Source: a virus. From it: a stretch of DNA of 64,000 nucleotides. The stretch lies in the IMG/VR virus record IMGVR_UViG_3300018476_000013, positions 1 to 64,000 of that record; one strand, written 5' to 3'. A program made the translations under genes and the position numbers. Numbering within the stretch: the stretch's first letter is position 1; each line of letters starts with the position of its first letter. Positions 1-64,000 of this stretch are shown here, piece after piece. The notes beneath the pieces are model-generated. The model worked only from the letters and a program-made list of their open reading frames with translations. It was not told where the DNA came from and did not search any database.

Positions 1-2454
1 GTCCGTGCCTTGCTCAACGACTATGACAAGATGCACGGCCGGATAAACGACATTGCCAATAGCCAAGGCCGTGCCGCTGGTGCTTTCAAGAATGTCATGG
101 AAGGACCACAGGCCAGCATCGACAAGATGCTGATGAGCCTTGACGCGTTGTCAAAAGAATTTGGTTTGCTGTTGCATACCCTCGGCGTTACTGAAGGCAT
201 CAAGGCACTCATTAAAGAATTCCAAGACTTGCGGCGGTTGGTTCTTGCCATCAAAGAAATCTGGGATGGTTTCAAGAAAGGTGCGTTGCCTGATTGGGCA
301 GATGACGCCATGTCCGACGCATTGTTCGGCAAGATTGGCGAGTCCTCAATACGCGACTCGCTGGAGTGGATGGCCAAGAAGATGGGGCGTGAGACCCGAG
401 CTTCTAAGAAGGCACGGGGAGCAGTAGAAGAAGGTGGAGGTGGCGAGTTTGGAGCGCGCTTCCAAGGTTATGAAACACCGGGACCATCATTCCCTGGTGA
501 GAAAGAAAAGGCGGCTGAAGATGCCAAGGCGTTGAAAGATGCCATGGAGCAAATGACGCCGGAATTTCAAAGGCAAGCAGAAGAACGCCGCAAGGAAAAT
601 GCTCTTCGGGAATTGGGTTCGCAGCGACTTCGCGAATTGAATGATGAACTTCAGAAGACCACTGGCAACATCAAGAAGATGTCCTATGGGGTTGATAAAG
701 GCGGAGACAAAGTAAGGGTCTTTGCTGCTCGACTGGACAATGGTGCCAATGCCCTTAGCGGCATGATCCACAATGCTTCCTTCACCACGGGTGGTGTTGG
801 TAGTGGTGTCGGTGGCAATGGTATGGGCGGCGGACAAAGCGCCGGACCGGCTGGCGGCTATGGTGGCGGCTCTGGTTACGGCAGCGGCAGTAGTGGCATG
901 GGTCAATCGCCTAACTCTGGCGGTGGCACAAGCGGTGGCACAAGCGGTGGTGGCGGTGGTGGCGGAAGCGCAACGCCGACCGAAAGTGGTCCTGGTGGTG
1001 TAGCCGTACAACCCGGCACAGTAGCACCTACACTGCCTCCAGAACTTGGTGGCGGCGGTACAGCAGCGGCGCCGGGAGGCGGCGGTGGTGGCGGTGGCGG
1101 CGGAGGGCTGTCTCGATCTGCCTATGACAAAATGTTTGCTGGCACACCGCTGGCGGGTCAGTACGACAAGGTTGTGGAAGAAGCCAAAAAGAACAACATC
1201 CCGCCAGCCAAGTTTGCCGGGATCATGGCCCATGAGACTGGCCAAGGCAAGTCAAAGATGCTTGCCACCAAAAACAACCCTGCAGGGTTGATGGACCCAA
1301 AGACCGGGCATCAGAAGGGAATGGAATTTAAGACCATCGGAGAAGGCATCGAATCTGCCGGCCGCAACATCGCCAAGAATTATCATAGAGCTGGCGGTGA
1401 CATGCAGAAGATGTCGGAGACCTACGCACCCATTGGTGCGAAGAATGATCCCGGTGGATTGAACCGGCACTGGAAGGCGGGTGTCGATAAATATTCACAG
1501 CAACTATCTGACGGCACCAATAATACGCAAGTTGCTGCTCTCGGTAATACGGGCGGTTCGATACCGGGTACTAGTAACAATTTGAATATGTCGGTCGACA
1601 AAGCCTTGTCGATGCGAGGATTGAACGAGTCCAAAGACCAAGAGCTGTTGAAACAATATATGAAAACTGGTGGCCGTGGTTTAAGCGGTGAACAGAATGC
1701 ATGGTGCGCCCAGTTCGTCAACGGCATTGTGAAAGATGCTGGAGGCACGGGCACTAATTCGTGGGCAGCCAAGTCGTTCCTGAAATGGGGCCGTGGTGTT
1801 GGTGCCGATGAAAACCTGATGAAGGGCGACGTCTTTGTCTTCAATCGTGGTCGTGATCCTGCCAAGGGTCATGTCGGTATGTACACTGGTAACACCAGAA
1901 AAAATCCAAAGACTGGTGAAACCGAATACGAAATGATCCAGGGCAACACGGGTGGAACGAAAGCCAATCCAAATTCCGGCGGCGGTCAAGTAGAGACGAC
2001 ATGGCATACTCGGGGGAGTGTCAGTGCGGGCATTCGTCGTGGTGAATTCCCGGCCGCAGGTGTCCCGGCTAATGTAGCCAGTGGCGGCACTGCACCAGCT
2101 TCTTCTGCCAAGATAGCAGCAACACAACCAATGCCGCCTGTGCAGCCGACAGATGACTCGAAGGTCGTCGCGCCCAAGGTAGCAGAGCCAGCAAAGAAGA
2201 ATGATGATGAACTTATCGCTCTTGCAAGTGGCGGACCCATCCGAGCTGGACAAACTGCTATCGTTGGTGAAGAAGGACCAGAACTTTTCCGTCCAGGTTC
2301 TAGTGGTCACGTCTATCCAAACAGCATGATGAACGTGAACATGCGTGTTAATGATAGTCATGTTCAGTTCGCTCGCGCGTCAATGCGTCGGCAGGCAGAC
2401 CGTGAGGTTCGCGAAGCACGATGGAATAGCTATTCAGATATCGGAGCGGCATAG
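1..2454 (+). CDS. Tail tape measure protein, C-terminal part (5' truncated), with glucosaminidase/lysozyme-like and NlpC/P60 (TIGR02594-like) domains
   Basis: Helical N-terminal part and Gly-rich linker; motifs AGIMAHETGQG..KNNPAGL and AWCAQFVN...GHVG...QGN; C-terminal ASGGPI...IVGEEGPELF; lies upstream of gpU/gpX/gpD. Confidence 0.85.
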   Translation, partial: VRALLNDYDKMHGRINDIANSQGRAAGAFKNVMEGPQASIDKMLMSLDALSKEFGLLLHTLGVTEGIKALIKEFQDLRRLVLAIKEIWDGFKKGALPDWADDAMSDALFGKIGESSIRDSLEWMAKKMGRETRASKKARGAVEEGGGGEFGARFQGYETPGPSFPGEKEKAAEDAKALKDAMEQMTPEFQRQAEERRKENALRELGSQRLRELNDELQKTTGNIKKMSYGVDKGGDKVRVFAARLDNGANALSGMIHNASFTTGGVGSGVGGNGMGGGQSAGPAGGYGGGSGYGSGSSGMGQSPNSGGGTSGGTSGGGGGGGSATPTESGPGGVAVQPGTVAPTLPPELGGGGTAAAPGGGGGGGGGGGLSRSAYDKMFAGTPLAGQYDKVVEEAKKNNIPPAKFAGIMAHETGQGKSKMLATKNNPAGLMDPKTGHQKGMEFKTIGEGIESAGRNIAKNYHRAGGDMQKMSETYAPIGAKNDPGGLNRHWKAGVDKYSQQLSDGTNNTQVAALGNTGGSIPGTSNNLNMSVDKALSMRGLNESKDQELLKQYMKTGGRGLSGEQNAWCAQFVNGIVKDAGGTGTNSWAAKSFLKWGRGVGADENLMKGDVFVFNRGRDPAKGHVGMYTGNTRKNPKTGETEYEMIQGNTGGTKANPNSGGGQVETTWHTRGSVSAGIRRGEFPAAGVPANVASGGTAPASSAKIAATQPMPPVQPTDDSKVVAPKVAEPAKKNDDELIALASGGPIRAGQTAIVGEEGPELFRPGSSGHVYPNSMMNVNMRVNDSHVQFARASMRRQADREVREARWNSYSDIGAA

Positions 2455-2474
2455 AATATATCAGGAGCAGCGTA

Positions 2475-3119
2475 ATGGCTAATTGGGTTCTGTTTCAGTG
2501 GGGGCCGATACAATTTCAAGTCCACCCGCTGAACGTCGGCGAGTATAGCCACGCCACGGCAGCCGACTGGGCCAAGAAAGAAATTGCCGGCGCTGCCATG
2601 TATCGGGAATGGGTTGGGGAAAGCGATGAAACCATCCAGCTCAAAGGCCGAGTATTCCCGCATTACTTTGCCCGCAAGTCTCGTCAGCGTAATCCAGAAG
2701 CTGCTAAGCCAAGCAGTGGTGGTCTCGGTCATCTTGATGTGCTCGACAACATGCGCCGGATGGGACAAGCCCATGTCTTGATCCGTGGTGATGGCTGGCA
2801 CTTCGGTTGGTTCGTTATCGAGTCCCTGCAACGGGCACACAGCCTGATTGCCCCGGATGGCATCGGTCAACAAATCGATTTCGAAGCATCATTCCAGAGA
2901 GTGCCAGTGCCAGATGATCCCGGTACGCAATCTGGTTATCTGACTGGCACAGCCGGACCAGCGTCAGGAACAGTAGAACCAACCCCCACTGAAACGCCAG
3001 TTGAAACGCCTCCGAACCAAGGTCAAGTCGTCCGGAAGGTTGGTCCTGATGGACAACCAATCGACATGTCTGATGAAGAAGCGCGCAGGCGTCTTAAAGC
3101 GGCAGGGGTTGGAATATGA
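2475..3119 (+). CDS. P2 gpU-like tail protein
   Basis: N-terminal WGPIQFQV...DWAKKEIAG...EWVGESDETIQLKGRVFP pattern; position after tape measure. Confidence 0.75.
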   Translation: MANWVLFQWGPIQFQVHPLNVGEYSHATAADWAKKEIAGAAMYREWVGESDETIQLKGRVFPHYFARKSRQRNPEAAKPSSGGLGHLDVLDNMRRMGQAHVLIRGDGWHFGWFVIESLQRAHSLIAPDGIGQQIDFEASFQRVPVPDDPGTQSGYLTGTAGPASGTVEPTPTETPVETPPNQGQVVRKVGPDGQPIDMSDEEARRRLKAAGVGI

Positions 3120-3208
3120 ATGAGGACCGAGCCATTTGGGCCATTATCCTCATGGCCCTCGGCTTGGTCCTTGTGCTTATAGCAATACTCACGTTGATAA
3201 GGATGTAA
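3116..3208 (+). CDS. Small single-TM peptide (30 aa, MNEDRAIWAIILMALGLVLVLIAILTLIRM)
   Basis: Read from the sequence; ATGA overlap with the upstream stop; fills the gap before gpX. Confidence 0.5.
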   Translation: MNEDRAIWAIILMALGLVLVLIAILTLIRM

Positions 3209-3209
3209 C

Positions 3210-3515
3210 ATGCCCGTAGGATCTTATGACTTGATCACTGTCAGTGGTGATTATGTCACCGTCGATCTGATCGTGTGGCGCCGTTACCGCAATCGCTCCC
3301 CCGGCATTGTGGAGCGGTTGCTGGATGATAACCCGCATCTATCGAAGGCCCATCAGTTCTCGCCGTTCCTTCCGGTCGGTACCCAGGTTCGTATCCCGAT
3401 TGATTTTGAAGTTCTAAGTGGGGCGCCGCAGATCCAGTCGACCGTGGTGTTGTGGGGTTCAACACCATCTGGAGATACGATGGTGCAACCAGCTCCAGTG
3501 GATAGGAGAGCATAA
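3210..3515 (+). CDS. P2 gpX-like tail/baseplate protein (LysM-like)
   Basis: TVDLIVWRRY...VERLLDDNPHL...LPVGTQVRIP. Confidence 0.8.
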   Translation: MPVGSYDLITVSGDYVTVDLIVWRRYRNRSPGIVERLLDDNPHLSKAHQFSPFLPVGTQVRIPIDFEVLSGAPQIQSTVVLWGSTPSGDTMVQPAPVDRRA

Positions 3516-4846
3516 TGGCTGAACACCAAGGACCAATGCGCCATGCAGCTTGCAGGATCATTGTCGATGGTGAAGATGTTACCAATCGAGTTGACCCTTA
3601 TTTGATTTCAGTCAAGGTCATCGACACGCTAGAAGGCGACTTCGATACTTGTGCTCTGGAGTTGGATGATCGAAACGCCCAGTTACAAATTCCGCAGGAC
3701 AAATCTCGGATCATCATTTGCCTGGGTTGGGACAGCACCGGACCTCGGCCTTATTCCAACAAACCATTCCTAAGCCAGCGGCAAAGTGAAGTCGAGGGAT
3801 TAGCAGAAGAGGCCGTGAAAAAAGAATTGCCGTTTGGTGGTCCTGGTTTGCAGATCGTTTTCTCTGGCATCGTCGCCCAGGTCGAGTCGGGTTTTACTCG
3901 GCGAGGTGGTGGCCGTCGGTTATGGATTGAAGGCACCTCCAATAATAACAAAGGCCCTGGCAAGCAAGTTCAGAACATGACCAAGGGCAAAGGCCAGGAA
4001 GATGATAGCAGTGGCGGCGGCGGCGGTGGCGGCGGTGGCGGCGGCGGTGGCGGCGACGGCGAAATCCCATTGCAGGAAGTGGCTCAAGCTGTCTTCCAAA
4101 AGGCCGGACTGCAACTCAAGTTGTCCCCGGAGATGTCAAAGATCAAACGGGACTTCTGGCATGTCAACGAGAGCGCCCATAACTTTGGGCAGCGGATGGC
4201 TGATGAGATGGGTGGCTATTTCAAAGTAGCCAACGGCACAGCGATCTTGTTCGGCAAGAACGAAGACATGGGTATGGGGTTCGTCGATGTGGTGTGGGGT
4301 GTCAACCTGATTGGCTGGCGGATCAAACCATTCTCCAGCCGCGCCCAGTGGGCGAAGGCCGAAAGTAAATTCTTTGATTTGTTCAAGGGTGCTTGGGATG
4401 GCGTGGAGAAAACTATCGGTGGCAGCACACCATTCGGCGATGCATCGGCTGCGATGAATTTCATTCAGCCAGTTGCCAACAAAGCCAACGGCGAACAGAA
4501 CAATGGTGGTGGTTCTGCTGACTCAGAGGCCCGCCGTGGCAATGGCTGGGTGCTACTGAATGGTGATCCCCGAGTGAAGGCTGGCGCCCGATTGAATATC
4601 TCTGGTGCCCGTCCCGGTGTTGATGGCACCTACCTCGTGACTGAAGCCGAGCACAACTATCAACGTGGTGTCGGCTTCACGACACGCTGCAACGTCGGTC
4701 AGCCCGAGCTGAAACCTGGTGGTTACAATTCTTGGAAGAAACCTGTGACGCCACCGGATACTCGGACCGAATTCGAAAAGCGTTTCCAAGGCGAGGACCC
4801 ATTCAAAGTCCCAGAAGTGGACCCGAAAGAAAAGCTAGACATTTAA
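3515..4846 (+). CDS. P2 gpD-like baseplate hub / late control D protein
   Basis: IIVDGEDVT...DTCALELDDR; NESAHNF; DGTYLVTEAEHNY..GFTTR; synteny. Confidence 0.8.
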   Translation: MAEHQGPMRHAACRIIVDGEDVTNRVDPYLISVKVIDTLEGDFDTCALELDDRNAQLQIPQDKSRIIICLGWDSTGPRPYSNKPFLSQRQSEVEGLAEEAVKKELPFGGPGLQIVFSGIVAQVESGFTRRGGGRRLWIEGTSNNNKGPGKQVQNMTKGKGQEDDSSGGGGGGGGGGGGGGDGEIPLQEVAQAVFQKAGLQLKLSPEMSKIKRDFWHVNESAHNFGQRMADEMGGYFKVANGTAILFGKNEDMGMGFVDVVWGVNLIGWRIKPFSSRAQWAKAESKFFDLFKGAWDGVEKTIGGSTPFGDASAAMNFIQPVANKANGEQNNGGGSADSEARRGNGWVLLNGDPRVKAGARLNISGARPGVDGTYLVTEAEHNYQRGVGFTTRCNVGQPELKPGGYNSWKKPVTPPDTRTEFEKRFQGEDPFKVPEVDPKEKLDI

Positions 4847-4864
4847 TTCAAACAGGAGAGACCT

Positions 4865-6439
4865 ATGACGGTCATCTGCATGTCATCCGGCCACGGCAAG
4901 TACGTCCGCGGTGCCAGCGGTTACCTCGATGAAGTCAATGAAGCTCGCCGAGTTGTCGATGAAACGGCACGGCTGTTGAAGTCGGCTGGTGTTGAAACGA
5001 AGATCTACCACGATGACTGGAGCCACAGTCAGAACGAGAACCTCAATCGGATTGTCAACTGGCACAATGGGCAGTCCCGCACGCTTGATGTCAGCATCCA
5101 TTTCAACGCGTACCAGACCACGACCAAGCCGATGGGCACTGAGTGTCTGTACCTGACCCAGAAAGACCTGGCAAAGAAAGTGGCTGACGGCATTGCTCGC
5201 GCTACATCCCTGCCCAATCGCGGACCCAAGTACCGGGACAATCTATTCTTCCTTAATAGCACTGCTAAACCGAGCGTGCTGGTGGAAGTTGTGTTCGTCG
5301 ATAGCGTGACCGACTCGGAAACCTATGAAGAAGAATTCGCGGCCATCTGTGCTGAACTAGCATCAGCATTGTCCGGCAAAAAGATTGGAGCCGAACCACC
5401 AGTTGATGAGATCGATGAAACTGAACCGCCGCCGGTGGTGGAGATCCCCGAGGAAGAACCTGGCCGGCCGACCCTCGGGATCGGTGATGAAGGAGACCAT
5501 GTTGTTCAAGTGCAGACTCTGCTTGGCGTGTTCCCGGCGGATGGAGATTTCGGCCCGATCACCGATGCAGCAGTGCGCGGTTATCAAGCGGCTTATGGCG
5601 AGGGTGTGACGTGTGACGGCATCGTCGGTCCAAAGACGTGGGCTGCTCTCGATTACCTGGAACACGCCAAGGCTTCCGGCAATGATCGGATGCCGGCGGA
5701 TCAAGCCCGACGCATTGCACAGATCGCTGAGAAGTCAGCCATTGCCAAGTACGCATGGAAAGACCGAGGCAAGTTGCCATTGGGCTACACTGCCGGCATT
5801 GCCCAGTGCTTTGGATTGGCTGCCACACGGTTGATGCAGGGTCATCCCATCGCGACCACCGCTGCCCAAGCCGATCGCAATAGCACAGACCAGGATGCGC
5901 TGACATGGTACCGCAAGCAATTCCAGGCTGCGGGAATGGATAACACCCAGGATGGCATTGACACTCTACGACATCTGTTTGTGTTGCTACTGGGCCTGGG
6001 TGCTCGGGAAAGCAGCGGCCGTTATTGTGAAGGCCGTGACATGAGTGCCGACAACGTCAGTGCCGAAACGGCGGAAGCATCATTGTATCAGACCAGTTGG
6101 AATATTTATTCGTGCTCGTCATCCATCCCACCATTGCTGAATGAATATTGGGCTAACCCCAATGGCTTCCTGCCGACGTTCCAGAATGGTGTGACTTTGA
6201 AGAAGGATGACCTCGGCAACTTTGGTTCTGGTGATGGTGCCAAGTTTCAATTCCTCTCCAAGTACTCGCCGGCATTCCATGTCTTTGTGACCGGGGTCGG
6301 CTTGCGTTACCGGCGGCAGCATTGGGGACCGGTCAACCGCAGTGAGGTCGAGATACGGACCGAGGCCGATACCATGCTGCTGGAAGTCCAACATCTGCTC
6401 AGTGAAGACTCTGCGGAGAACCCGGATGCAATGGCTTAA
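4865..6439 (+). CDS. Endolysin: Amidase_3 N-acetylmuramoyl-L-alanine amidase + PG-binding domain + additional C-terminal domain
   Basis: SSGHG, E(VNE), SIHFNA, LVEVVFVD amidase motifs; DGDFGPIT...DGIVGPKTW PG-binding repeat. Confidence 0.85.
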   Translation: MTVICMSSGHGKYVRGASGYLDEVNEARRVVDETARLLKSAGVETKIYHDDWSHSQNENLNRIVNWHNGQSRTLDVSIHFNAYQTTTKPMGTECLYLTQKDLAKKVADGIARATSLPNRGPKYRDNLFFLNSTAKPSVLVEVVFVDSVTDSETYEEEFAAICAELASALSGKKIGAEPPVDEIDETEPPPVVEIPEEEPGRPTLGIGDEGDHVVQVQTLLGVFPADGDFGPITDAAVRGYQAAYGEGVTCDGIVGPKTWAALDYLEHAKASGNDRMPADQARRIAQIAEKSAIAKYAWKDRGKLPLGYTAGIAQCFGLAATRLMQGHPIATTAAQADRNSTDQDALTWYRKQFQAAGMDNTQDGIDTLRHLFVLLLGLGARESSGRYCEGRDMSADNVSAETAEASLYQTSWNIYSCSSSIPPLLNEYWANPNGFLPTFQNGVTLKKDDLGNFGSGDGAKFQFLSKYSPAFHVFVTGVGLRYRRQHWGPVNRSEVEIRTEADTMLLEVQHLLSEDSAENPDAMA

Positions 6440-6612
6440 AGGAATTGCGGCCAAGATCGGGGCGGAGAAAATGACACAGTTGCTTGACCGCATTATCTGC
6501 CGGTTGTTTCACCGGCGTTTCCACACCGAGGCACCGGGTGATGCCGTCGCTGGCTGGCGGTTTATCCGTTGCAGCAAATGCAACGCAACGTGGCCGGAAA
6601 GGAAAATGCCCT

Positions 6613-6843
6613 ATGAACATCCTACTTAGCTTCTTGAACCTGTGCCTCTACATCGCGATCATTCTTTTGATCGCTTATATAATCTTGTGGGTGGTTCGGG
6701 ATTGGTTCAGCATTGCCATCGACGCCAACGTGATGAAGTTTGCCAAGATCGTCGTCGGGCTAATCTGCTTGATTGCCCTTGTGGTCTGGCTCGCTGGCGT
6801 GCTCGGAGGTGGTGTCGGCCTGCCGACCTTTTGGCGGTACTAA
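6613..6843 (+). CDS. Two-TM membrane protein, holin candidate
   Basis: MNILLSFLNLCLYIAIILLIAYIILWVV...IVVGLICLIALVVWLAGVL; downstream of endolysin. Confidence 0.55.
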   Translation: MNILLSFLNLCLYIAIILLIAYIILWVVRDWFSIAIDANVMKFAKIVVGLICLIALVVWLAGVLGGGVGLPTFWRY

Positions 6844-6909
6844 AACGAAACAGTCTCGAGTGGATGACCTGCCACCAGTCCCACCTGCACCGCCATCGAT
6901 TTGTAAAGG

Positions 6910-7011
6910 ATGCTGACCATGCTCTGGTTAGTGATTGGCCTGGTCATTGGTGCCAACGTCGGCGCGATCCTTGTTGGGATCGTCGCCGCCGGTGGTCGTG
7001 ACCTGGATTGA
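6910..7011 (+). CDS. Small membrane peptide (33 aa)
   Basis: MLTMLWLVIGLVIGANVGAILVGIVAAGGRDLD, read from the sequence. Confidence 0.4.
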   Translation: MLTMLWLVIGLVIGANVGAILVGIVAAGGRDLD

Positions 7012-7287
7012 TTATGCTACCTCGCCTTCATCCTCGTCTTTCTTGCCCCATCCGCCTATGGGTGGTGGGTTGGATCGTTCACAGAACAAGACATTGCTGA
7101 CGGCATCATGCTTGACATTGAACCACTTATTCTTATGAAAACCGTAGGCCGTAACGTAGCTCTGGAGTTCATCTGATGTGAATGGTTTCTTGCAGGTGAT
7201 GGTCCCGGTCTCCCCGATCTTCAAAGCTTTCAGGGCGGCGTGGACAATGACCGACATATCTTTCAGTTTCTGGGCTTCAGCTTCCAT
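7012..7287 (-). CDS. Hypothetical protein
   Basis: ORF with GGAG RBS upstream. Confidence 0.6.
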   Translation of the reverse strand: MEAEAQKLKDMSVIVHAALKALKIGETGTITCKKPFTSDELQSYVTAYGFHKNKWFNVKHDAVSNVLFCERSNPPPIGGWGKKDEDEGEVA

Positions 7288-7484
7288 ATGGTGGTCTCCC
7301 TACTGTGTTACCCTATATTGCCCCTGGAGGTGCCCAAATGACCCTGGAGGTCGTTTGGAACCCCAGATCCGAGCTCATTAGGAGCTCGCTGGTGCGGTTC
7401 TGGGAGGGGTCATGTAGGGTTATGACCCTATCTCTTTAAGACCACTCCCAGCACCGTTAGAACTTATTTAGTTCGTCCAAACTG

Positions 7485-7518
7485 GACCGGGCCACCGCAA
7501 GGGGTCCGGTCTTTTTTT
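7485..7518 (+). terminator. Rho-independent terminator
   Basis: GACCGGGCC..GGGTCCGGTC hairpin followed by T7. Confidence 0.6.
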
Positions 7519-7520
7519 GC

Positions 7521-7781
7521 CTAGCCCTTGCCGTTCATCTTGACCCATTTGCGCTTGAACCCAATGGCCCGCCCAGCGGCTTCGATGGTCGGGGATTGGG
7601 GCCGGCGGGTCTTGCCGAAGAACCATCCACGCATGGCGGCCTTGGATGGCCCGCCCTGTTCTTGGATCTTCTTCAGGTGATGACCAGTGACCCTGGCACC
7701 TTCAGCGTCTTCGATCAAGGTCCGGAGTTCGTCGATCACCGGATCTTTTGTCTTGAACATATACGCGCTGTAAGTTTTCAT
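7521..7781 (-). CDS. HTH (Cro/XRE-like) DNA-binding protein
   Basis: GGPSKAAMRGWFFGKTRRPQSPTIEAAGRAIG resembles the recognition helix and following turn of an XRE HTH. Confidence 0.6.
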   Translation of the reverse strand: MKTYSAYMFKTKDPVIDELRTLIEDAEGARVTGHHLKKIQEQGGPSKAAMRGWFFGKTRRPQSPTIEAAGRAIGFKRKWVKMNGKG

Positions 7782-8125
7782 CGGGGCACCAGCGTATAAA
7801 TCATCTTGCCGCCCTTGCCGGTTTTCTTGAACATGCCGGCAGCAATGAGGGCTTTGAGATAGTAACCATAGCTGGTTTCAGACTTGCCAACATGCTTGCA
7901 GAATTTCTTGATGTCGGCGGCCTTGAACTCTTTGGCTTTATGCTGTCGGGCATAATCCCTGAAGAGGTCTGCGATATCCCCACTGCCATTGGCCACGGCC
8001 TTGCCATTGCTGACAGCACCATTGACCACTGGCAATATCTTGGGATCACCCAAGGCAACACCAGAGAGGCCCCGAAGGGCCTCTGCCAGTTTCTTGTCGT
8101 CGCAAAAGAATTCGATCCGAAACAA
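7778..8125 (-). CDS. Hypothetical protein, possible C-terminal winged helix
   Basis: ORF coupled to its neighbours; C-terminal SYGYYLKALIAAGMFKKTG..YTL. Confidence 0.55.
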   Translation of the reverse strand: MFRIEFFCDDKKLAEALRGLSGVALGDPKILPVVNGAVSNGKAVANGSGDIADLFRDYARQHKAKEFKAADIKKFCKHVGKSETSYGYYLKALIAAGMFKKTGKGGKMIYTLVPR

Positions 8126-8602
8126 TTATCCCTCCACTCTGGTTTCGTGGTCCGCGCCATTGAGAGATGGCAGGACCTTGGCTGCAATGCGGGTACGGGG
8201 TGCCGGCGCTGGGATGGCCGGCGGTGGTTCAATGGCAATGGGGGTGGCAGCAATCTCAGCGACCACTGTGCTATCCATTGGCTTGGTATCCAGGTCAAAG
8301 ATCTGGCTTTGATAAGTCTGGAAAACACTGACGGCCCGATGGCAATTCTCAACATAGTTGCTGACCCTGGTGGCGAAGGCCTCGGTATGTTTGCGGATTT
8401 CAGCCGCCAACACTTCCGCTTCCTGACGCAACAGGGCAGTAGTTTCTTCCGCGGCTTCGACGGTCGCCATGATATCCTGGACGACCTTCTCGCCTGAATG
8501 CCGGACAGCATCACTGGTCAGTGCAGCAATCCGGGCATTGTCTTCTGCTTCTTCAGTCATTGTTCGCTCCTGGTTTTCTAATGTCACCGCCGGCAACGCC
8601 AC
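8126..8602 (-). CDS. Hypothetical coiled-coil protein
   Basis: ORF in the polymerase operon. Confidence 0.6.
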   Translation of the reverse strand: MALPAVTLENQERTMTEEAEDNARIAALTSDAVRHSGEKVVQDIMATVEAAEETTALLRQEAEVLAAEIRKHTEAFATRVSNYVENCHRAVSVFQTYQSQIFDLDTKPMDSTVVAEIAATPIAIEPPPAIPAPAPRTRIAAKVLPSLNGADHETRVEG

Positions 8603-8979
8603 GATCGGCCGCCATGGGTGAACCGCTTTCCCTTGCCCCGACAGATGTCGTAGGCAACGGTCCTCACCTTGCGCTTCCTCTTAACCTCCGGCGGCTCTGC
8701 CGGCATGATGATTGGAGGCACAATGGTCTGTGTCGGAACTGGTTCTGCTTTAACCTGTTCTGATCTAGCTAACAAAGCAGACTGGAGGGCTTCCATGCCT
8801 GCCTTCTTTTGTAATTCGATGACCCGGATGCTATCCGACTTCGGCAATGGTTCGCCGTCATATGTCGCCACTGCGGGTGAAGCCACAACCGGTTCTGTCG
8901 TTGATCGCATCACGCCAAGTGTCAAGACCAGGGCTATTGCGGCAGCCCCGCCGAATGCTAATTTGATATGCATATTCAT
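8584..8979 (-). CDS. Hypothetical membrane-anchored protein with C-terminal Cys pair
   Basis: N-terminal TM segment; ends DICRGKG..SWRCRR. Confidence 0.6.
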   Translation of the reverse strand: MNMHIKLAFGGAAAIALVLTLGVMRSTTEPVVASPAVATYDGEPLPKSDSIRVIELQKKAGMEALQSALLARSEQVKAEPVPTQTIVPPIIMPAEPPEVKRKRKVRTVAYDICRGKGKRFTHGGRSWRCRR

Positions 8980-10841
8980 AACTCGATGTCTTCAACCTGT
9001 CCCCAATCCTTGCCGACACTCGTATCGACTTTCAACGGCACGGATAAGGAGACACAGTTCTGCATGATGTTTCGGATTTCCCGTGCTGCCTCGCGGCCCG
9101 CTTTACCACGTGGAATACTGAAGTCAAGTTCGTCATGCACTGTTAGGTGAGGAACACCAGTGACATCGAACACCCCCGACTCGGCAACTTCAACCATCGA
9201 TTTCTTCATGATGTCGGCTGCACTACCTTGGATGCGGGCATTCAGGGACTTGTGAAGGAATGCTCGTGATGCTCCTGGAAACTTGTGCGGCAAGATAAGA
9301 GGCGCAGCACCATTGGGCTGGTTCTTGATCCACATATTGAACCTTCGCTTACGCTGCAGCAATGTCCGGATCTCTCCATCAGCGCCGGCCATGTTGGATA
9401 ACAATTGAGACAACGGCCGGATGAATGGCGCCTGACCATGATACTTCTTCAGCAGCACCTCGGCTTTCGGAATGGTCAATCCCAACTGGGTTGCTAGCTT
9501 GGCCACCCCCTCACCATACGCCAATCCGAAATTGATTGTCTTGGCGAATTGCCGATCGATGCCGGTCATGGTCGCAATGACCTTGTGGAAGTCCGTGCTT
9601 GGATCATCGGTATATTGCCGGACCACTTTGTCTGCCCCTTTGAGGCCAGCACAGAAAGCATCATGGGCAATCAATCGATATTCGACTTGGCTGTAATCGG
9701 TCTTCAGCCATAGGTGATCCGCGTCTGGCAAAAATGCTGACCGGACTTTCTTCGACTCTTCAGTGCGGGTCGGAATGAACTGCATGTTCGGCAGTGATGA
9801 ACTGAAGCGGCCGGTAACCGTGCCACCCTGGTCGGACTTCAATTGATTGAATTGGGAATGAACCCGGCCTTCATGATGTCCCTCGAGGATGCAGCCGCGG
9901 AGGAAGGTGCCCCGCATCTTATCAAGCCATCTGATCCGGCGGACCTTTGCCGCGATCGGATGATCCACCTCGTCGAGTGATGTCGCCGTGAATGATGGCT
10001 TCTTGGTTTTCGGGGTCAACGGATAATCCAGCCCCAAGTGGTCAAAGACCTGGGCCACTGATGCTGCCGCCCATACGCTGACCTCGATGCCGGTCTGCCG
10101 CTTGATCTGTTTTATCAGGCTATTGTGTTCCTTCAGATAGTCCCGATCCAATTGTTCAGTGGCTTCCAGGTCAACCCGGACACCCCGCAGATGCATCCGC
10201 GCCAGGAGTTCTGTGAGCTTGCTCTCCATCAAGAACAAATCCCAAAGACCCTGCCGCTCCAATTCCTTTTTCTGTTTCGGAAATATCCGCAGGGGCAGGT
10301 CAACGTCGCCGCAAGCATAAGGACCAACGATGGTGGCTGGTGCCCGCGCGATATTGTTGCGGGGGTTCTTCTTGCCGAAGTGCTGGATCAGGTATGCATC
10401 AAGGTCATCGCCCTTTTTCTTTTCACCCAGATATTGCTCGCTGATCCGGTCCAGTGAAAACACGAACTGGTTCTCGTCGAGCAATGGTTCAGCGACCTGG
10501 ATGTCGTAGAATGGTCCGACGAATGGCACGCCTTCATGGATCAAGAAACCCAGGTCATAAACCAACCGTGCTCCGATCTTCGGCACCGGCAACTTTAATT
10601 GTTTGCCCAGCCAGCTAAAGACTTTCCGCTTGTCCAGGTTCGGCCCGATCCCATGGGCGACGGGAAGATATGCACGAAATCCTGCTTCAGTGCCGATGGC
10701 AACGCCGCAGATGTATCCGCCACGGTGGGGACCGGGGCCTCTCGTTTTCAAATCAGGATCGCTTGTTTCCAAATCGATGCCGATGGCCCCTTGACCCCGA
10801 AGGGAAGTGGGCAGCGTGTTCATGTCTAATACTAATGTCAT
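8976..10841 (-). CDS. polA: DNA polymerase family A with 3'-5' exonuclease
   Basis: Exo I DLET; motif A DYSQVEYR; motif B RQFAKTINFGLAYG; motif C VHDEL; start placed at ATG 10841 just after a -10 box. Confidence 0.95.
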   Translation of the reverse strand: MTLVLDMNTLPTSLRGQGAIGIDLETSDPDLKTRGPGPHRGGYICGVAIGTEAGFRAYLPVAHGIGPNLDKRKVFSWLGKQLKLPVPKIGARLVYDLGFLIHEGVPFVGPFYDIQVAEPLLDENQFVFSLDRISEQYLGEKKKGDDLDAYLIQHFGKKNPRNNIARAPATIVGPYACGDVDLPLRIFPKQKKELERQGLWDLFLMESKLTELLARMHLRGVRVDLEATEQLDRDYLKEHNSLIKQIKRQTGIEVSVWAAASVAQVFDHLGLDYPLTPKTKKPSFTATSLDEVDHPIAAKVRRIRWLDKMRGTFLRGCILEGHHEGRVHSQFNQLKSDQGGTVTGRFSSSLPNMQFIPTRTEESKKVRSAFLPDADHLWLKTDYSQVEYRLIAHDAFCAGLKGADKVVRQYTDDPSTDFHKVIATMTGIDRQFAKTINFGLAYGEGVAKLATQLGLTIPKAEVLLKKYHGQAPFIRPLSQLLSNMAGADGEIRTLLQRKRRFNMWIKNQPNGAAPLILPHKFPGASRAFLHKSLNARIQGSAADIMKKSMVEVAESGVFDVTGVPHLTVHDELDFSIPRGKAGREAAREIRNIMQNCVSLSVPLKVDTSVGKDWGQVEDIEL

Positions 10842-10847
10842 GGCGGG

Positions 10848-10875
10848 AGGGTACACTGATTTGGAGTGAAGACAA
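10848..10875 (-). promoter_or_regulatory. Putative promoter for the polymerase operon (leaderless mRNA)
   Basis: TTGTCT-16 nt-(TG)TACCCT ending 6 nt before the ATG; no SD sequence. Confidence 0.5.
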
Positions 10876-10953
10876 CAAAAAGGGTGTTTACTTTCCACAA
10901 TACTTTACCTAACAACTTTTAACTTGTTGATCTCAGAGGAGAAAGAAACGAAA

Positions 10954-11175
10954 ATGACGACGCTGAAATCTCAAGCTAGGAAAATTACCATCCTCACGAA
11001 AGAAAATCCCCGGCGTCCGAAATCGGCTGCCTTCAAATTTTTCACGGCCCTCGAACAGTCCAAGACCGTCGGGGAATATCTGAAGAAGTTTGAACGGGAT
11101 AAAAAGAAGCGCCGGGATGCTGGGCTCTGGATGAACACCAGCAAGCGCCAGGGCTTCATCAAGTTGGCAGGCTGA
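10954..11175 (+). CDS. Small basic protein (NPRR domain), putative DNA-binding
   Basis: GAGGAG RBS; paralogous to the C-terminus of 20907..21506. Confidence 0.7.
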   Translation: MTTLKSQARKITILTKENPRRPKSAAFKFFTALEQSKTVGEYLKKFERDKKKRRDAGLWMNTSKRQGFIKLAG

Positions 11176-11197
11176 TCTAACATTATCCCGACCACCG

Positions 11198-11230
11198 AAA
11201 AGAGGTCCCTTCACCGGGGCCTCTTTTTTT
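11198..11230 (+). terminator. Rho-independent terminator
   Basis: AAAGAGGTCCC..GGGGCCTCTTTTTTT. Confidence 0.7.
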
Positions 11231-11235
11231 GTTTG

Positions 11236-11268
11236 TTGACTAAGTGAAGGGAAATATTTACTGGTAAG
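11236..11268 (+). promoter_or_regulatory. Early promoter, repeat family
   Basis: TTGACT-17-TACTGG; TTTAC-TG-GTAAG palindrome. Confidence 0.65.
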
Positions 11269-11293
11269 GACATCACCAACCAGGAGAACCCCC

Positions 11294-11497
11294 GTGATCA
11301 TCCAATCTAAATATGACTTGTTCACCGATCTGACCTTTGTGGATCATGACACCGACCAATCCCTGACTGGCGTGATTTCTGAAATCATTGCCTCTGACTG
11401 CCTGCCCCCATCCTGGGGCCTCTATTACACTGTGGATCTCCCCAATGGGGACCAATACTCAGTTGAAGAAATCACCATGCGTGGCTCCAAAAAATAA
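11294..11497 (+). CDS. Hypothetical early protein
   Basis: AGGAG RBS, downstream of a promoter. Confidence 0.6.
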   Translation: MIIQSKYDLFTDLTFVDHDTDQSLTGVISEIIASDCLPPSWGLYYTVDLPNGDQYSVEEITMRGSKK

Positions 11498-11507
11498 TCC
11501 AAAAAAT

Positions 11508-11565
11508 CCCTTCATCCCATGGGGTGAAGGGGTTTACTTTCCTAGTGGAAGGCCTTACCTGTAAG
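11508..11565 (+). promoter_or_regulatory. Early promoter, repeat family
   Basis: CCCTTCA-10-TGAAGGG, TTTACT-17-TACCTG, CTTAC-CT-GTAAG. Confidence 0.7.
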
Positions 11566-11588
11566 TGATCAACCAACGGAGAACGATC

Positions 11589-11741
11589 ATGAGAACCAGG
11601 AACCTTCAGCTAAACCTGCCCCAACAGCAGCCCACCGAGAGATGCTGTTATCAGTGCCAGCAGCCCACCCAGTATTTCCTGTGCAATGAGTGCAGTGAAA
11701 GGGAGAGGGAACTTTCCAGGCAACCCCTTCCCTTCAGATAA
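11589..11741 (+). CDS. Small Zn-finger-like protein (50 aa)
   Basis: CCYQC...CNEC; GGAG RBS; read from the sequence. Confidence 0.5.
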   Translation: MRTRNLQLNLPQQQPTERCCYQCQQPTQYFLCNECSERERELSRQPLPFR

Positions 11742-11752
11742 GGAATGATCAG

Positions 11753-11941
11753 ATGACCACCACCCAAAAAATCGAAAGATTGACGGCCCATATTGAAGTC
11801 ATCCGTTTTGGTCTTCCTTATGCCATCAGCCACGCCCAGTCAGTTCTGTTCCTTAACCAGATTTCCCGTTTGGAACGCCAGCGGAAGAAGTTGATCATGG
11901 AGCAGGTTGAAGGAACCACCATTGATCAATTGTGGAAATGA
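11753..11941 (+). CDS. Hypothetical protein
   Basis: ORF with AGGA RBS. Confidence 0.55.
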   Translation: MTTTQKIERLTAHIEVIRFGLPYAISHAQSVLFLNQISRLERQRKKLIMEQVEGTTIDQLWK

Positions 11942-11952
11942 TCAATTATTTT

Positions 11953-12009
11953 GAAGTGAAGGGGTTTACTTCCCTAGTGGATGGGCTTACAGGTAAGTCC
12001 ATCGAAACA
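11953..12009 (+). promoter_or_regulatory. Early promoter, repeat family
   Basis: GAAGTGAAGGGG TTTACT-17-TACAGG; CTTAC-AG-GTAAG. Confidence 0.7.
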
Positions 12010-12029
12010 CCCCAGACGGAGATTTGATT

Positions 12030-13055
12030 ATGGCTTCGGTACTTAGACAACTCCAGGCAGAGTGGAACGCGTTGGTTCCTGCAGCCCAGGCCCGTGGCAT
12101 CCGCCGCGTTAAGCTCCTGGGTCAGGGGGACATCCTGCGGGCACCCCTGGAGACCATTGCATATCGTCGCGCCAAGCTTGAATGGCTGCGGTCGTTGCTC
12201 GGTGGTTCCAGCCTGGCTGGCCTTGATGGTTTGCAGTTCGGTGTGGAGATCGAGGTGATCCTGCCCCGTGGCATGTCCCGCCGGGAAGCAGCAGCCAAGA
12301 TCACGGCGGCAGGTGTTGAATGCCACGAGGAATTGTATGGTCACACCACCCCCGCTGGTAAGTGGAAAGTGGTTACGGATGGTTCCTTGGGCTATGAACA
12401 AGGTGCAGAATTCGTGTCCCCTCCCCTTCGGGGTGAGGATGGGTTCAGGCAGATGCGGATTGTCTGTGATGCCCTGACGGCCATGAATGCCAGGATCACG
12501 GCCAAGTGTGGTTTCCATGTTCATGTGGATGTCGGCACTGAGCCGGTGGATTTTTTCAAGAACCTGGTTCGTTTGTATGCTTCGGCAGAAACCACGATCG
12601 ACAAGTTCATGCCGGCATCCCGCCGGGGTTCGGTCAACCCGTTCTGCCAGCCCACCCGGATCAACGATGCAGCCCTGACTGCAGCCACCAACATTCAGCA
12701 GGTGGCCACGGCCATTGGCCAGGACAACACCCGGGCACATGCCCGTAGTTCTCGTCGGTATCGCAAACTGAACCTGCAGTGCTTCTTCGTTTATGGCACG
12801 GTGGAATTCCGCCAGCATGGTGGAACATGTGACGCCCAGAAGGCAGCCAACTGGGTCCGCTTGTGCCTGCGCATGGTGCTGACGGCACGGGCCGGAGAAA
12901 AGACTGTGACCACGGTCGATGAATTGCTGGAGACGGTGGGTGCCGATGAAGCTGAGAAGGCATACTTCAGCAGCCGGGTGAACTACTTCAACCGGGCGGA
13001 AAATTTCGATCGGTTGTCGGATGCCAACTTCATTAATCGTCGGAGGCCAGTGTAA
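12030..13055 (+). CDS. Putative amidoligase (Amidoligase_2, COOH-NH2 ligase)
   Basis: FGVEIE, WKVVTDGSL, EFVSPPL, CGFHVHV, RYRKLN, TVEFRQH. Confidence 0.85.
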   Translation: MASVLRQLQAEWNALVPAAQARGIRRVKLLGQGDILRAPLETIAYRRAKLEWLRSLLGGSSLAGLDGLQFGVEIEVILPRGMSRREAAAKITAAGVECHEELYGHTTPAGKWKVVTDGSLGYEQGAEFVSPPLRGEDGFRQMRIVCDALTAMNARITAKCGFHVHVDVGTEPVDFFKNLVRLYASAETTIDKFMPASRRGSVNPFCQPTRINDAALTAATNIQQVATAIGQDNTRAHARSSRRYRKLNLQCFFVYGTVEFRQHGGTCDAQKAANWVRLCLRMVLTARAGEKTVTTVDELLETVGADEAEKAYFSSRVNYFNRAENFDRLSDANFINRRRPV

Positions 13056-13657
13056 TGGCTAAGATCAAAGTACCACGCCAACGCATTCAGAAGGGTCGGA
13101 CGAAAGTCCGGCCCTACAAGGCCCTGATGTGGTCGTATGGCTCGAACTGCAACATTGAACAGATGAAGCGCCGTTGTCCCAACGCGACACCAGTCGACAA
13201 ATTGCTGATCACGGGCACTTCCCTGGTTTTCCGGGGTGTGGCAGATGTGGTCATCAAGCCAGGTGTTGCAGCACCTGGGGCGTTGTGGAGGATCACTCGT
13301 GAGTGCGAGCAGTCCCTCGATTACTATGAGGGGATCGGCACCGGGCTTTATATGAAAAGGTTCTTCACGATCAACATCGATGGTCGGCCGGAAGAAGTTC
13401 TGTTCTACCAGATGAAAATGTCGGATGGTGTGATGCCGCCAACTGAAGCGTATGTTGAAACCATCGCGCGGGGTTACCACGATTTCGATATCGACCTGGA
13501 CTACCTGAACCGCGCACTAATGGAGTCGTGGAATGACAAGGAGGTTACACCCGTACTGAAGGAGCGCCATGTCAAAAGAGGCAAGCCGAAACTGGCAAGG
13601 GAAGTGAATGAATTTTTCTTGACAGAAGATGACTTACGTGAAGCGGGGGCTGTATGA
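13055..13657 (+). CDS. Gamma-glutamylcyclotransferase (GGCT) family protein
   Basis: YGSNCNIEQMKRRCP, LDYYEG; coupled to the amidoligase. Confidence 0.85.
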   Translation: MAKIKVPRQRIQKGRTKVRPYKALMWSYGSNCNIEQMKRRCPNATPVDKLLITGTSLVFRGVADVVIKPGVAAPGALWRITRECEQSLDYYEGIGTGLYMKRFFTINIDGRPEEVLFYQMKMSDGVMPPTEAYVETIARGYHDFDIDLDYLNRALMESWNDKEVTPVLKERHVKRGKPKLAREVNEFFLTEDDLREAGAV

Positions 13658-13914
13658 TGTCCCAACCAAAATGGAGAAGCGAGATGATTAAAGTTCGGTA
13701 CGACGATCAAGAGATCCAGGCCAAAGATGCCATTGGTGTGGTCGCAGCAATGCAACGGCAGTCGATGTTTGATCAGGGTCGGTCACTTGCTGACTTCATG
13801 TTGAAGATGGCTGTGCAATCGAAGACGGCATCCGGCAAAGACATCCGGGCGACCAACCCCAAGGAATTCATTGATGACCTGATCAAGGCAGGATTGCTGG
13901 AGAAGATTGGATGA
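13654..13914 (+). CDS. Hypothetical protein
   Basis: Coupled ORF. Confidence 0.6.
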   Translation: MMSQPKWRSEMIKVRYDDQEIQAKDAIGVVAAMQRQSMFDQGRSLADFMLKMAVQSKTASGKDIRATNPKEFIDDLIKAGLLEKIG

Positions 13915-14144
13915 AGAAAGATCCGGCCCTCCGGGAAGAATTGATTGAGGCCCTATCTTATATGGTCACCCGAGATCTGCCCCCGAAAATAACGGAGGCA
14001 GATCGGCGGGCCGGGTTGGCGAATATCTATTTGATAGCCGCCACAACTGGAAACTCAGAAGAATGGCCAGGCATCTGGAAAGAGGTGATGGAGAAAACCG
14101 GTTGCCTCAGTTGGGCTGAGACCATGAAAAAAGGATTGAACTGA
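13911..14144 (+). CDS. Hypothetical protein
   Basis: ATGA-coupled ORF. Confidence 0.55.
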   Translation: MKKDPALREELIEALSYMVTRDLPPKITEADRRAGLANIYLIAATTGNSEEWPGIWKEVMEKTGCLSWAETMKKGLN

Positions 14145-14314
14145 TGAGACTCGGTAATGAGATGGCCAAGCATTGGTTCAGCCTGCCACTTGCCTTGCGT
14201 AAACGCTGGTGGGAAGAAACCGAATACGGCAAGAAAGAACCGAGTGACGAATTGAAACAAGCGGTGCAAGCGGTCATCGATGCCCGTGATCCCCCAATGA
14301 TAGGAGAGGACTAA
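14144..14314 (+). CDS. Hypothetical protein (56 aa)
   Basis: TGATG/TAATG coupling on both sides; read from the sequence. Confidence 0.55.
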   Translation: MRLGNEMAKHWFSLPLALRKRWWEETEYGKKEPSDELKQAVQAVIDARDPPMIGED

Positions 14315-14736
14315 TGAGCGATGACTGCTTGCCAGACTGCATGATGCCTGATGGTGGTCAATGCTGCGCTGGCTACACAAAGCAACGCCAGCGCAACGAG
14401 GCGCTGGAGGCGGACGGTCGCGAAGCCACCCGTCTACTGGACCTTTGGTCTGAAATCCCCGGCGCTGAAGACTTTGCACCATATCAAGACACAATGGCGT
14501 TTCTTGGCAAGCCAAACAGTGTTGGCTGGGTTTGGGCGCGTGAGGTTCGAAAGGAGCGAGACTTTGATAAGGAACAAGCTCGTCAGCGTGATCTAGCAAT
14601 GCAGTGCGTTTGCGAAGCCGAAGAACGTGAGCAAGCAGCACATGCCAGCATCGAGGCGCTGAAGGCGGTGCTGCGGGAGATCGTCATATACAACGACAAT
14701 ATCGCCAAGACCATCCGCGCCGCGCTTGTCCCTTGA
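14314..14736 (+). CDS. Hypothetical protein
   Basis: GAGGA RBS; N-terminal CLPDCMMPDGGQCC. Confidence 0.6.
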   Translation: MSDDCLPDCMMPDGGQCCAGYTKQRQRNEALEADGREATRLLDLWSEIPGAEDFAPYQDTMAFLGKPNSVGWVWAREVRKERDFDKEQARQRDLAMQCVCEAEEREQAAHASIEALKAVLREIVIYNDNIAKTIRAALVP

Positions 14737-14784
14737 ATTCGTCGGCGGGATCGCCAAACGCGCACTACCAAAGGAGAATTGAAC

Positions 14785-15018
14785 ATGAGGATAAAATTGT
14801 TTGTGGTGCTGGCATTGATCCTAGCATCTGATGCAGCAATGGCGCAACAGAAAACCTTCCGCAATTCGATGGGTCAGACAACTGGCCGGTCGGTGACCAA
14901 CGGAAACCAGACTACATTCTATGATCACATGGGACGCAACACCGGCAGGGCAGTGACCAACAATGCCGGCACGGTGGTCTATGACAATATGGGCCGGCAA
15001 ACAGGGAGCATCAAATGA
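14785..15018 (+). CDS. Small secreted protein with three MGxxTG repeats
   Basis: Signal peptide (…AAMA|QQ); repeats NSMGQTTGR / DHMGRNTGR / DNMGRQTGS. Confidence 0.65.
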   Translation: MRIKLFVVLALILASDAAMAQQKTFRNSMGQTTGRSVTNGNQTTFYDHMGRNTGRAVTNNAGTVVYDNMGRQTGSIK

Positions 15019-15311
15019 GCATCGTTATTGATTTCAAGAAAGCTGTAGAGGCAGGTGACGCCAAACTAGCCGAGTATGTTAGTGACTCGTTTGATCTGTA
15101 TCGTGAGAGCCAAGAGGAATACATCACTGCCGCAACGACGAAGCGGGGCCTGACTCAGGTCCAGGCAGAAAGATCTTTTGGTTGGATAATCCGAACCGCT
15201 GCCCAGAATGAAAACCAACGATGGTTGGTCGATGTGATGCTGGCAAAGCCGGACATCACGAAGAAAGAACTGTTTGAAGCCATGAAGGAATATTTAAAAA
15301 GGGGTATTTAA
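15015..15311 (+). CDS. Hypothetical protein
   Basis: Coupled ORF. Confidence 0.6.
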   Translation: MSIVIDFKKAVEAGDAKLAEYVSDSFDLYRESQEEYITAATTKRGLTQVQAERSFGWIIRTAAQNENQRWLVDVMLAKPDITKKELFEAMKEYLKRGI

Positions 15312-15445
15312 AAATGAAGCTGCCCCGGGTTAATCATTGGATTGGTCTTCAGTTCGGGAAGTGGTATGTCTTCTGGGCGTGGGGCCGGCTGAACATTTCA
15401 AAGCAGTATCCCCATACTGAAAATTAGAAACCCAGGAGAATCCTC

Positions 15446-16201
15446 GTGAAGAAAATCTTAATGGCCACCGCTTTACTTGCTTTGGCGGCAGCACCTGCAT
15501 CTGCTGCTGTCATCGATACATTCGCCGTCACTGACTCGACTAGCACCCTGACGCTGTCGGCCGTGGTCCCCGGCGGCAATCAACCCCTGAACAACCCTTG
15601 CTTGATCTGCGGCACGCAGCAGCCGCAACAGCCGACAGGGTTCGGCTATAATAACTTCCAAGCCCAAGGCAACATCAGCGATTATCTGATGTTCTCGACG
15701 GCGACGGTTGGCGGCTCGCTTGCCCAGGATACCTTGGGCACCGGTTACCAGGTTGGTGATGGTTCGATCCTGCGCGCGTATCTGTTGGCGCAAGCATCGG
15801 GCACCACTTTCTCGGTTGGCATTGATGTCAATCAGACCAATGTCGCACAGACACTGGAGTCGTTTTACTTCCTGAACCTGACGGACCGCACGGTGCTGGC
15901 ATCCTATTCGCCGGGACCTGGCGGCACGCCATTGCCGGCGCCGAACAACGGCACTGGCTATCCGGACTACACGCTGAGTGGTTTCAACATTGACCGTGGT
16001 GATATTTCTGCGGGTGATGAAATCATTTTCTTCGCCCGTTGGTCAGGCGCCAATGACGGACCGGAAAGCTTTTTCCTCGTCGCCAATCCGGTTGCCGCGG
16101 TGCCTGAACTGTCTACATGGTTCATGATGATCCTCGGATTTGCTGGTTGTGGATTGATGGCCTACCGCAAGCGGGACGGCCTCAACTTCCGGGCGGTGTA
16201 A
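15446..16201 (+). CDS. PEP-CTERM (PEPxxWA-type) exosortase-target surface protein
   Basis: Signal peptide; C-terminal VPELSTWFMMILGFAGCGLMAYRKR. Confidence 0.85.
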   Translation: MKKILMATALLALAAAPASAAVIDTFAVTDSTSTLTLSAVVPGGNQPLNNPCLICGTQQPQQPTGFGYNNFQAQGNISDYLMFSTATVGGSLAQDTLGTGYQVGDGSILRAYLLAQASGTTFSVGIDVNQTNVAQTLESFYFLNLTDRTVLASYSPGPGGTPLPAPNNGTGYPDYTLSGFNIDRGDISAGDEIIFFARWSGANDGPESFFLVANPVAAVPELSTWFMMILGFAGCGLMAYRKRDGLNFRAV

Positions 16202-16249
16202 AAAGTTAAGGCAAGGTATTTCTTGTCAGGGAGCATCTTGCTTTAAGGG

Positions 16250-16288
16250 AAGAGGGGGACATGCCGCACGCATGTTCCCCTCTTTTTT
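16250..16288 (+). terminator. Rho-independent terminator
   Basis: AAGAGGGGGACATG..CATGTTCCCCTCTTTTTT. Confidence 0.75.
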
Positions 16289-16302
16289 ACCTTCAAAAAA
16301 GT

Positions 16303-16347
16303 GAAGTGAAGGGGTTTACAAACGCGTCCTAGGGGCTTACCTGTAAG
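16303..16347 (+). promoter_or_regulatory. Early promoter, repeat family
   Basis: GAAGTGAAGGGG TTTACA-17-TACCTG; CTTAC-CT-GTAAG. Confidence 0.7.
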
Positions 16348-16375
16348 CAATCAATTCAACCCCACGGAGCACGAC

Positions 16376-17860
16376 ATGACCCCGACCCCGACCCCCCAGC
16401 AGGCTGCCTTCATCGAGGCCCTGGTCACCACCACCAGCAACATTGCCCTAGTGGCTCGGGCTGGCACGGGCAAGACCACGACCATCCTCCAGGGGGTGGC
16501 GGCCTACCATGCAGCCCACCCCAACCATGAGATCGTGGTCTGCGCCTTCAACAAGGCCATTGCAGATGAAGTCAAGGAAAAGCTGGTGAAGGCGGGTTAT
16601 CCCTGGCAGAAGGTCCAGGGTTCCACCATCCACTCCCTGGGCTTTGGCTTGGTCAAGTTTGTATTCAAGTCCAAGGTTGACGCCAACAAGGTGCGGGACA
16701 TGATCCGCGCCCGCAACGAGCCCATTTACCAGCAGTATGGTGCCCAGATCAGTGACCTGGTTCGGTATGCCAAGGGCGCTGGCTTCGGGTTCTTTGATGC
16801 CATCGGGGACAATGCAGCTTGGTATGCCCTGGCTGACCATTACGACGTCAACGGGCTGGATGACACCAGCGAGATGGATGCCATTGTGGCTGCTGCCCAG
16901 GACATCTACAGGGCTTCCCTGGCCCATACAGACGTGGTTGATTTCGATGACATGATCCTCTTCCCCCTGGTCAAGAACCTGCGGGTGAAGTTCACCAAGG
17001 ACCTGATCATTCTGGATGAAGCCCAGGACCTTTCCAAGGCCCGCCAGGCCCTCGCCCGCAAGTTCCTGAAGCCGGGGACGGGCCGGATGATTGTGGTGGG
17101 TGATGATCGGCAAGCCATCTATGGGTTCTCGGGCGCTGATGCCCAGGCCCTGGAGAACCTCACCAATGAATTGAATGCAGTGACCCTGCCCCTGACTGTC
17201 ACCTGGCGTTGCCCCAAGGCCGTGATCCGTGAAGCCCAGAAGATTGTTGCAGACATTGAATGTGCCACGGACAACGAAGGTGAAGTCACCCGGGTCGAGG
17301 AACTGCCCGCTGACCTGCTGGCCACGGATGCCATCCTCTGCCGGAACACTGCCCCCTTGGTCACCATTGCTTATTCCCTGATCCGCAAGGGTGTGGCTTG
17401 CAAGGTCGAGGGTCGGGCCATCGGTGATGGCTTGCTCCGGTTGGTCGATCGGTGGAAAGTTTCCTCGGTGGATCAGTTCATCCGCAAGCTGGAAGATTAT
17501 CGCCAGCGTGAGATCCAGAAGGCCATGGCCAAGAATAACGAAGCCAAGGTCGAGGAGATCAATGACCGGGTGGAAACCTTGTTGCAGGTTTGCCTGGCCG
17601 TGACTGCCAAGGGCCAGCACTCGCTGACCGCCGTGCGGGACTTTATTAACAATTTATTCTCGGATGATGTCCGAGGGGTCCTGACCCTGGCCACCTATCA
17701 TCGCAGCAAGGGCCGGGAATGGAACAGGGTGTTCCTCTGGGAGCACGCCACCCGTTGCCCATCCCGTGCTGCCAAGCAAGAATGGCAGAAACTCCAGGAA
17801 CAGAACCTGGCATATGTTGCCATTACCAGGTCGAAGAACATCCTGACCTTCGTGAATTAA
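16376..17860 (+). CDS. UvrD/Rep-like SF1 helicase
   Basis: ARAGTGKTT, DEAQD, VGDDRQAIYGF, TWRCP, TYHRSKGREW, YVAITRSK. Confidence 0.9.
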   Translation: MTPTPTPQQAAFIEALVTTTSNIALVARAGTGKTTTILQGVAAYHAAHPNHEIVVCAFNKAIADEVKEKLVKAGYPWQKVQGSTIHSLGFGLVKFVFKSKVDANKVRDMIRARNEPIYQQYGAQISDLVRYAKGAGFGFFDAIGDNAAWYALADHYDVNGLDDTSEMDAIVAAAQDIYRASLAHTDVVDFDDMILFPLVKNLRVKFTKDLIILDEAQDLSKARQALARKFLKPGTGRMIVVGDDRQAIYGFSGADAQALENLTNELNAVTLPLTVTWRCPKAVIREAQKIVADIECATDNEGEVTRVEELPADLLATDAILCRNTAPLVTIAYSLIRKGVACKVEGRAIGDGLLRLVDRWKVSSVDQFIRKLEDYRQREIQKAMAKNNEAKVEEINDRVETLLQVCLAVTAKGQHSLTAVRDFINNLFSDDVRGVLTLATYHRSKGREWNRVFLWEHATRCPSRAAKQEWQKLQEQNLAYVAITRSKNILTFVN

Positions 17861-17873
17861 TGAAAGGGAAAAC

Positions 17874-17918
17874 TGAAGGGGAATATTTACTTCCCCTTCA
17901 GATTGCCTTACTGGTAGC
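17874..17918 (+). promoter_or_regulatory. Early promoter, repeat family
   Basis: TGAAGGGGAA..TTCCCCTTCA inverted repeat around TTTACT; 17 nt; TACTGG. Confidence 0.65.
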
Positions 17919-17941
17919 GTGTCAACAAAAGGAGCTTAGAC

Positions 17942-18118
17942 ATGATGACTAAAAGCCAGATCCGCCACGTCCTTTATGGGACACCCGTCGACATGACTGA
18001 TGAGGAGTATGAAGCTGCTTGTCGGAAATTTGAAGCTGAAAAGCGGATGGCCCGTGCCCTCAGGGACTTCGAACTCCTGGGCGATCGCCCTGGTGCAACC
18101 AAGATCCGGATCAATTGA
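17942..18118 (+). CDS. Hypothetical protein (58 aa)
   Basis: AAGGAG RBS after a promoter; read from the sequence. Confidence 0.55.
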   Translation: MMTKSQIRHVLYGTPVDMTDEEYEAACRKFEAEKRMARALRDFELLGDRPGATKIRIN

Positions 18119-18119
18119 G

Positions 18120-18287
18120 ATGGCGTACGATTACAGCAAGAAATATCCTTACCCGATTGGGACCAAGGTTTCGTCGCGTGGGGTCACTGGTGTTGTGACT
18201 GCCACCCCCGGCCCTTATTCGGTGGTCGTCGATGACAAGATCACCATCCCCGTTTCTTTGATCACTCCAACCCCGGAAGGAAAATGA
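18120..18287 (+). CDS. Hypothetical protein
   Basis: MAYDYSKKYPYPIG..., start refined. Confidence 0.5.
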   Translation: MAYDYSKKYPYPIGTKVSSRGVTGVVTATPGPYSVVVDDKITIPVSLITPTPEGK

Positions 18288-18290
18288 ACC

Positions 18291-18608
18291 ATGAAGATTT
18301 CTAAAGACAGATCGCCGGCTCTCATGGCCGCCACTGATTACATGAGGGCCTCAGATGTGATGCTCCAGCACTTCGAGGAAGCCCAGCATGATCCTGATGG
18401 CCTACATCGGCGGGCCATGATGGTCGCCCTGGAAAGGGCTAGGCAGATGGACCGGCCGACCACCCAGGAAGCAGTCGAGAAAGAACTGGAGAACTTCCAT
18501 ACCATGACCCCCAAAGAGGCAGCTCGGTTCTCCGACAAAGTCAGCAAACTCATTGGACCCCTGTGGAGCCAAGAAATAGAAAAGAGGAAAAGGGGGAGGA
18601 TGCACTAA
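18291..18608 (+). CDS. Hypothetical protein
   Basis: ORF with GAAGG RBS. Confidence 0.6.
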   Translation: MKISKDRSPALMAATDYMRASDVMLQHFEEAQHDPDGLHRRAMMVALERARQMDRPTTQEAVEKELENFHTMTPKEAARFSDKVSKLIGPLWSQEIEKRKRGRMH

Positions 18609-18631
18609 CCCCATAAAATAATGAAGGGAAA

Positions 18632-18678
18632 ATGAAGGAAAGAGGTTTACTCTTCCCTTCATTTGCCTTACTGGTAGG
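18632..18678 (+). promoter_or_regulatory. Early promoter, repeat family
   Basis: ATGAAGGAAAGAG..CTCTTCCCTTCAT around TTTACT; 17 nt; TACTGG. Confidence 0.65.
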
Positions 18679-18696
18679 TGATCAACAAGGAGCCAG

Positions 18697-18987
18697 ATGA
18701 TGTTCAAGATCAATGATGTGGTTGGATTTATCGACCAAGAAGCTTCCGCCCCGGTTCTCGCCGTCGCCGGTGATCAAGTCCTCGTGGCCTTTGGTCCCCG
18801 GTGGATCAATTGCTCGGACGAACCCAGCTTCATTGGCTGTGCCAACACCACCAACCCCAAGCTGGGGGATCTGGTGGAAGTCTATGGTGTCCCGGGACAT
18901 CATGAAATCCTCGGCCGTCGCGATGGCGATGTGCTGGTGGATACCGGCCCGACCTGGTACGACACTGAAACCATGTGCTTTATGTAA
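18697..18987 (+). CDS. Hypothetical protein with internal duplication
   Basis: AAGGAG RBS; two similar halves. Confidence 0.6.
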   Translation: MMFKINDVVGFIDQEASAPVLAVAGDQVLVAFGPRWINCSDEPSFIGCANTTNPKLGDLVEVYGVPGHHEILGRRDGDVLVDTGPTWYDTETMCFM

Positions 18988-19463
18988 TGACCATGCGGTG
19001 GCGTCAAATCCCAGGATCTGACTATGAAGTTTCTGATTACGGTCAGGTTCGAAAAGGAAAAAACCTTTGTCGGGAATATATCCTCCCAACTGGTTATCGA
19101 TCTGTCTGGGTCAAGATCAATGGTCAGTGGGCACAAAAATACGTTCATAGATTGGTGCTCGAAATCTTTGTCGGTCCTTGTCCTCCCGGACAAGAATGCC
19201 GGCATCGGGATGGGGACAATGGGAATAATTATTGGAAGAATTTGAAGTGGGGGACACCAAAGGAAAATGGTCAAGACAAGATCAAACATGGGACAGCCCA
19301 AAATGGAGAACTCGTCCCCCAATCAAAACTGACGTGGGTGCAGGTCCGGTCAATCCGGAAAGCCCAAGGTCCTCGTGGACTCGGTAAAAAATTAGCAGAG
19401 CAACATGGTGTTTCTTCTGCAACGATATCGCTCATTCGAGCAAACAAAGGATGGAGAGAATAA
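18987..19463 (+). CDS. NUMOD4/HNH endonuclease
   Basis: WRQIPGSDYEVSDYGQVR; VHRLVLEIFVG...CRHRDGDNGNNYWKNLKWGT..EN. Confidence 0.9.
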   Translation: MTMRWRQIPGSDYEVSDYGQVRKGKNLCREYILPTGYRSVWVKINGQWAQKYVHRLVLEIFVGPCPPGQECRHRDGDNGNNYWKNLKWGTPKENGQDKIKHGTAQNGELVPQSKLTWVQVRSIRKAQGPRGLGKKLAEQHGVSSATISLIRANKGWRE

Positions 19464-19464
19464 G

Positions 19465-19839
19465 ATGCGTATGTTTTTTTATGGAACATTGAAAGAAGGT
19501 TTCTGGAACCATAACCGTTTCATCGGTGGTTCAGAATTCCTAGGCATCGGTCGGACAGCTTATCGTTACTTGATGCTCGGGCATAGTGTCCCCATGATCA
19601 TGCCATCCAAGAAAGGCAAGCCGGTCACGGGTGAAGTGTACGAGGTGGATCGTTCCCGCTTGCCGGACCTGGATCGATTGGAAAGCGCCTATGCGCGGGT
19701 CCGTGGTGAGATCCGAATGGATGATGGCAGCACCATCTGGGCCAGCTATTACATCGGCCGAAACAAGCAGTACTGGCTGGGCAATGGTCCCAACCCATGG
19801 GACCACGGCGAAGTCTTCACCTGGAGCATCGACCAATGA
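19465..19839 (+). CDS. Second GGCT/AIG2-like protein
   Basis: FFYGTLKEG..NH; GEVYEV; LDRLE. Confidence 0.85.
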   Translation: MRMFFYGTLKEGFWNHNRFIGGSEFLGIGRTAYRYLMLGHSVPMIMPSKKGKPVTGEVYEVDRSRLPDLDRLESAYARVRGEIRMDDGSTIWASYYIGRNKQYWLGNGPNPWDHGEVFTWSIDQ

Positions 19840-20003
19840 TCGTTCAACCACACGAAAAGAAAGCCATGGAAGAAATGGTGATCAACACTCGGGCCATGGT
19901 CGATGTCCTGGGTGGGCGTCAGCACCCCCACTGCATCAAGTTGATGGTGTGGGCGCAGATCCTCGAAGAATTCCTCGACCGGGTAGACCAGGAGCAAAAG
20001 TGA
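19836..20003 (+). CDS. Hypothetical protein
   Basis: ATGA-coupled. Confidence 0.45.
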   Translation: MIVQPHEKKAMEEMVINTRAMVDVLGGRQHPHCIKLMVWAQILEEFLDRVDQEQK

Positions 20004-20335
20004 TGTGGCGATTGATGGCTATGATTATGGTGATGTCGGACACGGGTGGCGTATCACTCGTGGCCACGCACACTGATTGGCCGGATGAGGTATCCTGCCG
20101 GCAAATCTTGCAGAGCCACTACACGCCACCACCGCCGACGGAATTCAACGGCCACATGGCGACTGCCAAGATCAGTGCTTCTTGTGTCCCGGTTGGCCTG
20201 GTGGCGCCACCCGTCGTTGCAGAGGGTGGTGATATGGTCCCGCCATTGCTGCCACGCCAGATGCTGCCCCCTGAAATAGAATTACGGACACGGCGACAGC
20301 CGGCAGATTTCTTTCGGCCCATGTTCGTTCGATAG
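20003..20335 (+). CDS. Hypothetical protein
   Basis: MWRLMAMIMV.. start refined to the TGATG overlap. Confidence 0.5.
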   Translation: MWRLMAMIMVMSDTGGVSLVATHTDWPDEVSCRQILQSHYTPPPPTEFNGHMATAKISASCVPVGLVAPPVVAEGGDMVPPLLPRQMLPPEIELRTRRQPADFFRPMFVR

Positions 20336-20344
20336 GAGAGCACC

Positions 20345-20551
20345 ATGAATGAAATAAAACTGAACCGGCCACGGGTCACCGATGATGACAAGGGATCAAT
20401 CCTCATCACATGGCAGGGGAAACAGATCCGCGGCTATTCCTATCAGAGTGATAATGAGCGCCGGATGAAAATGGTTTACGCCCGCGAGTATATCGAGGGC
20501 TGGGTTGACGGCAAGGACTATGGCTTGATGAAGTTATTCCTGCCGAGCTGA
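20345..20551 (+). CDS. Hypothetical protein
   Basis: AGGAG RBS. Confidence 0.6.
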   Translation: MNEIKLNRPRVTDDDKGSILITWQGKQIRGYSYQSDNERRMKMVYAREYIEGWVDGKDYGLMKLFLPS

Positions 20552-20668
20552 TGTCGAGGAATACTAGTTTACTTTTCTTCACCTTACAGGTACACCAATC
20601 TTACTTTGCATCAATGGACCCGTGCAGAGCCACACAGATACCCATCAACAGGGTCCAGGAGAAGTATC

Positions 20669-20905
20669 GTGAAGCATCTTACTTTCAATGCAGTGAGTGG
20701 TGAAGGCGAATTCGGCGAGGATGATGTGCGGGAAGAGATCACTCTGCCCCACACGATCATCAACCCCGAAGAGCGGATCAGGAGTTTCGGTCCGCGTAAG
20801 GGCAACCGGCAGGGCACGCGTATCGTGTTCATGTCCGGTGCCGGCCTGCCGGTGAAGGAGTCGCCCGACGAAGTCATGGCTGCTCTCCAGTCACTGAGCA
20901 ACTAA
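20669..20905 (+). CDS. Hypothetical protein
   Basis: AGGAG RBS before GTG; C-terminal VKESPDEV. Confidence 0.55.
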   Translation: MKHLTFNAVSGEGEFGEDDVREEITLPHTIINPEERIRSFGPRKGNRQGTRIVFMSGAGLPVKESPDEVMAALQSLSN

Positions 20906-20906
20906 G

Positions 20907-21506
20907 ATGAGCAAGACCCCCGGGCTTGTTTGGGATGTCAAGACCTCCCGATGGTTGGCACCTGAAGAAGTTCGGGGGTCACTCACCCGAATTCTTAATC
21001 AAACAGAAACCAGGACGAAAACGATGAAGCCAGAATATAATACGATGACTGGGCAGCAGTTGCTTGCTGCCTACAATGCGATGGCGGGACAACCCCGCAA
21101 GTCGAAATTCCATACGCGCGAAGATGGTGTGGTTGCCTGCGAGAAATTGTGGGCTGAGAAGAAGCCCGCCAAGGTCAAGGTCACGTCCCACCCAGTTGCC
21201 AACCCGGATAACGTCAAGCTGACGTTTGAACCCGAGGCCAAGAAAAATGGCAATGGCAAAGCCAAGGGCGATGGCAAGGCTCCTAAGAAATCTTCCCGGC
21301 TGGATTTGAAGATCACGCTCTTGGTGGAGGACAACCCCCGCCGTGTTTCTCCGAATGGTCCCACGGATGCTCACAAGCATTTCGAGGCCATGCGGGGTGG
21401 CATCACCATCAGGGAATATCTGGCCAAGTTCAAGCCAGAAGACCGCCGGAAGGCTGGGCAATGGTTGTCCAACACTAAGCGGGATAAATTTGTTCGCGTC
21501 GGATGA
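20907..21506 (+). CDS. Lys-rich protein with C-terminal NPRR domain
   Basis: Paralogous to 10954..11175. Confidence 0.65.
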   Translation: MSKTPGLVWDVKTSRWLAPEEVRGSLTRILNQTETRTKTMKPEYNTMTGQQLLAAYNAMAGQPRKSKFHTREDGVVACEKLWAEKKPAKVKVTSHPVANPDNVKLTFEPEAKKNGNGKAKGDGKAPKKSSRLDLKITLLVEDNPRRVSPNGPTDAHKHFEAMRGGITIREYLAKFKPEDRRKAGQWLSNTKRDKFVRVG

Positions 21507-21520
21507 CACGAACAGATCGG

Positions 21521-21558
21521 CGAGGGTGAACTGGTTCAGTGTATCACCCTCGTTTTTT
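21521..21558 (+). terminator. Rho-independent terminator
   Basis: CGAGGGTGA..TCACCCTCG-T6. Confidence 0.7.
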
Positions 21559-21577
21559 ATAAACCAGAGAGGGCGTT

Positions 21578-21772
21578 ATGGCAGCAGTAAAAAAGAAAAG
21601 GAAACGGGGTGGTGCTAGCATGCCCTGCCCCGAGTGTGGGTCTCATTCTCATGTGATCATCACCAAGAGGATAGATGACAAAGTTGAGCGGCAGCGGGAA
21701 TGCCTGGGTCGGCGGCCTCACAAATTTCACACTTACGAAGAGGTCAGTTATGAAGCTGTATCTAGCAGCTAG
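21578..21772 (+). CDS. NrdR-N-terminal-like Zn-ribbon protein
   Basis: MPCPECGS..VI.T....ERQREC....KFHTYE. Confidence 0.65.
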   Translation: MAAVKKKRKRGGASMPCPECGSHSHVIITKRIDDKVERQRECLGRRPHKFHTYEEVSYEAVSSS

Positions 21773-22154
21773 GTTCGCCAGGCGGGAAAAATTAGTAACC
21801 GACGCCATCCCATTCCTAGAAGAAGATGGTCACAAGATCACTTCACGATGGTTATGGGAAGAGGATGATGGAGGAGAAGGCGCGGCCCGGATCTGCCTGC
21901 AGGACATTGACAGGTCTGAGGCCGTGGTTCTTTTCACTGATCCAGTGGGGTCAAAGAATGCAGGTGGCGGTCGTTGGTTTGAAGCTGGATATGCTTACGC
22001 CAACAATCGCCGCCTGTTCATTGTGGGTGAACAAGAGGCCGTGTTCACTTACCTGCCCCTGATCACTGTTTGCCAGGACGTCGACCACTTACGGCGTGAA
22101 CTCGACAACTACAATACCGACCTCATTAAACATCTGGCGCGTCCACTCAGCTGA
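21750..22154 (+). CDS. Nucleoside 2-deoxyribosyltransferase/nucleotide hydrolase-like protein
   Basis: KLYLAARF, CLQDIDRSEAVV, GGRWFEAGYAYA. Confidence 0.8.
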   Translation: MKLYLAARFARREKLVTDAIPFLEEDGHKITSRWLWEEDDGGEGAARICLQDIDRSEAVVLFTDPVGSKNAGGGRWFEAGYAYANNRRLFIVGEQEAVFTYLPLITVCQDVDHLRRELDNYNTDLIKHLARPLS

Positions 22155-22517
22155 GGATTTCCAGGGCTCACGGTCAAGCGGGGGTGGAGTGATCACCCGC
22201 TTGATGCCCCTGGAGACAATGGACTTGGCGCATTCATTGCACGGAAACATCGTCACTGCTAATGTGCTGCCCTCTAGATCGAAGTGGGCATTGTCCAAGG
22301 CATTGCGTTCAGCGTGCTGGGTCATGGCGTACTTGGTATTCTTATCCAGCAACCGCTCAGGGCTGTCTTCTATGCCAGGCGGAAATCCATTGTAGCCGAT
22401 GGTGATGTTCCGGCGGTCTTTGCCGACAATGACTGCACCCACTCGCGTGGACGGGTCCTTGCTCCACACAGCTACATGATGGGCCAAAACAAAATATCGT
22501 TGATCCCAGTCGGTCAT
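22089..22517 (-). CDS. dCMP deaminase
   Basis: SKDPSTRVGAVI, GYNGFP, HAERNAL, PCNECAK. Confidence 0.92.
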   Translation of the reverse strand: MTDWDQRYFVLAHHVAVWSKDPSTRVGAVIVGKDRRNITIGYNGFPPGIEDSPERLLDKNTKYAMTQHAERNALDNAHFDLEGSTLAVTMFPCNECAKSIVSRGIKRVITPPPLDREPWKSSAEWTRQMFNEVGIVVVEFTP

Positions 22518-22690
22518 CAAACAAATCCCTTTTCTTCCGCCAGCCATTCAGGCATGGTGAAGGTCCCATCTTTGTTGTCCTCGACCTGGGACTTGGGCAC
22601 CCATTCCGTTTTGATCCCATCGAAAAGACGATACGCTTTTTCCGTTTCGCCTCGGAGCTCTGCCGCTATGTCGATAAGCTTTTCGGCCAT
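22517..22690 (-). CDS. Small conserved phage protein
   Basis: ETEKAY..DG...WVPKSQVE...MPEWLAEEKG. Confidence 0.6.
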   Translation of the reverse strand: MAEKLIDIAAELRGETEKAYRLFDGIKTEWVPKSQVEDNKDGTFTMPEWLAEEKGFV

Positions 22691-23058
22691 CACGCTACCA
22701 GATCCGAAAGGTCCGGGGCGGTCCAACCCATGGGCTTGACTACATCATGAGCCGATCCCCGCTTCGAGTCCGAACCATCGGCCTTGGCCTTGACTTTCTT
22801 CATGTTGGCTTCGTGAACCCGCTTCCATGCTTCATCAAAGTCAAAGCCGTGCAGGTACGCTGTGCCCAGGGCGACATAGACCAGATCGACCAAAGCATCG
22901 AGCTTGTCCTCTAATGGATACTCACAATATTCGGTCAGCTCCTCGGTCATGAATTTCAATCGGAAGGATGCCAGGTCATCCGGCAATTGCCGAGGGCCGT
23001 CAGTGTAGGCCAATCCGAATTTCTCGTGGAAATCTTTGATGTCAGAATAGAAGCTCAT
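22690..23058 (-). CDS. MazG-like / PRA-PH family NTP pyrophosphohydrolase
   Basis: EELTEY, DALVDLVYVALG, VHEANMKK, VVKP.GW.APDL. Confidence 0.88.
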   Translation of the reverse strand: MSFYSDIKDFHEKFGLAYTDGPRQLPDDLASFRLKFMTEELTEYCEYPLEDKLDALVDLVYVALGTAYLHGFDFDEAWKRVHEANMKKVKAKADGSDSKRGSAHDVVKPMGWTAPDLSDLVA

Positions 23059-23393
23059 ATGATCACTCGTTTCCTTGGTTGGAGAGGTGGTAGGTCTTCC
23101 AGCATAAAATCTAATGCACGGCCAATCGGGGTCGATGGCTGTCCATCAGAATCTCTTAAACACGCTTCACGCAAGTCAGTCACGGGACATCCATGCTGGA
23201 TGGCCAATGACACAGCAATGGCAGCATCAGAGGCAGCCATGTCCACTTCACTGCCGGCACGGCCACTGCTGTTAAGGAATAGTTCACCAGGTTCACCGTT
23301 GTCGTAATATCCAATGGTGACATGGTACTTCTGATTTTGATGTTCGAACTTGATCGTCTGATGAGCCCGACGATTGGGAAGTCTGTTTCGCAT
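23055..23393 (-). CDS. Stand-alone TSCPD domain (class II RNR C-terminal-like)
   Basis: RNRLPNRR, G.PGELFL, AIAVSLAIQHG. Confidence 0.75.
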   Translation of the reverse strand: MRNRLPNRRAHQTIKFEHQNQKYHVTIGYYDNGEPGELFLNSSGRAGSEVDMAASDAAIAVSLAIQHGCPVTDLREACLRDSDGQPSTPIGRALDFMLEDLPPLQPRKRVII

Positions 23394-24829
23394 TACACCA
23401 CCCATTCCCTTGGAGGATCAGACATCACCACGATTGCCAAGTCAATTTTCTTTCGCATGGCGTAAATGATTTTCCACTCAACAGTATCCCGAGTGGCGAA
23501 GTCAACCACCGTCACTCGATCTGTTTTCTTGACGTGCGATGCTCGTTCCTCTGATTGGTCCCGGTGCTCCAGGTTGTCGGTGTTGGAGTAATAGACAATC
23601 AGGTTTGCTTCAGACCAATCCCTGCCACGGCCACCACTACCGGGGGTGGCAACAATGAACCGGCAGTCGGGGTCAGTCTTGAACCTGTTGGAATTCTCTT
23701 CTCGGTCCTTGCGGTTCTGTCCCCAGAATTCCACCACTGATCCGGCGCCGAACTCTTTGGTGATGGCTGCAGCGACCTTCAGAAGATCCCGGCCATAGCT
23801 GCACCAGATGATTGCCTTGCCATCATACTCGCCGAGTAGATCAAGCAATGATTGGGTCCGGTTCTCGGGCACGGCATGTGCTGATTGATCTTCCGCCGTC
23901 GCCCATCCGCAGCACAGTTGATGCAGGCGCAGGTTGGTGGTGATGCTTTGTTGCGCCGACATGTAAACACCGGGAGAGATTTCCGCCGTGGCCGTGGCTT
24001 CCATCTCAGCGTAGAGCCGTTCCTGTTGTGGGGTCATCTCGACCTCACGAGTGACGTACAATTTCTCAGGGACATCCGAACAATCTTCCAGGCGCTTGCG
24101 GTAGCTGTGGGGTTCTAATTTCCTCCACAACTCTTCAACCTTGTCCGTGAACCGGACTGGAATGCGAATGGAATACTTGCCACCAACCCGCAGGTGCTTG
24201 ACGATGGCATATCGCTGTTCGAATGCTTTGTAGCTGATGAAGCCCAGCAATCCAGGTTTCAAGAATTCGAACTGCCCCCATAGATCAAGCGGGCTTCGGG
24301 GTGTTGGCAGGCCAGTCAAGATCCTGGTCCGCGTGGCCATGGGCCTCAGGGCGTGCAATGTCCTGGCACGGCTTGACCCCGTGGTGACATTCTCCCAATT
24401 CTTGATCGTGGTCGCTTCATCGACGATCAGGGTTGACTCAGGATGGCTTTGCAAGATCTGGGCGCACGCGTGCCGAATGGCATCCACTGTGCTGAAGGCT
24501 TCGACATTGGCAACCAAGATCCTGGGCCGGTTACCTTTCACGAATAGATGCTCGATAGATTTCTTGCCCCGCTTGCTGTCCCATATGCCAATCAATGGCC
24601 GATCAGGTTCTTCAAGATGATTGGCGAATTCAGTTTCCCAGACGCGGTATGATCCCGCCGGCGCCGTGATGACTAGGGCGCCACCCCGTTTCAGATTATT
24701 CGTCTGCTGCCAATCGTCGATGGCGACTTTGGTCTTGCCCGTTCGCATGGCCATCAGCAACGCGAAAACGTCGCGGCCGGCCATCCGTTGAAGAGCTTCA
24801 ATTTGATGTGCATAAGGTCTGAATGTCAT
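23393..24829 (-). CDS. SNF2-family helicase
   Basis: PYAHQ, MRTGKT, VDEAT, LTGLP, QSEERASH. Confidence 0.9.
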   Translation of the reverse strand: MTFRPYAHQIEALQRMAGRDVFALLMAMRTGKTKVAIDDWQQTNNLKRGGALVITAPAGSYRVWETEFANHLEEPDRPLIGIWDSKRGKKSIEHLFVKGNRPRILVANVEAFSTVDAIRHACAQILQSHPESTLIVDEATTIKNWENVTTGSSRARTLHALRPMATRTRILTGLPTPRSPLDLWGQFEFLKPGLLGFISYKAFEQRYAIVKHLRVGGKYSIRIPVRFTDKVEELWRKLEPHSYRKRLEDCSDVPEKLYVTREVEMTPQQERLYAEMEATATAEISPGVYMSAQQSITTNLRLHQLCCGWATAEDQSAHAVPENRTQSLLDLLGEYDGKAIIWCSYGRDLLKVAAAITKEFGAGSVVEFWGQNRKDREENSNRFKTDPDCRFIVATPGSGGRGRDWSEANLIVYYSNTDNLEHRDQSEERASHVKKTDRVTVVDFATRDTVEWKIIYAMRKKIDLAIVVMSDPPREWVV

Positions 24830-24859
24830 GGTGCCCTTCATAAAATAAAAATCGCCAGG

Positions 24860-24906
24860 GGTATACACTGAATTTTAGTTAGGATAAACCTTCAACTTCA
24901 CTTCAA
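24860..24906 (-). promoter_or_regulatory. Promoter for the SNF2/nucleotide-metabolism operon
   Basis: Minus strand: GAAGTGAAGTTGAAGG TTTATC-17-(TG)TATACC. Confidence 0.55.
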
Positions 24907-24918
24907 CTGGAGCAGCAA

Positions 24919-25176
24919 ATGGACGTAGTAAAACTGACGGAAGAACGAGGTCAAGTCCATGGGGACTTTACCGACGTATCGGAGATCGCCCAAAGCTTAA
25001 AGGCCGTTGTCCGTAATGGCAAGTCATTCAATCAATTGACGAGGGTGCAGGTTGAAGGCCTCGACATGATCCTGCACAAGATCGCCCGGATCGTTTCGGG
25101 CAATGCCAACCACCATGATCATTGGGATGACGTCGCCGGGTATGCTCACATCGTATCGAAGAGGATCACCAAGTAA
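24919..25176 (+). CDS. DUF6378-like protein
   Basis: ERGQVHGDF...KIARIVSGN...DHWDDVAGYA. Confidence 0.75.
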   Translation: MDVVKLTEERGQVHGDFTDVSEIAQSLKAVVRNGKSFNQLTRVQVEGLDMILHKIARIVSGNANHHDHWDDVAGYAHIVSKRITK

Positions 25177-26543
25177 TGTGTGGCTGGGTAGCACAAGCTG
25201 AAGTTGAAAACGATGAGCACTTCGCCGAAGCCATTCGGAGGATCAGCCATCGCGGCACTCGAGTGACCATCAAGGAAACAAACGGCAGCATCCTTGCTCA
25301 CTCCCGTTTGCCGATTGTCGGGCTGTCAGAAAAATACGACCAGCCCGTCGAGACGGATGACTGGCTGATTGCATTCTCCGGGGAGGTCCTGGACTTCAGG
25401 GAGGAAGACCCCGCTGCCGAATGTGATTTGCCTCTCGTTGTCGAGGGTTGGGAGCGGTATAAGTCCAAAGCCCTCAGGGGCCGGGATGGGTTCTGGAATA
25501 TCATCGCCATCGATAAAACAGATGGAACGCTCCACATTACATGCGATTACCTGGGACAGAAGCCAGCCTATTACCGGCAGGATGTTCTGGCTGCCGCTTC
25601 CGAACCGGATGCATTACTGCCCCTCGGGCCGGTGACATTCGATGAAGTGTACCTGGCAGCGGTGATCAAGTGGGGATACTGCCCGGAGATCGAGCGGACC
25701 CCTTACAATGAGATCAAGAAAGTCCGGCCGGGGGAGCATATCCAACTGGATGATCTTGGGACATTCGGCCAAGGACAAATCGTCGATCAATTGGTGCCCC
25801 GGCCAGGTGACCTGCGGAAGGAAATAGAACTGGCCGTCCGCCGGCGGGTAATGGCATCAGATGTGCCGGTGGCTTGCTTGTTGTCGGGTGGATTGGACAG
25901 CTCAATCGTTTATACCTTGGCCTCGTGCTATGGCCAGGTCAAGCCATATTACGTCGACCTCGGGGACAATGACATAGAAGAACGAATGGCCGTTGGTGCT
26001 GTCGCCGGCAAGGCCAAGGTCATGGAGGTCAACGGTTCTTCACTTGACATCCCGGTGATGGAGCAACTGGACTACATGCAAGAGCCCATCGACCTGGGTT
26101 CGTTGGTGCCACAGATCGCTTTGGCCCGTGTCATCCCTGAGAATGTTTGCCTGACGGGCGATGGTGCTGATGAAGTGTTCGGGGGTTATGGCAGGGCATA
26201 TCGTTATGACAGCCAGGGCTCGGATGTATTCCATGAATTGCCGGCGTGGCATCTGCCGCGGCTTGATCGGGTGATGATGAGGCACCTGATTGAAGTACGC
26301 AGCCCATTCTTGTCCCGCCGGGTGGTCGAGATTGGATTGTCCTTGCCCAGGGAATTGAGGACCGGCAAGCGGATACTCCGGGAAATCTTCCGGGACATCC
26401 TGCCTAAGAGCATTGCCGATCGGGCCAAGAAGCCATTGCGGATGCTGGGCATCAATGAAGCCCATCGCATTCATATGGTCAACGAGTTCAAACGGCGTCA
26501 TTACATCCGCAATGAAATGGATGTCGAGGAGATGAGTCGATGA
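25176..26543 (+). CDS. Asparagine synthase B-like amidotransferase/amide ligase
   Basis: N-terminal MCG, HRG, HSRL; PP-loop SGGLDSS; GDGADEVFGGY; EVRSPFL. Confidence 0.9.
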   Translation: MCGWVAQAEVENDEHFAEAIRRISHRGTRVTIKETNGSILAHSRLPIVGLSEKYDQPVETDDWLIAFSGEVLDFREEDPAAECDLPLVVEGWERYKSKALRGRDGFWNIIAIDKTDGTLHITCDYLGQKPAYYRQDVLAAASEPDALLPLGPVTFDEVYLAAVIKWGYCPEIERTPYNEIKKVRPGEHIQLDDLGTFGQGQIVDQLVPRPGDLRKEIELAVRRRVMASDVPVACLLSGGLDSSIVYTLASCYGQVKPYYVDLGDNDIEERMAVGAVAGKAKVMEVNGSSLDIPVMEQLDYMQEPIDLGSLVPQIALARVIPENVCLTGDGADEVFGGYGRAYRYDSQGSDVFHELPAWHLPRLDRVMMRHLIEVRSPFLSRRVVEIGLSLPRELRTGKRILREIFRDILPKSIADRAKKPLRMLGINEAHRIHMVNEFKRRHYIRNEMDVEEMSR

Positions 26544-28045
26544 AGAAGCCAAAAGAAAAGCAATTGATTGCCGTGGGGATCACCTGCGGCATTGGTTCAT
26601 TGCTCGTGGGCGCCAAGGCCGCAGGGTTCAAGGTCGCGGGCAATGTGGAGTGGCGGAAATATTACCACCACCAGGACGAAACCGAGCGCAACACTTTCAC
26701 TGAGAATTTCCCTGGGGCGATCTTCCCCAACTCAGTGGAGCAGATGACGGAAGAAGAGTTCAGGAAGTTCAGCAACCCGGACATCGCTTTAGGCCATCCA
26801 GAATGCGGCAACTTCAGCGTGCTGAATGGCGCCCACAAGGACCGGCTCAACATGATGCTGGACCCTGCTGACATCCCGCTCTTCGTCGATCTGGTAGCCA
26901 AGCTGAAGCCCAGGTTCTTCGTGATGGACGACCTGCCCAAGTCCTTCATGGCGTACCCGATGGAAAAGTACGCAGAGAAATTGCCGGACTATGACCTGTA
27001 TCCGGAATGGATCAGCAACTGGGGCTACGGCAACGTCCAGAAGAACCGGAACCGGATGTTCATGCTGGGCGCGCTGCGGGCCGAGCGGTGGGCTTTCCGG
27101 CCGGGTGAGCAGGAACATACCCTGACCGTGGAAGATGTCATCGGTGACCTTGCTAAGCCATCTGTGAGGGGCAATATGCCCAATCATGACCCCCACGACC
27201 TGAAGTCCGTTTGTGCCAAGGCCCTGAACCTGGGTGAGTGGCGGAAACGGAATACCTGGGGCGAGGTCCAGAAGTACTTCGCCGACAAGGGCGGCGGGTT
27301 CACGCTGGAATATACCAGGGATGACGGCAAGCGGCTGAAGAGGATCGGCTTCCTCAAGGGCCATTGGGACGGGCCATCGCATGTGCTGACTGGTGGCAAT
27401 GCCATCCTGCACCACAAGCGCAATGAACCCTACACCATCCGGGAGCGGGCGCGCATTCAGGGCTTCCCTGATGACTTCGTCTTCTATGGTGCCAAGCTGA
27501 ACCCCAAGGGGGAATGGGAGCATGATGGTGACGGCACCATGGTCAAGCAGACCGGCAAGGCCATGCCAGTGCAGTTTGCTGAATATGTGTCCAAGCAGAT
27601 TGCTGCATTCATCAACAAGGAAGAGTTCGAGTCCAGTGGCCGCCGGGTGATCCCGCCCAATGAATACGTCGACCAGGCCAAGCAATGGTACTGCCAGAAT
27701 GTCGGCTATTCAGTGCAGAAGAAAGCATGTGGGGAATGCTGGCTCTTCAACAAATGCAGCATCAGGTCCGAGAAATACCAAATCGGTCCGCGCGCGCATA
27801 CCACAAAATCCGTTGTGGAAGAATGCCCCACAAATCAGCGAATTACGGGGGCTGTTTTAGGGGGAAATACTAGGACGCGTCAAGGGGGGCTCATGCCCTC
27901 TGCCAAAAAGCCTAATGAAATCAAGGTCCGTGAGGCCAAGAACACGGGAGGGACCAATAAAAAAACGCCCTCCCGAGATCCCCGAACTGGCCAGTCCAGG
28001 AAAACTGTCCATCAACCCATCGAAACCACCATTGAAGAGTTTTGA
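26540..28045 (+). CDS. Atypical DNA cytosine-C5 methyltransferase homologue (possible carboxymethyltransferase)
   Basis: Motif I CGIG, IV GHPECGNFS, VIII QKNRNR, IX RERARIQGFPDDF; VI is DDL and X is QTGKAM. Confidence 0.85.
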   Translation: MKKPKEKQLIAVGITCGIGSLLVGAKAAGFKVAGNVEWRKYYHHQDETERNTFTENFPGAIFPNSVEQMTEEEFRKFSNPDIALGHPECGNFSVLNGAHKDRLNMMLDPADIPLFVDLVAKLKPRFFVMDDLPKSFMAYPMEKYAEKLPDYDLYPEWISNWGYGNVQKNRNRMFMLGALRAERWAFRPGEQEHTLTVEDVIGDLAKPSVRGNMPNHDPHDLKSVCAKALNLGEWRKRNTWGEVQKYFADKGGGFTLEYTRDDGKRLKRIGFLKGHWDGPSHVLTGGNAILHHKRNEPYTIRERARIQGFPDDFVFYGAKLNPKGEWEHDGDGTMVKQTGKAMPVQFAEYVSKQIAAFINKEEFESSGRRVIPPNEYVDQAKQWYCQNVGYSVQKKACGECWLFNKCSIRSEKYQIGPRAHTTKSVVEECPTNQRITGAVLGGNTRTRQGGLMPSAKKPNEIKVREAKNTGGTNKKTPSRDPRTGQSRKTVHQPIETTIEEF

Positions 28046-28066
28046 TCCAGAAAAGGAGTTCTGAAA

Positions 28067-28963
28067 ATGCACGGCGAGAAAGTTCACATTGTCAAGGGGC
28101 AGACCCCCGCTGATTATCACTGCACCTGCAAATTCTGCCAGAAGGCCCTGGGGGAATTGTTGAAGCCTGATGGGACATATTACAGCCGGCTGGAGCGCCG
28201 GAAGTATTATGACCCCGCTGAGTCGGGCAAGAAGGAAGGGGCGCACATTGCCAAGACCCCGCTCCACATTGCCCGCTGGGCCATCCAGAACTATTCTAAA
28301 CCAGGTGACTGGGTTCTTGATCCGACCATCGGCGCAGGCACCACGGCCGTCGAGGCCATCACCCAAGGCCGCAACGTGGCCGGAATGGAAATCGAATTCG
28401 GCGAAGTGCTGAAGAAGAATATCCAGGCCGCACTGGTACTGGCCAATGGGTCGAAGCCCAAAGCCAAGATCGGCCATGGCGATGCCCGCAACATCAGTGC
28501 CTTCCTCGACAAGGCCAAAGTTGAGAAGGTGCAGTTGGTCATCAACAATCCACCCTACTCAGGCGATGCCTCGATGCCGTCGCCCTCCAAGGAAGGACGG
28601 GGTGCCGCTTACCGGGACAAGGAAACCTATTTTTTCTACGACAAGTCCCTGCCGAACTTGGCGTTCCTGAAAGAGGGCCAAGAGTATTGGGATGAGATGA
28701 CAAAAATCTACAAGGCATGTGCTGACCGACTTGAAGTCGGCGGTCACTTCGTCATCGGCATTAAGGACATGAGCAAGAAGAAGCAGCCTTATCTTCTGCA
28801 CAAGATGTTCTGTGAAATCCTGGAAGAGATGAAGTTAAAATTTGTTGGCACGGCGTTCCTGAACCATTACCCTCGAACCCTTCACTTGAACACGTGCGAG
28901 AAGTTTTATGGCTTCAAGCCGCCGTTCTTCCAGACCATCAACGTATTTAAGAAAGCAAAGTAA
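28067..28963 (+). CDS. N6-adenine/N4-cytosine methyltransferase
   Basis: VLDPTIGAGTT (motif I) preceding NNPPY (motif IV). Confidence 0.85.
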   Translation: MHGEKVHIVKGQTPADYHCTCKFCQKALGELLKPDGTYYSRLERRKYYDPAESGKKEGAHIAKTPLHIARWAIQNYSKPGDWVLDPTIGAGTTAVEAITQGRNVAGMEIEFGEVLKKNIQAALVLANGSKPKAKIGHGDARNISAFLDKAKVEKVQLVINNPPYSGDASMPSPSKEGRGAAYRDKETYFFYDKSLPNLAFLKEGQEYWDEMTKIYKACADRLEVGGHFVIGIKDMSKKKQPYLLHKMFCEILEEMKLKFVGTAFLNHYPRTLHLNTCEKFYGFKPPFFQTINVFKKAK

Positions 28964-29526
28964 TGGCCAAGATGAATTACGGACCCCGGTTCGGCGGCAG
29001 TGCAAAATCGCTCTTCAGTTACGATGAGCGAGTGGATAAGGCGATGCAGGCCGACACCATAAGGATGGCGGCGGTCATGAAAAATCAGCCGCAATACAAA
29101 AAGGAGTTAAGGGGTATTGCGACTGCAAAAAGAACTAGGCAGCGTGCTGACGCAGCCCGTAACAACGGCCGTAAGGAATCTGAAATCCGAATGGCCGAAG
29201 CGTTGCGCAAAGTTGTAGGCATCCTCGAAATGCACATGGATGACCTGATGCAATACACCCAAGTTGGGGGTGAACGGATCATCAATCAAACCAACATTCA
29301 CAACGCCATTGTGATGCTGAGGACCAAGTGCGGTCTCAACTTCGTTGGCAGCGAGCAATATAACCAGCGGATTAAAGCTGACCCCGGGCAAGTGATACTG
29401 ACGCTTGAGCAAAAAGAAGATGAGCGTATCCGTCGGATGGAAGAACAAAAGCAAGAACGGAATTATAACCTGAAGCGTATCGCCAAAGAGTTTGCAGCCT
29501 ATCAATTGAAAAAGGAAAATACATAA
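28963..29526 (+). CDS. Hypothetical protein
   Basis: TAATG-coupled ORF. Confidence 0.6.
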   Translation: MAKMNYGPRFGGSAKSLFSYDERVDKAMQADTIRMAAVMKNQPQYKKELRGIATAKRTRQRADAARNNGRKESEIRMAEALRKVVGILEMHMDDLMQYTQVGGERIINQTNIHNAIVMLRTKCGLNFVGSEQYNQRIKADPGQVILTLEQKEDERIRRMEEQKQERNYNLKRIAKEFAAYQLKKENT

Positions 29527-29837
29527 TGGTTGAGATGACTACCGAAGGTTACAACGACATCAAGTTGACGGCATGGGCCAGCCACCTGACAGAAAGTCTG
29601 GCGGCGGCCTTTGCTATTTCCCTGGCCAAGGATCGGGGATGGGAGCCGGAAGAAATTGCTCGGGTGCTGAACCTGGTGTTTCTATCTGGCGGCAAATCAG
29701 GAGTGCCCCGTCACCCAGGGGCTTTGAATATCTCTGTCTTGACCCTTCGGAATTATTTGCGGCATGAGATCGCCACTCCCGAAGAGCTCAAGCATTTCAC
29801 CCAAACTCCCATCCAGAAAAGGATCATTGAGGAATGA
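29526..29837 (+). CDS. Hypothetical protein
   Basis: TAATG-coupled ORF. Confidence 0.6.
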   Translation: MVEMTTEGYNDIKLTAWASHLTESLAAAFAISLAKDRGWEPEEIARVLNLVFLSGGKSGVPRHPGALNISVLTLRNYLRHEIATPEELKHFTQTPIQKRIIEE

Positions 29838-30043
29838 CTAGCAAGAATGATCGGCAGTTTACCCATCCAAACTTCGGCACGGAAGTCCGAGTTGAGGTCG
29901 TTGATAACGAAGTCGCGTTGGTCTTTGTTGCGTCAAGTCCGGACAAAGCAGGACATTTTGCTGATTATCTTCTGGAGCAATTAAAAAGTGGCGCCATCAA
30001 CATCACGCTGATGGGCAAGCCTACTGGTATTGTGGAGAGTTGA
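29834..30043 (+). CDS. Hypothetical protein
   Basis: ATGA-coupled ORF. Confidence 0.55.
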   Translation: MTSKNDRQFTHPNFGTEVRVEVVDNEVALVFVASSPDKAGHFADYLLEQLKSGAINITLMGKPTGIVES

Positions 30044-30054
30044 AGGGATTTTAG

Positions 30055-30095
30055 TTTACATACGAGGTGGACGGGTTATGATGTGACCCGTCCAC
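30055..30095 (+). promoter_or_regulatory. Promoter with operator-like inverted repeat around the -10
   Basis: TTTACA-16-TATGAT; GTGGACGGGT-9-ACCCGTCCAC. Confidence 0.55.
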
Positions 30096-30112
30096 TTCAA
30101 ATATGAGGACTA

Positions 30113-30820
30113 ATGACCCAACCACTTTTTGAATTCTGTCCGACGATAGTCTGCGGGCAAACGAAAAGCGGAGTCAGCATTACTTGCGGCCACTGTTCGA
30201 AGGGAGAAGTCATCGCCGTCAATAAGATGAGACGGCATGGCGAAGACGATTCGGGGATCATTGAACGAATGCTCGCCGACAAATTCGAACGGATAGGCTG
30301 GAAGGTTGGTAATGCCCCCAAGCATCACCGCTGCCCCGCTTGCTTCACAGCTATCAAATCAGCAGCCATCAGGAAAAAGGAAGAGCGCATGTCCGAGAAA
30401 GTAGTGCCCATCACTGCCACCCCCAATGCTCCAGCTAATGCGCCAGTCAATGGGACACCCCAACCACCGAGACCCATGACCCGTGATGAGCGTTACCTGA
30501 TCTTCAAAAAAATCGATGAGCACTATATCGGGGAGACCGTCGGCTACCATGAGAGTTGGAACGACGACAAGATCGCCAAGGACCTGGGCGTGCCCGTGGC
30601 GTTCGTGGCGACCGTGCGTGAAGAAAGCTTTGGCCCCAACATCGACGAACACTCGGTCAAGGTAATGACCGACGCCAAGACCTTGCTGGCTGACATCCGG
30701 CAAGCGGCCTCTGACATGGGGCCGATGATCAAACAGATTGAACCGTTCATGAAACACCTGCATGAATTGGTCGCCCGAAGTTCATCCATTGAAAAGAGCC
30801 TGAAGGAGTTGCAGCGATGA
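30113..30820 (+). CDS. Zn-finger-containing hypothetical protein
   Basis: CGHC...HRCPAC; C-terminal HTH-like DDKIAKDLGVP. Confidence 0.65.
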   Translation: MTQPLFEFCPTIVCGQTKSGVSITCGHCSKGEVIAVNKMRRHGEDDSGIIERMLADKFERIGWKVGNAPKHHRCPACFTAIKSAAIRKKEERMSEKVVPITATPNAPANAPVNGTPQPPRPMTRDERYLIFKKIDEHYIGETVGYHESWNDDKIAKDLGVPVAFVATVREESFGPNIDEHSVKVMTDAKTLLADIRQAASDMGPMIKQIEPFMKHLHELVARSSSIEKSLKELQR

Positions 30821-31005
30821 CTGGTTACCCAAAAGGAGAATTCCCTGAGATCGTTTACCAAGGGGGTCAGACAGGTTGGTGTCTGACATCCCATAAGAGT
30901 TATGAGTTCGAAGACCACATGGAAGCAGTTATTGCTTTGTTGCCGGAAGGGCCGGTTAAAGAAAACCAGATCGAGTGGTTCAAAGAACTCAAGAGGCGGA
31001 AATGA
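30817..31005 (+). CDS. Hypothetical protein
   Basis: ATGA-coupled on both sides. Confidence 0.5.
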   Translation: MTGYPKGEFPEIVYQGGQTGWCLTSHKSYEFEDHMEAVIALLPEGPVKENQIEWFKELKRRK

Positions 31006-31847
31006 AATACCTCGGCGAATATCTGTCTTTCAAACCTGTTGCCAGATTGATCGAAGGCCAGATCAAGGAAGCACCCCCTGTCCGCACAGAACGCTGGCAG
31101 GGGGTGGCGCATAACCAGGACACGCGTGAACTGCTGAACGCCTCATTCATGGTGGATCTGCAGTGCATCGAGGATCTGGATCATTGGCGGAAGGACATCA
31201 AGACCAATCTGCCTTGGGCTGATGACCACTTCATGGAGCGGATCGGCGGCCAGCCATTGAACCCTGGTGTTCAGTGGGCGAACTGGCCGTGGTCCCGGTC
31301 AGCAGCCAACTTCAAGCAGGACAGGTTCAATCATACCTACATGGAAAGGCTCTGGCCCAAGTTTGCCCGCCGGACTGCTGATGGCCGGTTGCCGATGGGC
31401 AAGGGTGCAAGGAAGTATCCGCAGACAGACAACCGGCCAAAGCTGGGGGTCGGCTGGGCTTATGGGGACTTGCTGGATCTGGTGGAGTTGCTGGTCAAAG
31501 AACCCCACACTCGCCAGGGATGGATACCGCTGTTCTTCCCTGAAGATACGGGCATCGGGGATGGCGGCCGCAAGCCCTGCACCCTTGGCTATCAGATCAT
31601 TGTCCGTGATGGCAGAGCCCATATCTATTATCCCCTGCGGTCATGTGACTTCATCCGGCACTGGGCAGATGATTGCTACTTGGCTGTGCGCCTGTTGCTG
31701 TGGGTCATCGATGAATGCCGCAAGAGGTCGGAGTTCTGGAAGAACATCGCACCAGGCACTTATTCGATGCACATGACTTCTCTTCACATCTTTGAAACGG
31801 ATCTTAAGACCAATGAGCAAGCCGAGGCCACCGCAACAAGTATTTGA
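31002..31847 (+). CDS. Thymidylate-synthase-fold enzyme, likely dCMP (hydroxy)methylase
   Basis: TRQ, catalytic PC (RKPCT), RSCD..D, SLHIF. Confidence 0.85.
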   Translation: MKYLGEYLSFKPVARLIEGQIKEAPPVRTERWQGVAHNQDTRELLNASFMVDLQCIEDLDHWRKDIKTNLPWADDHFMERIGGQPLNPGVQWANWPWSRSAANFKQDRFNHTYMERLWPKFARRTADGRLPMGKGARKYPQTDNRPKLGVGWAYGDLLDLVELLVKEPHTRQGWIPLFFPEDTGIGDGGRKPCTLGYQIIVRDGRAHIYYPLRSCDFIRHWADDCYLAVRLLLWVIDECRKRSEFWKNIAPGTYSMHMTSLHIFETDLKTNEQAEATATSI

Positions 31848-31936
31848 TGACATGCTGAAGAGCATCCTGGCCGTTGAAGAAAAACTGAAGCAGGAACAAT
31901 CTTCGCTACAAGCATTAGCTCGAAAGGTAAGGGACC

Positions 31937-32209
31937 ATGAAGCAAAAGGAACTTGAGGAGGCAGAGCGGATCATCCGCGAACTGCTGAACGATCACAGGA
32001 TCAACCGGCATCTGCTGAACTGGTATCAGAACGCTGTCAGTGATGGTATGCTGACGGCGGATCAATTCGAAACATTGAAGAAGATGGCTCGGTACAAGCC
32101 ACCGCCGCAGAAGTCCCCCGCCATGATGCGGGCCAGCCGGGTATCCAAGCGGCCAATTACGTTGGCGCCAATCAAAACTATCAAAGGGAAATTCCATGTC
32201 GATCACTGA
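31937..32209 (+). CDS. Hypothetical protein
   Basis: ORF with AGGGA RBS. Confidence 0.5.
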   Translation: MKQKELEEAERIIRELLNDHRINRHLLNWYQNAVSDGMLTADQFETLKKMARYKPPPQKSPAMMRASRVSKRPITLAPIKTIKGKFHVDH

Positions 32210-33272
32210 TGCAATCCACCAATTCGGCCGGCAGATGGGCCGGGTCTTTCCTGATAGGTCAAAAACAGTTGGTGCAAGTGAAATCGGTTTGTGCGCCCGC
32301 CGGATACACTGGCAGAAAACGGCACAGCCCAAAGACGCTGCCATGACCCGTGCCAAGAAGCAAGGGGACATGAGAGGAGCCACGCAGGCACCAGAGAACT
32401 GGGGTGCCCATGTCCGTGGCACCACCATGGAGCAGATGCTGTGGGAGCCCGCCATGCGGGCCAAGTTTGGCGCCTCGTTGAAGATGGCCGGCAAGGACCA
32501 GAAGACCCTGGTGGTCGGAGATCTATCCGCCACACCAGATGGCTTGGTGGCCGGCAAGGGTGGTGAGCTCCTGAAGTATCACGGCATCAAGTACAAGGGC
32601 GATGTCGTGGTAGAGTCTAAGACCATCGATCCCCGAGTGAATTTGTTGGAAGAGAAAAGCGAGAATGCATTCCAGGTCCAAGTGCAGATGGGGATCATCC
32701 GCGAACTGACCAAGTACAAGCCCGAGTATGCAGTGATCAGTTATATCGATGCATCGTTCTGGCATGATGTCACCGAGTTTGTCGTCCAATTCAAACCGGA
32801 AGCGTATGAGTCTGCCAAGGTCCGGGCATCCAAGATCTTGAAGGCAGACGCAGCGGACTTGAAGCCCGAGGGATGGATCAAGGGCGGCAAGGAATGCAAC
32901 TGGTGTGCGTGGTCGCGTCGTTGCAATGAAATGCGTGGGACCGTGCCAGAGGAAATCAAAGAAATAAATCCGCAAGTCATGGCTGAACTGTCTGACCTGT
33001 GCAGGCAGGCATTGGAGATCCAGCAGCAACAGAATGCAGATGGTGAAGCATACCGGACCCTGCAGGATCAGATCCGGAGCCGGTTGCAAGAGTTAGGCAC
33101 CAAGAAAATTCCGGGCATGGTGTCGTGGAATGGTGTTAAGGGCCGCGTGTCCTGGGACACCAAGGCCATGCTGGAAGAATTGGCAAAGCGGGGAGTGGAC
33201 ACTACTGTCTTCCAGTCCGTCGGCGAGCCAACGACACAATTGGTGATCGATAAGAAGATCATGGTCAAATAG
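32196..33272 (+). CDS. Cas4-like PD-(D/E)xK exonuclease with Fe-S/Zn Cys staple
   Basis: ASEIGLCAR, TPDG, VESKT, QVQVQM, ECNWCAWSRRC. Confidence 0.8.
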   Translation: MSITDAIHQFGRQMGRVFPDRSKTVGASEIGLCARRIHWQKTAQPKDAAMTRAKKQGDMRGATQAPENWGAHVRGTTMEQMLWEPAMRAKFGASLKMAGKDQKTLVVGDLSATPDGLVAGKGGELLKYHGIKYKGDVVVESKTIDPRVNLLEEKSENAFQVQVQMGIIRELTKYKPEYAVISYIDASFWHDVTEFVVQFKPEAYESAKVRASKILKADAADLKPEGWIKGGKECNWCAWSRRCNEMRGTVPEEIKEINPQVMAELSDLCRQALEIQQQQNADGEAYRTLQDQIRSRLQELGTKKIPGMVSWNGVKGRVSWDTKAMLEELAKRGVDTTVFQSVGEPTTQLVIDKKIMVK

Positions 33273-33423
33273 TAGCATGATCTAAATCAACGGACTGGTG
33301 AACATTCTCTTTTTTGTGTCCTAAGACATTAAGAGATTTTTCCTGCCTCAGTTTTGTGTTTTAGTCTGATGCCCGCTTCGTTGAACAAGTTTTGACTGAA
33401 GTGGGAAATGTGAACTGTGAATT

Positions 33424-34158
33424 GTGAACAAGGAAACAGAGACAATGGCTAGAGAAGTAGTGAAGAAAGAAGCGGCGGCTCCCGTTGCTAACCTGCAGAA
33501 GAATTTCTTCGAGCAGTATGGTGAACAGGTCGCCTCGAGTACCTCGATCGTCGGATCGCTTTTGAAATTCAGCAAAGGCGATTGGCTGTTGGGGCAGGAC
33601 GAAACTGAAATTCCCACCGGCACGAAATACGTTGCGTCGATGGATAACTTGTTGGTCGGTTGGACTAAGTGGTCGAACAACAAGCCCGTCGATGAAGTCA
33701 TGGGTCTCGTATGTCAGGGCTGGTCGGCCCCGAAGCGTGATACCCTTGGCGATACGGATCAGAGCCAGTGGGAAATGGATGCTCAGGGGAAGCTTCGCGA
33801 TCCGTGGGTGTTCAACAATCGAATTCTGTTCAAGCCGGTTGGCAAGAAGTATTCGACTGATGTGGCGATCACTTTCATCACCAACAGCCGTGGCGGCCTG
33901 AATGCCATGGGTGATCTGTCAAAGGCCTACGGTAAGGAGATGGCGTCCCACGAGGGTCAGAACCCGATCATCCAGATCGGCACTGACTCTTATCTTCACC
34001 CCAACAAGGAGTTTGGTCGGATCAAGATCCCCCTGATCACTCTCGTTGGATGGGAAAAATCTTCGTTGTTTGATACGACTCCGGTCGATGACGACGATGA
34101 TGGTGGTGTTGAACAGGTCGTCGAGACGAAGAAGAAAGCGAATGGTCGCCGTCGGTAA
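33424..34158 (+). CDS. Putative single-stranded DNA-binding protein
   Basis: LKFSKGDW..G, acidic C-terminal tail; between exonuclease and primase. Confidence 0.65.
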   Translation: MNKETETMAREVVKKEAAAPVANLQKNFFEQYGEQVASSTSIVGSLLKFSKGDWLLGQDETEIPTGTKYVASMDNLLVGWTKWSNNKPVDEVMGLVCQGWSAPKRDTLGDTDQSQWEMDAQGKLRDPWVFNNRILFKPVGKKYSTDVAITFITNSRGGLNAMGDLSKAYGKEMASHEGQNPIIQIGTDSYLHPNKEFGRIKIPLITLVGWEKSSLFDTTPVDDDDDGGVEQVVETKKKANGRRR

Positions 34159-34247
34159 CTGACCCCCACTTACCACGGTTGATCTGGTGAGGGAGTGTCC
34201 TGTGAAGGGGCACTCCCTTACTTGTCACCTCAATTGGAGAACTAGAA

Positions 34248-34505
34248 ATGCACAGCTTTATTAGAAATGAGGATGGGACTTTCAGTATTGGAGTGTGGCT
34301 GAGTTTCAAAGATGAAGGACCTCAATTCTTCCCTATGTTTGATGTGGGGAGTTCGGGGGAGGCTATGAAGGCCATAACTTCTTTGAATGGAGGCGGGACA
34401 GCCTATTATCCTGGACAATCTTATAACTATAGGATCACGAAAGGAAATTGGGTTGTCCCTCAAGGGCGTGATCCTAATGAACAAAAAGAAACCTCAGTGC
34501 AGTGA
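34248..34505 (+). CDS. Hypothetical protein
   Basis: GGAG RBS. Confidence 0.55.
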   Translation: MHSFIRNEDGTFSIGVWLSFKDEGPQFFPMFDVGSSGEAMKAITSLNGGGTAYYPGQSYNYRITKGNWVVPQGRDPNEQKETSVQ

Positions 34506-34563
34506 AGCACTGAGGTAAACTTCCTCCAACGTGGTTAGCGCCACATCAGAAAGCCAGGATAGC

Positions 34564-37020
34564 ATGGTCAATAAGCCAAAAAAGAATTTTCGTAAACCCC
34601 TGGAAGATGACAAGCCGACAGGTAAGATCGGAGATGTTAGCTCAACAGATCCCGATGTAGCAGTTGCTATAACTGCTTTCGAATGGGCGGTGAAGTACGC
34701 CACGGAAATGGGTTGGCGGATTTTCCCCGTGCCGCCGGGATCAAAGAAATCCTACAAAGCAGCCAAGAATTCAGGTGGTCGCAATTGGGGAATGACTGAT
34801 GAGCCCAATGAGATCAAGAAAGATTTCCGTAAGTGGCCCAATGCCGGGATTGGTCTGCCGACAGGCGAGGTCAACGGCATCTTCGTCCTTGAGGTGGATA
34901 CTGTTGAAGGCCATGGGGTGGATGGTCCCTTTGAGCTGAAGAAACTGGAAAGGAAGAACAGCAAGCTGCCGAAGACCCTGATGGGTGAGTCTCCCACGGG
35001 GTCAGTTCACCGGTTCTACAAGTGGCCAGGATCATATGTGGTCAGTTCGGATAGCCGCTTGGCCCGAGGGGTGGATATCAAAGGCGATGGCGGCATGGTG
35101 GTCGCGCCACCCAGCAAGACCAGCAAGGGTCTTTACCGGTGGATCAATTGGGGTCATCCCATTGCTGAGGCGCCTCAGTGGTTGCTGGATCTGGTCGCCC
35201 GTCCCCAGCGGACAAGCAATAACAACAGCACCAGCAATCCATTCCTGAATAACAACCATCAGCCGCCAGTCGAAGAGGACAAGTTGCGGCACATGCTGTC
35301 GTTGCTGCCCAATGAGGACAGCATGGCTGCTGATGAGCCTGAAGGCCTGTGGGGGTTCTGGAATAAAGTAGCCATGATCATCTGGACCGAAACGCATGGG
35401 GCTGAGGAAGGCCGGGAGTTGTTTCGGGAATGGTCAAAGAAGAACCCAAAGCATACGGACAAAGGCACCGACAAGAAATGGGAATTGCTGGACTCGTGCC
35501 CGCCTGACCATATCACCATTGGGTCGTTGTTTCACTTGGTCGAAAAAGTAGCTCCCGGTTGGCAACGGCAATGGGGCAATGACAAGACACGGGCAACCTG
35601 GGACAGCATTGAAGAACGGCGGGCAGCACAGATCCGGGGCAATGTGGAGATCGGGGAAGAGATCCTCGAGCCGACCCTGCCATTGATCATGACCTTGAAG
35701 GAAATGGAAGAGCGGCTGGTCTGGGTGGGTTCAGGACCTGGGGCAGTGGTGGATCGGATCACAGGGCGGATCAGGAAGAAGGAAACGGCCTCCACTGAAT
35801 ACGCTGCCTCGACCTACAAGATTGGGACCGGGAAAAAGGAAAAAGAAATACCGGCCCTCAAGATCTGGTTTGCTATGCCCGAGCGGACGTCCGTGGATAC
35901 GATTGCATGGGTGCCTGGGGAGGATCAGATTTGCGCGCCACCCGAGGCCCTGGAGGGCACTAAGACGGCATTCAATACCTGGCAAGGCTTGCATCCAATG
36001 CCTGTGCCAGATGATTGGGAGCGGATGGCTCAGCCGTTCCTAGATCATGTGGCTTATTTGGTCCCTGATGAGATCCAGCGGCGGCGGTTCATTCAATGGC
36101 TGGCGCACATCGTTCAGCACCCCGAGGTGTTGCCGCATACGTCTTATCTGATGGTCACACCAACCACGGGCGTGGGGCGGAATTTGTTGGCGTCCATCCT
36201 GGTGCGGGTGCTCAAAGGCCATGTGGCTGTCGGCGTGTCATTGCCTGATCTGCTGGAGGGCAAAGGGTTCAATGGTCGGCTGTCTCGGAAGCTGCTTTGT
36301 ATCGTGGATGAAGCCCGTGAAGGTCCGAACAGCCAGCGGTATCAACGGGAGAACCGCCTGCGGTCGTTGATCACGGAAGAACACCGGTTGATCAATCCCA
36401 AGTATGGCCTGCAATCGATTGAGAAGAATTGCTGTCGGTGGCTGATGTTCTCGAATTACCTGGACGCGTTGCCATTCAACAATGAGGACCGACGCATTGA
36501 GGTCATCGCGAACCCGAAGGAACGGAAGCCCAATGAATACTATGAGCAGCTGTATGGCATGCTCGAAGATCGGGCGTTCATTGCATCGGTTCGGCAATTG
36601 CTGATGACATGGAATATCTCGGGCTTCAAACCTGGCGAACATGCCACGATGAGTGGGGCCAAGAAAGAAGCATTGTCATTGCTGAAATCTGATGTCGAGC
36701 ATCGGGTGGATGAGTTCAAAGAGGATTGCGAGACCCCGCTGACTTCCCGTTGGGCTATTGAAGAGGCTGTTCGTGAACTGCACCCCAACAGCACGCATTT
36801 GACGCACGCCATCAGCAATGCGGGGATGATCAACACAGGTCGCCGAGTTAGAGATTCGGAAGGCCACCGCTACCGGGTGGTCATTGTCGATAAGGATGCT
36901 TGGTCAGTTGATATGGTGATGAGGGTGGATCATCAGGTTCTGCTCCGTGCCATGGGGATTGAACAGCAGCCACAAGCGACAGGTGGAATTGCTAATGTGC
37001 CCCGTGGAGGTCGTCGATAA
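34564..37020 (+). CDS. Bifunctional primase-polymerase + PriCT-2 + DUF5906-type helicase
   Basis: GWRIFPV, GIGLPTG..IFVLEVD, SPTGSVHRFY, DIKGDGGMVVAPPS; EWSKK; GVGRN, IVDEA, MFSN, DRRI. Confidence 0.88.
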   Translation: MVNKPKKNFRKPLEDDKPTGKIGDVSSTDPDVAVAITAFEWAVKYATEMGWRIFPVPPGSKKSYKAAKNSGGRNWGMTDEPNEIKKDFRKWPNAGIGLPTGEVNGIFVLEVDTVEGHGVDGPFELKKLERKNSKLPKTLMGESPTGSVHRFYKWPGSYVVSSDSRLARGVDIKGDGGMVVAPPSKTSKGLYRWINWGHPIAEAPQWLLDLVARPQRTSNNNSTSNPFLNNNHQPPVEEDKLRHMLSLLPNEDSMAADEPEGLWGFWNKVAMIIWTETHGAEEGRELFREWSKKNPKHTDKGTDKKWELLDSCPPDHITIGSLFHLVEKVAPGWQRQWGNDKTRATWDSIEERRAAQIRGNVEIGEEILEPTLPLIMTLKEMEERLVWVGSGPGAVVDRITGRIRKKETASTEYAASTYKIGTGKKEKEIPALKIWFAMPERTSVDTIAWVPGEDQICAPPEALEGTKTAFNTWQGLHPMPVPDDWERMAQPFLDHVAYLVPDEIQRRRFIQWLAHIVQHPEVLPHTSYLMVTPTTGVGRNLLASILVRVLKGHVAVGVSLPDLLEGKGFNGRLSRKLLCIVDEAREGPNSQRYQRENRLRSLITEEHRLINPKYGLQSIEKNCCRWLMFSNYLDALPFNNEDRRIEVIANPKERKPNEYYEQLYGMLEDRAFIASVRQLLMTWNISGFKPGEHATMSGAKKEALSLLKSDVEHRVDEFKEDCETPLTSRWAIEEAVRELHPNSTHLTHAISNAGMINTGRRVRDSEGHRYRVVIVDKDAWSVDMVMRVDHQVLLRAMGIEQQPQATGGIANVPRGGRR

Positions 37021-37047
37021 TGGTGCAGAACGGAAACAAACGGTGAA

Positions 37048-37169
37048 CCAGACCCACCAGACCCACCAGACCTCCCATCCTGGAACGCCCCATAAAATAA
37101 CAATATAAACAGAAAAAAATTTTCCCAGCAAAGCGTAGGTGGGAGGTCTGGTGGGTCTGGTGGGTCTGG
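37048..37169. repeat. Perfect 30-bp inverted repeat built of 9-mer iterons flanking a 62-bp AT-rich spacer; putative replication origin
   Basis: CCAGACCCA CCAGACCCA CCAGACCTCCCA (37048-37077) and its exact reverse complement (37140-37169). Confidence 0.8.
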
Positions 37170-37201
37170 CGTTTCTGCTCCTGGTCTGCCCCAACCTGCG
37201 G

Positions 37202-37327
37202 TTATCGAGGCCCCAGGCTCAGTTACGGAGGCCCGCTGAACGCGCTACCGGATTGGGGTGGGTGTTGGTGCCCCATGGTGGATGACCACTGCAGGGGCCT
37301 CCGCTGCTGATTTAAGGGCCTCGATAA
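37202..37327. repeat. Imperfect 33-bp inverted repeat element; left part repeated at 39309-39367
   Basis: TTATCGAGGCCC..CGGAGGCCC / GGGCCTCCG..GGGCCTCGATAA. Confidence 0.65.
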
Positions 37328-37374
37328 AAATGACAGTTCCCTTCATTTTTTTGTCTTGAATGATATTTTACCTA

Positions 37375-37419
37375 TTGACCCCCTGAAGGGAAGGGCTTAC
37401 TGGTAAGTCCATCGAAACA
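37375..37419 (+). promoter_or_regulatory. Early promoter, repeat family
   Basis: TTGACC-17-TACTGG; CTTAC-TG-GTAAG; 26/27 identical to 11983-12009. Confidence 0.7.
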
Positions 37420-37450
37420 GAGCAATTCTGCTCCACCGATGAGGCACCAA

Positions 37451-37816
37451 ATGACCTTCGTGATTTACCACATTTCTTCCACCATGCAGATGGGTCCGAC
37501 CGAGCACGGCAAGCCCCATTCCCTCTATGCCAAGTATTACAAGACCCGTGGTGCAGCCCTTCGCACCATGACCAAGTGGAATGAGGCAGCCATTGAGCGG
37601 GATGCCCAGCAGATTGCAGATGGTGCCACCAGTGGATGGGATCGGACCAACGGCATCGGACCTGGCCCCTATGGTGTGGCATCGGCAGAACATTACCATG
37701 CTCGTGTGGTTCGTCAGGTGACCCAGGTGAATTTGCTCTCGGGCAAGGAATACCAGGAAGCCAGCAACACCCCTGGTTATTGCAGCCCAAGTTCAGAAGC
37801 TTATTGGTCAATGTAA
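37451..37816 (+). CDS. Hypothetical early protein (C-terminal CSPSSEAYWSM)
   Basis: GAGG RBS; C-terminal motif of a recurrent small phage family. Confidence 0.7.
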   Translation: MTFVIYHISSTMQMGPTEHGKPHSLYAKYYKTRGAALRTMTKWNEAAIERDAQQIADGATSGWDRTNGIGPGPYGVASAEHYHARVVRQVTQVNLLSGKEYQEASNTPGYCSPSSEAYWSM

Positions 37817-37836
37817 ATTCAAAGGAGGTGAAACCC

Positions 37837-37865
37837 AAAGGGCCCGAAAGGGCCCTTTTTTATTT
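37837..37865 (+). terminator. Rho-independent terminator
   Basis: AAAGGGCCC-GAAA-GGGCCCTTTTTT. Confidence 0.85.
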
Positions 37866-37876
37866 GAAGGGAACTT

Positions 37877-37917
37877 GAAGTGAAAGGGTTTACTTACCCG
37901 TATTAAGGGCGTATGGT
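37877..37917 (+). promoter_or_regulatory. Early promoter, repeat family
   Basis: GAAGTGAAAGGG TTTACT-17-TATGGT. Confidence 0.7.
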
Positions 37918-37963
37918 TCTTTGGTCGGACGGGATTGGCCCGCCGCAAATCAGGAATAAGATC

Positions 37964-38185
37964 ATGTCTCTCAGTTCTGTTAGCAAAGTAAAATCCCCCA
38001 GCATTTTCAAGTCGGCCGTCAAGAACCTTGGTGTTTATGTGGATACCACTTGGATGGATGATCAGGAATGTCTGTTCATCCATTTTGATGATGTGACCAA
38101 GGCTCAGGAAAAGAAGATTTCTGAGTTGGCCATCCGTTACAGCATGAAGATCGATATCTCGGACAAGGGTGCCATTTTTTCTTGA
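37964..38185 (+). CDS. Hypothetical early protein
   Basis: AGGA RBS after a leader hairpin. Confidence 0.6.
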   Translation: MSLSSVSKVKSPSIFKSAVKNLGVYVDTTWMDDQECLFIHFDDVTKAQEKKISELAIRYSMKIDISDKGAIFS

Positions 38186-38367
38186 TCCATTAGCCCAGCC
38201 GGCGGTGGCGCATGTAACACCGGCAGCCTGAGGGGAAGGTCATTGATCGGCAATGGCAGCATCCTTGGCAAGGGCAACTTGGTGGTCGGCTTTGTGGTGG
38301 GGTCTCAATCCAGAGAACCTTCCTGTGGAGTTCGGTACACGTCCTCGCATTCCCTGATCAGGTGATG

Positions 38368-38404
38368 ACCCCTGGCGCCTCACGGCTGCCGGGGGTTTTC
38401 TTTT
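38368..38404 (+). terminator. Rho-independent terminator
   Basis: ACCCCTGGC..GCCGGGGGTTTTCTTTT. Confidence 0.65.
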
Positions 38405-38433
38405 ATATGGTCACCAAAGTTTTGTGGAAAATT

Positions 38434-38488
38434 CCCTTCAAAAAATGAAGTGAAGGGGTTTACTTACCTGTAGGAATTAGAGTAAGCT
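38434..38488 (+). promoter_or_regulatory. Early promoter, repeat family
   Basis: CCCTTCA-10-TGAAGGG, TTTACT-18-TAAGCT; CTTAC-CT-GTAGG. Confidence 0.65.
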
Positions 38489-38531
38489 CTCTTTGTCGGC
38501 GGCAGGGGCCGCCCAAATCAAGGAGAAGATC

Positions 38532-38864
38532 ATGTCACGGTTTGTTTTGCGGGACTCGGGCTACACCACTTTCAAGAAGATCACCAGCGGCAAGAAATGG
38601 GTCGGTCGCGTTGGCAAGTGTGAGGATGGCAGGTTCTTCGGCAAGATCGGCAGCACATTCATTTATGCGGCCACGGAGCGTGAGGCATTCGATGATGTGG
38701 TCGCCAAGCACCTGGGCTTTGATGGGGTGGAAGACCTGAACGCCCACAACAGCCAGGTTCGGCATTCCAACAAGATCCGTCGGGCAGAGACCCGGGCGGC
38801 ATTCAATCAGATGATGGGTGGCGATTACAAGGCCCTCTTCGATATCCTGGGAAAGGTGAAGTGA
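38532..38864 (+). CDS. Hypothetical early protein
   Basis: AAGGAG RBS. Confidence 0.65.
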   Translation: MSRFVLRDSGYTTFKKITSGKKWVGRVGKCEDGRFFGKIGSTFIYAATEREAFDDVVAKHLGFDGVEDLNAHNSQVRHSNKIRRAETRAAFNQMMGGDYKALFDILGKVK

Positions 38865-38866
38865 AC

Positions 38867-39028
38867 ATGTATCGGGTCCATCATTACAATTTCGGCATGG
38901 AGTATCTCTTTGAGACCTACCATGCTGCCAAGGCCTTTGTGCATCGGGCAGGTTTTGAAGCTGCCCTTTGGCATGGGGATCACCGGCTGGCCTCGTTCAG
39001 CCCAATCAGTGGGTGGAAATTACACTGA
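38867..39028 (+). CDS. Hypothetical protein (53 aa)
   Basis: Read from the sequence; AGGTG RBS. Confidence 0.5.
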   Translation: MYRVHHYNFGMEYLFETYHAAKAFVHRAGFEAALWHGDHRLASFSPISGWKLH

Positions 39029-39074
39029 GCCCAATGTAAGCTATTGCACCTTGGTCGAATGACATGACCACGCG

Positions 39075-39104
39075 GGGACACCAGAGATGGTGTCCCTTTT
39101 TTTT
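39075..39104 (+). terminator. Rho-independent terminator
   Basis: GGGACACCA..TGGTGTCCC-T8. Confidence 0.8.
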
Positions 39105-39375
39105 GTGCAGAGTTGTCCCCATGGTTGTCCCGCGGTTGTCCCCAGGGTTACCAACACGCCAGATGGCACTTATACTAGGTGCTCAGAATAGTAAGTCATT
39201 GTTTCTTAACGCTTTATCAGTTATTCCAATAGGCGTTCTGATTCGCGAATCAATTGGAACAAGTTCGGGGCAAGTTACACAAACGGATCAACATGATTGA
39301 TCCATGTATATCGAGGCCCTCAGATCAGTTACGGAGGCCCTCTGGTCGCGCTGGATGGCTGGGGTGGTGGTTCAT

Positions 39376-39801
39376 ATGCCTGGATTGTTTGATGGCCTTA
39401 AGCGCAATGCTGCGCGGGATGGTGGCCTGCCTAAGTTGTTCCGTCAGAACCTGACGACAGCCCAGTGGACCCCAGTAGAAACAGGAGCCACATCCCAAGG
39501 GGTTCCTGATCATGAATATTGTTTCCCTGATGGAGATCAGGGGTGGGTGGAGTTCAAGGCCACTGCCGCCTGGGCTGTGACCATCCGGCCCGAGCAAGTG
39601 GGGTGGTTGCTTCGTCGGCATCGGATGGGTGGTCGGTGTTTCGTAGCCATTCGTCGGCAACTCAGCGAACTATGGATAGTGAATGGGGCCGACGCGGGGG
39701 TGCTGAAATCAGGTGGATTGAAAGAAGTAGATCCATTGTTGATCAGTTACGAGCCATGGGATTGGCGCCAGGTTGAAAGAATTTTGAGGCAACGAAGATG
39801 A
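39376..39801 (+). CDS. PD-(D/E)xK nuclease (VRR-NUC / resolvase-like)
   Basis: ETG..QGVPDHEY....WVEFK....RPEQVGW. Confidence 0.75.
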   Translation: MPGLFDGLKRNAARDGGLPKLFRQNLTTAQWTPVETGATSQGVPDHEYCFPDGDQGWVEFKATAAWAVTIRPEQVGWLLRRHRMGGRCFVAIRRQLSELWIVNGADAGVLKSGGLKEVDPLLISYEPWDWRQVERILRQRR

Positions 39802-39875
39802 CGCTCACTACTTTAGCGTTGGGCATAAAAGCCCCTGTCTCTCCAGGCAATTGACTGATCAATCTTCACCAGTTT

Positions 39876-40418
39876 ATGCCCTGCGTGATCCGTAATAAAA
39901 CAACGGGGAGATTTCCTTTGGCCAAGGATGATTGGATTGCTGCCGTCACAGAACCCGCAGCAGAATACGCTGCTAAGATTGAACTGGAACGTTTAGGCCT
40001 AAGTCCATATCTCGCTCAATTCAGAAAAGTGTGGTCACCGCCAGGTGCCAGCAAGCCGATGGTGCGATTGCATCCACTGTTTCCTCGTTATTTGTTCTTG
40101 CCATTGGCTGAAGCCCGACATCGGGAGATGCACTACGCAAAAGGATTGCGTCGGCCTCGGGCCATCCTTGCAGATGCTGAAGGCAAGCCATGGGTGGCCA
40201 CTGGTCCCGAGATCAGTACGATCATTCAATTGGAGAAACAAGGTAGCTTTGACGAGATCATAGCCATTGGGGATCGGGTGAGATTGAAGAAAACAGGGGT
40301 GTTGTCGGGCATTGAGATCCTCTTATCGAAGTCCACTGAGCGGACTGCAGAGCTTTTCTTGCCCCTCTTTGGTGGGTGCCGTGGGACATCCACCATGGAA
40401 AATCTACAGCGTGCTTAG
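39876..40418 (+). CDS. NusG/RfaH-like transcription antiterminator
   Basis: NGN-like W..AVTEP..E...LERLG...Y; PLFPRYLF; KOW-like GDRVRLKKTG.LSG. Confidence 0.75.
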   Translation: MPCVIRNKTTGRFPLAKDDWIAAVTEPAAEYAAKIELERLGLSPYLAQFRKVWSPPGASKPMVRLHPLFPRYLFLPLAEARHREMHYAKGLRRPRAILADAEGKPWVATGPEISTIIQLEKQGSFDEIIAIGDRVRLKKTGVLSGIEILLSKSTERTAELFLPLFGGCRGTSTMENLQRA

Positions 40419-40831
40419 GTTAATCGAGCGGACAATTTTGGCCTCAAATGTCCTGCCACTTCCTAGGAATTGAGACGCCCCTCTGAGCCTCCATTTAGAT
40501 GAACCTATTGAAATATCAGGATAAAATTGGGTTCGTTTTGCTAAGATCCAACTAAATCCGATTTGAAATCAACTTAGTGCGGGCTCGGTTCCCTGAGTAA
40601 TCTACGGTTTTCAATCAGCAATCTGCCAGTTATGCTCCGCAGTTAACGCGGTTCCAGATCATCTTTCAGGTCCACCGGAGGTGGGGTGAAGGTCGGAATG
40701 GTGGGCACGATGGATGGGCAAGCCCAGGCCATTGTTAGAGGTAATGGGGCGAATAATCCGTCGATATTGGGGTCGGGTGGTGGTCGTAGCGTTTCAAAAA
40801 TTGATCTTGCAAAAATAGCAAAGAGTCTGCG

Positions 40832-41314
40832 ATGGCCCGTTCTGTAAATTTCGTCGACAAGAACCATCGTGTCGTCACACCAGAGAAAAAAGCTCGGGCA
40901 CCACATCTTTTCAAAAAAGGTCATCCGAAACCCGCAGGCAGTGGCCGCAAGGTTGGTCAACGCAATCATCACACGACGCTTCTGAAAGAATGCATCTTGA
41001 TGGCTGCTGAAATCGAGGGCATGAACGGCAAAGGCAAAGATGGCCTGACCGGTTTCCTCCGCAAGATTGCACAAGATGATTTGCGCGCATTCGCGATGTT
41101 GCTTGGCCGGGTGCTGCCATTGCAAATCGATCATCGCACTGATGTGCGGGTGGAGGTGACATACAAGACCGTTGAAGAGGTGCGTCGCGAATTGGAAGAA
41201 CGCGGCATCTCATTCGAAGCTGTCGATCGATTATCCAAACGTCCTACCTTGTATGATGTCGACGCTATCGATGTAAAAGCCAATGAGGTAGGCGATGAAC
41301 CTCAGGACCGATGA
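40832..41314 (+). CDS. terS: Terminase small subunit
   Basis: FKKG..KPAGSGRKVG.RN; LLGRVLP; directly upstream of terL. Confidence 0.7.
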   Translation: MARSVNFVDKNHRVVTPEKKARAPHLFKKGHPKPAGSGRKVGQRNHHTTLLKECILMAAEIEGMNGKGKDGLTGFLRKIAQDDLRAFAMLLGRVLPLQIDHRTDVRVEVTYKTVEEVRRELEERGISFEAVDRLSKRPTLYDVDAIDVKANEVGDEPQDR

Positions 41315-42785
41315 TGCCCTGCAACGCCTGATGTCCATCAAGAGAGAATGGACGTCGGAAGAATTAAGATTGCTGGAAGATGTAGAAGCCCAGTTGGCTC
41401 GCGAAGATTTCTACAAATTCCGAAGATACATTCGGAAAAGCATGATCGACTCATGGTGGCAGCGGGATGTCGCCAAACATCTGATGTGGTTCTGGAATGA
41501 ACTATGTCTTGGTCATCGGCCCTCATTGGTCTTGCAAGCACCACCCCAACACGGCAAGACAGAACAAGTCACCGATTTCATCGCATGGTGCGCCGGCAAA
41601 AATCCTAACCTCCGCACGATCTTTGGTTCGTACTCCGACGACCTGGGTGTGCGTGTCAACATGACCCTGCAACGGATCATGGAGGGTCATCGATATCGGA
41701 ATGTATTCTCAAAGACTCGATTGAATGACAGCAGCAACACGACAGTTGCTTCTAGGTGGATGCGGAATTCGTCGCTGTTAGAATACGTCGAATGCGATGG
41801 ATCATTCCGAAATACGACCGTGATGGGTCAGATCAACGGCCAAGGTCTCGACATCGGTGTTATCGATGACCCGATCAAGGGTCGTTCAGAGGCACAATCG
41901 AAAACGATCAGAGATAAAACCTGGTCATGGTTCACAGATGACTTCTTCGGTCGGTTCAGTGATCATGCAGGCTTCTTGATGATCATGACGCGATGGCACC
42001 TCGACGATCCGGCAGGTCGATGGTTGGAATTGTTTCCTGATACGAAGGTCCTGAAATATCCGGCCGTTGCCATGGAAGATACTGAGAACCGCCGTCAAGG
42101 TGAAGCTCTGTTTCCTGAATTGAAGCCCATCGAATTCTTAGAACAGCGCAGACAAGCACTGACCCTTGCATCGTGGGAAAGCCTTTATCAGCAGAACCCG
42201 ATCATCGTCGGTGGTGGTCTTTTCCCGATTGAACGGTTCAACATCATTCCGACGATCGATAGATCGAAGATAAAAAAATCAATCCGGTATGTCGACAAGG
42301 CAGGTACTGCAGATGGTGGTGCCTACACTGCTGCTTCTCTCGTGCATCACATGGCCGACGGCACCACAGTTGTTGAGGACATGTTGCGTGGCCAATGGTC
42401 TGCACTTGAACGAGAACAGCGTGTGCTGCAAGCAGCTCAGCAAGACAAAGCCACATGTCCTCGATACCAGCTATGGTTCGAGCAAGAGCCTGGATCAGGT
42501 GGTAAAGAATCTGCAGAAAATAGCGTGCGACGGTTCAAGGGCTTCGATGTTCACATGGACAAGGTGACCGGCAGCAAAGAGGTACGCGCAGAACCATACG
42601 CTGCCCAGGTGCAGGCGGGCCAGGTGTTCTTGAAGGCTGCGAATTGGAATAGGGACTTCCTTGAAGAGCACGAGCAAGCGCCATTCGGCAAGTACATGGA
42701 TCAGGTGGACTCGACCGCAGGTGCGTTCAACAAATTGGCCGAACAATTATCTGGGTACGATCGGACGCTGGCGTGGGTGGGATAA
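41295..42785 (+). CDS. terL: Terminase large subunit
   Basis: PPQHGKT, IDDPIKG, MTRWH.DD, YQQNP, EQEPGSGG, DQVD. Confidence 0.95.
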   Translation: MNLRTDDALQRLMSIKREWTSEELRLLEDVEAQLAREDFYKFRRYIRKSMIDSWWQRDVAKHLMWFWNELCLGHRPSLVLQAPPQHGKTEQVTDFIAWCAGKNPNLRTIFGSYSDDLGVRVNMTLQRIMEGHRYRNVFSKTRLNDSSNTTVASRWMRNSSLLEYVECDGSFRNTTVMGQINGQGLDIGVIDDPIKGRSEAQSKTIRDKTWSWFTDDFFGRFSDHAGFLMIMTRWHLDDPAGRWLELFPDTKVLKYPAVAMEDTENRRQGEALFPELKPIEFLEQRRQALTLASWESLYQQNPIIVGGGLFPIERFNIIPTIDRSKIKKSIRYVDKAGTADGGAYTAASLVHHMADGTTVVEDMLRGQWSALEREQRVLQAAQQDKATCPRYQLWFEQEPGSGGKESAENSVRRFKGFDVHMDKVTGSKEVRAEPYAAQVQAGQVFLKAANWNRDFLEEHEQAPFGKYMDQVDSTAGAFNKLAEQLSGYDRTLAWVG

Positions 42786-42791
42786 TTCAAC

Positions 42792-43004
42792 ATGGGTTGG
42801 ATGACCGAATTACTAAAACGGGAGGATGACATGGACGAATTATTCGACGCGATTATTCAGGCAGCAGAGAAGACCGCAGCACAGGCAAGCGGTAATGACC
42901 AGGATGACTGGAATAACTTTGCGAAAGCTCTTCGTGTAGAGCGGGAGCAACTGGAGCAAGACATCGAAGATCGGCCGAAGCCCACTCCGCATGATGACGA
43001 ATGA
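42792..43004 (+). CDS. Hypothetical protein
   Basis: ORF; GGAGG RBS before an internal ATG. Confidence 0.5.
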   Translation: MGWMTELLKREDDMDELFDAIIQAAEKTAAQASGNDQDDWNNFAKALRVEREQLEQDIEDRPKPTPHDDE

Positions 43005-43029
43005 ATAATAAAAAACAAGGAATAACAAG

Positions 43030-43467
43030 ATGGCTTTGACTGTTCTGAATGGTCCCGTGATCGAGGCCGGAGAGTCTTTATCCGAGGGCCTCGATTGTCG
43101 TGGCGGGCAATTGGTCCGCATCACCATGCCGCAGGAGTGGAGTGATGATGCGCCGTTGACGTTTGAATTCTCCACTGATGGTGTTTTCTACAATGATATG
43201 TTCGACCTCAAGGGTTTTGCTGTCACCATCGAAAAGGTAGTGCCTGGTAGTGGTGTGATCATCCCTGCCGATGTTGGTCGTGCTATTGCATTCATCAAAT
43301 TTCGCAGTGGCACCCGCGGCAATCCGGTAGTGCAGAACGAACAGCGTTATTTCGCGGTGACCCTGGTGACCGATGATGTCGTTGCTCCGCCGGCGCGCAG
43401 TGCAAGCAAGCGGAAGAAAGCACCGACGAAGAAGTCGGCTGTGAAGAAAAAGAAAACGGGTCGATGA
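43030..43467 (+). CDS. Hypothetical virion-associated protein
   Basis: NGPVIEAGESLS..LDC; basic tail. Confidence 0.65.
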   Translation: MALTVLNGPVIEAGESLSEGLDCRGGQLVRITMPQEWSDDAPLTFEFSTDGVFYNDMFDLKGFAVTIEKVVPGSGVIIPADVGRAIAFIKFRSGTRGNPVVQNEQRYFAVTLVTDDVVAPPARSASKRKKAPTKKSAVKKKKTGR

Positions 43468-43616
43468 TTGTCGTCGTGCGTGATGGGGCAATTGCGCTCT
43501 ATACATACGACACGGATACCAAGACCGAGGGGCTGTCTCCAGCGAAAGCCGATATCGAAGATATCAGAACAGCATTGCGTGAGGCATTGGAGTTTATCGG
43601 GAGTGATCCGCCATGA
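43464..43616 (+). CDS. Hypothetical protein
   Basis: ATGA-coupled; read from the sequence. Confidence 0.4.
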   Translation: MIVVVRDGAIALYTYDTDTKTEGLSPAKADIEDIRTALREALEFIGSDPP

Positions 43617-43792
43617 CCGACGATGAAATCCGTGACTGCATTTCGATCTTGGAGCAGCAGATCAAACGGCGCAATCAACCGAAATTGTGGGATCTGATCG
43701 AAGAGGCCGAGGCCATCCTGGATGGTAGGGGCACGGTGTTGAACCGCACGCAAGTGGAGCACGACCTTGAACGTGAGTTGCTACTTCTGTAA
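43613..43792 (+). CDS. Hypothetical protein
   Basis: ATGA-coupled; read from the sequence. Confidence 0.45.
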   Translation: MTDDEIRDCISILEQQIKRRNQPKLWDLIEEAEAILDGRGTVLNRTQVEHDLERELLLL

Positions 43793-43830
43793 ATGGCTTG
43801 CTCGATATCTAAATCATTGGAGATGGTGGC

Positions 43831-43992
43831 ATGGCGGAAAAAATCTACATGTGGATCGCATGGCATCTGCCTCGAACACTCGTGATGTGGTGCGCAGTTC
43901 GCATTGGCGCGCACGCAACACAAGGTGAATACAGCAATCAAGAAGTGCCGGCGCTGTCGTTCATGGATGCATTGAAGCGATGGGAAAAATAG
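43831..43992 (+). CDS. Hypothetical protein (IAWHLPR...ALKRW)
   Basis: Read from the sequence; abuts the portal ATG. Confidence 0.5.
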   Translation: MAEKIYMWIAWHLPRTLVMWCAVRIGAHATQGEYSNQEVPALSFMDALKRWEK

Positions 43993-45411
43993 ATGGCCTA
44001 TCAATTCTTCGACACCTTCCATAATTTCTTAAGCGGCCTTGGTGTCCAGGGCCGCGATAAGATGACGGCCTTTTCTTACGTCAAGCCGATATGGACCCGC
44101 CAACAACTCGAAGCATCTTTTCAATCAGACTGGATTGCACGCAAGGCCATTAGCATTCCGGCCCAGGATGCAACGCGTGAATGGCGGTCGTGGCAGGCCA
44201 AGGGCAAACAGATCGAACAGTTGGAAGCCACAGAGAACAGGCTGCAGGTCCAGTTGAAATTGCAGCAGGCACTGACCAAGGCGCGTCTGTATGGTGGTGC
44301 GTGCATCTTGATTGGTGTCGACGGCAACATGTCGAAAGAACTGGACCCTGCCACCATCCCGAAAGATGGTCTCAAATATCTGCATGTCCTGGCACCGCAT
44401 CAATTGACCGTCGAGAGATTGGTTCATGATCTTGAGTCGCCGTATTATGGGCAACCTGAATATTATGAATTGTCCGACAACATCAGCCGCACGAAGAGCG
44501 TCAAGATCCACCCATCACGGATGGTGCGATTGATCGGTCTCGACCAACCTGATCCCATGGAAGGGTCAGGATGGGGTGATCCAGTGATGCAGGTTATTCA
44601 CGACAGCGTCAGTGCCGCAGGCACAGTGATGCAATCCATCGCAGTGTTGGTGTCAGAAGCCAAGCTGGATGTGATCAAGATCCCTGGTCTCACCGAGATA
44701 TTCAGCACCACTGAGGGCACCAATCGCCTGGTGAAAAGATTTACTGAGGCCAATGTCGCGAAATCAGTGGTCAATGCCCTGATCATGGATGCCGAAGAAG
44801 AATGGCAGCGAATTGGTGTCAATTTCCAGGGAATGCCTGAGGTCCTGCAGATGTATTTGCAGATGGCCGCGGGCGCGGCCGACATCCCCGCAACACGCTT
44901 CTTGGGTCAATCGCCTGCCGGATTGAACAGCACAGGCGATAGTGATCTGCAGAATTACTATGATCGGATTGCTTCTGATCAGGAATTGCGCCTCACACCG
45001 GCGCTTGAGAAACTAGACAAGGCCATCATTCAATCTGCCCTCGGCAAGACCGATGAGAACATCTTCTACAATTGGAATTCGTTGTGGCAGATGACGGATG
45101 CTGAAAAAGCCGACATCGCCAAGAAGAAAGCCGAAGTGGTCAAGATTGATGTGGATTGTGGGCTGATCCCATTCGTTGCTCTGGCCAAAGGCCGATCCAA
45201 TCAGTTGATCGAAGATGGTACCTATCCTGGCTTCGAGGCTGCATTGGAAGAAGAATTAGCTAAGCAAGATTTTGCTGAACGGGAAGAAGAGGCGATCATC
45301 AAGGAAGAGGAAGCGGCCAAGCAGGCTGCTGAAATCGCCAAAGCGGGTAAGGAAGAGGAAGATCCTGAAGAGCCGAAGAAACCCGCCAAGGAAAAAGTAC
45401 CAGCCGAATGA
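43993..45411 (+). CDS. Portal protein (DUF1073 family)
   Basis: ARLYGG, IHPSR, GAADIPATRFLGQSPAGLNSTGDSDLQNYYD. Confidence 0.9.
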   Translation: MAYQFFDTFHNFLSGLGVQGRDKMTAFSYVKPIWTRQQLEASFQSDWIARKAISIPAQDATREWRSWQAKGKQIEQLEATENRLQVQLKLQQALTKARLYGGACILIGVDGNMSKELDPATIPKDGLKYLHVLAPHQLTVERLVHDLESPYYGQPEYYELSDNISRTKSVKIHPSRMVRLIGLDQPDPMEGSGWGDPVMQVIHDSVSAAGTVMQSIAVLVSEAKLDVIKIPGLTEIFSTTEGTNRLVKRFTEANVAKSVVNALIMDAEEEWQRIGVNFQGMPEVLQMYLQMAAGAADIPATRFLGQSPAGLNSTGDSDLQNYYDRIASDQELRLTPALEKLDKAIIQSALGKTDENIFYNWNSLWQMTDAEKADIAKKKAEVVKIDVDCGLIPFVALAKGRSNQLIEDGTYPGFEAALEEELAKQDFAEREEEAIIKEEEAAKQAAEIAKAGKEEEDPEEPKKPAKEKVPAE

Positions 45412-46336
45412 TGGACAACCCCCAATGAACATGATGATCCTCGATGATCGTCGGCGAGATCCAACGCGAAGCAGCGGGATACGGCGGCATGGTCGGGGTG
45501 TCATCAATCGGCGGGTCTTCGAATTGCACAAGGGCTTGCGACAGGCTATTCAAGAACAAGATGTCATCGGCCTGAAAGAAACACCCTCACAGTTTCTTTC
45601 CTGGGTGGAGAACAACGCACAGAAGATCGGCCGCACAGAACCCGTGATGCAACGTCTCGTCGAGTCATCCGTGTCACAACCATCTGATTGGCTGACAGAG
45701 ACCATCACTGCCGCTGTGTTCAGAGGTGTGGCGCAGGCTCTTCGAGAGCTGAAGAACGATCAGCAGTTACTCGATCCGTCGGAGGTCATCGAATTCCATG
45801 GCCTCAAGACAGCCCATGAAGTGCAAGGCATAGGGTGGGAAACCAAGCGACGGTTCTTGCGGCATGTCGGTAATGCGTTGGAAAAGAAACAACGGCCGGC
45901 AGAACTGATGCGGGAGATGCGGGCCACATTGGAAAACGTAACTCGCCGGCGCTTGATACTCCTAGTCAATACGGCAGTGGTTGGTGCACTCAATGCTGGT
46001 AAGCTGTTGGCTTATCGTGAAAACGGTATTCTGCAAGTGGGTATTGAGCCTGAATGGTTGCCTGCTCCTAATCGGCATTCTGTTGGTGATCGTCGGCATT
46101 CCATGGGCCATTCTCACCGGCATCATTTACGCGACGAAGCACTTGTTAACGTACTGACCGCAGGTGATGATGACGTCTGCGATGAGTGTGAAGACATCGC
46201 GGGTGATGGTCCGTATGATCTTGAAGAGGCCGCGGGCTTGATCCCTGCCCATCCCAATTGCCGTTGCGCCTTTGTGCCGTTCGGAGATCGTCGATTTGCT
46301 GAAATCGAAGAACAGCGAGAACGAGATGACGATTGA
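45408..46336 (+). CDS. Head morphogenesis protein (Mu gpF / SPP1 gp7-like)
   Basis: DPTRS; TAGDDDVCDEC; IPAHPNCRCAF. Confidence 0.85.
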
Positions 46337-46682
46337 ACGCGGCGAAATGCCAACAGGTAAAGATCGACAATCAGCACTCGAGCAGCCGACCCCGTTGACT
46401 GTTGAACCTGTCGTTCTGACGAACGAGACCTATCCGCCGATCAGATCCACCCCCACAATTATCATCATGGAGAAAGAAATGGGCCGTCGTTTTACAGTGC
46501 TTGATGACTTCACAAGCGAAGAGACAGCATCGGATTACGTTGCCGGGTTGTCCTATGAAGCCCGTGATGAGGACGAGAAATTGCTCGGCCTGATCGATCA
46601 GTGGATCAAAGAGGGCAAGGTACGCGAGGGCGGACCCGAGGCCCAGATGACTGGCGGTGACGCCGAAGAAGACGATAAGTAA
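46326..46682 (+). CDS. Hypothetical protein
   Basis: ORF; start uncertain. Confidence 0.5.
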   Translation: MTIERGEMPTGKDRQSALEQPTPLTVEPVVLTNETYPPIRSTPTIIIMEKEMGRRFTVLDDFTSEETASDYVAGLSYEARDEDEKLLGLIDQWIKEGKVREGGPEAQMTGGDAEEDDK

Positions 46683-46718
46683 GATCCCCATTTTCCTTTC
46701 CAACCAGGAGTAACACCA

Positions 46719-47096
46719 ATGGCTGTGACCCATCCTGCCGCCGTCCGTACTGGCATGGCGGATTTTGTCGTCGATCAACTTGACCTCAATACACCACCTG
46801 GCAAAGTGGTCATGTTGACCGCGGCCAGTGCTGTGGTGGCGACATTGACGCTAGCCAATCCGGCATTCGGTGCAGCAGCTGCTGGTGTGGCCACTGCCAA
46901 CACCATCGCGGCAGATACCAACGCAGTAGGTGGCACCATTGCCAAGGCCGAATTGCGCCAGGGCAATGCCACGCCGATCATCCTTTGCAGCGTCACAGCA
47001 ACGGGTGGCGGCGGTGATATCCAGCTCAACTCAGTGGTGATTTCTGCTGGTCAACAGGTATCGCTGACCTCATTGACGTATGCAGCCCCAGCATAG
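46719..47096 (+). CDS. Small virion structural protein (fibre base/adaptor candidate)
   Basis: AGGAG RBS; Ala/Thr/Val-rich; directly precedes the giant fibre gene. Confidence 0.65.
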   Translation: MAVTHPAAVRTGMADFVVDQLDLNTPPGKVVMLTAASAVVATLTLANPAFGAAAAGVATANTIAADTNAVGGTIAKAELRQGNATPIILCSVTATGGGGDIQLNSVVISAGQQVSLTSLTYAAPA

Positions 47097-47149
47097 TGTC
47101 ATCCCTTGCGACACCTGCCATCTGTGCTGCAAATTGAAAGGGGAGTGAT

Positions 47150-50100
47150 ATGCCGCTTCCCGTCACTATCACCGGCATAAGCACGGCGGTCGCACCGGTT
47201 GGGCCGTTTGCTGTCGCACCAAAGATGGGGCCGCTCGTTATTAGTACGGCGCTCGGCAATCTCATCACGAGCATGGGGTCTTCAGCAAACGGTACGGAAC
47301 GAGTTGGACAGGTTTTCACTGTTGGAGAGAATGGTGGAAGTCTTGCGTCTGCCCAACTGTTCTTGCAGAAGGTCGGTGCGCCAACAGACAACATTGTCGT
47401 CAATGTCTACAAGGCGGATGCTGCCGGTTTGATCCCGACAGGGGCATCGCTTGCTACAGCTAGCGTACTAGCATCAACCGTCGTGAACGGCAGTTGGATT
47501 ACCTTCACGTTCGCGACACCGCTCGCGCTCACTGCGAATACCAAGTATGTCCTGACCGCCCAACGCAGCGGCGCGATAAACACTTCGAATTACGTTAGTT
47601 GGTACGGCGGGGCAGACACGTATCCCGGTGGCTACTATTGTGTCTACTACTCTACAACCGGAAAATGGACAACAGAAACGCCGTACTTCAACGGCCACTG
47701 CATGTTGCTTCAGCTATTCGATGCTGGTGTTGGCACCTCGACATTGATCACAACGACTGTGGCGACCGCGCTCACACCATTCGGCAACGCGGCTAGGCCA
47801 CAGGTCGGGCAGACATTTACAACGACCGGCGATCTATCCATCACCAAGATCGGCTTCCGGCTTAGGAGAACGAGCGGTAACACCACCGATCAGATCGCAG
47901 TTGATATCTACGCGACAGATGCGGGTGGTTTGCCGACAGGCCCGTCGCTTGGGCGCGCCGCTGGGCCGACCAAGTGGATATCAACGTCACGCAGTGACGA
48001 GTATTCATTCTGGTTCGATGCCCCTATCGCCCTCGTTGCGGGGAAATATGCGGCGGTGCTGTCGCGCACTGGGTCAACAGACGAAGCAAACTATTTTAAT
48101 CTTCTAGGCGCATCGACAGATGTTTATGCAGGCGGGTCGCTGGTGTCGTTCAACGGCACAAGCTGGAGCGCAACTGCATCGTCGGATGGCGCACTGAAGA
48201 TCACCTATCTCACAGTGCCGACTTATTATCTGTTTGGCTTTAATGACATTGGTGGCTCTGATGGCAGGCGGCTTGTTACTCTGAAGGCCGATGATCCTTC
48301 ATCAGAATGGACGTTGATAAATAGCTTGCCGACAATCGGCAACACGCCGATCTATCAAATGGCAGGCTATCAGGTTGGCGGCGTTTTCCACATTCTGTTG
48401 AGTCAGTCAGGCTCCCCAACTATCAACGATGTCCGTTATTGCAAATGGGATTCCGCGACTGATAGTTGGGCTGTCAACAATGAAACTGTTGTCGCCAACG
48501 TATCGATGACGGGAACGACTTTCGCCCAATCGAATGGTGTTTCTTTAGTTGTTCGATCAACCGGTGATGTGGTTGCGTTCTATAACGGTGCATCAAGCAA
48601 CACATCAGGCAAGCCTTACTGCCGGTTGTACTATCGCATTCGCAGCAATGCCGGCACATGGGGCACAGCGGTCAGGGTCGATGCCAATACAGCGTTTGAC
48701 AATACTAGTCCTGAAGCCGTCCTGGGTGCCTCTGACATTGTTCATTTTCTGTGGGCGATCTCTTCTAGTATGCAGCATCGGGCTTTGTCGGCTGCGAACG
48801 CTCTGCAAACCGCCTCGACATACAGCATAACCAGTTGGGCACCAGAACAAGCCATTTCATATTCTAGTGCAGGTGTGACCAAAGTTGTCGCCGTCTCAAC
48901 AAATGCGGCCAATAGAAATACGGCAGTTCGTTTTGACAGCGGGCTCACCCCAACACTGGCAGGGACCTCTACTGGTAACAATGCTAATGCCCGGACGCCA
49001 AGCCGTATTTTTAACAATGGAGAAACACTTCACGTTCTCGAGTTACTTACAACCGCTAGTGATCTTAACATTACGTCATCAACTGACCATGGAGCCACTT
49101 GGTCCGCTCATATGGTAGCTTTTGCCGGGACAGTCGCTACATCTAGTACCAACCTTTCCAAAGACGCTACTATTTACCAGCGCGACAACAATTTTGTCAT
49201 CCCCTACCTCGTCAACGACAACGGGATATGGAAATACAACGAGTATGATGTCACGCCGCCAACAGTGGATGCGTGGAATAGAGCCGACAAATCTGCCAAC
49301 ATCACGTTATCGAACGCTGACAAGACCGCAATCGTTTCTGCTACGGGAGCTAGTGGTGTTCACTCGACGCAAACCCAGATGTCAGCGACAGCAGGGAAAT
49401 ATTATGCCGAATTAAAAGTTGAGGCGGTCGGCGGCCAGCTTGGCATGCAGATGACGGCCACTGATGAGACCAACGCTGGTTTCGCGAACAGCTATTATGT
49501 CGGCACTGACGGAAGGATTTGGTCTTCCACACAAGTTGTAGGCACTGTCGGCAGCGCCCTTGTTGCTGGAGATGTTGTCTGTCTGGCTACGGATTTCGGT
49601 GCCAAATTATATTGGTTCAAGAAAAACAACGATTTCTGGAATAACAGCGCTACGGCTGACCCTGCAACCGGCGTTGGCGGATTGGCTTCTTATGGTTCAG
49701 CGTTTCCATTCTCGCTTTGGTTTGGTGGTGGCGCAATAGGTTCTGGTGCCACTATCCGCACCGAGCTTGCCGATTTAACCCTACAAGGACCGGCCGGCTT
49801 CACAACATGGATGGGCGAGGTCATCCCGCTGCCGTCCATTGCCGATGCATGGAACGTCAATGACGTTGGCGTTGACGTTTCTCAAAATCTATCTAACGGC
49901 GACAAGACCGTGACAGCGACCGGCGCGGGTACTGGCGCAGCCAGATCGACGCAAAAAAGGGTCAACGGTCAGGCAGGTTTGTACTACGCGGAATGCCGTG
50001 TTGATCAACCTTACCTTCGTTTCGGGCTAAAACTCGTTACAAGCGCCATCGCAAGTCAAACTGCGGATGCGTTATACGTCAGCGACCAAGGACTTGTGCT

Positions 50101-53100
50101 GTTCAATGGTGTCACGCAAATCAATCTTGGAAGGCAGCCTATTGCAGGCGACGTAATATCGATTGCGTGGGACAGCGGGGCAGAGAAATTTTGGGCTCGG
50201 ATCAACGCGCTCCCTTGGAATAATAACGTAGCGGCTGATCCGGCAACAGGAGCTAATGGATTAGATGCGTCAGTTGCCATCGCTGGCGATTGGGCGCTTT
50301 GGTTTCAGAGTGGTGTCGCTTCTTCCGCCGGGACCATCCGCACCGAGAAGGATGAATTTACTCAGAGCACACCGGCAGGCTTCCTGTCATGGATGGGCGA
50401 GACCCTTGTCATTCCTGACATGGGCACCTTGGTTTCTGGTGCTGCATCCATCACTGGTGTCGGCGACGTTACATGGGCGGGGACAGGTAACCTTGCTCCG
50501 CAACCTAGTACAGTCATTGGATTAGCTGCTTCCCGTTCAACCGGCACTGGTGCGTTGGTGGCGGTTGGATATACGCGTACCAATCTACTCGCTCGCTCAC
50601 AAGAATTCGACATGTGGGCGGCTGAGAATGCGCTTCGCACAGGCAATACGACGACAGCGCCTGATAGCACGTTGACGGCAGATACGCTATCGGACGGCGT
50701 GGCCACCGGCACACATTACCTCTATCAACAAAATCTTCCTGCAACAAGTGGGGCGAATTATACATTCTCTGTTTACCTGAAGGCGGGCACCCTTAATTGG
50801 GCGCAGGTGATGCTCATCACACCCAATGTGCGTTGGGCAAACTTCGATCTTTCAACAGGCACGCTTGGACAGAAAGAATCCGCAGCCGTCACTGCGTCCC
50901 GTACCTATGTTAGTGATGGATGGTGGCGTTGTTCTGTTACCGCTACCCTGCAAGCCGGTACTAACTACATCGGCGGCTTCATTGCCCTGAAACAGGCAGA
51001 TGTTGTTTTCTCCCAGCAACACACTGGCACTGGCGCGACCTTCTATGCTTGGGGCGCACAGCTTGAGCGGGGTGATGTCGCGACGGCGTACATTCCAACA
51101 ACAACCGCCGCCGTCACTATTTCAGAAACACTCATTGGCACCGGCACCGTAAGCTGGAATGCAACTGGTGCGTTGAAATCTGGCGAATCCCGCACCAACT
51201 ACTTGGTGCAATCGCAAGCCCTCGCGTTCTATCCGCCGTGGAATACGCTGCGTCTCGTCGTCACCGACAACGTCGTAGCTGCGCCAGACGCGACGATGAC
51301 AGCGGAAAAGCTAGCCGACACTGCCGTCAACGATTCGCATTACCTGATGCAATACGTGGACACGGTTGCAGAGACCTACACGTACTCATTTTTCTTCAAG
51401 AACAACGATCACACCGGCTGGGTGCAGTTATCATCAGGCGGTGGTTGGGCGAACTTCAACATCGCGACTGGTGTTACAGGTTTAAAAGTCGGAGTGACCT
51501 CGGCAATCGAGCCGCTGGCAGATGGTTGGTATCGTTGTTCGATAACCGGCGCGATGCCGGGGGGCTCGTCAATCAACTTCAACATTTACCTGATGCTAGC
51601 TGACGTTTCGTCGCGGCTCTACCTTGGAAGCGGTAAATCAATTTATGCGTGGGGCGGTCAGATAGAGCGCACGCCTGCTCCGACAGCTTACATTCCGACA
51701 ACAACTGCACCTGTAACTATCGGCAATTCACCACTTCTAACTGGTGCTGGTGTCGTCACTACACCACCTGCTTATGGTACGGGCGCACTGACCACGAGCA
51801 TTGCTGGTCTTGCTGGACTAGGTATCTCCAGTTCGGTTGGCACGGCGCCATTGGTTGCGGCAGGAAAGACCCGCATCAATCATTTCTTGTACTCGCAACA
51901 GTTTGATATCGGCACATGGACGAAGGCCGCTAGTGTCATCACTGCTGAAAATGCGATTGCACCAGATAACACGCTGACGGCAGATCTTCTGACGGATACC
52001 GTTGCGAGTGCTAACCACTACATGATGCAAAGCGGCGTCGGTTTTACGGCGCCAATAGGCACCAACACATATTCGATTTACATCAAATCAAAGACGTTGA
52101 CATGGATACAGCTACGGGTCTCTGACATAGATACCTTCTGGGTCAACTTCAATATCGTCACTGGTGCGAAAGGGCTAGACTCGGCGAATGGTCTTACGAC
52201 AATTATCACGCCGGTAGGCAATGGCTGGTATCGTTGTTCGGTAACATTTCCGCATCCTCAAACTAACTGGAATGCGAATTGTTTCGTCATCATGCAGGTG
52301 GCGGATGAACCGATATCCAATTTTGTCGGCACCGGATTGTCAGCCTGGTTGTGGGGTGCGCAATTTGAATTGGGCGGGCAAGTCACCGCTTACATACCGA
52401 CAATAAACTCAGTTGTATCTGTCACTGATGTCTTGACTGGTGTTGGCCTCATAGACAACACGGGCACTGGTGTCCTGGTTGTCACGCAGCCCGCTACACT
52501 CAGTGGCGAGGGCGGCATACAGTGGAATGCTACTGGTGTGCTGGCATCCCATCCAGCAACCGTGGTCGGTGTCGGCAAAGCTGTTGATCCTCCGACCACC
52601 GGCACTGGCGCACTGATATCACTGGGTATTGCTGCGGTCGCAGGCACTGGTACATCGGCATCGATTGGTGGATCGATCGCCAATGATCTTGTGATCTATG
52701 GCGGCACCAAGAACCAATATACATGGGGCAGGACTAGTGTCAGCGGCATTGGGCAGGTCTTTATCGCTACCGGTCCGGTGATCACACAAGTAACGCCGTA
52801 TATCGGGAAAGTCCTTACGCCGACCGACTCAGTAGTGGTGAAGCTTTATACTTCGGCTGGTGGTTTACCAGGGACATTGCTCGGTACTTCAGATCCGATC
52901 CTCGGATCAGACCTGCCAAATTCTAATTCATTGCCGGTGACGTTTACGTTCCCGACGCCGATCCCAGTCCAGAATGGCACTTCATACGTCGTTACATTCA
53001 CGCGCACGGGCGCGTTCGATGCCAACGGTTATTATCTGAATGGCTACGTCTCCTCCAGTATTTATGCTGGCGGCGGAATGATAACGATGAGCAGCGGCTC

Positions 53101-55474
53101 GTGGACCACGAGCGCCTCTATTTATGATACCTGGACAACCATCAGCCAATCCTACACCAAGGGATTGGTGCCGAGCGATGCTACGATAACTGCCCCTGGT
53201 GGTTTCGTAGAATACATTGCGACCGGCGCACTTGTTAATGACCCCGCTGTTATCGAGTCGATTGGTTCTGTCATTGATGGTCCCGCGCATGGCACGGGCG
53301 TACTGGTCAATCTCGGGATAGCCAATGTCGTTGGCGTTGCTATTTCGGGTTCAGTTGGTGCGCCTAACCTGCAGCCATCCAACTCGGTTGCATCAGGCGC
53401 GGGTGTCACCAAGGTTGATGGCAGTGCCGTACTGACTTCATCGAATGCCGCTGTTAATTCAGTTGGTCTTGTCCGCGATATCATCAAGGGTCCTGGTGTT
53501 CTAGCCGCTGGTGCTTCGGCGCTGACAGCATTGGGCACGGCCATGACGCCCGCCAAGGGCGATGGCGTTCTTGTTGTTACGGCACTTGCTGTTGTTCAAG
53601 GTAACGGCATTGTCGAATGGAATGTCACCGGCACGGGTGCACTGACTAACACCGATCCTTCGGTTTTGATTGCCCAGGGTAAATCAGAAACCAGGGGCAC
53701 TGGTGCTCTCACATCGACATCAACGATTGTTGGTGGTGGTTTCATTCGATGGATTGTCACCGGTGCTCTAGTTCAGAGCCGGCCAACTATTACTGCTCCT
53801 GGCGTATCGCGTTCGATTGGTTCTGGCGCATTCGTTGTTTCTAATACAGCCGCCGTCAGTGGTCTTGGTTCGGTATTCTCTGGCGTCAGTGGCATCGGCA
53901 CGCTGACATCGTTTGCCACACTGTCTGCGATAGGTCGCTCAGAGTCGAAGGGTGTTAGTGTTCTGACATCTTCGGCGGTATCTGTGACGGGTGTCTCCAC
54001 TTCCCTCTCATCCGGCGCTGCTGTTTTAACTGATCTGCCATCTGTCCTTGCGGCATCCGGCAAATCGATATTCGCAGCTACTGGTTCGTTGGCTGATCAA
54101 CCAGCCAGCATCAGTGGTGTTGGTTCTGCAAGATGGTTGGCGTCGGGCACATTGCCCGCACCTGCCGCGACATTGACGGCCTTGGGTGCTTCGAGGTGGT
54201 CGGGCATCGGTATACTGACCCCGGCTTTGGCTGCGGTAACGGGCTCTGGTATTGGGCAGGCCATCGGTGCTGGTGTTTTGCCAGCAGCCCCCTCTACAAT
54301 CGTAAGCTTCGAGGGTGTTACCGTCATCTCTGGTACAGGCACTTTGCAAGTTGGTGCCTCGGCTGTCACTGGTTCTGCTTATTCAATCTGGAGGGGGACA
54401 GGTTCTCTAATCAGTACAGCCAGCATCCTGGCGGGTGTGGGTGGATCTATCTGGAGGATGTCCGGGGCACTGGTCCCGGCTCCGGCAGTGGTGGCGGCCA
54501 CCGGTATTGGCGCCGTTCAGGGCACTGCCCCATTGTTGGCGGCTCGGTCTACGGTCTACGGTTACGAAGGCGTCAGCGTAATAACGGGCACGGGTGCCCT
54601 ACAATCCCAGTCCTATCTGGCTACGGGCCTTGGCTTTAGCCGCACCAGCGGGGCCGGCACGTTGACTGAGGCCCCATTCGGGGTGGTGGGTGAGGGGCTG
54701 ATCCAATCCACCGGCGCTGGCGTGCTGCTGGATGTCCAATCGGCCCTGAGTGGAACCGGTCTATCAGCCACTGGGGGCTCGGGTGTCCTGGGTTCCACGG
54801 CCACGGTCAGTGGTTCTGGCCAGGCCCAGTGGCTCGGATCTGGCGTTCTAACCTCGGATATTGCTGGGCTGGTCGCGGCAGCCGTTTCCGGTTCTCGGGG
54901 TGTGGCTCCCCTGGGTGTTGGTCTCTCGACCCTATCTGCCATTGGTCAAAGCGATGTCAAGGGCACGGCGGCACTAACATCCTCTTCGGCCATCATGATT
55001 GGCTTTGCCAATCTGGTCTCTTCCGGCGCTGGTGTGCTGGTCGCTGAAGATCATGTCGTAGAGGGTTCTGGTCTTCAGTTCGCCAGTGGTTGGGGTCAAC
55101 TATATTCTTATCGGTTTGAAATCGAGGGCCTTGGTCAGACCTGGAATACTGGTGTCGGAAATCTGATCAGCCATTACCCGGCATTGATGCTGGGCCGTGG
55201 TGCTGTTTCATCGAATGCGATTGGTGTTCTGCAAGCCGGGACTGCAAAGATCGTCGGTGGCAGTATCCAGACCACTGGCCTTGGTGTTCTGCTTGCTCAA
55301 CGGAGCACCATCCATGGTGTCGGTTATGTTGAAACGATCACTCCGCCTGTAGAAGGCGAATGGGTTCCTACACCATTGCCACCCAGCTACCATGGTGTTG
55401 CGTCATGGGGTGGTGCATCTATGGTTAGGCCCTGGGTCAATCCCGGCATCCAGCCGTGGCGTAGGGTAGGATAA
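47150..55474 (+). CDS. Giant modular fibre/adhesin (2774 aa) with SPRY-like, head-spike-like and jelly-roll modules on a Gly/Ala/Ser/Thr repeat backbone
   Basis: 3x RTN..S....APD.T.TA...GW.RCS...WGAQ.E...TAYIPT modules; 2x DAWN..LSN.DKT SPRY-like modules; GTGAL repeats. Confidence 0.8.
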   Translation: MPLPVTITGISTAVAPVGPFAVAPKMGPLVISTALGNLITSMGSSANGTERVGQVFTVGENGGSLASAQLFLQKVGAPTDNIVVNVYKADAAGLIPTGASLATASVLASTVVNGSWITFTFATPLALTANTKYVLTAQRSGAINTSNYVSWYGGADTYPGGYYCVYYSTTGKWTTETPYFNGHCMLLQLFDAGVGTSTLITTTVATALTPFGNAARPQVGQTFTTTGDLSITKIGFRLRRTSGNTTDQIAVDIYATDAGGLPTGPSLGRAAGPTKWISTSRSDEYSFWFDAPIALVAGKYAAVLSRTGSTDEANYFNLLGASTDVYAGGSLVSFNGTSWSATASSDGALKITYLTVPTYYLFGFNDIGGSDGRRLVTLKADDPSSEWTLINSLPTIGNTPIYQMAGYQVGGVFHILLSQSGSPTINDVRYCKWDSATDSWAVNNETVVANVSMTGTTFAQSNGVSLVVRSTGDVVAFYNGASSNTSGKPYCRLYYRIRSNAGTWGTAVRVDANTAFDNTSPEAVLGASDIVHFLWAISSSMQHRALSAANALQTASTYSITSWAPEQAISYSSAGVTKVVAVSTNAANRNTAVRFDSGLTPTLAGTSTGNNANARTPSRIFNNGETLHVLELLTTASDLNITSSTDHGATWSAHMVAFAGTVATSSTNLSKDATIYQRDNNFVIPYLVNDNGIWKYNEYDVTPPTVDAWNRADKSANITLSNADKTAIVSATGASGVHSTQTQMSATAGKYYAELKVEAVGGQLGMQMTATDETNAGFANSYYVGTDGRIWSSTQVVGTVGSALVAGDVVCLATDFGAKLYWFKKNNDFWNNSATADPATGVGGLASYGSAFPFSLWFGGGAIGSGATIRTELADLTLQGPAGFTTWMGEVIPLPSIADAWNVNDVGVDVSQNLSNGDKTVTATGAGTGAARSTQKRVNGQAGLYYAECRVDQPYLRFGLKLVTSAIASQTADALYVSDQGLVLFNGVTQINLGRQPIAGDVISIAWDSGAEKFWARINALPWNNNVAADPATGANGLDASVAIAGDWALWFQSGVASSAGTIRTEKDEFTQSTPAGFLSWMGETLVIPDMGTLVSGAASITGVGDVTWAGTGNLAPQPSTVIGLAASRSTGTGALVAVGYTRTNLLARSQEFDMWAAENALRTGNTTTAPDSTLTADTLSDGVATGTHYLYQQNLPATSGANYTFSVYLKAGTLNWAQVMLITPNVRWANFDLSTGTLGQKESAAVTASRTYVSDGWWRCSVTATLQAGTNYIGGFIALKQADVVFSQQHTGTGATFYAWGAQLERGDVATAYIPTTTAAVTISETLIGTGTVSWNATGALKSGESRTNYLVQSQALAFYPPWNTLRLVVTDNVVAAPDATMTAEKLADTAVNDSHYLMQYVDTVAETYTYSFFFKNNDHTGWVQLSSGGGWANFNIATGVTGLKVGVTSAIEPLADGWYRCSITGAMPGGSSINFNIYLMLADVSSRLYLGSGKSIYAWGGQIERTPAPTAYIPTTTAPVTIGNSPLLTGAGVVTTPPAYGTGALTTSIAGLAGLGISSSVGTAPLVAAGKTRINHFLYSQQFDIGTWTKAASVITAENAIAPDNTLTADLLTDTVASANHYMMQSGVGFTAPIGTNTYSIYIKSKTLTWIQLRVSDIDTFWVNFNIVTGAKGLDSANGLTTIITPVGNGWYRCSVTFPHPQTNWNANCFVIMQVADEPISNFVGTGLSAWLWGAQFELGGQVTAYIPTINSVVSVTDVLTGVGLIDNTGTGVLVVTQPATLSGEGGIQWNATGVLASHPATVVGVGKAVDPPTTGTGALISLGIAAVAGTGTSASIGGSIANDLVIYGGTKNQYTWGRTSVSGIGQVFIATGPVITQVTPYIGKVLTPTDSVVVKLYTSAGGLPGTLLGTSDPILGSDLPNSNSLPVTFTFPTPIPVQNGTSYVVTFTRTGAFDANGYYLNGYVSSSIYAGGGMITMSSGSWTTSASIYDTWTTISQSYTKGLVPSDATITAPGGFVEYIATGALVNDPAVIESIGSVIDGPAHGTGVLVNLGIANVVGVAISGSVGAPNLQPSNSVASGAGVTKVDGSAVLTSSNAAVNSVGLVRDIIKGPGVLAAGASALTALGTAMTPAKGDGVLVVTALAVVQGNGIVEWNVTGTGALTNTDPSVLIAQGKSETRGTGALTSTSTIVGGGFIRWIVTGALVQSRPTITAPGVSRSIGSGAFVVSNTAAVSGLGSVFSGVSGIGTLTSFATLSAIGRSESKGVSVLTSSAVSVTGVSTSLSSGAAVLTDLPSVLAASGKSIFAATGSLADQPASISGVGSARWLASGTLPAPAATLTALGASRWSGIGILTPALAAVTGSGIGQAIGAGVLPAAPSTIVSFEGVTVISGTGTLQVGASAVTGSAYSIWRGTGSLISTASILAGVGGSIWRMSGALVPAPAVVAATGIGAVQGTAPLLAARSTVYGYEGVSVITGTGALQSQSYLATGLGFSRTSGAGTLTEAPFGVVGEGLIQSTGAGVLLDVQSALSGTGLSATGGSGVLGSTATVSGSGQAQWLGSGVLTSDIAGLVAAAVSGSRGVAPLGVGLSTLSAIGQSDVKGTAALTSSSAIMIGFANLVSSGAGVLVAEDHVVEGSGLQFASGWGQLYSYRFEIEGLGQTWNTGVGNLISHYPALMLGRGAVSSNAIGVLQAGTAKIVGGSIQTTGLGVLLAQRSTIHGVGYVETITPPVEGEWVPTPLPPSYHGVASWGGASMVRPWVNPGIQPWRRVG

Positions 55475-55482
55475 TTGGATGC

Positions 55483-56907
55483 ATGGCAAAATCAAAAGCC
55501 AAGATGCGCGGTTATGTTGTTCTGCAGGAACCGCCTCCTGTTGAAGCATCCGATCCACTCGTGTGGATGGTTAATCGGCTGCGGACTGATGAAGAAAACC
55601 AACCACTGCAGGAAGGGATCTTTAGTAATTATAATGACGACATCGTTCTGGAAACGAACAGCAATACGCTTGTCGGTCGATATGATCCCGCGCGCGGACC
55701 CGCGCAAAGCCTGATCATCGGCGATGGCCTTCGGGTTGAAGATGGCACGTTGATCGGCGAAGGTGGTGGCGAGAAGGGTGATCCCGGTCCGCCAGGTCCT
55801 GTCGGCCCTGTTGGTCCCGCAGGTCCTGCTGGTGCGTCTTCGTCGATGTGGCTCTATCGTTTCGACAGCGCCACCTCTGCAATGGACCCTGGTGCTGGTC
55901 GGTTACGCTACAACCATGCTGATCCAACACAGGCAACGAGGATTTATTTTGACCGGCTGACGCAGGATGGTCTTGATCCGACCATCGCATTTACGACAGC
56001 GACATTCGACGACGAGTTCGTTATTCAACGGCGCGGACTATCGGCTCAGTACCAGACATGGAAAATGTTGGCGCCGGCGATTGATCGAACTGACTGGTTC
56101 GAGGTGTGGGTTCAGTTCGTCGATCAGACTGGTGCTCCTTTTTCTAACAATATGGAAATCACGACTATCCTGCGCACGCGGGGTCAGCGTGGTCCGGTTG
56201 GTCCGCAAGGCCCGCAGGGTATTCAAGGCGTTAAAGGAGACAAAGGCGATACCGGTCCGCAAGGTCCTGTTGGCGGCATGGGTCCGGTTGGTCCGCAAGG
56301 TCGCACTGGCGATACGGGACCACAAGGGCAGCAAGGTATTGTCGGACCGAAAGGCGACAAAGGAGATACGGGTTCTCAGGGCATCCAGGGTCTTAAGGGT
56401 GATCAGGGCATTCAAGGTACCAAAGGCGACAAGGGCGACAAAGGAGATAAGGGTGATACGGGCGACACCGGACCACAAGGACCCATCGGCGAAGGCTTGC
56501 TTGAAGAAGCACCTGCTGATGGAAAATATTACGCCCGCAAAGATCGAACGTGGGCTGAGTTCGAAGCCGGCGCCAATGTTGTCATCTCTGATGATCCGCC
56601 ACCTGATCCGAAAACTGGAGACCTTTGGTGGGACTCGACCGTTGGTGTCACGTTCATCTATTTCAATGATGGGACATCAAGCCAGTGGGTGGTCGCCATT
56701 CCCATGTCGCCAGCAGGTCCGATTGGACCGCAAGGCGTTAAAGGTGACCAGGGCATTCAAGGTGTTAAGGGCGACCAGGGCATTCAGGGTATGCAAGGGC
56801 CGCAGGGTGTTCAAGGTCCTCCTGGGCAATGGACACAGATCACACAGGCTGCATACAATGCACTAGCGCCGCCTGATCCAACAATGCTGTATGTGATCAT
56901 CGGATGA
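55483..56907 (+). CDS. Collagen-like fibre protein
   Basis: Long Gly-X-Y tracts (GPQ/GDK). Confidence 0.85.
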   Translation: MAKSKAKMRGYVVLQEPPPVEASDPLVWMVNRLRTDEENQPLQEGIFSNYNDDIVLETNSNTLVGRYDPARGPAQSLIIGDGLRVEDGTLIGEGGGEKGDPGPPGPVGPVGPAGPAGASSSMWLYRFDSATSAMDPGAGRLRYNHADPTQATRIYFDRLTQDGLDPTIAFTTATFDDEFVIQRRGLSAQYQTWKMLAPAIDRTDWFEVWVQFVDQTGAPFSNNMEITTILRTRGQRGPVGPQGPQGIQGVKGDKGDTGPQGPVGGMGPVGPQGRTGDTGPQGQQGIVGPKGDKGDTGSQGIQGLKGDQGIQGTKGDKGDKGDKGDTGDTGPQGPIGEGLLEEAPADGKYYARKDRTWAEFEAGANVVISDDPPPDPKTGDLWWDSTVGVTFIYFNDGTSSQWVVAIPMSPAGPIGPQGVKGDQGIQGVKGDQGIQGMQGPQGVQGPPGQWTQITQAAYNALAPPDPTMLYVIIG

Positions 56908-56914
56908 TCATCGA

Positions 56915-58819
56915 ATGGTAGAAATAAATGCAGCGGATAAGATCGTTCTCGGTGGCGCACAAGCCAGCGCGGTCTTCCTTGGCTCGACCAAGGTATGGCC
57001 GCTATTCACTCCAAAGAAAATCAGCGGCTGCGTAATCTGGCTGGATGCTTCAAGGATTTATTTGGCGGATGGCGCAGTAGTAAATACTTGGACTAATCTC
57101 GGCAGTGGTCCCCAACCCACGATCACCAATACACCAGCTCCGACGTTTCGTAAGTTCGCGTTGAATGGTCTGCCGGTAGTGAGGATCACGAAAGACCAAG
57201 GTTGTTTGCGGATTACGGGCACGGGCATCACTAAGGACTGGACGACCATTTATGTTGCACGGCGTTGGCGCAATACACCAGGCCGTGTCGTCACAGCGAT
57301 GGCTGGCACCAACCAGAACATATTGATCGGTTTCTGGGATCAGTACATGGATTGCGCCTTCAGTGAAGGTTGGTACGGTACTGATCCAGTGAGTGGTGGT
57401 AGTGCTACAACATGGAAGCTGTATTCGGCGGATAGTGCTACACCAACACTAGCACCTCGTTTGTTTTCTAATGGCGTGTTGTTAAGCACACATCCAACAC
57501 CACCATCTACTGCAACATGGGCTGGCACTTTTAACATCAGCGGTTCAGGTCCAACTGAATATGCTGATTGTGAGATTGCTGAAGTGGTGCAGTATAATCG
57601 CAAGCTATCCGATGCTGAACGCCAACAGGTCGAAGGTTATTTACGCACTAAGTGGAACCCGCCGCCGTTCCAGTTGACTGACCTTGGCGCAAATTTGGTT
57701 GGGTGGTTCGATGGTGCAGATGCTGCCACACTGCAACTTGCCGGCAGTGGTGTGAACCAATGGACAAACAAAGGCGTCGGCGGACTGACACTGATACAAA
57801 GCAATGATGCTTACAGGCCGACCTACGCTAACCAGACAATCACGATACCAAATTCGAAATCCTTTGTGGCTGCTAATGCGCCCTCGAGTTTTGATATTGT
57901 GTGGCTTGGCAAACCAAGACTACCTGTTGATGGTAATGACTGGCGGACACTCTTACGCGGCACCACTTCATCGCATCATGTGATCCTTGAGAACACTAGC
58001 TTGCGGTTGGGTACTTACAATGCTGGTTACTTCGCAGCGGTAGGTGCTAAGGTTAGTCCAAGCAACATGACATCGGACAACGTACCGTCGCCGTACGTTG
58101 CTTCTCAATCAGAAACCTATGCCGGTTACCCGGCATATTTATCATTCGACGGAAACATCCTTTCGCATTCACATAGTGCCGTGCCGGTACTGACACGGCC
58201 TTACTGGATCAAGATTGACCTTGGCTCCTCTCGCTTTGTCAGTCAGTATAATTATCAGGCCCGTGATACGAGTGGCGGTGGCACCGTTCCTTATCAACAA
58301 TGGAAGAGTTGGACGTTTGAAGGATCGAATGATAACTCGACCTGGACTTTGGTCGATACTGTTTCGAACGTGCCAGATTTCACACTGAGTGAGAAACGAA
58401 CATATCCGCTCGATGTGCCAGCCAGTTTTCGTTACTGGAGATGGACCGTCACACTGGCCACTGGTTTTTCTGAACCATATGCAGCTTCGGCAGAACTTGA
58501 GCTCCATGAAGGCCTGACATGGGGGAATGTTTGGGGGATTGGCGCAGGGTCCTTTGGTGCAAGCCCTGTTACGTTGTCCCGTGATGGTGGGGCCATGACT
58601 AACACCAACACAACACTGACCCCTGCCGATGTGCCGTTCATTTCCTTTGGTGCTTATCAAAGCACGCCACCGAGTCAGGGTTGGGGTGATTTGAAAGAGG
58701 TCGTTCTTCTGTCGTACAATTCGATGGCCATCAGAACGGTTGAAGGCTACCTCGCTCATAAATGGGGATACGCTAGTTTGCTTCCAGCCAATCATCTCTA
58801 CAAGAGCACGCCGCCATGA
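56915..58819 (+). CDS. LamG-like / discoidin (F5/8C) carbohydrate-binding virion protein
   Basis: IWLDAS..., IAEVVQYNRKLSDAERQQVEGYL; WIKIDLG, WTFEGSND, FRYWRW. Confidence 0.7.
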   Translation: MVEINAADKIVLGGAQASAVFLGSTKVWPLFTPKKISGCVIWLDASRIYLADGAVVNTWTNLGSGPQPTITNTPAPTFRKFALNGLPVVRITKDQGCLRITGTGITKDWTTIYVARRWRNTPGRVVTAMAGTNQNILIGFWDQYMDCAFSEGWYGTDPVSGGSATTWKLYSADSATPTLAPRLFSNGVLLSTHPTPPSTATWAGTFNISGSGPTEYADCEIAEVVQYNRKLSDAERQQVEGYLRTKWNPPPFQLTDLGANLVGWFDGADAATLQLAGSGVNQWTNKGVGGLTLIQSNDAYRPTYANQTITIPNSKSFVAANAPSSFDIVWLGKPRLPVDGNDWRTLLRGTTSSHHVILENTSLRLGTYNAGYFAAVGAKVSPSNMTSDNVPSPYVASQSETYAGYPAYLSFDGNILSHSHSAVPVLTRPYWIKIDLGSSRFVSQYNYQARDTSGGGTVPYQQWKSWTFEGSNDNSTWTLVDTVSNVPDFTLSEKRTYPLDVPASFRYWRWTVTLATGFSEPYAASAELELHEGLTWGNVWGIGAGSFGASPVTLSRDGGAMTNTNTTLTPADVPFISFGAYQSTPPSQGWGDLKEVVLLSYNSMAIRTVEGYLAHKWGYASLLPANHLYKSTPP

Positions 58820-59940
58820 TGAATTTTCCTGAAGCACCGACCATCGGTCAGCAATACCCAGCAGCACCAGCGCCACCCAATTACATCTGGGATGGCGAGA
58901 AATGGGGTCCGCCTGGTTATGCTCATGTTCATGTCGAGCGGGCGGGCGATACGATGTCAGGTCCCCTGGTGTTGCCAGCGGCACCGGCACCCGTCGCAGC
59001 CAATGCGGTACGCAAGGATTATGTGGACGCTGCAATAGCCGGAATTCCGACACCAGATCTTTCGAGCAAGGTATCGAAGACCGGTGATACCATGACCGGT
59101 AGACTAACTATCAATTCTGGTGGGTTGATCATCTCTGCTGGTGGATACAACGTTAACGGAAATAGCCGCATCCAACCGGCAGCAAACGGTGATGCCTTAA
59201 TTGTTACTGATACCACGGGGACCAGGTATTTTGTTTTCACTCCCGAGTCTGCTGCAAACACTGCTACGTTTGGATATTATGCAGGTGGAGCAGGTTGGGG
59301 CTCTTTATCCCTCCAGGGTACTTGGAATTTTGGTAACGTAAATTTCACTGGTGCTGTTAATTCCAGCAACAAGATAACAGCACCCAACAGCGGTTATCTA
59401 GGCGCCGCAGGTGCTTCGAGTGCACTCGAAATCGGGAGTGGTGACGGCGGGGACTGGGCTTCGATAGCTTACCACATTCACGGCAAGTTCGGTTGCAATG
59501 TTGGCATGAACGCGAACGGCCATATGTACATGGGTGGTTGGTCGCACGGCACAAGTACTTGGTACAAGTTCTGGACGACACGAGATTTCAATTACACGCC
59601 GCAACCCAATCTTGGTTTCACGCCAGTGCAACAGAGCGGCGGATCATACCAAGCCGGCAATAAAATCTATATCGGTTGGGATGGTGGCAGCCTTCGCGCA
59701 CAAGTTGATGGCAGCGATCTGGGCAGGTTTATTTTTGAAGCCCGTGCAGTGGTCGATGGCCGACTGGTTCACGCCGGCGATCCCGGTGTTCCTTACAATG
59801 GGATGTGGGAGCCTTATAGTGGCGCGGTCTTCACTGGTGCAGGTGGTTCGGCTCCTGTAGGATATTACGTCATTCAGACTTTCCGTTGCCGCTATATGCA
59901 ACTTTGTAATTCTGGTTGGTGGACGATTGGCTATGCCTAA
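58816..59940 (+). CDS. Tail-fibre-like protein
   Basis: GDTMSGPL/GDTMTG repeats; LGFTPVQQ..NKIYIGW.G..LRAQVD. Confidence 0.75.
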   Translation: MMNFPEAPTIGQQYPAAPAPPNYIWDGEKWGPPGYAHVHVERAGDTMSGPLVLPAAPAPVAANAVRKDYVDAAIAGIPTPDLSSKVSKTGDTMTGRLTINSGGLIISAGGYNVNGNSRIQPAANGDALIVTDTTGTRYFVFTPESAANTATFGYYAGGAGWGSLSLQGTWNFGNVNFTGAVNSSNKITAPNSGYLGAAGASSALEIGSGDGGDWASIAYHIHGKFGCNVGMNANGHMYMGGWSHGTSTWYKFWTTRDFNYTPQPNLGFTPVQQSGGSYQAGNKIYIGWDGGSLRAQVDGSDLGRFIFEARAVVDGRLVHAGDPGVPYNGMWEPYSGAVFTGAGGSAPVGYYVIQTFRCRYMQLCNSGWWTIGYA

Positions 59941-60439
59941 TATTATCGATCACGGCACATGGGTCACTTACAAACCAGAGCGGTTACCAAGTAATGCGCC
60001 GCCAAATACGTTGTTCGCGCGGCGCGAAAGTGACGGCATGGACTGGTATGTCTATCTTCATTCAGGAAAGAATTTCAAGAAGGATACGGTCAAGCATGTG
60101 CTTGATACGAAAAGCGATGGCACAGTTGTAATCCGAGTATCGCATGTGGAAGCTGATCGGATCTTCCCCGCGGATTGTCGTCTCATTGAAATTGTAGATG
60201 TGATCCGTAAACAAGATGAGACTAATTTGATCGATGAATTTTGCAACAAGGAAATCGATCTTATTAGTGGACGCGTCGGAAAACTCTGGCAAGATCCGGA
60301 TCTTCCGAAAGCACTCAACGTGCAGATGCTTCTAGAAGATATCGTAACCCGATTAGGAAACCTGGAAAGGAAAGTTAATGGATCAAGCACAGCAGTTAAG
60401 CCAAAAGGTGGAAAAAGAAGTAAGGCAGTTGATCGGTGA
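59933..60439 (+). CDS. Tail fibre assembly chaperone-like protein
   Basis: HG.W..Y.P....FARRESDG.DWY; follows the fibre gene. Confidence 0.6.
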   Translation: MPNIIDHGTWVTYKPERLPSNAPPNTLFARRESDGMDWYVYLHSGKNFKKDTVKHVLDTKSDGTVVIRVSHVEADRIFPADCRLIEIVDVIRKQDETNLIDEFCNKEIDLISGRVGKLWQDPDLPKALNVQMLLEDIVTRLGNLERKVNGSSTAVKPKGGKRSKAVDR

Positions 60440-60641
60440 TTTGCAGATGCAGATCATTGTTCTTCGTGGCATGATTGAGTTGTCACAGCAGCCAGCACCA
60501 CAGCCTGGTCAGCAGCCAGTGCCTGGACAGCCGCCCCGCAATCCTGAACCACAGCCGGTGCCGGGTCAAGAACCCCTGCCGCCTCCGCCTCAGCCTAATC
60601 CGGCTCCCTCTCACAAGTCAGGTAACGGAAGGGCTGTCTGA
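60378..60641 (+). CDS. Hypothetical Pro-rich protein
   Basis: ORF; N-terminal helix plus PQP repeats. Confidence 0.55.
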   Translation: MDQAQQLSQKVEKEVRQLIGDLQMQIIVLRGMIELSQQPAPQPGQQPVPGQPPRNPEPQPVPGQEPLPPPPQPNPAPSHKSGNGRAV

Positions 60642-61087
60642 TGGCGACAGTTACTGTCAGCGTTAACGCCACTCCCCGGATCTCGCGGGTGGAGATTATT
60701 TCTCCGTACTCGTCGGGTACGGTGAATGGTCACAGTGAAGTGCTGCTGGAAGAACCTGGCGATGGGTCCAATCCGGAATTGGCCAAGTTGCTGAGCACTC
60801 GCAGCGTCTCAAATAAAACCCTGGGCGTAATGCCCGGGGCTCTTATCGCTCGCGGCATCGATGTGGTGTTGGAAGAGTCAGTAGAGGTAGATGGCAAGAC
60901 CATCACCTTTCAGAATGTGATGGATGCCATGGAAGCATTCTTTACTCGGTGGCGAGAAGAAGATGCTAACGCAGTGATACCTGAACCAATGATAGCACCG
61001 GCAGCAATCACTCCGCCGCCGATGCCCGACCGTCCAGCCGAGATGGATGTCAATCCGCCGCCGGAGTTATCTCGACCTCGGGAATGA
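60641..61087 (+). CDS. Hypothetical protein
   Basis: TGATG-coupled. Confidence 0.6.
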   Translation: MATVTVSVNATPRISRVEIISPYSSGTVNGHSEVLLEEPGDGSNPELAKLLSTRSVSNKTLGVMPGALIARGIDVVLEESVEVDGKTITFQNVMDAMEAFFTRWREEDANAVIPEPMIAPAAITPPPMPDRPAEMDVNPPPELSRPRE

Positions 61088-61097
61088 GGATGTGAGT

Positions 61098-61379
61098 ATG
61101 GTCGAGACAGCCAAGTCATGGATAAAAGAAAACAGCACGCTCGTGTATTTTCTAATCGCTCAATTGATTGCGATTGGCGCAGCGGCTGCGAGCATTCTTT
61201 CGTATTCAGTGAGGTTGGAAACTCGAGTCCATATCTTGGAGACGCGTGGTGCTGCGTACAGCGTGAAACGCATGGATGAGATGGATCATAAGATCGCGGT
61301 GCTGGAAGAAAAGATCGCGAATAACGAATTATCCATCAGGCGCGTCGTTGACCAATACCTTAAAGATCAAAGGAAATAG
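61098..61379 (+). CDS. Single-TM coiled-coil protein
   Basis: LVYFLIAQLIAIGAAAASIL followed by a heptad region; GAGG RBS. Confidence 0.6.
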   Translation: MVETAKSWIKENSTLVYFLIAQLIAIGAAAASILSYSVRLETRVHILETRGAAYSVKRMDEMDHKIAVLEEKIANNELSIRRVVDQYLKDQRK

Positions 61380-61386
61380 GAGGGAC

Positions 61387-62568
61387 ATGGTGAGCAAAAC
61401 AGAATTCACCGAGATGGTGGCATTGGATGCTGCTGCCAAGGTACGCGAGACCTCGGATGGTTACCTGGTTTGCAGTCCGCGGATTGCTCGCACGGGCATT
61501 CAAGTCTATCAGGGATTTGAAGTCGGCCGTCCCGAATTGAAAGATGTTCGGGTTTACCGGCCCGATACCGAGGTCTTCCACGCTGATGCCGTGGCTTCAT
61601 TGGCTCATAAACCAGTGACCAATGAGCACCCAGCCGTGCCGGTCAACGCCAGCAACTGGCGAGATATTTCTGTCGGCCACCTCGGAGGAGAGGTGTTGCG
61701 CGATGGTGAATTCGTTCGCGTGCCGCTTGTACTTATGGATGCAGAAGCCATCAAGGAGGTTCGTGACGGCAAGACTCAACTGTCCGTTGGTTATTCGGCC
61801 ACATTGCAATGGGGCGACGGAACCACACCGGCAGGGGAAAAGTACGACGCAATCCAATCTGAGATCCGTGCCAACCATGTTGCCATTACCCGTGCAGCGC
61901 GTGGTGGTCCCAAGTTGCGCATGGGTGATAGATCCAAACCAAAGGAGAGAACGATGGCTACTCGTAGTTTTGTTATCGATGGCATCACCGTCGAAATGGA
62001 AGAGCGTGACATGCAAGTGGTCGAGCGCCATGTGCAGAAGTTGGAGACCGACCTTGACGCAGCCCGGGCAGAAGTTGCAACCATCCGGACTGCTGCCCAG
62101 GCTGATCTTGCCAAGGCCCAGACCGAGACAGCCAATGGTGCTGCCGTGGTTCAGACCAAGGACGCAGAAATTGCCACACTGAAAACTCAGTTGGCAGACT
62201 CCAAGCTCACTCCGCAGCAGCTCGACAAGCTGGTGTCGGATCGCGTGGCCACAGTATCTCGGGCCAAGTCCATCCTCGGCGATGCTGTCATCGTTGATGG
62301 CAAGACCGAAGCTGACATTCGGCGCCAGGTCGTTGCATCCAAGCTCGGCGATACCGCCAAGGATTGGACGGACGAAATGGTAACGGCTTCTTTCAACACG
62401 CTCACTGCCACATCCGTCCTCGCAGACAGCAACAATACGCGGGACCTCACTGGCATCCTGGCGACCAACCATCAAAGTGGTGACCCCCTGACCAAAGCTT
62501 ACGTCGAATACAATGAGGGGATCAGCAACCGGTGGAAGACCGCTGGCAATCACAACGCGAAGCAGTAA
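61387..62568 (+). CDS. DUF2213 prohead protease/scaffold-like protein
   Basis: DGYL...RIARTGIQVY; KPVTNEHP; LSVGY; NHVAI..ARGG; coiled-coil C-terminus. Confidence 0.88.
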   Translation: MVSKTEFTEMVALDAAAKVRETSDGYLVCSPRIARTGIQVYQGFEVGRPELKDVRVYRPDTEVFHADAVASLAHKPVTNEHPAVPVNASNWRDISVGHLGGEVLRDGEFVRVPLVLMDAEAIKEVRDGKTQLSVGYSATLQWGDGTTPAGEKYDAIQSEIRANHVAITRAARGGPKLRMGDRSKPKERTMATRSFVIDGITVEMEERDMQVVERHVQKLETDLDAARAEVATIRTAAQADLAKAQTETANGAAVVQTKDAEIATLKTQLADSKLTPQQLDKLVSDRVATVSRAKSILGDAVIVDGKTEADIRRQVVASKLGDTAKDWTDEMVTASFNTLTATSVLADSNNTRDLTGILATNHQSGDPLTKAYVEYNEGISNRWKTAGNHNAKQ

Positions 62569-62612
62569 TCTGCAAGCGAGCAATTCGTTTTCCTCAATAG
62601 GAGTTTACGACA

Positions 62613-63194
62613 ATGGCAGACCAGAAAGAAGACGTCCGTCGCGATGAGAAGCACGAGGAGCCCGCCAAGACCAAGGGCGAACTCGTTGCTCGCAACGCGC
62701 AACAGCTGCATGAGATTTCGCAGCATAGTGTACCGCAAGCTACGTTCCCCGAGCAGATGCGTCAGGGTCTCCCTGGCATGATCAACCGCATGGTGGACTA
62801 CAATGCGGTGTCGCGCTCAGTGGAAGGTGCAACGCCGATTGCAGCACCCCGTGCTGTGTCGCAGTCGACGGCATCCGACATTGGTGCTTTGCTTGGTGGT
62901 TCACTGACTGGTTTCGTGGGTATCACCATCCTCGATCCGACGCTTGTGAACTTTGTCGGTTCAACTGTGCCAGCAGATGCTTATGCTCAGTATGTCACTT
63001 GTGGCGTACTGACCAAAGGCGAAATCTTCGCCACTGCAACGGTGCCGACGGTCGCCGGCGATCCGGTGCACTTCGGCGCCACGGATGGCATCCTCACCAA
63101 CACCGGTGGCATCGGTCCGGTACCTGGCGCGCGTTGGAAGCACACGCGTCCGGCCAATGAACTCAACGTCGTTCAACTCGGTATCCAGCGTTAA
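62613..63194 (+). CDS. Capsid decoration/cement protein
   Basis: Between DUF2213 and MCP; FVGIT..D, VLTKGEI, AGDPV, GARW. Confidence 0.7.
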   Translation: MADQKEDVRRDEKHEEPAKTKGELVARNAQQLHEISQHSVPQATFPEQMRQGLPGMINRMVDYNAVSRSVEGATPIAAPRAVSQSTASDIGALLGGSLTGFVGITILDPTLVNFVGSTVPADAYAQYVTCGVLTKGEIFATATVPTVAGDPVHFGATDGILTNTGGIGPVPGARWKHTRPANELNVVQLGIQR

Positions 63195-63242
63195 GCGCGT
63201 CTTGGCGTTTTCGGAAACCATCAACCTGTCAAGGAGACAGAG

Positions 63243-64000
63243 ATGAGCTACCATATGTTCGGGAAAGACGCGCAGCAAGTCGCGTATAACTATGTGGTCA
63301 ATCAGACCACAGCCATCGAGACCCAGGTGGTTAAGATGCAATATCCGGATGTTCAGTATCCGGACCTCGTTCCAGTGGACACTGCCACTGGTAATGAGTG
63401 GGTGAAGTCCATCACTTACTTCAGCGCCGACATGATGGGTCGGGCGGATTGGTTTCACCACACGGCACTCGATGTGCCGCTGGCTGAACTGAGCCGCGAG
63501 AAATTCGAGCGTGGCATGGAGATGGCCGCGATCGGATATCGTTGGACCTTGGAAGAAGTGGCGCAGGCCCAGAATACTCCTGGCCTCAACCTTACTGCTG
63601 ACAAGGCCGTGGCTTGCCGGCGGGCTTATGAAGAGTTCGTCGACAACATCGCGCTCCGTGGATCGGTGCCGAAGAACATGCAGGGGCTTATCAACTCGTC
63701 GCTGGTTACCGCGACGACTGCCCCGGCAGATGGTGCTGGTGGTCTCACCACCTTTGCCAGCAAGACCAACCAGCAGGTGATCCGCGATATCAACTCAGCC
63801 ATGATGGGCATCGCGACTGGCACTAACTGGCTTTACTACGCCGACACCATTCTGCTTCCTCCGTCAGTTCTGGTTGGCATGGCCGGCCGGATCATCGAAT
63901 ATTCGTCGATGACCCTGCTGGACTGGATCAAGCAGTACAATGTGCTGACGGTTCAGACCGGACGGCCGATCACGCTCGCGGGCGTGCGCGGGCTCGAGAC
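63243..64000 (+). CDS. Major capsid protein (DUF2184-like), 3' truncated
   Basis: AAGGAG RBS; MSYHMFGKDAQQ..QTTAIETQV...YPDVQYPDLVPVDT; GYRWTLEE; open to the window end. Confidence 0.85.
   Translation, partial: MSYHMFGKDAQQVAYNYVVNQTTAIETQVVKMQYPDVQYPDLVPVDTATGNEWVKSITYFSADMMGRADWFHHTALDVPLAELSREKFERGMEMAAIGYRWTLEEVAQAQNTPGLNLTADKAVACRRAYEEFVDNIALRGSVPKNMQGLINSSLVTATTAPADGAGGLTTFASKTNQQVIRDINSAMMGIATGTNWLYYADTILLPPSVLVGMAGRIIEYSSMTLLDWIKQYNVLTVQTGRPITLAGVRGLE

Follow-up and report, generated by a model that had tools for sequence, protein, structure and literature searches.

A Phage Module with a C5-Methyltransferase-Fold Enzyme Bearing a Basic Motif X Residue, a dCMP-Type Thymidylate Synthase Homologue, and an AsnB-like Amidoligase: A Candidate Pathway for Cytosine Hypermodification

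Genes at the Locus

The window analyzed here is a stretch of 64,000 nucleotides from the IMG/VR record IMGVR_UViG_3300018476_000013, a soil phage sequence that is 78.3 kb in full. The genes of interest are listed below.

24919–25176, plus strand: DUF6378 small protein (PF19905, E 3e-8)
25176–26543, plus strand: AsnB-like glutamine-dependent amidoligase (GATase_6/7 and Asn_synthase, E 4e-38)
26540–28045, plus strand: C5-DNA-methyltransferase-fold enzyme, named MT5-K (PF00145, E 3.5e-19)
28067–28963, plus strand: N6_N4_Mtase-family amino-methyltransferase-like protein (E 3.9e-17)
30975–31847, plus strand: thymidylate-synthase-fold enzyme, named TS(D) (alternative ATG at 31002)
22690–23058, minus strand: MazG-like (PRA-PH) nucleotide pyrophosphohydrolase (family match)
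22089–22547, minus strand: dCMP deaminase (family match)

The first four open reading frames and the two overlapping junctions named in the original prediction are real, as judged from the reading frames, the family matches, and a direct reading of the sequence. The junction between the DUF6378 and AsnB-like genes reads TAATG at 25174–25178, with the ATG at 25176, and the DUF6378 protein is predicted to be translationally coupled to the AsnB-like gene. At the next junction, ATGA at 26540–26543, the stop codon of the AsnB-like gene overlaps the start codon of MT5-K. The N6_N4_Mtase-like protein contains motif I (DPTIGAGTT) and an NPPY motif. Among 46 related loci, DUF6378 fills the slot upstream of AsnB in 13, the N6_N4_Mtase-like gene lies 3′ of MT5-K in 18, and the dCMP deaminase adjoins the TS-like gene in 23. 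The MazG-like protein is a candidate for the dCTPase/dUTPase of the module. In many relatives, dUTPase_2 (PF08761) is encoded directly upstream of the MTase-like gene and fills this role.

Sequence and Fold of MT5-K

The nucleophile of MT5-K is Cys89 (26804–26806), found within GHPEC. The arginines of motif VIII (QKNRNR) and motif IX (RERARIQGFPDDF) are present, as had been anticipated. Asp130 (26927–26929) is located in MDDLP where canonical enzymes have ENV, and Lys340 (codon AAG, 27557–27559) is located in VKQTGKAMPV where canonical enzymes have GN(A/S)V. The predicted placement of Lys340 at the motif X Asn was borne out by alignment. The GKAMPV segment was aligned to GNAVPV of M.HaeIII using HMMER. 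In a MAFFT alignment, Lys340 shares its column with Arg350 of SpCmoX (vGRMVPP) and with the Arg in the CmoX from Streptomyces phage TurkishDelight (iGRAVPP). The CmoA/CmoX/CmoY system of Synechococcus phage S-B43 (Yang et al., Nat Commun 2025, PMC12783734; PDB 8YF3) represents the published form of the phage pairs of carboxymethyltransferase and amide ligase that the original prediction had mentioned. Arg350 of CmoX binds the carboxylate of Cx-SAM (PMC12783734). The same paper cites the N374K variant of M.MpeI, which is altered at the position of Lys340 and gains carboxymethyl transfer, in agreement with what had been stated.

In an alignment of MT5-K with 120 homologues, Lys340 is found in 120 of the 121 sequences. 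His86, Cys89, and Asp130 are each found in all 121, and position 88 is acidic, with Glu88 in 119. Because Lys340 is conserved across the homologues, its substitution is not due to chance. Among 150 cluster representatives, position 340 is Lys in most and Arg in ~13, and this interchange points to the binding of an anion. From these alignments, a basic residue (Lys or Arg) at motif X is taken to be a conserved property of the MT5-K family, which contains ~100 clusters at 50% identity. The family signature is H-P-x-C, D-(D/N)-L, and the basic motif X residue (Lys, sometimes Arg).

MT5-K was rejected as a canonical SAM-dependent DNA cytosine-5 methyltransferase. Where such enzymes have PC, ENV, and GN(A/S)V, it has EC, DDL, and GKAM, and at 41 bits its NCBIfam dcm score falls short of the cut-off of 100.65 bits. 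The rewiring of motifs IV and VI, in which His86 and Asp130 are invariant and position 88 is acidic, suggests that more than the choice of cofactor has changed. MT5-K has the C5-MTase fold and the motif IV Cys of CmoX (PF00145; AF2 model; invariant Cys89), but Lys340, while basic, is not the Arg that defines CmoX. The SPPC motif and the Glu of ENV are absent, with HPEC and MDDLP invariant throughout the family, which counts against the assignment of MT5-K as a CmoX. The search filter for CmoX in PMC12783734 (SPPC and R350) excludes the MT5-K family. CmoX is no nearer to MT5-K than are ordinary MTases when compared using Foldseek and HMMER. Judged by sequence, the MT5-K and CmoX families are different.

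The AF2 model of MT5-K (pLDDT 84) exhibits a C5-MTase fold that includes a target-recognition domain, and it matches HaeIII, HhaI, and 8YF3. A C-terminal Cys4 cluster, C385-X11-C397-X2-C400-X5-C406 (27692–27757), is invariant, and the tail is disordered from approximately residue 422. The ribose-binding residues Glu37 and Trp38 and the GxG loop are conserved in the family, which is compatible with retained binding of a SAM-like cofactor.

TS(D) and the Pyrimidine-Pool Genes

Asp233 of TS(D) occupies the position of Asn177 in the E. coli enzyme and specifies dCMP. The position of Asp169 is likewise still Asp (Asp225), evidence in favor of a folate-dependent enzyme and against a 5-hydroxylase. 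Both residues are invariant in every TS(D) member. The nucleophile is Cys202, and Arg199 is invariant at the Leu143 position. According to the residue rules for TS homologues (PMC13326640 and PMC8670742), TS(D) possesses the Asp177 and Asp169 of a dCMP hydroxymethylase, but position 143 is Arg and not acidic. Since the proven hydroxymethylases have Asp or Glu at this position, the product of TS(D) could be 5-methyl or other. The best solved relatives are the HY126 dCMP hydroxylase, MilA, and the T4 dCMP hydroxymethylase, all of which are cytosine-specific. Four relatives also encode ThyX, and therefore TS(D) is not the dTMP synthase in those phages.

An Asp177-type TS, PRA-PH, and dCMP deaminase are the top Pfam associations in experimentally selected cytosine-modified phage contigs (PMC8670742). 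An Asp177-type TS that is accompanied by an NTP pyrophosphatase and a dCMP deaminase is the hallmark of cytosine replacement before replication. Such replacement would occupy C5, and the context is unfit for a carboxymethyltransferase that acts on cytosine. No dNMP kinase of the thymidylate-kinase family (PF02223) was found above the cut-off in 11 near-complete genomes, and there is no P-loop kinase ORF within the window. On this basis complete replacement of dC, as in a T4-type module, is putative. The module pyrophosphatases may be plain dUTPases.

The AsnB-like Amidoligase

The AsnB-like protein consists of an N-terminal Ntn glutaminase with Cys2 and an adenylating domain with the PP-loop SGGLDS. 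The conserved residues are Cys1, R49, E76, D98, the PP-loop, D351, E352, R387, K429, and K449. The glutaminase Cys, PP-loop, and adenylation residues are intact by sequence comparison, and the family-specific changes are E348 to D, D384 to H, and N74 to V/S. As with CmoY, an Asn_synthase PP-loop adenylating domain is encoded beside the MTase-like gene.

A survey of gene neighborhoods upheld the expected association of Lys-type homologues with AsnB in part. The AsnB-like gene is present in 41 of 64 MTase-like loci, and four essentially complete genomes that belong to the MT5-K family lack it. It is accessory and dispensable to the MT/TS(D) core. In a quick IQ-TREE analysis, the AsnB-like proteins linked to MT5-K homologues form their own very divergent clade (SH-aLRT 100) on a long branch, whereas the glutaminase-type ligases linked to CmoX are in another clade that groups with E. 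coli AsnB. Membership of the AsnB-like protein in the CmoX-linked ligase clusters was ruled out, as the two clades are separate and are not sisters.

Gene Linkage and the Survey for CmoA

The MTase-like gene adjoins TS(D) in 59 of the 64 loci, at MTase identities of 26–69%, and the other five are all cut by the end of a contig. Gene order is shuffled among loci, and TS(D) sometimes separates the MTase gene from the AsnB gene. In the series dUTPase_2-MT-TS(D), the stop codon of one gene often overlaps the start codon of the next. Most loci of the MTase-like gene also have an NTP pyrophosphatase and a dCMP deaminase. Part of the linkage to TS(D) may reflect shared ancestry of the replication module (Serratia phage Serbin). 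In phages that carry the same TS(D) without the MT, the same slot holds a different Cys-containing protein, probably TS-fold, that is absent from all MT-bearing loci. This mutual exclusion suggests alternative enzymes for a second step.

The original prediction had noted that no CmoA-like Cx-SAM synthase was recognizable in the window, and none is recognizable in the whole 78.3-kb record. Using TIGR00740, for which TurkishDelight gp125 served as the positive control (E 2.6e-25), CmoA was detected in none of the 53 records of related phages, a set in which 18 are at least 90% complete. This result also counts against classification of MT5-K as a CmoX. CmoA is present in 75 of 80 true CmoX loci, and TS(D) or MazG in 0 of the 80. 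There is no TS-like gene in the genomes of S-B43 and TurkishDelight.

These results bear on a reading in which the module is an analogue of CmoX/CmoY. Plain cytosine would be carboxymethylated at C5 with Cx-SAM made by the CmoA of the host, and the AsnB-like enzyme would use ammonia from glutamine to make 5-carbamoylmethylcytosine. The TS-like enzyme, pyrophosphatase, and deaminase would then serve ordinary nucleotide metabolism or partial replacement. The reading is consistent with the alignment of Lys340 with CmoX Arg350 and M.MpeI Asn374, the interchange of Lys and Arg, the retained ribose-binding Glu and GxG loop, and the order and overlap of the AsnB-like and MTase-like genes, which match S-B43. 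Ligases with a glutaminase domain adjoin CmoX, for example TurkishDelight gp124 and in 14 IMG/VR loci, and SpCmoX is active in E. coli on host Cx-SAM alone (PMC12783734). The reading stays a rival to the pathway proposed below, though a somewhat less likely one. Even phages of Erwinia, Dickeya, Yersinia, and Pseudomonas encode CmoA homologues, yet none appears in the related records, and C5 would be blocked by the action of the Asp177-type TS, an obligate partner. The non-sister ligase clade, the four genomes that lack the AsnB-like gene, and the Foldseek and HMMER comparisons also argue against it. The headline of the original prediction, a carboxymethyltransferase coupled to amidation by AsnB, is sustained in part, by the Lys at the CmoX Arg site, the S-B43-like gene order, and the intact AsnB residues, but not by the CmoA survey, the linkage to TS(D), or the ligase, which is dispensable and unrelated to those of CmoX. 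The evidence agrees better with its subsidiary suggestion of a possibly new cofactor.

Proposed Pathway

As the most likely reading, we tentatively propose a two-stage modification in which cytosine would be converted to a 5-hydroxymethyl-type base before replication, and the MTase-fold enzyme would then generate an anionic, probably carboxylate, derivative to be amidated by the AsnB-like enzyme. By the rules of the families involved, the NTP pyrophosphatase and dCMP deaminase would reshape the pyrimidine pool, and the folate-dependent Asp177-type TS(D) would convert dCMP to a 5-substituted dCMP, most likely 5-hydroxymethyl-dCMP, that takes the place of dC in phage DNA. After replication, MT5-K would flip the modified cytosine out and Cys89 would attack C6. 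The 5-substituent would be exchanged or extended via an exocyclic-methylene intermediate, with no transfer of a methyl group to a free C5. The product would bear an anionic group held by the invariant motif X Lys/Arg. The most plausible such group is a carboxylate, contributed by an amino acid (for example, glycine) that has been added to the base. The glutamine-dependent AsnB-like enzyme, here and in approximately two thirds of relatives, would adenylate this carboxylate and then amidate it. The NPPY methyltransferase may contribute a further methyl group. Cofactor-free C5-MTases reportedly substitute 5hmC in vitro, in work by Liutkeviciute, Klimasauskas and colleagues with ordinary MTases. 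We know of no natural enzyme of the kind proposed for MT5-K.

The two-stage proposal is supported by the adjacency of TS(D), its Asp177-type residues and cytosine-specific relatives, the ThyX of four relatives, the CmoA survey, the rewired motifs, the Lys/Arg interchange, the alternative protein of the MT-less phages, and the intact AsnB residues. The points against it include the retained Glu37, Trp38, and GxG loop, which fits retained binding of a SAM-like cofactor, and the M.MpeI experiment, in which Lys at this exact position is sufficient for the use of Cx-SAM. The negative kinase searches, the Arg at position 143 of TS(D), the possible dUTPase nature of the pyrophosphatases, and the possible shared ancestry behind the TS(D) linkage also weigh against it.

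An improbable alternative is that MT5-K is a back-up enzyme for cytosines that escape replacement before replication. With SAM, or with a one-carbon donor such as formaldehyde or methylene-tetrahydrofolate, it would turn them into the 5-methyl or 5-hydroxymethyl base that is present in the rest of the DNA, and the AsnB-like enzyme would act on something else. The tight linkage to TS(D) and the pyrophosphatase, the lack of a detected phage dNMP kinase, the occurrence of the core module without the AsnB-like gene, and the DNA C5-MTase fold with its target-recognition domain are in accord with this role. It leaves unexplained the basic residue in place of a near-universal Asn and the family-wide rewiring of motifs IV and VI, and the AsnB-like gene overlaps the MTase-like start here and, in other phages, lies interspersed among the MT and TS(D) genes.

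It is very improbable that the AsnB-like enzyme adenylates the hydroxyl of 5hmC to form an activated ester. MT5-K would bind this AMP ester, its adenosine filling the former SAM pocket and its phosphate contacting Lys340, attack of Cys89 at C6 would expel AMP, and ammonia from the glutaminase would yield 5-aminomethylcytosine, which the NPPY methyltransferase could N-methylate. This scheme is pure inference. It jointly covers the glutaminase domain, PP-loop, Glu37/Trp38, basic residue, and neighboring amino-methyltransferase, but it requires adenylation of an alcohol, for which we know of no example in the Asn_synthase family, and there are complete genomes in which the MT/TS(D) core dispenses with the AsnB-like gene.

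Direct carboxylation, the reverse of the known MTase-catalyzed decarboxylation of 5-carboxycytosine, with Lys340 holding CO2 or the carboxylate and the AsnB-like enzyme pulling the equilibrium via 5-carboxamidocytosine, would need no CmoA and would employ the basic residue beside C5 and an enzyme that requires a carboxylate, but it is thermodynamically uphill, has no precedent to our knowledge, accounts for neither the TS(D) linkage nor the members that lack AsnB, and is extremely improbable.

Comparison with Known Systems

The module is distinct from CmoA/CmoX/CmoY and, on present sequence evidence, probably makes a modified cytosine that is new to description. Like MT5-K, the CmoX of S-B43 is a phage enzyme of C5-MTase fold in which the motif X Asn has given way to a basic residue. 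The gene immediately upstream, in the overlapping arrangement cmoY-cmoX, codes for an ATP-dependent amide ligase of the AsnB family. The presumed purpose of both systems is the shielding of phage DNA from restriction. The differences are Arg, SPPC, and ENV in CmoX versus Lys, HPEC, and DDL in MT5-K; CmoA in 75/80 versus 0/53; and an Asp177-type TS in 0/80 versus its obligate presence. The ligase in the window also differs from the S-B43 system in its glutaminase domain and its separate, very divergent clade. M.MpeI N374K has the same Asn-to-Lys change at motif X, but it is an engineered single substitution in a canonical CpG methyltransferase, whereas in MT5-K the Lys is accompanied by changes to motifs I, IV, and VI throughout the family, and the gene context is different.

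In T4-type replacement, the dCTPase gp56, the dCMP hydroxymethylase gp42, and dCMP deaminase precede post-replicative decoration by glucosylation. Another such decorating enzyme is the 5hmC carbamoyltransferase (PMC8670742). These systems and the window both cluster an Asp177 TS homologue, an all-alpha NTP pyrophosphatase, and a dCMP deaminase with a decorator that acts on DNA. The decorator is a glycosyl- or carbamoyltransferase in the T4-type systems and a C5-MTase-fold protein, with or without an amidoligase, here. The present module also differs in the dNMP kinase, for which none was found in the genomes searched, and in the Arg of TS(D) at the Leu143 position.

Thymidine hypermodification, as reported by Lee et al. 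in 2018 and 2022, is said to proceed via 5-hmdU, 5-HMUDK, and aGPT-Pplase to N-alpha-glycinylthymidine and alpha-glutamylthymidine. Those pathways resemble the proposed one in leading from a pre-replicative hydroxymethylpyrimidine to amino-acid-type adducts on DNA. The hydroxyl group is phosphorylated in the thymidine pathways, whereas no such kinase is found here and the proposed activation would be covalent catalysis by the Cys of the MTase-fold enzyme.

Gene Organization

The phage record in IMG/VR is 78.3 kb long with an estimated completeness of 92%, and the window covers 64 kb of it. The phage was found repeatedly in soil metagenomes of many studies, and no RNA dataset is among the sequencing runs listed as containing it. 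The four predicted open reading frames, DUF6378 through N6_N4_Mtase-like, are present at the positions listed below, and the predicted junctions, TAATG at 25174–25178 and ATGA at 26540–26543, were read directly from the sequence.

Features of the modification region in the window
22089–22547, dCMP deaminase
22690–23058, PRA-PH
24919–25176, DUF6378
25176–26543 (+), AsnB-like, glutamine-dependent amidoligase
26540–28045 (+), C5-MTase homologue (MT5-K)
28067–28963, N6_N4_Mtase-like
30975–31847 (+), thymidylate synthase (TS)-like enzyme

An HNH_3/NUMOD4 homing-endonuclease-like ORF is located among the early genes at 18975–19463. At 12024–13657, an Amidoligase_2 (PF12224) gene is translationally coupled to an AIG2/gamma-glutamyl-cyclotransferase-like gene. 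This pair was found in 3 of 20 related phage records and was rejected as a core part; it could provide a further amide-forming step or be unrelated.

Loci of the family to which MT5-K belongs, denoted the Lys/Arg family, were obtained by an alignment-based scan, a single-protein query having given none. Neighborhoods of Arg-type and Asn-type representatives were taken from IMG/VR loci only. Across the family, the MTase-like, TS-like, and AsnB-like genes occur in varying order, with the TS-like gene sometimes located between the other two. The core in the more divergent members consists of dUTPase_2 (PF08761), MTase-like, and TS-like genes whose stops overlap starts.

Active Site and Fold of MT5-K

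The codon for Lys340 was read directly as AAG at 27557–27559. The predicted position of this residue at the motif X Asn was confirmed with HMMER, which sets GKAMPV against GNAVPV of M.HaeIII. In a MAFFT alignment, Lys340 falls on Arg350 of SpCmoX, the CmoX of phage S-B43, and on the matching Arg of TurkishDelight CmoX. The AlphaFold2 model of MT5-K (mean pLDDT 84, pTM 0.80) has a complete DNA C5-MTase fold, including the target-recognition domain. The top structural matches for this model are HaeIII, MET1, and HhaI, and CmoX (8YF3) appears only in 17th place. The ribose-binding Glu37 and Trp38 and the GxG loop are retained in the Lys/Arg family, and the adenine-stacking Phe is replaced by Thr. 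The predicted complex of MT5-K (residues 1–420) with the TS-like enzyme gave a score of 0.00, which counts neither way.

An invariant Cys4 cluster, C-X11-C-X2-C-X5-C, is found C-terminal to the MTase domain (27692–27757). Its spacing is reminiscent of the 4Fe-4S loop in EndoIII/MutY-type glycosylases; zinc binding could equally be possible.

The Lys/Arg Family

The family is common, with about 100 clusters at 50% identity from soil phages in many independent studies; phmmer, run exhaustively against 1.84 billion cluster representatives, returned 101 clusters at E ≤ 1e-30. His86, Cys89, Asp130, and Lys340 are essentially invariant in 120 homologues of 50–96% identity. Across the best 150 cluster representatives, motif IV reads H-(P/T/D)-x-C and motif VI reads D-(D/N)-L. 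The motif X residue in this set is mostly Lys, with Arg in about 13 and Asn, Gln, or Ala only in the most distant members. Judged from these alignments, the position is conserved for a basic side chain, suggesting that an anion is bound there.

In at least nine representatives (P0077, P0243, P0246, P0247, P0252, P0267, P0276, P0297, and P0300) and one locus (L050:6171–7120), the protein is interrupted precisely at residue 88/89. Several of these members contain HINT/intein and Vsr-like endonuclease Pfam domains, which indicates that inteins were inserted at the active site, beside the catalytic Cys. The exact position of the split fits Cys89 as a critical site.

A tblastn search of GenBank phages gave no closely related MTase-like gene, the best match being 27% identical. 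A scan of GTDB genomes provided three hits only: two phage contigs binned into MAGs, one of which has an insertion at Cys89, and one gene fragment. No host assignment came from these three hits. Two MTase-like gene fragments (residues 5–94 and 108–214, about 60% identity) were observed at L051:10001–10638. The 2.78-Mb contig that contains them belongs to an uncultured alphaproteobacterial MAG, and their surroundings show no other phage genes. The two fragments may be a prophage remnant and are the only host hint found. In the papers searched, neither the Lys/Arg family nor its signature is described, nor is its link to a TS homologue specific for dCMP.

The TS-like Partner and the Cytosine Pool

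The best matches of the TS-like profile are the HY126 dCMP hydroxylase (9IQU/9IQC), the CMP hydroxymethylase MilA, an L. casei TS entry, and the T4 dCMP hydroxymethylase. In every TS-like member, Asp replaces Asn177 of the E. coli enzyme, Asp169 is retained, and Leu143 is replaced by an invariant Arg. By published rules (PMC13326640; PMC8670742), Asp177 denotes a dCMP substrate, Asn at 169 denotes 5-hydroxylation, and position 143 is hydrophobic for methyl and Asp or Glu for hydroxymethyl products. Because Asp169 is retained, the TS-like enzyme was rejected as a flavin-dependent 5-hydroxy-dCMP synthase. Since Arg at 143 is neither hydrophobic nor Asp/Glu, the product must be deduced from the family rules and is probably hydroxymethyl.

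The top MetaGPA associations with cytosine-modified phage DNA are Thymidylat_synt of the Asp177 type, dCMP deaminase, and PRA-PH (PMC8670742), and the window holds exactly this trio. The accessible part of the MetaGPA supplementary tables does not list Asn_synthase or DNA_methylase and does not give GATase_7 as enriched. ThyX is encoded alongside the TS-like enzyme in four relatives (L039:5842–6534, L038:5942–6646, L014:9857–10573, and L043:565–1215). An ATP-dependent DNA ligase, likewise tied to modified DNA by MetaGPA, is encoded by several ThyX-bearing phages of the family. A dNMP kinase of the thymidylate-kinase type was sought in 11 near-complete genomes without success, and the window contains no P-loop kinase ORF; both results count against complete dC replacement.

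Beside the dCMP deaminase, positions 21675–22154 give a weak match to nucleoside 2-deoxyribosyltransferase (E 0.0024) that was seen in two related loci only. MilB, the partner of MilA, is a member of this superfamily.

The TS-like family extends beyond the MTase-like one, with 495 matches in IMG/VR, and an MTase-like gene accompanies only 12 of the best 80. Loci lacking this gene include relatives of Serratia phage Serbin. In 40 of the 68 MTase-less loci from the best 80, an ORF of ~270 amino acids is found directly upstream of the TS-like gene (L126:4465–5277 and 39 other IMG/VR loci; CPT_Serbin_051, L047:5003–5812, in Serbin); it is absent from every MTase-bearing locus. The ORF is conserved and has no Pfam match; hhalign aligns its invariant Cys and its YRSTE motif, at low probability, to the TS Cys and RSCD. 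A low-confidence model matches almost only TS-superfamily structures in Foldseek (E > 0.07), a weak indication that the protein may be a very divergent TS fold. The distribution is compatible with the ~270-aa and MTase-like proteins being alternative C6-attacking second-step enzymes for the same TS-like partner.

The AsnB-like Enzyme

The residues Cys1, Arg49, Glu76, Asp98, Asp351, Glu352, Arg387, Lys429, and Lys449 and the PP-loop are kept in the AsnB-like enzyme. Relative to E. coli AsnB, Glu348 is changed to Asp and Asp384 to His, both invariantly within the family, and the glutaminase oxyanion-hole Asn74 is lost (Ser here, Val in most). These three changes may mark an altered acyl substrate. 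A Gat-QueC/7-deazaguanine assignment, suggested by a weak QueC PHROG match, was rejected because the Asn_synthase match is far stronger; no DpdA-type gene is among the annotated ORFs.

In a quick maximum-likelihood tree, the 32 AsnB-like proteins linked to Lys/Arg-family genes form one clade with a support of 100 and a long branch. The 15 glutaminase-type ligases linked to CmoX form a separate clade, grouping with E. coli AsnB and generic homologues. The AsnB-like enzyme was therefore rejected as an orthologue of the latter, and the two ligase sets were evidently recruited independently. An AsnB-like gene is found in 41 of 64 loci, and ten members, four of them with records at least 90% complete, lack it throughout their records. 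The AsnB-like gene is accessory.

Proposed Chemistry

The obligate TS-like partner should occupy C5 before replication, which favors a post-replicative conversion. In the reading that we tentatively prefer, a 5-hydroxymethyl-type cytosine in DNA would be converted by the MTase-fold enzyme through covalent catalysis at C6. The Lys or Arg at motif X would grip an anion, which is probably a carboxylate on the moiety being added; where the AsnB-like enzyme occurs, it would amidate this group. A 5hmC substrate would mean new enzymology and a new base.

It is doubtful, though conceivable, that the MTase-fold enzyme is a natural 5-hydroxymethylcytosine substitutase that no longer carries out SAM group transfer. 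Attack of Cys89 on C6 of 5hmC in DNA would be followed by loss of the hydroxyl; the exocyclic methylene would then take up a nucleophile with a carboxylate, for example an amino acid bound by Lys340, to give an adduct for amidation by the AsnB-like enzyme. If true, both the enzymatic route and the class of cytosine hypermodification would be new, and the latter would be common in soil phages.

A CmoX-like route using host Cx-SAM offers the only experimental precedent for the Lys and would extend 5-carboxymethyl-type cytosines far beyond CmoA-bearing phages. The original prediction found no CmoA-like synthase in the window, and CmoA is likewise present in 0 of 53 records of the family, 18 of which are at least 90% complete. 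Among GenBank phages, 67 records contain a CmoA homologue, among them records for Erwinia, Dickeya, Yersinia, and Pseudomonas phages; as a rule, therefore, a phage that uses Cx-SAM appears to encode its own synthase, and we regard the host route as somewhat less likely than the preferred reading. A patching role for the MTase-fold enzyme is improbable, an AMP-ester route to 5-aminomethylcytosine still more so, and direct carboxylation is scarcely credible.

Phage DNA hypermodifications decide which restriction, CRISPR, and glycosylase defenses work, and they are a source of enzymes for DNA labeling and sequencing chemistry. The Lys/Arg family supplies a concrete, cloneable four-gene set.

Comparison with CmoA/CmoX/CmoY

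To our knowledge, the only natural non-methylation use of the C5-MTase scaffold is CmoX, described in December 2025. Pairing this scaffold with an AsnB-type ligase to hypermodify phage cytosine is an idea known from the same date; there is a real chance that the Lys/Arg family represents new chemistry. Work on Synechococcus phage S-B43 showed that Cx-SAM is produced by CmoA, that CmoX, whose motif X Asn is replaced by Arg350, forms 5-carboxymethylcytosine, and that glycine is joined to this base by the AsnB homologue CmoY (Yang et al., Nat Commun 2025, PMC12783734). The same study reports a second, uncharacterized ligase cluster with a glutaminase domain and defines CmoX bioinformatically by SPPC and R350, so the present family was excluded from its set.

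The S-B43 locus was recovered as a control in the order cmoA-cmoY-cmoX. In the control Streptomyces phage TurkishDelight, CmoX contains SPPC, ENV, and GRAVPP and is accompanied by a glutaminase-type AsnB and a CmoA (TIGR00740, E 2.6e-25). Neither genome has a TS-like gene. Among 80 true CmoX loci, CmoA is present in 75, a ligase in 30 (versus an AsnB-like gene in 41/64 here), dCMP deaminase in 1, and a TS-like or MazG-like gene in none. In the Lys/Arg-family loci, by contrast, dCMP deaminase is common, as is a MazG-like or dUTPase_2 gene, and the TS-like gene is found in 59 of 64, the other 5 being cut by the contig end. Gene context cleanly separates the two groups.

The CmoX/CmoY-like reading thus stands as a resemblance and fails as membership: unlike CmoX, the Lys/Arg family lacks SPPC, ENV, and CmoA, and its ligase comes from another clade. 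The Lys/Arg family shows that the switch from Asn to a basic residue seen in CmoX has arisen twice, here in a separate genomic setting where its partner is a dCMP-modifying TS homologue and not a Cx-SAM synthase.

Follow-up and report, generated by a model that had tools for sequence, protein, structure and literature searches.

The question raised by this viral locus is which reaction is carried out by a protein that is built like a DNA cytosine-C5 methyltransferase (C5-MTase) and has replacements in its base and cofactor pockets. The window, that is, the whole stretch of 64,000 nucleotides analyzed here (IMG/VR record IMGVR_UViG_3300018476_000013), contains such a gene together with a set of putative partner genes (Table 1). 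Within this reading frame the codon ATG (26924–26926) is followed by GAC (26927–26929), GAC (26930–26932) and CTG (26933–26935), which encode D130-D131-L132, and the residues around the site are PRFFVMDDLPKS. The original prediction placed this DDL triplet where C5-MTases have the ENV of motif VI, called motif I unusual and proposed that the enzyme may act on uracil or on an already modified cytosine. The motif assignments were borne out: phmmer and the family profile both aligned FFVMDDLP with FFLAENV of M.HaeIII (1dct) and of 3g7u, and motif I reads GITCGIGS instead of the canonical FxGxGG.

Table 1. Positions of the genes and motifs discussed in the text, numbered along the window
Feature	Position	Strand	Basis or remark
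dCMP deaminase	22089..22547	-	PF00383, 77.4 bits
MazG-like nucleotide pyrophosphohydrolase	22690..23058	-	phrog_671, 1.4e-24
DUF6378 protein, translationally coupled to the AsnB-like gene	24919..25176	+	PF19905
AsnB-like glutamine-dependent amidotransferase/amide ligase	25176..26543	+	PF00733, 132 bits; GATase_6/7
C5-MTase-fold protein, 501 aa	26540..28045	+	PF00145; AlphaFold; Foldseek
Layout of the C5-MTase-fold protein			catalytic domain 1-360; four-Cys finger 385-406; disordered basic tail 422-501
Motif I GITCGIGS, Thr15 at the adenine-stacking Phe site	26576..26599	+	alignment to SpCmoX F25
Motif IV GHPECG (catalytic Cys89, Glu before, Gly90 after)	26792..26809	+	alignment
Motif VI D130-D131-L132 at the ENV site	26927..26935	+	alignment to solved C5-MTases
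Motif X G339-K340-A341, Lys at the canonical Asn site	27554..27562	+	M.HhaI N304, SpCmoX R350
Putative zinc finger C385, C397, C400, C406	27692..27757	+	four invariant Cys
Amino-methyltransferase (SAM motif DPTIGAGTT, NPPY)	28067..28963	+	PF01555, 63 bits
Divergent TS-fold enzyme	30975..31847	+	phrog_160, 1.5e-22; best solved relative MilA (CMP hydroxymethylase), weak match

The membership of the protein in the C5-MTase fold was supported by several approaches. Residues 15–354 matched PF00145 with 69.8 bits (cut-off 22), and the AlphaFold model reached a pLDDT of 85.7 and a pTM of 0.81, with values below 50 in the tail. The best structures in the Foldseek search with this model were M.HaeIII (E 9e-18), 3g7u, MET1 and M.HhaI; CmoX (8yf3) ranked 14th. 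In the profile comparison, the highest score against a solved chain was just 55.7 bits. The protein shares with the canonical enzymes M.HaeIII, M.HhaI and 3g7u the fold, the order of motifs, the Cys nucleophile, the RxR of motif VIII and the RE..QGFP of motif IX, and it also has a target-recognition region of approximately 120 residues. In contrast, motifs I, IV, VI and X are all changed at residues contacting the cofactor or the base. Motif IV (GHPECGNFS) retains the Cys nucleophile with Glu for Pro before it and Gly for Gln after it, Asp-Asp-Leu stands for ENV in motif VI, and motif X (TGKAMP) has Gly-Lys in place of Gly-Asn. According to the alignment, two contacts to adenine in the SAM pocket are altered too, with Phe replaced by Thr15 in motif I and Asp by Ser65 in motif III, whereas Glu37, which binds the ribose, and the stacking Trp38 are retained.

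A word-index search returned 618 homologues, and 121 clusters at 50% identity scored E<=1e-30. The clade is almost wholly viral, with just two real matches in 185,579 species genomes. No close relative was found among cultured phages: a 6 kb megablast query matched nothing, and the three records returned by tblastn were only 25–27% identical. Related loci were not retrieved by a search with the single protein; they were recovered by alignment queries only.

The original prediction suggested checking whether DDL co-varies with the GKA of motif X, and it does. Among 268 family proteins, both motifs were readable in 210; motif VI was D[DNE]L/M in 202 and motif X had K or R in 203 of these, and of the 202 whose motif VI starts with Asp, 197 had Lys or Arg in place of the Asn of motif X. 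The combinations were DD with K (132), DN with K (51), DN with R (10) and DE with K (4), the canonical E-N with N occurring in a single sequence. The second Asp is more variable, with Asn in one family member out of four, although DDL prevailed in the 120 closest homologues (107 DDL, 7 DNL). In a 40-sequence alignment H86, C89, G90, D130, L132, G339 and K340 were invariant, as were R170, R172, R301, E302 and the four finger Cys residues, and D131 was conserved in at least 90%. The arginines of motif VIII and motif IX did not vary in the family. Cluster representatives with Glu in combination with Lys or Arg exist at the periphery of the family.

At least 12 relatives carry inteins between E88 and C89, exactly at the catalytic Cys. 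Sporadic degeneration, named beforehand as one outcome that would speak against an altered enzyme, was ruled out by these inteins and by the family-wide conservation. An inactive pseudo-enzyme retained as a DNA-binding or scaffold protein, to which the absent ENV and GN motifs might point, is extremely improbable: the nucleophile is invariant and is the insertion site of the inteins, all other catalytic motifs are conserved, and the confidently predicted fold has an intact pocket in the model. Judged by its sequences, DDL characterizes a large and conserved set of phage enzymes with a C5-MTase build, a remade active site and fixed partner genes, and the signature of the group combines D-[D/N]-L with Gly directly following the nucleophilic Cys and Lys or Arg in motif X. 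Hence, the part of the original prediction concerning the motif change stood, but its focus on DDL alone was too narrow, as Gly90 and the motif X Lys/Arg belong to the same change.

Three pocket residues are thus replaced family-wide and in a co-varying manner: Glu by Asp130 in motif VI, Gln by Gly90 in motif IV and Asn by Lys340 in motif X. Two of these positions have known roles. In M.HhaI, Gln82 and Asn304 act as a steric gate for the transferable group, and the Q82A and N304A substitutions lower methyl transfer and raise the transfer of larger groups; they affect the positions of Gly90 and Lys340. The engineered M.MpeI N374K, which has the same Asn-to-Lys change as Lys340, also uses carboxy-SAM (Cx-SAM), as related in PMC12783734. 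Both are laboratory variants with the ENV Glu kept, whereas the changes described here occur in nature, do not vary and come together with Glu to Asp. Since the Gly90 and motif X positions determine in M.HhaI and CmoX how large and how charged the transferred group may be, an altered donor is at least as likely as an altered base, and the clade, as far as its sequences tell, probably puts something larger than methyl on phage DNA.

An ordinary SAM-dependent 5mC methyltransferase with drifted motifs, neighbored by unrelated genes of nucleotide metabolism and methylation, would account for the PF00145 fold and for the intact catalytic Cys and motifs VIII and IX. Source annotations name the proteins DNA cytosine methyltransferase, and orphan MTases are common in phages, at times fused together. 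We consider this improbable, as the three changed positions are invariant or co-vary over hundreds of sequences, which is not drift. Changes at two of the three cut methyl transfer by M.HhaI, the Arg-bearing CmoX does not use SAM, and synteny with the AsnB-like and TS-fold genes is strict in relatives down to 35% identity.

The closest known system to this clade is CmoA/CmoX/CmoY, in which 5-carboxymethylcytosine is formed and amide ligation follows, as described for Synechococcus phage S-B43 (Yang et al., Nat Commun 2025, PMC12783734). Natural 5-carboxymethylcytosine and its amides were first described in that study, in December 2025, for a single type of enzyme, which has Arg, Glu and SPPC and is accompanied by CmoA. 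Arg350 of SpCmoX contacts the Cx-SAM carboxyl; R350N is dead, and the wild type accepts Cx-SAM only (PMC12783734). CmoX and the present protein have in common the C5-MTase fold, the catalytic Cys and the phage origin. Both have a basic residue at the motif X Asn (Arg350 and Lys340) and a small residue after the Cys where Gln is canonical (Ser in SpCmoX, Gly90 here). The S-B43 gene order is also the same, with a ligase of the Asn-synthase family immediately upstream of the MTase and overlapping reading frames. The present protein differs from CmoX in having Lys and not Arg, Asp130 in place of the active-site Glu of motif VI, HPEC instead of SPPC (GHPEC in full) and Thr instead of Phe in motif I, and in the added four-Cys finger and basic tail. 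The family is remote from SpCmoX (hhalign probability 68%). Because the screen of Yang et al. required SPPC and Arg350, it would have missed the clade. A second C5-MTase-fold clade stands beside CmoX, large (about 120 clusters) and almost only viral. It is distinguished by a different active site, a ligase with a glutaminase domain, the lack of CmoA and an obligatory dCMP-type TS-fold partner, and its co-varying Asp/Gly/Lys triad offers a simple sequence signature to find and test such enzymes.

The AsnB-like protein has the features of the Asn-synthetase family, namely Cys2 (MCGW start), an SGGLDS PP-loop and the Asn_synthase domain. The stop of its gene overlaps the start of the MTase-like gene. 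In 40 of 52 loci the MTase-like gene is immediately preceded by an AsnB-like one, in the position at which an AMP-forming amide ligase of the CmoY type would be expected. It is 25% identical to SpCmoY, in the PP-loop region only, and in contrast to CmoY it possesses a glutaminase domain. Yang et al. reported a large class of CmoX-associated ligases with this domain and predicted their amine to be ammonia (PMC12783734). Of the first 46 loci, 18 had the DUF6378 gene upstream of the AsnB-like one. An amino-MTase gene adjoined the MTase-like gene in approximately 20 loci, and the two proteins were fused in 11 of the 268 family members.

The reading that we prefer, to which we assign a probability of roughly 40%, is that the protein is an active, specialized DNA cytosine-C5 transferase performing a CmoX-like carboxyalkyl transfer that is followed by amidation. 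Cys89 would attack C6 of a flipped cytosine-type base, and Asp130 would still read and protonate N3/N4, although set back by one methylene. Gly90 and Lys340 would widen and charge the space at the transferable group, so that C5 would receive a carboxylate-bearing alkyl instead of methyl. The carboxymethyl group of carboxy-SAM supplied by the host would be the donor; to our knowledge, it is the only natural candidate group. The AsnB-like enzyme would adenylate the carboxylate and amidate it with glutamine-derived ammonia, and the predicted product, 5-carbamoylmethylcytosine, would shield the phage DNA from host nucleases. DDL would be part of this pocket adaptation, and its second Asp a refinement of a sub-clade, because Asn occupies that position in a quarter of the family. 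Should this be correct, the phage would use host carboxy-SAM to make a so far undescribed hypermodified cytosine, namely 5-carbamoylmethylcytosine or a related base.

The arguments for the CmoX-like transfer are the conservation, the inteins at the Cys, the co-variation, the Lys and pocket precedents, the gene order resembling that of S-B43, the kept Glu37 and Trp38, and the possible use of host CmoA. In E. coli, host CmoA alone was enough for CmoX activity (PMC12783734). Against it, CmoA (TIGR00740) was detected in none of 54 virus records, i.e., the 92%-complete genome and 53 related records (18 at least 90% complete), in a search that found the S-B43 CmoA at 2.5e-34; in the set of Yang et al., 4257 CmoA genes were counted among the contigs of 5615 CmoX genes (PMC12783734). 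The changed adenine contacts and the remoteness from SpCmoX and SpCmoY weigh in the same direction, as does the presence of the TS-fold partner even where AsnB is missing. Moreover, CmoX keeps the motif VI Glu, so the change of Glu to Asp is unnecessary for the use of Cx-SAM.

The TS-fold gene raised a different hypothesis. The original prediction had pointed to a dCMP deaminase and a TS-fold enzyme as possible suppliers of modified bases, and the phage encodes both. The Pfam thymidylate-synthase search of the genome gave no match, and the TS-fold gene was seen only via PHROGs and the weak match to MilA. A dCMP-type TS-fold gene lay within 5 kb and on the same strand in 48 of the 52 loci, the four exceptions being cut by the contig end; it often overlapped the MTase-like gene and was the sole constant partner in relatives without AsnB. 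All homologues adjoining the MTase-like gene have the KPCTLGYQ and RSCD...DD motifs, and all carry the catalytic Cys (Cys146), Asp at the position of ThyA 177, Asp169 and the polar Arg143. In the TS family, Asp at the recognition position 177 denotes cytosine and Asn uracil; hence, the residues agree with specificity for dCMP. The residues assign no product, as there is neither Asp/Glu at 143 (hydroxymethyl) nor Asn at 169 (5-hydroxy). A 5-hydroxy-dCMP synthase was ruled out because Asp169 is kept.

These genes led to the main rival reading, possible but on balance doubtful, namely the tailoring of a cytosine modified beforehand, e.g., 5-hydroxymethylcytosine. The TS-fold enzyme (Asp177, Arg143) would make 5-hydroxymethyl-dCMP or another 5-substituted dCMP for incorporation into the phage DNA. 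Cys89 would then activate the base at C6, Lys340 would aid the departure of the 5-CH2-OH oxygen, and an amine or amino acid would join the exocyclic methylene, with the shorter Asp130 and Gly90 giving room to the 5-substituent. The MTase-like enzyme would in that case not alkylate; it might, with rather low probability, swap the hydroxyl for an amine or amino acid, and the AsnB-like enzyme, amidating the added group if it bears a carboxylate, and the amino-MTase would finish a new hypermodified cytosine. As a variant, both enzymes, the TS-fold one with its Arg143 and the MTase-like one with its Lys340, would install the same anionic two-carbon group, one before and the other after replication, without CmoA. 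The tailoring of 5-substituted cytosines would be a reaction not yet known for the C5-MTase fold. Under either reading, enzymes of such a kind could be of use in DNA labeling and sequencing chemistry and give insight into the escape of phages from restriction.

The constant TS-fold partner and the dCMP deaminase, present in 15 of 18 near-complete relatives, suggest that cytosine C5 may be occupied before the MTase-like enzyme acts, and they lend contextual support to an already modified cytosine as the substrate, the second target of the original prediction. A MazG-like pyrophosphatase is encoded here and was found in 5 of the 18 relatives by a single-sequence search, which is insensitive. The trio of TS-fold enzyme, dCMP deaminase and pyrophosphatase was enriched on modified-cytosine contigs in the MetaGPA study (PMC8670742). 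As in T4-type cytosine replacement and the 5hmC carbamoyltransferase contigs of that study, the trio lies near a DNA-acting enzyme, which there is a glycosyl- or carbamoyltransferase and here a C5-MTase-fold enzyme with an amidotransferase; the TS-fold enzyme here also differs in having Arg and not Asp/Glu at ThyA position 143. In cultured phages, the same TS clade belongs to the classical replacement kit (kinase, NTP-PPase, ThyX, deaminase). According to the literature, C5-MTases form covalent complexes with 5hmC and remove its hydroxymethyl group, and a cytosine with a 5-substituent collides with the catalytic loop in its closed state when Glu fixes the base. The partial loss of SAM adenine contacts also favors the tailoring of a modified base. 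However, a natural enzyme of such a kind is not known, AsnB-type enzymes require a carboxylate that 5hmC does not offer, and the kept ribose-binding Glu and GxG of the cofactor pocket fit an adenosyl cofactor. No dNMP kinase was detected in the genome with PF02223 or a phage tmpK query, which weighs little because the same HMM scores known phage tmpK at only about 16 bits. Finally, in one relative (L068) a canonical MTase with Glu and Asn adjoins the same TS-fold gene, so TS adjacency alone does not imply altered chemistry.

The other target of the original prediction, uracil, did not hold up well. Uracil or 5-hydroxymethyluracil in DNA, or free nucleotides, might be considered, since motif VI no longer has the Glu by which cytosine N3/N4 is read and dCMP deaminase could supply a dU or hmdU pool. 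We regard this as very unlikely, because the replacing residue is still an acid and, at the equivalent recognition position of the TS family (ThyA 177), Asp selects cytosine and Asn uracil. The invariant motif VIII arginines, which in C5-MTases hold O2 and the phosphate, argue against it as well. The target-recognition region, the four-Cys finger and the basic tail, as predicted from sequence and model, would fit DNA binding, and the finger is nearly restricted to loci with an adjacent AsnB-like gene.

The MTase-like ORF lies in a 78.3 kb virus record, estimated to be 92% complete and mostly covered by the window, and encodes 501 residues; the in-frame codons GAC GAC CTG specify D130-D131-L132 within PRFFVMDDLPKS. 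Residues 15-354 matched Pfam PF00145 (69.8 bits), and FFVMDDLP aligned to FFLAENV of M.HaeIII and the prophage enzyme 3g7u, whether the single sequence or the family profile was used. The AlphaFold model, built with 40 homologues as input, was confident except for the basic tail 422-501 (pLDDT 85.7, pTM 0.81). In the Foldseek search it retrieved M.HaeIII first (9e-18), then 3g7u, MET1 and M.HhaI, while the carboxymethyltransferase 8YF3 ranked 14th. These alignments and the placement of the fold among the C5-MTases confirmed the original observation that DDL occupies the ENV position.

The replacement proved to be a family trait, not the sporadic degeneration considered previously. A word-index search yielded 618 homologues; among the best 120 of these, all at least 52% identical, motif VI was DDL in 107 and DNL in seven. 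Invariant in the 40-sequence alignment were H86, C89 and G90 (motif IV), D130 and L132 (VI), Q167, R170 and R172 (VIII), R301 and E302 (IX), G339 and K340 (X), and cysteines 385, 397, 400 and 406. The machinery for covalent Cys-C6 chemistry on an acid-read base is intact and strongly conserved. When 1.84 billion cluster representatives were searched with the profile, 121 clusters scored E<=1e-30 and 449 scored E<=1e-10. Among 185,579 species genomes just two true relatives turned up; each belongs to a MAG bin, and one is a 75-kb phage-sized contig.

Motifs VI and X could both be read in 210 of 268 family proteins aligned to the profile. The pairings were DD with K (132), DN with K (51), DN with R (10), DE with K (4), EN with K (4), EN with R (2) and the canonical EN with N (1), the rest being a few singletons. 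The suspected co-variation was evident: of the 202 proteins with Asp in motif VI, 197 had a basic motif X residue. The second Asp characterizes a sub-clade, and roughly one family member in four has Asn there instead. One related locus (L056:4389-6826) carries two MTase-like paralogues in tandem, each with DNL and the motif X Lys, beside one AsnB-like and one TS-fold gene.

At least 12 family members (P0122, P0124, P0127, P0130, P0145, P0147, P0171, P0175, P0013, P0056, P0089, P0093) are interrupted by an intein between Glu88 and Cys89. The junctions read GHPE/C...HN/CGxxS; intein Pfam domains were found, and some inteins carry homing-endonuclease-type domains. In this position the catalytic Cys doubles as the +1 splice nucleophile, which argues against a pseudo-enzyme and makes an inactive protein hardly credible. 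The proposed uracil target was not supported, since motif VI retains an acid and, in the TS family, it is Asp that specifies cytosine; action on uracil or a nucleotide is very unlikely. The pocket that surrounds C5 and the transferable group, in turn, has been rebuilt. In M.HhaI, Gln82 (after the Cys) and Asn304 crowd the transferable group, and the substitutions Q82A and N304A lower methyl transfer while favouring that of larger groups (Lukinavicius et al. 2012). Exactly these positions are changed in the MTase-like family (Gly90, Lys340), together with the motif VI Glu. Beside these changes, an ordinary 5mC methyltransferase appears improbable.

The MTase-like, AsnB-like and TS-fold genes constitute a fixed three-gene module. 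Both the dCMP deaminase and the TS-fold enzyme noted earlier are indeed encoded in the window (table below).

Features of the window and of other loci
Feature	Coordinates	Position	Characteristics
Amidoligase_2 gene, then AIG2/gamma-glutamyl cyclotransferase-like gene	12024-13657		PF12224, 138 bits (Amidoligase_2)
Phage protein with signal peptide	15446-16201		C-terminal PEP-CTERM-like anchor
159-aa protein	21675-22154	beside dCMP deaminase, MazG-like and TSCPD-domain genes
dCMP deaminase	22089-22547	strand opposite MTase-like gene
MazG-like pyrophosphatase	22690-23058	strand opposite MTase-like gene
SNF2 helicase		strand opposite MTase-like gene
DUF6378 protein		upstream of AsnB-like gene
AsnB-type enzyme, 455 aa		directly upstream of MTase-like gene, stop/start overlap	N-terminal Cys2, GATase domains, SGGLDS PP-loop, PF00733 132 bits
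MTase-like ORF	26540-28045 (+)
Intein insertion site (equivalent)	26801-26806	between Glu88 and Cys89
Motif VI DDL	26927-26935	D130-L132
Four-Cys finger	27692-27757	C-terminal, after motif X
Amino-methyltransferase	28067-28963	downstream of MTase-like gene	NPPY motif, PF01555
Divergent TS-fold gene	30975-31847	farther downstream than amino-methyltransferase	phrog_160
TS-fold clade members in other loci	L093:5911-6780; L094:5929-6777

We compared 65 virus loci that carry relatives down to 24% identity; in 52 of these loci the MTase-like gene has Asp in motif VI. In 48 of the 52 the TS-fold gene is on the same strand no more than 4.8 kb away, and it often overlaps the MTase-like gene; in the other four the contig ends less than 850 bases from the MTase-like gene. 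The AsnB-like gene lies directly upstream in 40 of the 52, and in relatives lacking it the TS-fold gene still touches the MTase-like gene. Presence of the four-Cys finger tracks the AsnB-like gene with about two exceptions each way among the 65 loci; the finger may dock the amidotransferase or add DNA binding. The amino-methyltransferase gene adjoins the MTase-like gene in about 20 loci, and 11 of the 268 family members (35-52% identical to the window gene; among them P0075, P0121, P0123, P0124, P0126, P0136, P0140-P0142 and P0148) carry the NPPY enzyme as a C-terminal fusion. These fusions suggest that the two enzymes are functionally connected, or that they at least both act on the same DNA. 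Of 18 near-complete related genomes, 15 encode a dCMP deaminase.

Systems that pair an Asn-synthase-family ligase with a C5-MTase homologue whose motif X residue is basic have been known since 2025. In Synechococcus phage S-B43, CmoA synthesizes carboxy-SAM (Cx-SAM), the C5-MTase homologue CmoX produces 5-carboxymethylcytosine and the Asn-synthase-family ligase CmoY adds glycine (Yang et al., Nat Commun, December 2025, PMC12783734). The three genes overlap in the order CmoA, CmoY, CmoX. CmoX Arg350, in place of the motif X Asn (N304 of M.HhaI), touches the cofactor carboxyl; R350N is inactive, the wild type uses Cx-SAM only, engineered M.MpeI N374K behaves like CmoX with Cx-SAM, and the host CmoA suffices for CmoX activity in E. 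coli (PMC12783734). The same authors described a large class of CmoX-associated ligases with a glutaminase domain, whose purification was unsuccessful.

We infer the chemistry of the MTase-like enzyme, and rank first, with a probability of about 0.4, a CmoX-like carboxyalkyl transfer to cytosine that would be followed by glutamine-dependent amidation, because each step has experimental precedent with the same residues and the same gene order. The ribose-binding Glu47 and stacking Phe48 of SpCmoX align with the conserved Glu37 and Trp38 of the family, whereas Thr15 and Ser65 take the place of its adenine contacts Phe25 and Asp69. Similarity is only remote both between SpCmoX and the family (hhalign probability 68%, E 4.7e-5) and between SpCmoY and the AsnB-like protein (25% over 127 residues). 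A search that recovered S-B43 CmoA at 2.5e-34 detected no CmoA (TIGR00740) in this genome or in 53 related virus records, of which 18 are at least 90% complete; Yang et al. counted 4257 CmoA genes on the contigs of 5615 CmoX genes. The CmoX system also has no counterpart of the constant TS-fold partner. SpCmoX has the motifs GSPPCS (IV), AENV (VI) and VGRMVP (X), and the published search required SPPC and Arg350, the active-site Glu being reported as conserved (PMC12783734). The MTase-like clade lies outside this definition and departs from the CmoX system in four catalytic motifs, cofactor supply and partner genes; there is a real chance that its chemistry is new.

A somewhat less probable alternative, ranked second and akin to the earlier idea of an already modified cytosine as target, is that the enzyme tailors a 5-substituted cytosine derived from the TS-fold enzyme, as this alone explains both the obligatory TS-fold gene and the missing CmoA. 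If C5 of cytosine is already substituted in the phage DNA, alkyl transfer to C5 is excluded as the reaction. Studies of M.MpeI have shown that C5-MTases can bind 5hmC covalently and strip its hydroxymethyl group, and that a 5-substituent collides with the catalytic loop in its closed state once Glu fixes the base; the shorter Asp and the Gly in the loop would relieve such a clash.

The TS-fold gene gave no match in Pfam TS searches, and its closest relative of solved structure is MilA, a CMP hydroxymethylase. All TS-fold homologues adjoining the MTase-like gene have the catalytic Cys, Asp177, Asp169 and Arg143 (ThyA numbering). Under the published rules Asp at 177 denotes dCMP specificity, Asp or Glu at 143 a hydroxymethylase and Asn at 169 a 5-hydroxy-dCMP synthase; by its residues, the clade is predicted to be dCMP-type, with a product outside the reach of these rules. 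The clade, in which Arg143 is invariant, occurs in 116 cultured phage records, including Gordonia phages, Mycobacterium phages Muddy and FF47, Serratia Serbin, Pseudomonas PMBT14 and Brevundimonas Strzyga; most of its members there carry the annotation thymidylate synthase. There it accompanies a tmpK-like kinase, NTP pyrophosphatase, ThyX and dCMP deaminase without the MTase-like gene, a set that looks like a cytosine-replacement kit. In L068:8829-10740 a relative with canonical Glu-Asn-Leu (VI) and Asn (X) also overlaps an Arg143/Asp177 TS-fold gene, so the TS coupling is older than, or independent of, the Asp/Lys rewiring.

Elsewhere in the window, the Amidoligase_2 and AIG2-like pair, seen also near the module in another related locus (L022), may provide a further amide-forming or amide-removing step. 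The 159-aa protein gave no Pfam or PHROG match and resembles a nucleoside 2-deoxyribosyltransferase by eye. The PEP-CTERM-like phage protein hints at a Gram-negative host with exosortase.
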